Assembly (NCBI GenBank): GCA_963674595.2
Contig: CAXXFV010000012.1
Span: forward strand, 1-11,475
From: a bacterium
GTDB lineage: Bacteria; Zhuqueibacterota; Zhuqueibacteria; Residuimicrobiales; Krinioviventaceae
Direction: 5' to 3'
DNA: 11,475 nucleotides
The notes beneath the pieces were generated by a model. That model was given only the letters and a program-made list of their open reading frames with translations. It did not search any database and was not told where the DNA came from. The position numbers were made by a program, and so were the translations under genes. This document shows, one piece after another, positions 1-11,475 of this stretch (the stretch's first letter is position 1; each line of letters starts with the position of its first letter).

Positions 1-25
1 AATCAAATAAAAATGGAATTTTCAA

Positions 26-913
26 ATGAAATCGATCAAGATGAAAAACATATTGTTACTGGTTTTTGTTTTTTGCATGGTATCCGCTTGTGGACGTAAA
101 GCATCAAATTTTACCGTCTGGCAGTTACCTTTGCATACAGATTGGGTTGGTAACTCTTATGTGTTTCTTATGGACAATGGGCAAGTTGTAGTGATGGATG
201 GAGGCCTTAGGGATGAAGCTCCTTATTTAAAGGGATTTCTCGCAGCTCTGGGCAATGAGGTGGAAGCCTGGTTTATCAGTCATCCGCACCATGATCACAT
301 GGGGGCATTTAATGAGATTCTGATGGATCCGGGAGATATCCGGATCAAAACAGTCTATCATTCGGAACTTCCGGAATGGTACTATCGCAAATACGATGAC
401 CATTTTGACAGCCTCACCAGCGTTTATTACCATAACCTGAATAGTTCGGATATACAAGTTGTAAATTATACAGAACCTGGTGCCGTGATCAAGATTGATC
501 AGACTAATTTCAAGATTCTAAGCACGGTTGATACAACGATTACTTTTAACATCTATAACAATTCATCTATGGTCATTAAGGTATGGGATGACAAAAAATC
601 CATACTGTTCCTGGGCGACCTGGCAAAGGAAGGTGGAAACCTGTTCCTGAAAGGCTCTTTTACGGATGATCTGGATTGTGACTATGTGCAAATGGCACAT
701 CATGGCCAAAAAGGCGTAAGTAAAGAGTTTTACCGAAGCTTTAAATTCAGAGCCTGTTTATGGCCGACACCACTATGGTTGTATGATAATGATCGTGGTG
801 AAGGATTCAACACAGCTAATTTTAAAACAGTTGAAATCAGAGACCTTGTGGATTCTCTCGGCATAACGGAACAATATTTTCAGTTTAATGGGCTTGTCAA
901 GATCACGGATTAA
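26..913 (+). CDS. Metallo-beta-lactamase-fold hydrolase (ComEC/Rec2 C-terminal-like), predicted lipoprotein
   Basis: Motifs VVMDGG, SHPHHDH (HxHxDH), NNSS, LFLGD and MAHHG, as in ComEC-type MBL domains. Hydrophobic N-terminus ending in a VSAC lipobox. Alternative start at ATG 41 (MKNILL...). Confidence 0.85.
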   Translation: MKSIKMKNILLLVFVFCMVSACGRKASNFTVWQLPLHTDWVGNSYVFLMDNGQVVVMDGGLRDEAPYLKGFLAALGNEVEAWFISHPHHDHMGAFNEILMDPGDIRIKTVYHSELPEWYYRKYDDHFDSLTSVYYHNLNSSDIQVVNYTEPGAVIKIDQTNFKILSTVDTTITFNIYNNSSMVIKVWDDKKSILFLGDLAKEGGNLFLKGSFTDDLDCDYVQMAHHGQKGVSKEFYRSFKFRACLWPTPLWLYDNDRGEGFNTANFKTVEIRDLVDSLGITEQYFQFNGLVKITD

Positions 914-931
914 AAAGTAATATTTTATCTT

Positions 932-1612
932 TTAATAAGGATCATAAGAGCCTGTTACAACTTTTTTCACTTTATCCAAATATTCAAATCCATACTTTCT
1001 GTCAGGCAACAAATAACCTCCTTCAATCCATTCATTCCATGAAAAGATTGTAATCAGTTTTGTTTGTTCCGGATGGTTATCGCAATACTCTTTTGCTTCC
1101 TGTAGAAACGCTGCAAAACTTTCCGGTGACTTGTTGTAACACACGATGTCATCTTTGCCTTTATCCGGAAATCTGGGAGTATCATCCCAACCAATTGAAG
1201 CGTTTGTAAAAACAGGTATTGAAACAAGATCATCCCACTGGTTTCTTATGTCTATGGCTTTGGTTGCCCATTTAATATAATCCTGCTCTTTCATCCATCC
1301 CCAGTTATACTGAGTCAAACTATTAATCTGCAATGTTTCCAGTGTTAAAAGTCTGTCTTGGTTTGGCAGACCATATATGATTAACTGAAGATGCAGGCCC
1401 GGAAAACCGGCCTTTATCGTCATTTCCCTGAAATAATCAAGTGCCTCTTTGGTTTGTTCCAAGCCACCCAGTCCGCTCATTAATTCATCAAGACTGAATA
1501 TGGAAAATACCGGCATACCGTCAATTTTAAAATAATTGGGTTGTTTAAAATAATTATTTATTACCCGGTCAACAATTATTTTAAAATTTTTCATATCAAC
1601 ATCGCCATCCAT
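932..1612 (-). CDS. C-terminal fragment of the GH99-like/WbsX-family protein
   Basis: YFKIDGMPVFSIF, AGFPGLHL, GWDDTPR and FSWNEWIEGGYLLPD...GFEYL motifs. Its ATG is a by-product of the -1 frameshift at 1609-1610. Confidence 0.75.
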   Translation of the reverse strand: MDGDVDMKNFKIIVDRVINNYFKQPNYFKIDGMPVFSIFSLDELMSGLGGLEQTKEALDYFREMTIKAGFPGLHLQLIIYGLPNQDRLLTLETLQINSLTQYNWGWMKEQDYIKWATKAIDIRNQWDDLVSIPVFTNASIGWDDTPRFPDKGKDDIVCYNKSPESFAAFLQEAKEYCDNHPEQTKLITIFSWNEWIEGGYLLPDRKYGFEYLDKVKKVVTGSYDPY

Positions 1613-1666
1613 AGCAAGCTGTCAATATCTTTGTATTTGTGAACGTTCCAATAATTTTGCTTCACT

Positions 1667-2155
1667 TCATGATTGGGCCCACATAAGGTAAAAATTCATT
1701 TTCTCACGGTTGGCTGCTTTTAAAAAACCATTATTTAATGTGCTTTCAAGAAATGGCCCATCATCAAACCAATACCAGTCGAAAATAAAGGTGTTTATTC
1801 CATGATCTGTTGCTGCGTCAATCCACTTTTCCATTACCTTGGGATCATCATCCATTTCATAACCCCACAGCGGCACCTTTGGTTGATAATGCCCTTCAAA
1901 ACGGGAGGTCCCCTTTTTTATTATTTCCCATTCACCGGTTTTTTCAGGCCAAAGCATATCACCAAAACGTTCGTCATGATGACATGAGGGCCAGATATAA
2001 GCTGCAACATTATACTCTAGATTTTTTTTAAAAAGGTTCACATTGTTTCCTTTTGGTTCTTTTTCGTTTCCTGTACAGGAAAATTGTATTAAACAAAGAG
2101 AAATAACAAAAAATGAAAAAAGCTTATTATAAGATATTTTGAACATTTGATTCAT
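1667..2155 (-). CDS. N-terminal fragment of the GH99-like/WbsX-family lipoprotein
   Basis: Signal peptide with FSC lipobox; VAAYIWP, GEW, FEGHYQPKVPLWGY, HGINTFIFDWYW, FYLMWA. The start may be ATG 2146, because AAGGG abuts ATG 2155 and lies 9 nt upstream of 2146. Confidence 0.75.
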   Translation of the reverse strand: MNQMFKISYNKLFSFFVISLCLIQFSCTGNEKEPKGNNVNLFKKNLEYNVAAYIWPSCHHDERFGDMLWPEKTGEWEIIKKGTSRFEGHYQPKVPLWGYEMDDDPKVMEKWIDAATDHGINTFIFDWYWFDDGPFLESTLNNGFLKAANREKMNFYLMWAQS

Positions 2156-2689
2156 CCCTTTCTTTTTGTTTAAACTTATCTTTGCAGCTCGTACTTGGGT
2201 TTAAGAATTGCTATGTTAATTGCGGAATAGAGAACAGTATTATTTCCTGCAAAATAACACAAAATCAAACGTAATAGTCGATTCTTCTCAATTACAATTA
2301 TTGATTTTTTAATATTTTGTAAGAATATATGAATCCGATAGTTCCTTCAAAGGCCTTTCTTAATTAAATCGTATAAAATAATCCATCCCTGGATTCAAGT
2401 ACTTTTTACTAATTTAAAAGCCGGAATTATCTTGGACACACCATGTGGAATAAGCCCTCAAAAAGACGTATATCTATTGTTATAGCATAAACCATTCGGT
2501 TATCAATGAAAACGTATTTCATCAATTGATCCGATGTTTTGTATAAAATCGCCCGCTGATTAAAGCAAGGATTGGTATTTTAAGAAACTGGTTTAGGCAA
2601 TTGAACCATGTTTAACAGATAACATTAGCCGACAAAAGATGGTGAAACTAGACTCTGATTACTATTCGATCAACTGTTATAATCCGCAA

Positions 2690-2866
2690 TTAAAAAAGTT
2701 TTTTTAATTTACTCCGAATGATTGTTAACTGATGATAGGTGCAAATGTTGTAATCCATGTCCGAATAAAGTTTCAATTTTGTACACAAGCTGAAACTGAT
2801 CAACTCTAACGTCATTAAATCATGCTCAATAGATTCAATAATTTCATTACGTTGCGCGGAATTCAT
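2690..2866 (-). CDS. Small hypothetical protein, 58 aa (MNSAQRNEIIESIEHDLMTLELISFSLCTKLKLYSDMDYNICTYHQLTIIRSKLKKLF), not in the ORF track
   Basis: Hand-translated open frame from ATG 2866 to TAA 2690 in AT-rich DNA. Purine-rich GAAAGGG 7 nt upstream of the ATG and a sigma70-like promoter upstream. Confidence 0.55.
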   Translation of the reverse strand: MNSAQRNEIIESIEHDLMTLELISFSLCTKLKLYSDMDYNICTYHQLTIIRSKLKKLF

Positions 2867-2911
2867 GATCCAACCCTTTCATATTATTCCAGGAAAATTT
2901 GACTGCTTACT

Positions 2912-2940
2912 ATTGTACAATTTGTATGCCACTATTTAAA
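2912..2940 (-). promoter_or_regulatory. Putative sigma70 promoter of the 58-aa ORF
   Basis: Minus strand reads TTTAAA (2940-2935), 17 nt, TACAAT (2917-2912). The -10 lies in the perfect palindrome ATTGTACAAT (2912-2921). Confidence 0.4.
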
Positions 2941-3001
2941 GGCTGGTATTCTTAAAAAAACCGAATAATTTTATGCTTGGATACGGGAACTTAATTAATA
3001 C

Positions 3002-3030
3002 TTGGATATTATATAATTATCTGTTATAAT
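3002..3030 (+). promoter_or_regulatory. Putative sigma70 promoter with extended -10 for the DUF2238 gene and downstream run
   Basis: TTGGAT (3002-3007), 17 nt, TATAAT (3025-3030), preceded by TGn (TGTTATAAT). Confidence 0.55.
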
Positions 3031-3144
3031 TTACTAAATTTAGTGACATGTATAATTATGGATTTTTTAGCAAGTCGTAACGGGTCATCCGGGATGGATG
3101 GAGATAGGTGTGTAACAAGTTGTAATTTTTTTAAAAGGAATTAT

Positions 3145-3753
3145 ATGAAAAAATATCTTTGGATTGGTATATTTGTTTTCGTCTTTGTGTGGTCAGCAAT
3201 ATCACCCTATGATCTTTATACCTGGTTTCTTGAGGTATTTCCGGCAATTATTGGATTTACTGTTATTGCCTATACCTATAAAAAGTTTCCCCTTACTCCC
3301 CTGGCCTATGTATTGATTTTAATTCATTGTATCATTTTAATGGTAGGAGGGCATTATACCTATGCAGAGGTTCCCCTGTTTAATGAGATAAAAGAGCTGT
3401 TTAACAGCAGCCGAAATAATTATGACAAGGTCGGGCATTTTGCCCAGGGATTTATTCCTGCCATAATAGCCAGGGAAATCATGATAAGAAAAAAAGTGAT
3501 AAACGGCAAATTTTGGCGAGCATTTTTAATTGTTTGCTTTTGTTTGGCATTTAGCGCTTTTTATGAGTTAATTGAATGGTGGGTCGCTTTGCTTTCAGGA
3601 AAAAGTGCCGAGGCGTTTCTGGGTACGCAAGGTTATGTTTGGGACACACAGTCTGATATGGGTTTTGCATTACTTGGTGCTGTTTTGAGTTTGTTGTTGC
3701 TGAGTAAACTACATGATAAACAATTGGCAACGTTTAGTAAAACCGACATTTAG
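3145..3753 (+). CDS. DUF2238 family (YjdF-like) integral membrane protein
   Basis: WFLE, HCIILMVGGHYTYAEVPLF, RNNYDKVGHFAQG, YELIEWW and FLGTQGYVWDTQSDM are characteristic. Start moved from GTG 3043 to ATG 3145 because of the SD AAAGGA at 3134-3139. Confidence 0.85.
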   Translation: MKKYLWIGIFVFVFVWSAISPYDLYTWFLEVFPAIIGFTVIAYTYKKFPLTPLAYVLILIHCIILMVGGHYTYAEVPLFNEIKELFNSSRNNYDKVGHFAQGFIPAIIAREIMIRKKVINGKFWRAFLIVCFCLAFSAFYELIEWWVALLSGKSAEAFLGTQGYVWDTQSDMGFALLGAVLSLLLLSKLHDKQLATFSKTDI

Positions 3754-3832
3754 ATTTTGGTGGTTAAATAATTCTTTATCTGAAATGAATTTCATTTGGT
3801 AAGAGTAATAAATTAAATTTCCGGGAGATTAT

Positions 3833-4165
3833 ATGCGTTGGTTACTTTTAGCAATAGCCATTTTATCAGAGCTTGGCGGTTCAACTTGCATGAAACTATC
3901 AGAGGGTTTTTCAAATCTTTATGCATCCATTGCCACTTTTATTTTTTGGGGAATCTCTTTTAGCATTTTTATTTTTGCTTTAAAGCATTTTGACTTGAGT
4001 TTTATTTATGCAATTTGGGCCGGTATAGGAATACTTTTGGTCTCGCTTATCGGTATGACCTATTTTAAAGAACCTGTTAATACTCTAAAAATTCTATCAA
4101 TTCTGATAATTGTTGTCGGAGTTATTTTACTTAATTTAAGTGAGTTTATTGTTAACAAACATTAG
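3833..4165 (+). CDS. Small multidrug resistance (SMR) family transporter, Qac/EmrE-like
   Basis: 110 aa, four hydrophobic segments, TM1 membrane glutamate (AILSELGGSTCMKLS), YAIWAGIG and FKE motifs; SD GGGAG. Confidence 0.88.
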   Translation: MRWLLLAIAILSELGGSTCMKLSEGFSNLYASIATFIFWGISFSIFIFALKHFDLSFIYAIWAGIGILLVSLIGMTYFKEPVNTLKILSILIIVVGVILLNLSEFIVNKH

Positions 4166-4311
4166 TTATTCTTTAACTCGGAAGCAAGGTGTTGATTTAA
4201 ATTTTTTTGCTGAATTCAGATCGATATTTAAAATAATATTTTTTCACCTTTTCGGGTAAAATTAATCAGACAACATTGATTGTTAGAGTACAATTAATCG
4301 GAGGTGTTGCA

Positions 4312-4920
4312 ATGAATGTCAAATATGCGACCGTTGCCTTAATTGCGGTACTTTTTTATGAAATATTGCTAAAAACAATTCATTTTTTAATACCATCTGT
4401 GTTTACGGTTTCATTTTTCTCTTCAATAACTTCGGTCCTTGCCGTTCTTTCCAGAATAATAATTCTACTGTTTCTTTATTATTTTTATCAGGAAGAAAAG
4501 TCTAACCGTAAAATTGCCCTGATTCTCAAGATTTTGCTTTTTAGTTTTGTTTGCGTTTATATACTAAAGTTGTCTGTTTTATCAAAAATTATCGATTATC
4601 ATGTTATTGTTCTTTCAAGGCATCTTTTCAGTTTTTTGAATGCTGTTCTGTTTTTTATATTTATCATTATTTATAAAAGGGAATGTATCTCTGAATATAA
4701 ATTGCTGACTCGCGCCTCAGTGTTTGTTGCGATTATGTTTGGGATTGGTATTATCAAAAGTCTCCTTGCTTTAGCAAGCTATTTGCGTTTTGTCTTTTCA
4801 GGCTATATGACCAGTTTTTCACCTGAATTTTATCATGTTGTGTTTTTGATTTTCATTTTAACTCATTTGGCCCTGTTGTATTTTTTGTTTCAGTATTACA
4901 AATTGAAAGGTCCCCGGTAA
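4312..4920 (+). CDS. Hypothetical multi-pass membrane protein (about 6 TM)
   Basis: Long, very hydrophobic ORF. Strong SD GGAGGT just before ATG 4312, preferred over TTG 4276. No family recognised. Confidence 0.7.
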   Translation: MNVKYATVALIAVLFYEILLKTIHFLIPSVFTVSFFSSITSVLAVLSRIIILLFLYYFYQEEKSNRKIALILKILLFSFVCVYILKLSVLSKIIDYHVIVLSRHLFSFLNAVLFFIFIIIYKRECISEYKLLTRASVFVAIMFGIGIIKSLLALASYLRFVFSGYMTSFSPEFYHVVFLIFILTHLALLYFLFQYYKLKGPR

Positions 4921-4992
4921 TTCGGGTGTTGTTACTATTAATTTTTAAACCTTGAGCCGAAATAAGACTGTTATTTATTTTAGAGGTGTGTT

Positions 4993-5475
4993 TTGAAAAT
5001 TGTAAACATGAGTTTTTGTTTCCTTATTTGCTGTTTATTGCTTTTTTCCTGTCAAAAGGAATGTGGTTTTAATTATGAAACAGAAAAGCAGCAGGTTGAA
5101 CAAGCCATTCATAATAGTATCGGTTGGGCAAAGGACAAAGATCTTGACTTGCTGTACAGCACCATCGCACCGGATTCAAACTATATCGAAGTTGATCCGC
5201 ATAAACGCGTGATCAAAGGAATTGCCGATTTTAAAACCAATGAAAAATTCTGGATGAGTCCGGATTTTAAAGCTGTTCGTTATGAAATAAAAGACCTGAA
5301 TATTAATTTTTCTGAATGCGGTCATGTTGCCTGGTTTTATTGCAGACTTGATGATATTAATGAATGGAAAGGGCAGCCTGCCAATTGGGAAAATACCCGC
5401 TGGACCGGCGTGCTGGAAAAACGCAGCGACAAGTGGGTCATTGTTCAAATGCATTTTTCTTTTGCCAATGAATAA
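4993..5475 (+). CDS. SnoaL-like / NTF2-family protein, predicted lipoprotein
   Basis: TTG start with SD GAGGTG; LFSC lipobox; C-terminal RWTGVLEKRSDKWVIVQMHFS typical of SnoaL_3/DUF4440-type domains. Confidence 0.8.
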   Translation: MKIVNMSFCFLICCLLLFSCQKECGFNYETEKQQVEQAIHNSIGWAKDKDLDLLYSTIAPDSNYIEVDPHKRVIKGIADFKTNEKFWMSPDFKAVRYEIKDLNINFSECGHVAWFYCRLDDINEWKGQPANWENTRWTGVLEKRSDKWVIVQMHFSFANE

Positions 5476-5506
5476 AATTTTCATATTTCTATAGAAGGAA
5501 AGGATT

Positions 5507-6274
5507 ATGGTTCCATATACGTTAACACCTGCGGCCGGTAAAAGACTGATTGCCAAAGCCGTTGTCGAACTTGCCTCAATAAAATCTGCGTTACAATCCG
5601 GGACGATTGTCGTTATTGCCGGAACAACAAACGGTTACGTTGCTCAGGAACTTTTACAGCAGCTTTCATCGCCTGAAGACTTGATCACACATCATTTTTT
5701 TCGCGGTATTGTTTTACCTCCAAACTATAAAACCAAAGAGTCCGGAAGACTGACAGACGAGTCTCTATTCCCGGGTGATGTTGTTATTGAAAAGGGTGTA
5801 TGGCAAAAGGGCAAAACAATTTTTGACACGGTTGATGATTTGAAAAAAGGCGATCTTATTCTCAAGGGCGCCAACTGTATTAACATGAATACCAATAAAG
5901 CCGGTATATTGATCGGTCACCCAAAAGGAGGGACGATTGTCGCTGCTTTACAGGCCGTTGTCGGCAGACGCGTTGAACTGCTTCTGCCGGTGGGATTGGA
6001 AAAACGCGTACACGACGATATTGATGTTCTTGCCGAACGATTAAATGCTGCCGGTTCCAAAGGACCGCGTTTGCTGCCTGTCAGTGGAAAAATAATATCC
6101 GAAATTCAGGCCGTCAACATATTGTCAGGGGCACATGCTCATCTCGTTGCCGCCGGAGGTGTATGCGGGGCAGAAGGGGCTGTGTGGCTTGGCATTGACG
6201 GGGAGGAAGAGGCTGTTGAAAAAGCAAAAAATATCCTGGATACTGTTTCCGAAGAGCCTCCGTTTTTAATTTAG
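5507..6274 (+). CDS. Hypothetical protein, possibly NagB/RpiA/CoA-transferase-like fold
   Basis: 255-aa soluble Gly-rich protein with KRLIAKAV, IAGTTN, LKGAN, GGTI, PVGLEK and AAGGVCGAEG motifs; SD AAGGA. The fold is inferred from motif order only. Confidence 0.7.
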   Translation: MVPYTLTPAAGKRLIAKAVVELASIKSALQSGTIVVIAGTTNGYVAQELLQQLSSPEDLITHHFFRGIVLPPNYKTKESGRLTDESLFPGDVVIEKGVWQKGKTIFDTVDDLKKGDLILKGANCINMNTNKAGILIGHPKGGTIVAALQAVVGRRVELLLPVGLEKRVHDDIDVLAERLNAAGSKGPRLLPVSGKIISEIQAVNILSGAHAHLVAAGGVCGAEGAVWLGIDGEEEAVEKAKNILDTVSEEPPFLI

Positions 6275-6364
6275 GAATAATTCATATCGTGGAATAGCAG
6301 GATTTCCTGTATCGTTATTTTATTAAGGGCTATTTTTAAACAAGATATTTTTAGAGAAATTTTC

Positions 6365-7261
6365 ATGGAACAACACAGTCATCATGCACACGACCATCAT
6401 ACCAATTCTAATCTGACCTTGGCATTTGTATTAAATTTAAGCTTTGCCGTGGTTGAGATTGTCGGCGGACTGCTGACAAACAGTATTGCCATTCTTTCCG
6501 ACGCCGTACACGATCTGGGTGATACGGCTACCATCGGCTTTTCCTGGCTGATGGAACGTTATTCGAAAAAGAAACGCACCGATGAATTGACCTTCGGATA
6601 TCGAAGGTTCTCATTGCTTGGGGCCATTACAAGTTCGTTTGTGCTGCTGGCAGGTTCGGTTTTTATTCTCACCCAGTCCATTCCCAGGCTCTTTCATCCT
6701 GAGGCTGTGCATCCCAAGGGTATGATCGGCATGGCAGTAGCCGGTGTTTTAATTAACGGGTTCGCGGTTTTACGCCTTAGAAAAGGCGACAAGTTAAATG
6801 AACGGGTCATTTTGCTGCATCTGCTGGAAGATGTATTGGGCTGGATTGCTGTTCTCATCGTCAGTATTTTGCTATTGTTTTACGACCTGCCGATATTGGA
6901 TCCGTTATTGTCCATCGTTATTACCATCTTTATCGTTTCCAAAATTCTGCCGAATATAAAAAGCATTTTAAAAATATTTTTACAATATTCCCCGGATGAT
7001 GTGGATGTGCAAAAAATAAAACAATTGATCCTCAAAAGGGACGCCATCGATAGTGTGCATGACGTGCATCTCTGGTCTCTGGACGGCCGGTTTACGGTCT
7101 TTTCATGCCATCTATCTTCCAATAAAAATATGTCTCTGACGGAAATTGAATCGGAAAAGACAGAAATAAAAAGAGACCTGCACCAACTGGGTATAGAACA
7201 CATTACCCTGGAATTTGAACCAAACTCGAAAATATGCAGTGAATGTGATTGTGATTTGTAG
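6365..7261 (+). CDS. Cation diffusion facilitator (CzcD/ZitB-like Zn/Co/Cd exporter)
   Basis: His-rich N-terminus, SIAILSDAVHDLGD in TM2, TFGYRR, HLLED in TM5, DPLLS, VHDVHLWSL and HITLEFE. Confidence 0.92.
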   Translation: MEQHSHHAHDHHTNSNLTLAFVLNLSFAVVEIVGGLLTNSIAILSDAVHDLGDTATIGFSWLMERYSKKKRTDELTFGYRRFSLLGAITSSFVLLAGSVFILTQSIPRLFHPEAVHPKGMIGMAVAGVLINGFAVLRLRKGDKLNERVILLHLLEDVLGWIAVLIVSILLLFYDLPILDPLLSIVITIFIVSKILPNIKSILKIFLQYSPDDVDVQKIKQLILKRDAIDSVHDVHLWSLDGRFTVFSCHLSSNKNMSLTEIESEKTEIKRDLHQLGIEHITLEFEPNSKICSECDCDL

Positions 7262-7303
7262 ATGATAAGCTAATTATACTGATATAAAGAATTAACGAAA
7301 ACC

Positions 7304-8062
7304 ATGAGCTATTTCGAATATAAAGATAAAAAAGTATATTTCAGAACCACCGGAAAAGGGGTTCCTTTAATTTTAATTCATGGCAACACATCATCTTCAA
7401 AGATGTTTTTTGGAGTAGAAAAAAAGCTTTCCAGTAACTATAAAACAATTGTAATTGATTTACCGGGTCATGGTAAATCAGATCGGCTTTCAAAATTTCC
7501 AACTGATTGGTGGTTCGAAAACTCTCTTGTTGTTAAAGAGCTTGTTAAACATTTACAGCTTTCCAAAGTTAATATTGTTGGAAGTAGCGGTGGTGCATTA
7601 ATTGGATTGAATCTCGCAATTGAATCCCCAGGTTATATTAATAAGATCATAGCTGACAGTTTTATTGGTGAACATTCAGAAAGTAATTTCATCAGCTTAC
7701 TTGAAAAGGACCGTCTCAAAGCGATGAAAAATCCATTAGCCATTTTTTTTTGGTTTTGGAACCATGGATGCGATTGGAAAAAGATTATCAATTTAGATAG
7801 CTCGATGCAAATTGCATTTCATGAAAAATATGGAAATTTTTTTCACAAATCGCTATCAGAAATTACTGCACCAACCCTTTTAACCGGCAACAGAACAGAT
7901 AAATTTATACCTGATATTGAAAGAAAGTATAATAATATTTCAAATATAATTCCTAATTCAAAGGTTCATATATTTGCCAAAGGGAGCCACCCGGCTATTA
8001 TGAGCAATTCCAATGAATTTGTATCTATTGTCAACAAATTCTTGAGTGCAGACTTACTTTAA
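7304..8062 (+). CDS. Alpha/beta fold hydrolase
   Basis: LILIHG, DLPGHGKS, nucleophile elbow GSSGG, candidate acid in PTLLTGNRTD and candidate catalytic His in GSHP. Confidence 0.88.
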   Translation: MSYFEYKDKKVYFRTTGKGVPLILIHGNTSSSKMFFGVEKKLSSNYKTIVIDLPGHGKSDRLSKFPTDWWFENSLVVKELVKHLQLSKVNIVGSSGGALIGLNLAIESPGYINKIIADSFIGEHSESNFISLLEKDRLKAMKNPLAIFFWFWNHGCDWKKIINLDSSMQIAFHEKYGNFFHKSLSEITAPTLLTGNRTDKFIPDIERKYNNISNIIPNSKVHIFAKGSHPAIMSNSNEFVSIVNKFLSADLL

Positions 8063-8074
8063 AGGTCATTCAAT

Positions 8075-8428
8075 ATGAAATTTATCCTTCTGGTCATTCT
8101 CAAAAGTTTTTTCTGGGTGTTTATTATATATTTGACCAGCTATGCTTATGAATCGTTTACTTTAAAGAATTTGTTAATTTATAATTTTACATGGAAAAAA
8201 AATCCCATTCGTGCACAAGGCGCTGCTGTGTTTAATGCATTTATCATTTTTTTTCCGACACATTTGATAAATTTGATTATCAGTATTTCAAAAACAGAAA
8301 ACACGCCTGCCGGGTATTGGTATGTGATCTGGTTTATCATTGTTGCTTTTTTAACGCATTTGTTTAAAAAACTCTATCTCAAATATACAGCCATAGATCC
8401 AAATAAATCCTATCATGATTTCAGTTAA
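8075..8428 (+). CDS. Hypothetical small membrane protein (about 3 TM)
   Basis: 117-aa ORF 12 nt after the hydrolase stop, SD-like AAGG, three hydrophobic segments. Confidence 0.6.
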   Translation: MKFILLVILKSFFWVFIIYLTSYAYESFTLKNLLIYNFTWKKNPIRAQGAAVFNAFIIFFPTHLINLIISISKTENTPAGYWYVIWFIIVAFLTHLFKKLYLKYTAIDPNKSYHDFS

Positions 8429-8436
8429 CAATAAGA

Positions 8437-11319
8437 TCAGGCAATGCCGGTAAAGTCATAGCTCAGCTTTTTTTGAAATCCGCTGATTTGTGAAAATATT
8501 TTTTTCAACATATGCTGTTCTATTTGTGTCAGTCTTTTGGGATTGATGAAATTGTCCGGTATTTTATTTTCCTCCAAATCCTGCACCTGGTGCTGAAACC
8601 GCAGCATCATTAAATAGTTATAACACTCTACCATTTCATCATGTAATGATTTTGTGATAATATTTTTTTCATAAAGTTTTTCCAGGCGCTGCAGGGTATT
8701 GCGTTCGGATATTTGATGTCGCAGCGTATAAATGCGGGCAAAATCAACAACCGGCATGAGAGCAAATTTAATGTCAAATGCCTGCTGATGTTCCCCGGAT
8801 GATTTTTTAATGCTTCCCGTAAATGTGATCGGCGGTTTGACCAAAAGAGAGTTCTTTGCCAGATGGTTGAAAAAAGCCGCTTTGTCCTGTGCGATTTGTT
8901 GTACATACAAATTAAGGTCCTGTACAAGGGTCAAATCACCGTAAAGATGACGAAAATCGAAAAAGATGTTGATGTCCACCAAATCCTGGGGTTCGGCTTC
9001 ATTGATCCAATGATGAAAATGCTTTTTCCATTCACTCAAACTGACGCACCACTTTGGATTTTTAGCCATAACATCCCCGTTACAAAACCGATAACCGGCC
9101 TGGTCCAATAATCCGTTAACAATTTCCGCCAGTTTAAGAAAATAATTCTGAACATTTTTCTCCGTATCTTCATAGATCAAAACATTATCCTGGTCTGTCA
9201 CAAGGGTTTGTTCTTCCCGGCCCTGGCTTCCCAGCACCATAAAAGCAAAACGCACCGGCGGTTCACCCATTTCCTGCAAAGCAAATTTAAGAAATTTGTT
9301 CGCAACCGAATCTCCAATAGAACTGATAATACGCGTTACATTGGGCGCAAGAAAACCACTTTCAACCAGATATTTTACCATTTGCGGCAGTGTTTTGCAT
9401 CGTGTTATAATTTCTTCAATTGACTCGGCCCGATTAATTTCATGAACCAGTAATCCCGCAGAATATTGTGAAAGCTGAATAATCTCCTTGTCTGAAATAA
9501 TCTTGTTGATATTTCCATGTACATCAGCCAATGGCAAATGCCGGATAAATCGTTCCTGCATTAAAATTAAAGCCTCAAAAACCAGTGCATTTTCAGATAA
9601 AGAAATGACCGGAGCGGTCATTATTTCGTAAACAGGGTGTGATAATGTTTTTTCATCACACATGACCCGTTTCCACAAATCTTCCGCCGTGATAATGCCG
9701 ATTGTTTCACCCGAATCGGTCACAATCAGGGCGGCGTTTTGGTTTTGTTGCTTTAAATTTTTTGCCGCTGTTTTTATCGGTGTATTCATTGGAATACAGA
9801 GACATTTTTGCGCAAAATGTTTTACAGGCTGGTTCAAGTATACCAGTGATGTTTGCAGTTCAATAATAATTTCTTCACGGGCTTGTTCGGATTTTTTCTG
9901 TTCAGAAATATCTTCAATAATACCATCAATAAATATTTCTTTTTTATCATCACTTTTAATAACAATAGCGGAAATCGATACAATCGAGTTTGTTCCGTTT
10001 TGACGTTTTAGCTGAATAATACGTTTGTTGGCAGAACCCTCATTTAACAGGTGATCCATAAAATTCTGGGCTTCATCTTTATCCCTGAAAAAATCAGTAA
10101 TTGTAAAATTTTCAAAAACTGTGTTATCCATCCCAAATATTTTTTGTGCAGCCTGGTTTACCTCAATAAATTTAGGATTCTTTTCAACCTGAATACGAAA
10201 AACGCCGATATTGATATTGTCCGTCAACATTTGAAATTTTAATTTACTCTCTCCCAGCTCTTCCCTGATTTTTTTTAAACCGCCCACATCTTTAATAATC
10301 AGAATGAATCCGTTCTTGCCAAACAATTGAATTTGTGATATCGAAATTAAAGCATTTATTTTAGTCTTGTTTTTATGAAGCAAATTTACTTCGATTTGAT
10401 CCGGTAACGCATCAGATTGCAGAATTTCAATAAAATTTGTGTTCTTTATATTTTCCGTATCAAACAAATCATTTAAATTTAACCTGGTAAGCTCTTTTTC
10501 TGAAAATCCCAATATATTTTGAATAATTTGATTAGCATAAATAATTTTAAAATCCATGATCATAAGCGTGCCTTCGGTTGAGGCTTCTACCAGGGACTTG
10601 TATTTTTCCCTGGAATCAGCAAGCTCTTTTTCAGCCAGTTGTTTTTTTTGTTCAATTTGAAAAGTCTGTCTTGCTATGTAAAATAATATCAAAGCAAGCA
10701 TAAATATAATTGCCACAGAAATGTTGATCAACCGGCGGGTAATTCGGCCAATTTCATGCCGAACGTCTTCGATATAAATACCGGTCCCTATGACCCATTG
10801 CCATGGTGCAAATTCACGTACATAAGACAACTTGGGAACAATACGTAAAGAATCGTCTTTCCATTGCCAATAATAATCAACATATCCTGCGCCATTACTT
10901 TTAACTGTTTTTACAAACTCTACAAAAAGTTTCTTTCCGTGAGAATCCGTAAAATCAGACAAATCTTCTCCGTCAAGGTCGCTTCGATAGGGATGAACGA
11001 TCATACGTGGCTGCATGTCGGTTATCCAAAAGTAGTCTTTGTTTTCATCTCCGTATCGTAATGAACTGATATTCGAGATTGCTTCCTGCTGAGCTTCGGC
11101 TAATGTTAACTCACCTGCGGAAACTTTTTGATGATAACTGTCTAATAAATTCCATGTAGAGTTTGTCAACTCTCGAATCATTTCACGTTTTCGATCCAAC
11201 AAATTTTTTCTGGAGGAGGGGATGATTATAAAAAAAATGGCAATTATAAAAAGTAAAATAGTTAAAAGTGTCGGAAGGATTATATTAACAAAAAAAGATC
11301 TTACAAACGAGGTTTTCAT
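8437..11319 (-). CDS. Membrane sensor with DUF294 nucleotidyltransferase output: TM-sCache_2-TM-PAS-PAS-CBS-CBS-DUF294-DUF294_C
   Basis: TM at aa ~10-33 and ~197-216. sCache_2 motifs LRYG..YFW..MIVHP..D..GK.LF..PKLSYV..F.PW.WVIGTG. Two PAS domains (YANQ..LGFS..KDV; VNQAA..IFG..EDIS). CBS pair (GIITAEDL, IMTAPV, IRHLP). NTase signature GSQGREEQTLVTDQDN (nt 9231-9184), then GY..C.G.VMA.NPKW, FFDFR and DIK..L.P.VDFAR. Confidence 0.9.
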   Translation of the reverse strand: MKTSFVRSFFVNIILPTLLTILLFIIAIFFIIIPSSRKNLLDRKREMIRELTNSTWNLLDSYHQKVSAGELTLAEAQQEAISNISSLRYGDENKDYFWITDMQPRMIVHPYRSDLDGEDLSDFTDSHGKKLFVEFVKTVKSNGAGYVDYYWQWKDDSLRIVPKLSYVREFAPWQWVIGTGIYIEDVRHEIGRITRRLINISVAIIFMLALILFYIARQTFQIEQKKQLAEKELADSREKYKSLVEASTEGTLMIMDFKIIYANQIIQNILGFSEKELTRLNLNDLFDTENIKNTNFIEILQSDALPDQIEVNLLHKNKTKINALISISQIQLFGKNGFILIIKDVGGLKKIREELGESKLKFQMLTDNINIGVFRIQVEKNPKFIEVNQAAQKIFGMDNTVFENFTITDFFRDKDEAQNFMDHLLNEGSANKRIIQLKRQNGTNSIVSISAIVIKSDDKKEIFIDGIIEDISEQKKSEQAREEIIIELQTSLVYLNQPVKHFAQKCLCIPMNTPIKTAAKNLKQQNQNAALIVTDSGETIGIITAEDLWKRVMCDEKTLSHPVYEIMTAPVISLSENALVFEALILMQERFIRHLPLADVHGNINKIISDKEIIQLSQYSAGLLVHEINRAESIEEIITRCKTLPQMVKYLVESGFLAPNVTRIISSIGDSVANKFLKFALQEMGEPPVRFAFMVLGSQGREEQTLVTDQDNVLIYEDTEKNVQNYFLKLAEIVNGLLDQAGYRFCNGDVMAKNPKWCVSLSEWKKHFHHWINEAEPQDLVDINIFFDFRHLYGDLTLVQDLNLYVQQIAQDKAAFFNHLAKNSLLVKPPITFTGSIKKSSGEHQQAFDIKFALMPVVDFARIYTLRHQISERNTLQRLEKLYEKNIITKSLHDEMVECYNYLMMLRFQHQVQDLEENKIPDNFINPKRLTQIEQHMLKKIFSQISGFQKKLSYDFTGIA

Positions 11320-11475
11320 GGTTTGCTCTTTTTAAAATTGCTTTATCGTAAAATAGATTTTTATTAAAAACAGCGTTATTTAGAAAATTCAAGGTCTCAA
11401 AAAAAAGTTATTTCTGCTTTGGAAATTATTTTTTTAATTTACCGGCAATCCACAACAAAATTAAAGCACCAATGA

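Follow-up and report, generated by a model that had tools for sequence, protein, structure and literature searches.

A membrane-anchored Cache-PAS-CBS-DUF294 protein as a candidate carboxylate-responsive nucleotidyltransferase

The 11,475-nucleotide contig analyzed here, referred to in full as the window, encodes a protein in which the input half of a membrane sensor is joined to a DUF294 nucleotidyltransferase (NTase), raising the question of what such a receptor senses and what it does with the signal. DUF294/COG2905 is a large family without a known substrate, and in the literature we found neither an activity reported for any DUF294 protein nor a characterized example of this receptor architecture, as a preliminary description of the locus had anticipated. 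That description proposed a 960-residue ORF at 8437..11319 with a sensor-like input layout (TM-sCache_2-TM-PAS-PAS), an intact NTase motif (G697, S698, D709, and D711), and no HisKA/HATPase, GGDEF, or MCP output. Each of these points was borne out by our searches, and the strand, which it did not give, is minus. The receptor gene is a single ORF with the following features, given in window coordinates.

8437..11319, minus strand: whole ORF (P0001), 960 aa plus stop codon
11426..11475, minus strand: 3' end of the upstream same-strand gene, truncated at the contig end; the last 15 residues of its translation are hydrophobic and membrane-like
11320..11425, minus strand: upstream intergenic region, 106 bp; no recognized elements on reading the sequence
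11221..11298, minus strand: transmembrane segment 1, approximately residues 8-33 (hydropathy window 4-41; boundaries read by eye)
10741..11196, minus strand: extracytoplasmic sCache_2 domain, residues 42-193 (Pfam PF17200, E 3.4e-43)
10831..11034, minus strand: seven predicted carboxylate-contact residues, Y96, W98, H109, F132, Y149, W151, and K163, mapped from PscD
10672..10734, minus strand: transmembrane segment 2, approximately residues 196-216 (hydropathy window 193-222)
10285..10605, minus strand: PAS domain 1, residues 239-345 (Pfam PF00989, E 1.4e-07; TIGR00229 at 235-355)
9895..10239, minus strand: PAS domain 2, residues 361-475 (Pfam PAS_8 361-415, PAS_9 383-473, PAS_4 379-475)
9472..9828, minus strand: CBS pair, approximately residues 498-616 (Pfam PF00571 in 2 stretches; PDB matches to CBS proteins)
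8986..9393, minus strand: DUF294 pol-beta-type nucleotidyltransferase core, residues 643-778 (Pfam PF03445, E 7.8e-46)
9187..9231, minus strand: catalytic motif G697-S698-x-G700-R701-x-E703 ... D709-Q710-D711, invariant in 120/120 homologues and in 22/22 sequences of alignment A2
8956..8958, minus strand: D788 in an invariant F-F-D-F-R stretch (120/120), candidate third catalytic carboxylate
8452..8877, minus strand: DUF294_C helical domain (KNTase_C/HEPN clan), residues 815-956 (Pfam PF10335, E 3.5e-39)

Pfam matches and hydropathy place the domains in the order TM-sCache_2-TM-PAS-PAS-CBS-CBS-DUF294-DUF294_C, with Kyte-Doolittle windows above 1.6 only at residues 4-41 and 193-222, either side of the Cache domain. 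Pfam scores were 147.7 bits for PF17200 (cut-off, 25), 55.6 bits for PF00571 (cut-off, 24; best stretch 563-616; the pair directly precedes the NTase), 155.8 bits for PF03445 (cut-off, 21; same span recovered by a whole-genome family search), and 134.4 bits for PF10335 (cut-off, 22.5), which follows the NTase core. The 960-aa protein has no Pfam match to HisKA, HATPase_c, GGDEF/EAL, or MCPsignal at E <= 0.1, and NCBIfam kinase and MCP matches are restricted to the Cache/PAS part and lie far under their cut-offs. Nor is there a Pfam match to a cNMP_binding domain, the N terminus being TM-sCache_2-TM-PAS-PAS. Scans for promoter-like and terminator sites around the gene returned chance-level matches only. 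We also considered and rejected a palindrome, TTGAATNNNATTCAA, that is conserved upstream of KSB1 DUF4212 genes; the window contains 3 matches (2 mismatches) versus 3.6 expected, and this lack of enrichment gives no sign that the receptor gene shares regulation with those genes.

This is an intact, real membrane-receptor gene and not an assembly artifact. The preliminary description had allowed that the fusion might be a chimera, which could be ruled out on two grounds: Cache (PF17200) and DUF294 (PF03445) occur together in 120/120 homologues listed of 1080 matches, and spanning contigs were found in runs from three separate studies. One contig in each run covers the stretch from position 8300 to 11472 or 11475 in one piece, with 0 differences in run X1, which may be the source of the assembly, 28 differences in run X3, and 68 differences and 1 gap in run X6. 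The contigs of runs X3 and X6 are the longer ones. The sequencing runs listed as carrying the sequence included no RNA run.

What the receptor senses can be predicted from its outer domain. The best solved relatives of the Cache domain are 4K08 (E 2.9e-38), the acetate-bound Adeh_3718 of A. dehalogenans, and 5G4Y (E 1.6e-32), with 5G4Y/Z representing PscD of P. syringae. The ligand contacts of PscD (PMC5062169) are Y90, W92, H103, F126, Y143, W145, and K156, and in the Cache alignment 7/7 are identical in the receptor. Each of the seven is kept in at least 97% of 120 homologues, among which Cache is also the best-conserved domain (mean top-residue frequency of 0.72 versus 0.52-0.67 in the others). 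The extracytoplasmic part thereby resembles PscD, a sensor of acetate and propionate, and C2/C3 monocarboxylates are the likely ligand class. PscD, McpP (P. putida), and Adeh_3718 are sCache_2 chemoreceptors that share both the sensor fold and the TM-Cache-TM topology with the receptor, but their output is an MCP signaling domain whereas that of the receptor is a nucleotidyltransferase, and its carboxylate binding is a prediction. The ligand class, like the symporter link and phosphoesterase partner discussed below, is an addition to the preliminary description.

The output domain satisfies the pol-beta pattern G-[SG]-x(9-13)-D-x-D plus third carboxylate (G697-S698, D709, D711, and D788), and G697, S698, G700, R701, E703, D709, Q710, D711, and D788 are invariant in 120/120 aligned homologues, including the catalytic aspartates whose conservation the preliminary description had left as a point to check. 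From these residues the DUF294 core is predicted to be catalytically competent. When compared with the NTase profile in hhalign, E. coli GlnE aligned over 221 co-linear columns, in which the G..D.D motifs fell in register (E 0.022, probability 2%), and a CCA-enzyme control over 35 columns (E 0.6). Family-model scores were 15.9 bits for NCBIfam PRK14109 (cut-off, 625) and 14.3 bits for Pfam GlnD_UR_UTase (cut-off, 21; E 0.041), and a PDB profile search gave three matches, all nonsignificant, of which DrrA (E 0.84) is the sole nucleotidyltransferase. No solved DUF294 structure was found in the PDB by this search or by a single-sequence search, which returned CBS matches only, and an ESM Atlas look-up with the NTase part gave no usable match. 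As to the GlnD/GlnE kinship that had been proposed for this protein, a remote relation is likely, with a similarity that is marginal and below every family threshold. GlnD/GlnE-type enzymes have a pol-beta NTase core followed by a helical KNTase_C-clan domain (PMC3710099), and GlnD, GlnE, and the AMPylation domain of DrrA/SidM have in common with the receptor a G-[SG]...D-x-D core and such a helical domain, with GlnE and DrrA giving weak co-linear alignments. Unlike GlnD/GlnE, the receptor has no HD domain, second NTase domain, or ACT domains, and unlike all three it is membrane-bound with an extracytoplasmic sensor.

The gene neighborhood of relatives provides a physiological context. We analyzed 32 loci covering the NTase, out of 53, from KSB1, Chloroflexota, Actinomycetota, Armatimonadota, and Bacteroidota, and found an SSF Na+/monocarboxylate symporter on the same strand within ~3.5 kb in 25 of them (25/26 among loci with at least 3 kb of upstream sequence). 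Its small subunit belongs to DUF485 in 12 of these loci and to DUF4212 in the other 13, and 9 also contain a SatP-type (GPR1/FUN34/YaaH family) gene. A PHP or Metallophos gene lies directly upstream in 26/32 loci (PHP in 12, Metallophos in 14), one of the PHP cases (L005) being a fusion with the receptor in a single ORF; for metagenome loci the pattern holds in 12/15 analyzed, and the remaining three begin inside the gene. PHP fusions make up 10/120 top homologues and 12/12 sampled representatives of at least 1030 aa. Among family models, those for 3',5'-bisphosphate nucleotidase and RNase RNM/AM come closest to the PHP partner, and among PDB entries 3E0F, 2YB1, and 7UG9 (5'-3' exoribonuclease). 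Both PHP and Metallophos are missing in the closest clade (L003, L055, and L087), where the receptor gene is 1-1.6 kb from a DUF4212 / VC_2705-type symporter.

Soluble members of the family occur in a similar setting. The cytoplasmic cNMP-CBS-CBS-DUF294 form that the preliminary description took to be usual was recovered as a cNMP-CBS-DUF294 layout in 4/4 sampled representatives of ~635 aa, and plasmid-borne soluble members are 30-35% identical to the receptor over 472 aa. Soluble DUF294 genes lie beside a 3'-5' exonuclease in 3/3 annotated plasmid loci, two of which have the pair right after DUF4212-SSF, and the pairing also occurs in 2 genomes of the source phylum. Pseudomonas studies already give the DUF294 family a functional context in acetate/pyruvate metabolism: PMC5715377 and PMC9927547 place soluble relatives in the Pseudomonas acetate regulon. 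A fitness preprint (bioRxiv 10.1101/072470) reports cofitness between DUF4212 symporter genes and the adjacent COG2905 gene. In P. putida, deletion of pp_0353 (exonuclease) impairs growth on pyruvate, as does deletion of actP-I, while deletion of the NTase gene pp_0354 causes no such defect (PMC9927547), an asymmetry that would be expected if the two formed a writer/eraser pair and the mark were inhibitory. Loss of pflu5625 leaves growth on acetate almost unchanged (PMC5715377), and the mild phenotypes of soluble relatives count against an uptake switch.

PP_0354 (P. putida), Pflu5625 (P. fluorescens), and the PA3232-PA3235 cluster (P. aeruginosa) each adjoin an RNase T-like exonuclease. Their CBS-DUF294-DUF294_C output is identical in kind to that of the receptor, and they share with receptor relatives the DUF4212/DUF485 plus SSF carboxylate symporter and a hydrolytic partner. 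Their input, in contrast, is a cytoplasmic cNMP-binding domain in place of TM-sCache_2-TM-PAS-PAS, and their partner is a DEDD exonuclease rather than PHP/Metallophos, the source copy of the receptor having no adjoining partner. Control of the Pseudomonas COG2905 genes lies with the two-component system CrbS/R (MxtR/ErdR), whereas the receptor has its sensor built in. CrbS/MxtR, an SSF-domain-fused sensor kinase acting on acs and actP in Vibrio and Pseudomonas, is likewise an acetate/short-chain-carboxylate sensor controlling ActP-type uptake, but through a phosphorelay with transcriptional output; the receptor has neither kinase nor receiver and a different output chemistry.

We hypothesize that the receptor is the carboxylate-gated "writer" of a reversible nucleotidylation switch on uptake, which is the best reading of these data and one to which we give about an even chance. 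As a membrane-anchored one-component receptor, it would bind a C2/C3 monocarboxylate (acetate, glycolate, propionate, or pyruvate) at its periplasm-facing sCache_2 domain and pass the signal across TM2 to the two PAS domains and the CBS pair, which would set the activity of the DUF294 nucleotidyltransferase; PAS and CBS probably supply redox/metabolite and adenine-nucleotide inputs. The NTase would write a nucleotidyl mark, and the putative eraser would be a phosphoesterase in most relatives, either PHP (fused or adjacent) or a metallophosphoesterase, and a DnaQ-like 3'-5' exonuclease in soluble relatives. The switch may tune uptake, in one direction or the other, by a VC_2705-type or ActP-type Na+/monocarboxylate symporter. 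GlnD combines an NTase writer with a phosphohydrolase eraser, and on this logic the target would be either an uptake-system protein or the regulator of that system. Within this model we judge a protein target to be the leading candidate, if short of an even chance, an RNA 3' end or small (oligo)nucleotide to be a serious second, and any other target to be rather improbable. What was observed directly is the order of the domains, the conservation of catalytic and pocket residues, and the conserved gene neighborhood of relatives; against the model stand the absence of adjoining partner genes at the source copy, the closest clade without PHP/Metallophos, the patchy occurrence of the gene in its phylum, and the statistically weak GlnE/GlnD relation. 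Because the Cache-fused form has a predictable input (acetate-type carboxylates) and a physiological context (Na+/monocarboxylate uptake), activity assays with a defined stimulus become possible and simple genetics would suffice to test the writer/eraser hypothesis. The position of relatives beside carboxylate importers thus suggests a testable role for an enzyme family of unsolved function. If the model is correct, nucleotidylation would join the output set of bacterial transmembrane receptors and would explain the tuning of short-chain fatty acid uptake in many anaerobic and sediment bacteria.

A tentative alternative, which we hold to be possible, is that the NTase extends or joins nucleotides, either by RNA 3' tailing (e.g., of a symporter mRNA leader) or by making an (oligo)nucleotide signal, which may be linear or cyclic, and that the partner degrades the product, such that carboxylate sensing would control symporter expression post-transcriptionally. 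Every partner family has a nuclease or nucleotide-phosphodiesterase fold, soluble relatives carry a 3'-5' exonuclease, and the candidate eraser families (DEDD exonuclease and RNase AM/pAp-phosphatase-like PHP) are known mainly from nucleic-acid/nucleotide substrates, which favors this reading. Price et al. raised the possibility that symporter expression requires COG2905 (bioRxiv 10.1101/072470), and an orphan riboswitch candidate upstream of TIGR03647 (DUF4212) genes is described in PMC6429828. The weak homology signals, however, are to protein NMPylators (GlnE and DrrA) and not to the CCA enzyme. A nucleotide-type phosphohydrolase can moreover act as a protein de-NMPylase, as in GlnD. Rfam scans of 11 loci (L056, L003, L055, L019, L013, L017, L034, L057, L058, L059, and the window) found no known RNA motif upstream of small-subunit genes: the sole match at the gathering threshold in 8 sources was a tmRNA in L034, L056 10300-11500 gave chance-level matches only, and three plasmid loci gave none. 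Since the TIGR03647 motif is perhaps missing from the Rfam copy, this null result has no bearing on the riboswitch idea.

It is doubtful, in our view, that the receptor is an orphan in the source organism, serving as a small-carboxylate sensor for some other process or representing a recently acquired accessory gene on a possibly mis-binned contig. The 11.5-kb contig carries no symporter or phosphoesterase gene, and a search of the source genome for a dedicated PHP/Metallophos partner turned up only a PHP fragment and a generic Metallophos gene that belongs to a Roadblock/GTPase operon. The receptor gene is patchily distributed, being present in 10/81 genomes of the source phylum (source included) and not found in 4/4 genomes of the source family, and a neighboring 255-aa ORF was not found in 12/12 relatives of the same order. 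The contig has a GC content of 0.361 versus 0.352-0.415 in the other 36 contigs, only one of which is lower, genome contamination is 5.06%, and the receptor is 66-69% identical to KSB1 relatives versus 87-90% for the symporter on contig C18. That contig nevertheless holds the matching DUF4212 / VC_2705-type symporter / porin cluster within the same genome, the ligand-pocket and catalytic residues are all retained, and the gene lies near just such a symporter in its closest clade.

We regard as unlikely a further reading, in which the product of DUF294 enzymes is a second messenger that is derived from nucleotides and diffuses. The partner proteins (exonuclease, PHP, Metallophos, and possibly also those with an endonuclease-IV-like TIM barrel) would then be its phosphodiesterases, and a leader RNA (e.g., the TIGR03647 candidate) or another factor of the symporter operon would be its receiver. 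Were this so, the receptor would be a ligand-gated synthase reporting extracellular acetate-type carboxylates, and the pathway would be a new second-messenger system across many phyla. That the NTase is a non-catalytic nucleotide-binding module, signaling through binding rather than transfer, would agree with the lack of a demonstrated DUF294 activity in the literature found but is very improbable given that the G-S / D-x-D / D set is invariant in 120/120 homologues and that most relatives have a hydrolytic partner, coupled or fused, whose presence would be difficult to account for if the NTase made no product. A search with the NTase part matches 4062 cluster representatives (50% identity) at E <= 0.001, a number that falls to 1354 at E <= 1e-30.

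The window corresponds to the complete contig C12 (11,475 bp) from a genome bin of 6.6 Mb in 37 contigs (97.6% complete, 5.06% contaminated), and the receptor's reading frame and Pfam domains are as follows.

Positions 11319 down to 8437, minus strand: receptor ORF, 960 codons
Residues 42-193: sCache_2 domain (Pfam)
Residues 239-345: PAS domain 1 (Pfam)
Residues about 361-475: PAS domain 2 (Pfam)
Between the PAS domains and DUF294: CBS pair (Pfam)
Residues 643-778: DUF294 nucleotidyltransferase (NTase) domain (Pfam, 155.8 bits)
Residues 815-956: DUF294_C domain (Pfam, 134.4 bits)

The only strongly hydrophobic stretches of the protein, residues 4-41 and 193-222, flank the Cache domain, and because both bracket it, we predict that this domain faces outward and that the receptor is cytoplasmic from residue ~220 on. 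The Pfam domains and the two flanking stretches bear out the preliminary description of a sensor-type TM-sCache_2-TM-PAS-PAS layout with a CBS-CBS-DUF294 output, and its claim that HisKA/HATPase, GGDEF and MCP domains are absent agrees with a Pfam scan of the 960-aa protein, in which kinase, GGDEF and MCP families were not found. NCBIfam gave only sub-threshold sensor-kinase and chemoreceptor matches, confined to the Cache/PAS part, the best being the monocarboxylate sensor kinase MctS.

A search of a 5.8-billion-protein collection returned 1080 matches to the receptor, and all 120 homologues among the matches listed (the best 120 of 1080) contain both the Cache and the DUF294 families. These listed matches are mostly 950-1000 aa long, with an extra PHP domain in 10 homologues of about 1190-1230 aa and a single PAS in a few of about 862 aa. 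The whole gene also occurs in one piece on contigs from three studies, with 0 differences from the window in sequencing run X1 (a possible source of the window), 28 in run X3, and 68 plus 1 gap in run X6. The two-family homologues and the one-piece contigs together rule out an assembly chimera, the artefact that the preliminary description had raised against the fusion. The NTase motif it had reported as intact (G697-S698, D709, D711) is also conserved: G697, S698, R701, E703, D709, Q710, D711 and D788, the last within an F-F-D-F-R stretch, are invariant in 120/120 aligned homologues (best 120 of 1080), and G700 is kept in 119 of these. We predict from these residues that the NTase is an active enzyme.

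The Cache domain is the best-conserved part of the receptor (alignment of the best 120 of 1080 homologues), and its closest solved relatives are the sCache_2 carboxylate sensors Adeh_3718 (4K08, E 2.9e-38), crystallised with acetate, and PscD (5G4Y/5G4Z, E 1.6e-32). In the PscD report (PMC5062169), seven residues contact propionate: Y90, H103, Y143 and K156 hydrogen bond to its carboxylate, W92 and W145 stack on the carboxylate, and F126 forms the back wall; the ligands reported there are glycolate, acetate, propionate and pyruvate. Alignment to PscD places Y96, H109, Y149, K163, W98, W151 and F132 of the receptor at these positions, respectively, and all seven residues are identical, each at least 97% conserved among the best 120 of 1080 homologues. 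The signal of the receptor is therefore likely, judging from these identical and conserved residues, to be a C2/C3 monocarboxylate.

A scan of genome contigs for related genes gave 53 loci, and the 32 with a match extending over the NTase were analysed, using our own ORF calling, clustering, Pfam/NCBIfam and tblastn; L016, on a 2.6-kb contig, and 20 loci matching the Cache/PAS part only were left out. A same-strand SSF symporter is present in 25 of the 32 loci and in 25 of the 26 for which 3 kb or more is available upstream, the sole miss being L009. The symporter is VC_2705-type with a DUF4212 subunit in 13 of the 32 loci and ActP/MctC-like with DUF485 in 12, while nine actinobacterial loci carry a GPR1/FUN34/YaaH (SatP-type) gene and nine loci a porin-like gene of ~410 aa. 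Directly upstream of the receptor and on its strand lies a 248-aa calcineurin-like phosphoesterase (14/32) or a PHP protein (12/32, counting L005, where PHP is part of a single fusion ORF of 1245 aa). The neighbour is a PHP protein in L004, for example, and the phosphoesterase in L019, a locus of the cultured Carboxylicivirga fragile N1Y90, which carries the Cache form. Neither is found at that position in 6 of the 32 loci: two from KSB1, the phylum of the window's genome, three that lie at a contig start or no more than about 600 bp from it, and L027. One metagenome scan returned 27 loci, and in 12 of the 15 analysed a PHP or Metallophos gene immediately precedes the receptor, the remaining three starting inside the gene. 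Among the best 150 representatives matching the NTase part (50% identity clusters), 18 are at least 1030 aa long, and all 12 sampled from these 18 are PHP-Cache-PAS-CBS-DUF294 fusions. Matches scoring below the family cut-offs relate the PHP partners to 3',5'-bisphosphate nucleotidase and to enzymes of the RNase RNM/AM type.

Soluble DUF294 relatives have comparable neighbours. NCBI annotation gives the order DUF4212 - SSF - DUF294 - hypothetical - 3'-5' exonuclease on a Ruegeria plasmid, acs - DUF4212 - SSF - DUF294 - hypothetical - response regulator - exonuclease on a Paracoccus plasmid, and exonuclease - DUF294 on a Hymenobacter plasmid, and in two genomes of the window's phylum a soluble CBS-DUF294 gene adjoins a convergent DnaQ-like exonuclease. 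According to one study (bioRxiv 10.1101/072470), cells need a DUF4212 + SSF transporter to grow on lactate or D-alanine, and this transporter is cofit with the adjoining COG2905 gene; its authors speculated that symporter expression needs COG2905. Pflu5625, PP_0354/PP_0353 and the PA3232-PA3235 cluster are described as members of the CrbS/R (MxtR/ErdR) acetate regulon or as propionate-induced (PMC5715377, PMC9765439, bioRxiv 10.64898/2026.09.07.749794). Growth on pyruvate is impaired when either the exonuclease gene pp_0353 or actP-I is deleted, but not when the NTase gene pp_0354 is (PMC9927547). The accessible parts of these five reports give no activity or substrate for the soluble DUF294 proteins.

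Three or four unrelated hydrolase folds occupy the same position adjoining, or fused to, one NTase, the pattern expected of a writer/eraser pair, and we read each couple in this way. The Pseudomonas putida asymmetry fits an inhibitory mark, since loss of the eraser copies loss of the transporter and loss of the writer is silent. The NTase aligns weakly but co-linearly with the protein nucleotidyltransferase GlnE (221 columns, E 0.022; CCA-enzyme control, 35 columns, E 0.6) and weakly with DrrA (E 0.84), which would make protein NMPylators its nearest characterised relatives. In GlnD, a nucleotide-type phosphohydrolase is able to take off protein-bound NMP. On the eraser pattern, the asymmetry, these alignments and the GlnD precedent, we favour a mechanism in which an extracytoplasmic carboxylate would gate the NTase, leading to protein nucleotidylation that acts on the uptake system. 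A strong rival is that the product of the NTase is RNA or an oligonucleotide, because the eraser families are nucleases. The preliminary description knew of no characterised example and allowed that the architecture might already be in databases; Cache-DUF294 proteins are common there yet uncharacterised, and our literature search found no study on such a protein and no biochemical study on any DUF294 protein.

An AP_endonuc_2 TIM-barrel gene may provide a fourth type of phosphodiesterase partner, which we offer as a lead, not a finding, from gene position and residue conservation. It was located at the following positions.

L056 (contig C18 of the window's genome): 9684-10478
L003: 8419-9234
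L055: 12918-13748
L087: 934-1752
L076: 7933-8769

Members of the receptor's own clade (L003, L055/L083, L087) have this gene in convergent orientation at the 3' end of the receptor, and so does L076, a distant phylum member with 47% identity and a different gene order; in the window's genome it is divergent beside the symporter cluster on C18. Five homologues keep H59, H95/H99, E141, D179, H182, H204/H206, D207, D213, H215 and E244, an order that we take to resemble that of the nine residues binding metal in endonuclease IV. Among solved structures the closest is MJ1311, itself uncharacterised (3WQO, E 2.3e-24), with endonuclease IV at E 1.9e-5, and the model of the cobamide phosphodiesterase CbiR gives 42-55 bits (cut-off 105).

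In KSB1 and Bacteroidales loci (L056:10717-11421, P0121; L019:5733-6476, P0122) the DUF4212 "small subunit" measures 234-250 aa, having an additional TM helix at its N-terminus and a segment of ~140 aa that belongs to no known family and that its topology would place on the periplasmic side; proteobacterial DUF4212 genes (about 260 bp) are without this segment. Upstream of the DUF4212 gene, a sigma-70-like promoter block is conserved (L056:10560-10680, L087:1840-1910, equivalents in L003 and L055; alignment A4), and its spacer holds a palindrome of the TTGAAT-N3-ATTCAA type, a hint that a DNA-binding protein regulates the symporter operon. This type of palindrome is not enriched in the window.

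The window's receptor stands alone, the symporter and phosphoesterase partners being absent beside it on its contig. Its genome carries a DUF4212 / VC_2705-type symporter / porin-like cluster on C18; in the KSB1 relatives L003, L055 and L087 the counterpart of this symporter, 87-90% identical to it, lies 1-1.6 kb away from the receptor. Of 81 genomes sampled from the phylum, 10 were found to have the receptor, the window's genome counted; it was found in none of 4 genomes from its own family. The other genes on the contig are unrelated and encode a metallo-beta-lactamase-fold protein, two WbsX glycosyltransferase pieces, DUF2238, an SMR pump, a SnoaL-like protein, a CDF transporter, an alpha/beta hydrolase and three proteins of no family. 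The WbsX pieces are adjacent minus-strand ORFs, 932-1612 matching the C-terminal part of the model (142-349) and 1667-2155 its N-terminal part (10-109), probably one gene split by a frameshift, stop codon or sequencing error. Next to them, 2156-3042 (about 890 bp) has no ORF of at least 80 aa and lies where GC content is lowest on the contig (about 0.30). A 255-aa plus-strand ORF (5507-6274) without a Pfam or NCBIfam family has a paralogue with 37% identity on contig C17, while a search of 12 relatives from the same order did not find it. The receptor gene starts 156 bp from the contig end, which truncates another gene on the same strand whose C-terminal tail is hydrophobic. Contigs of 18.5 kb (run X3) and 16.4 kb (run X6) carry the receptor gene at 98-99% identity and extend beyond the window end (11475), so the gene missing upstream of the receptor should be recoverable.
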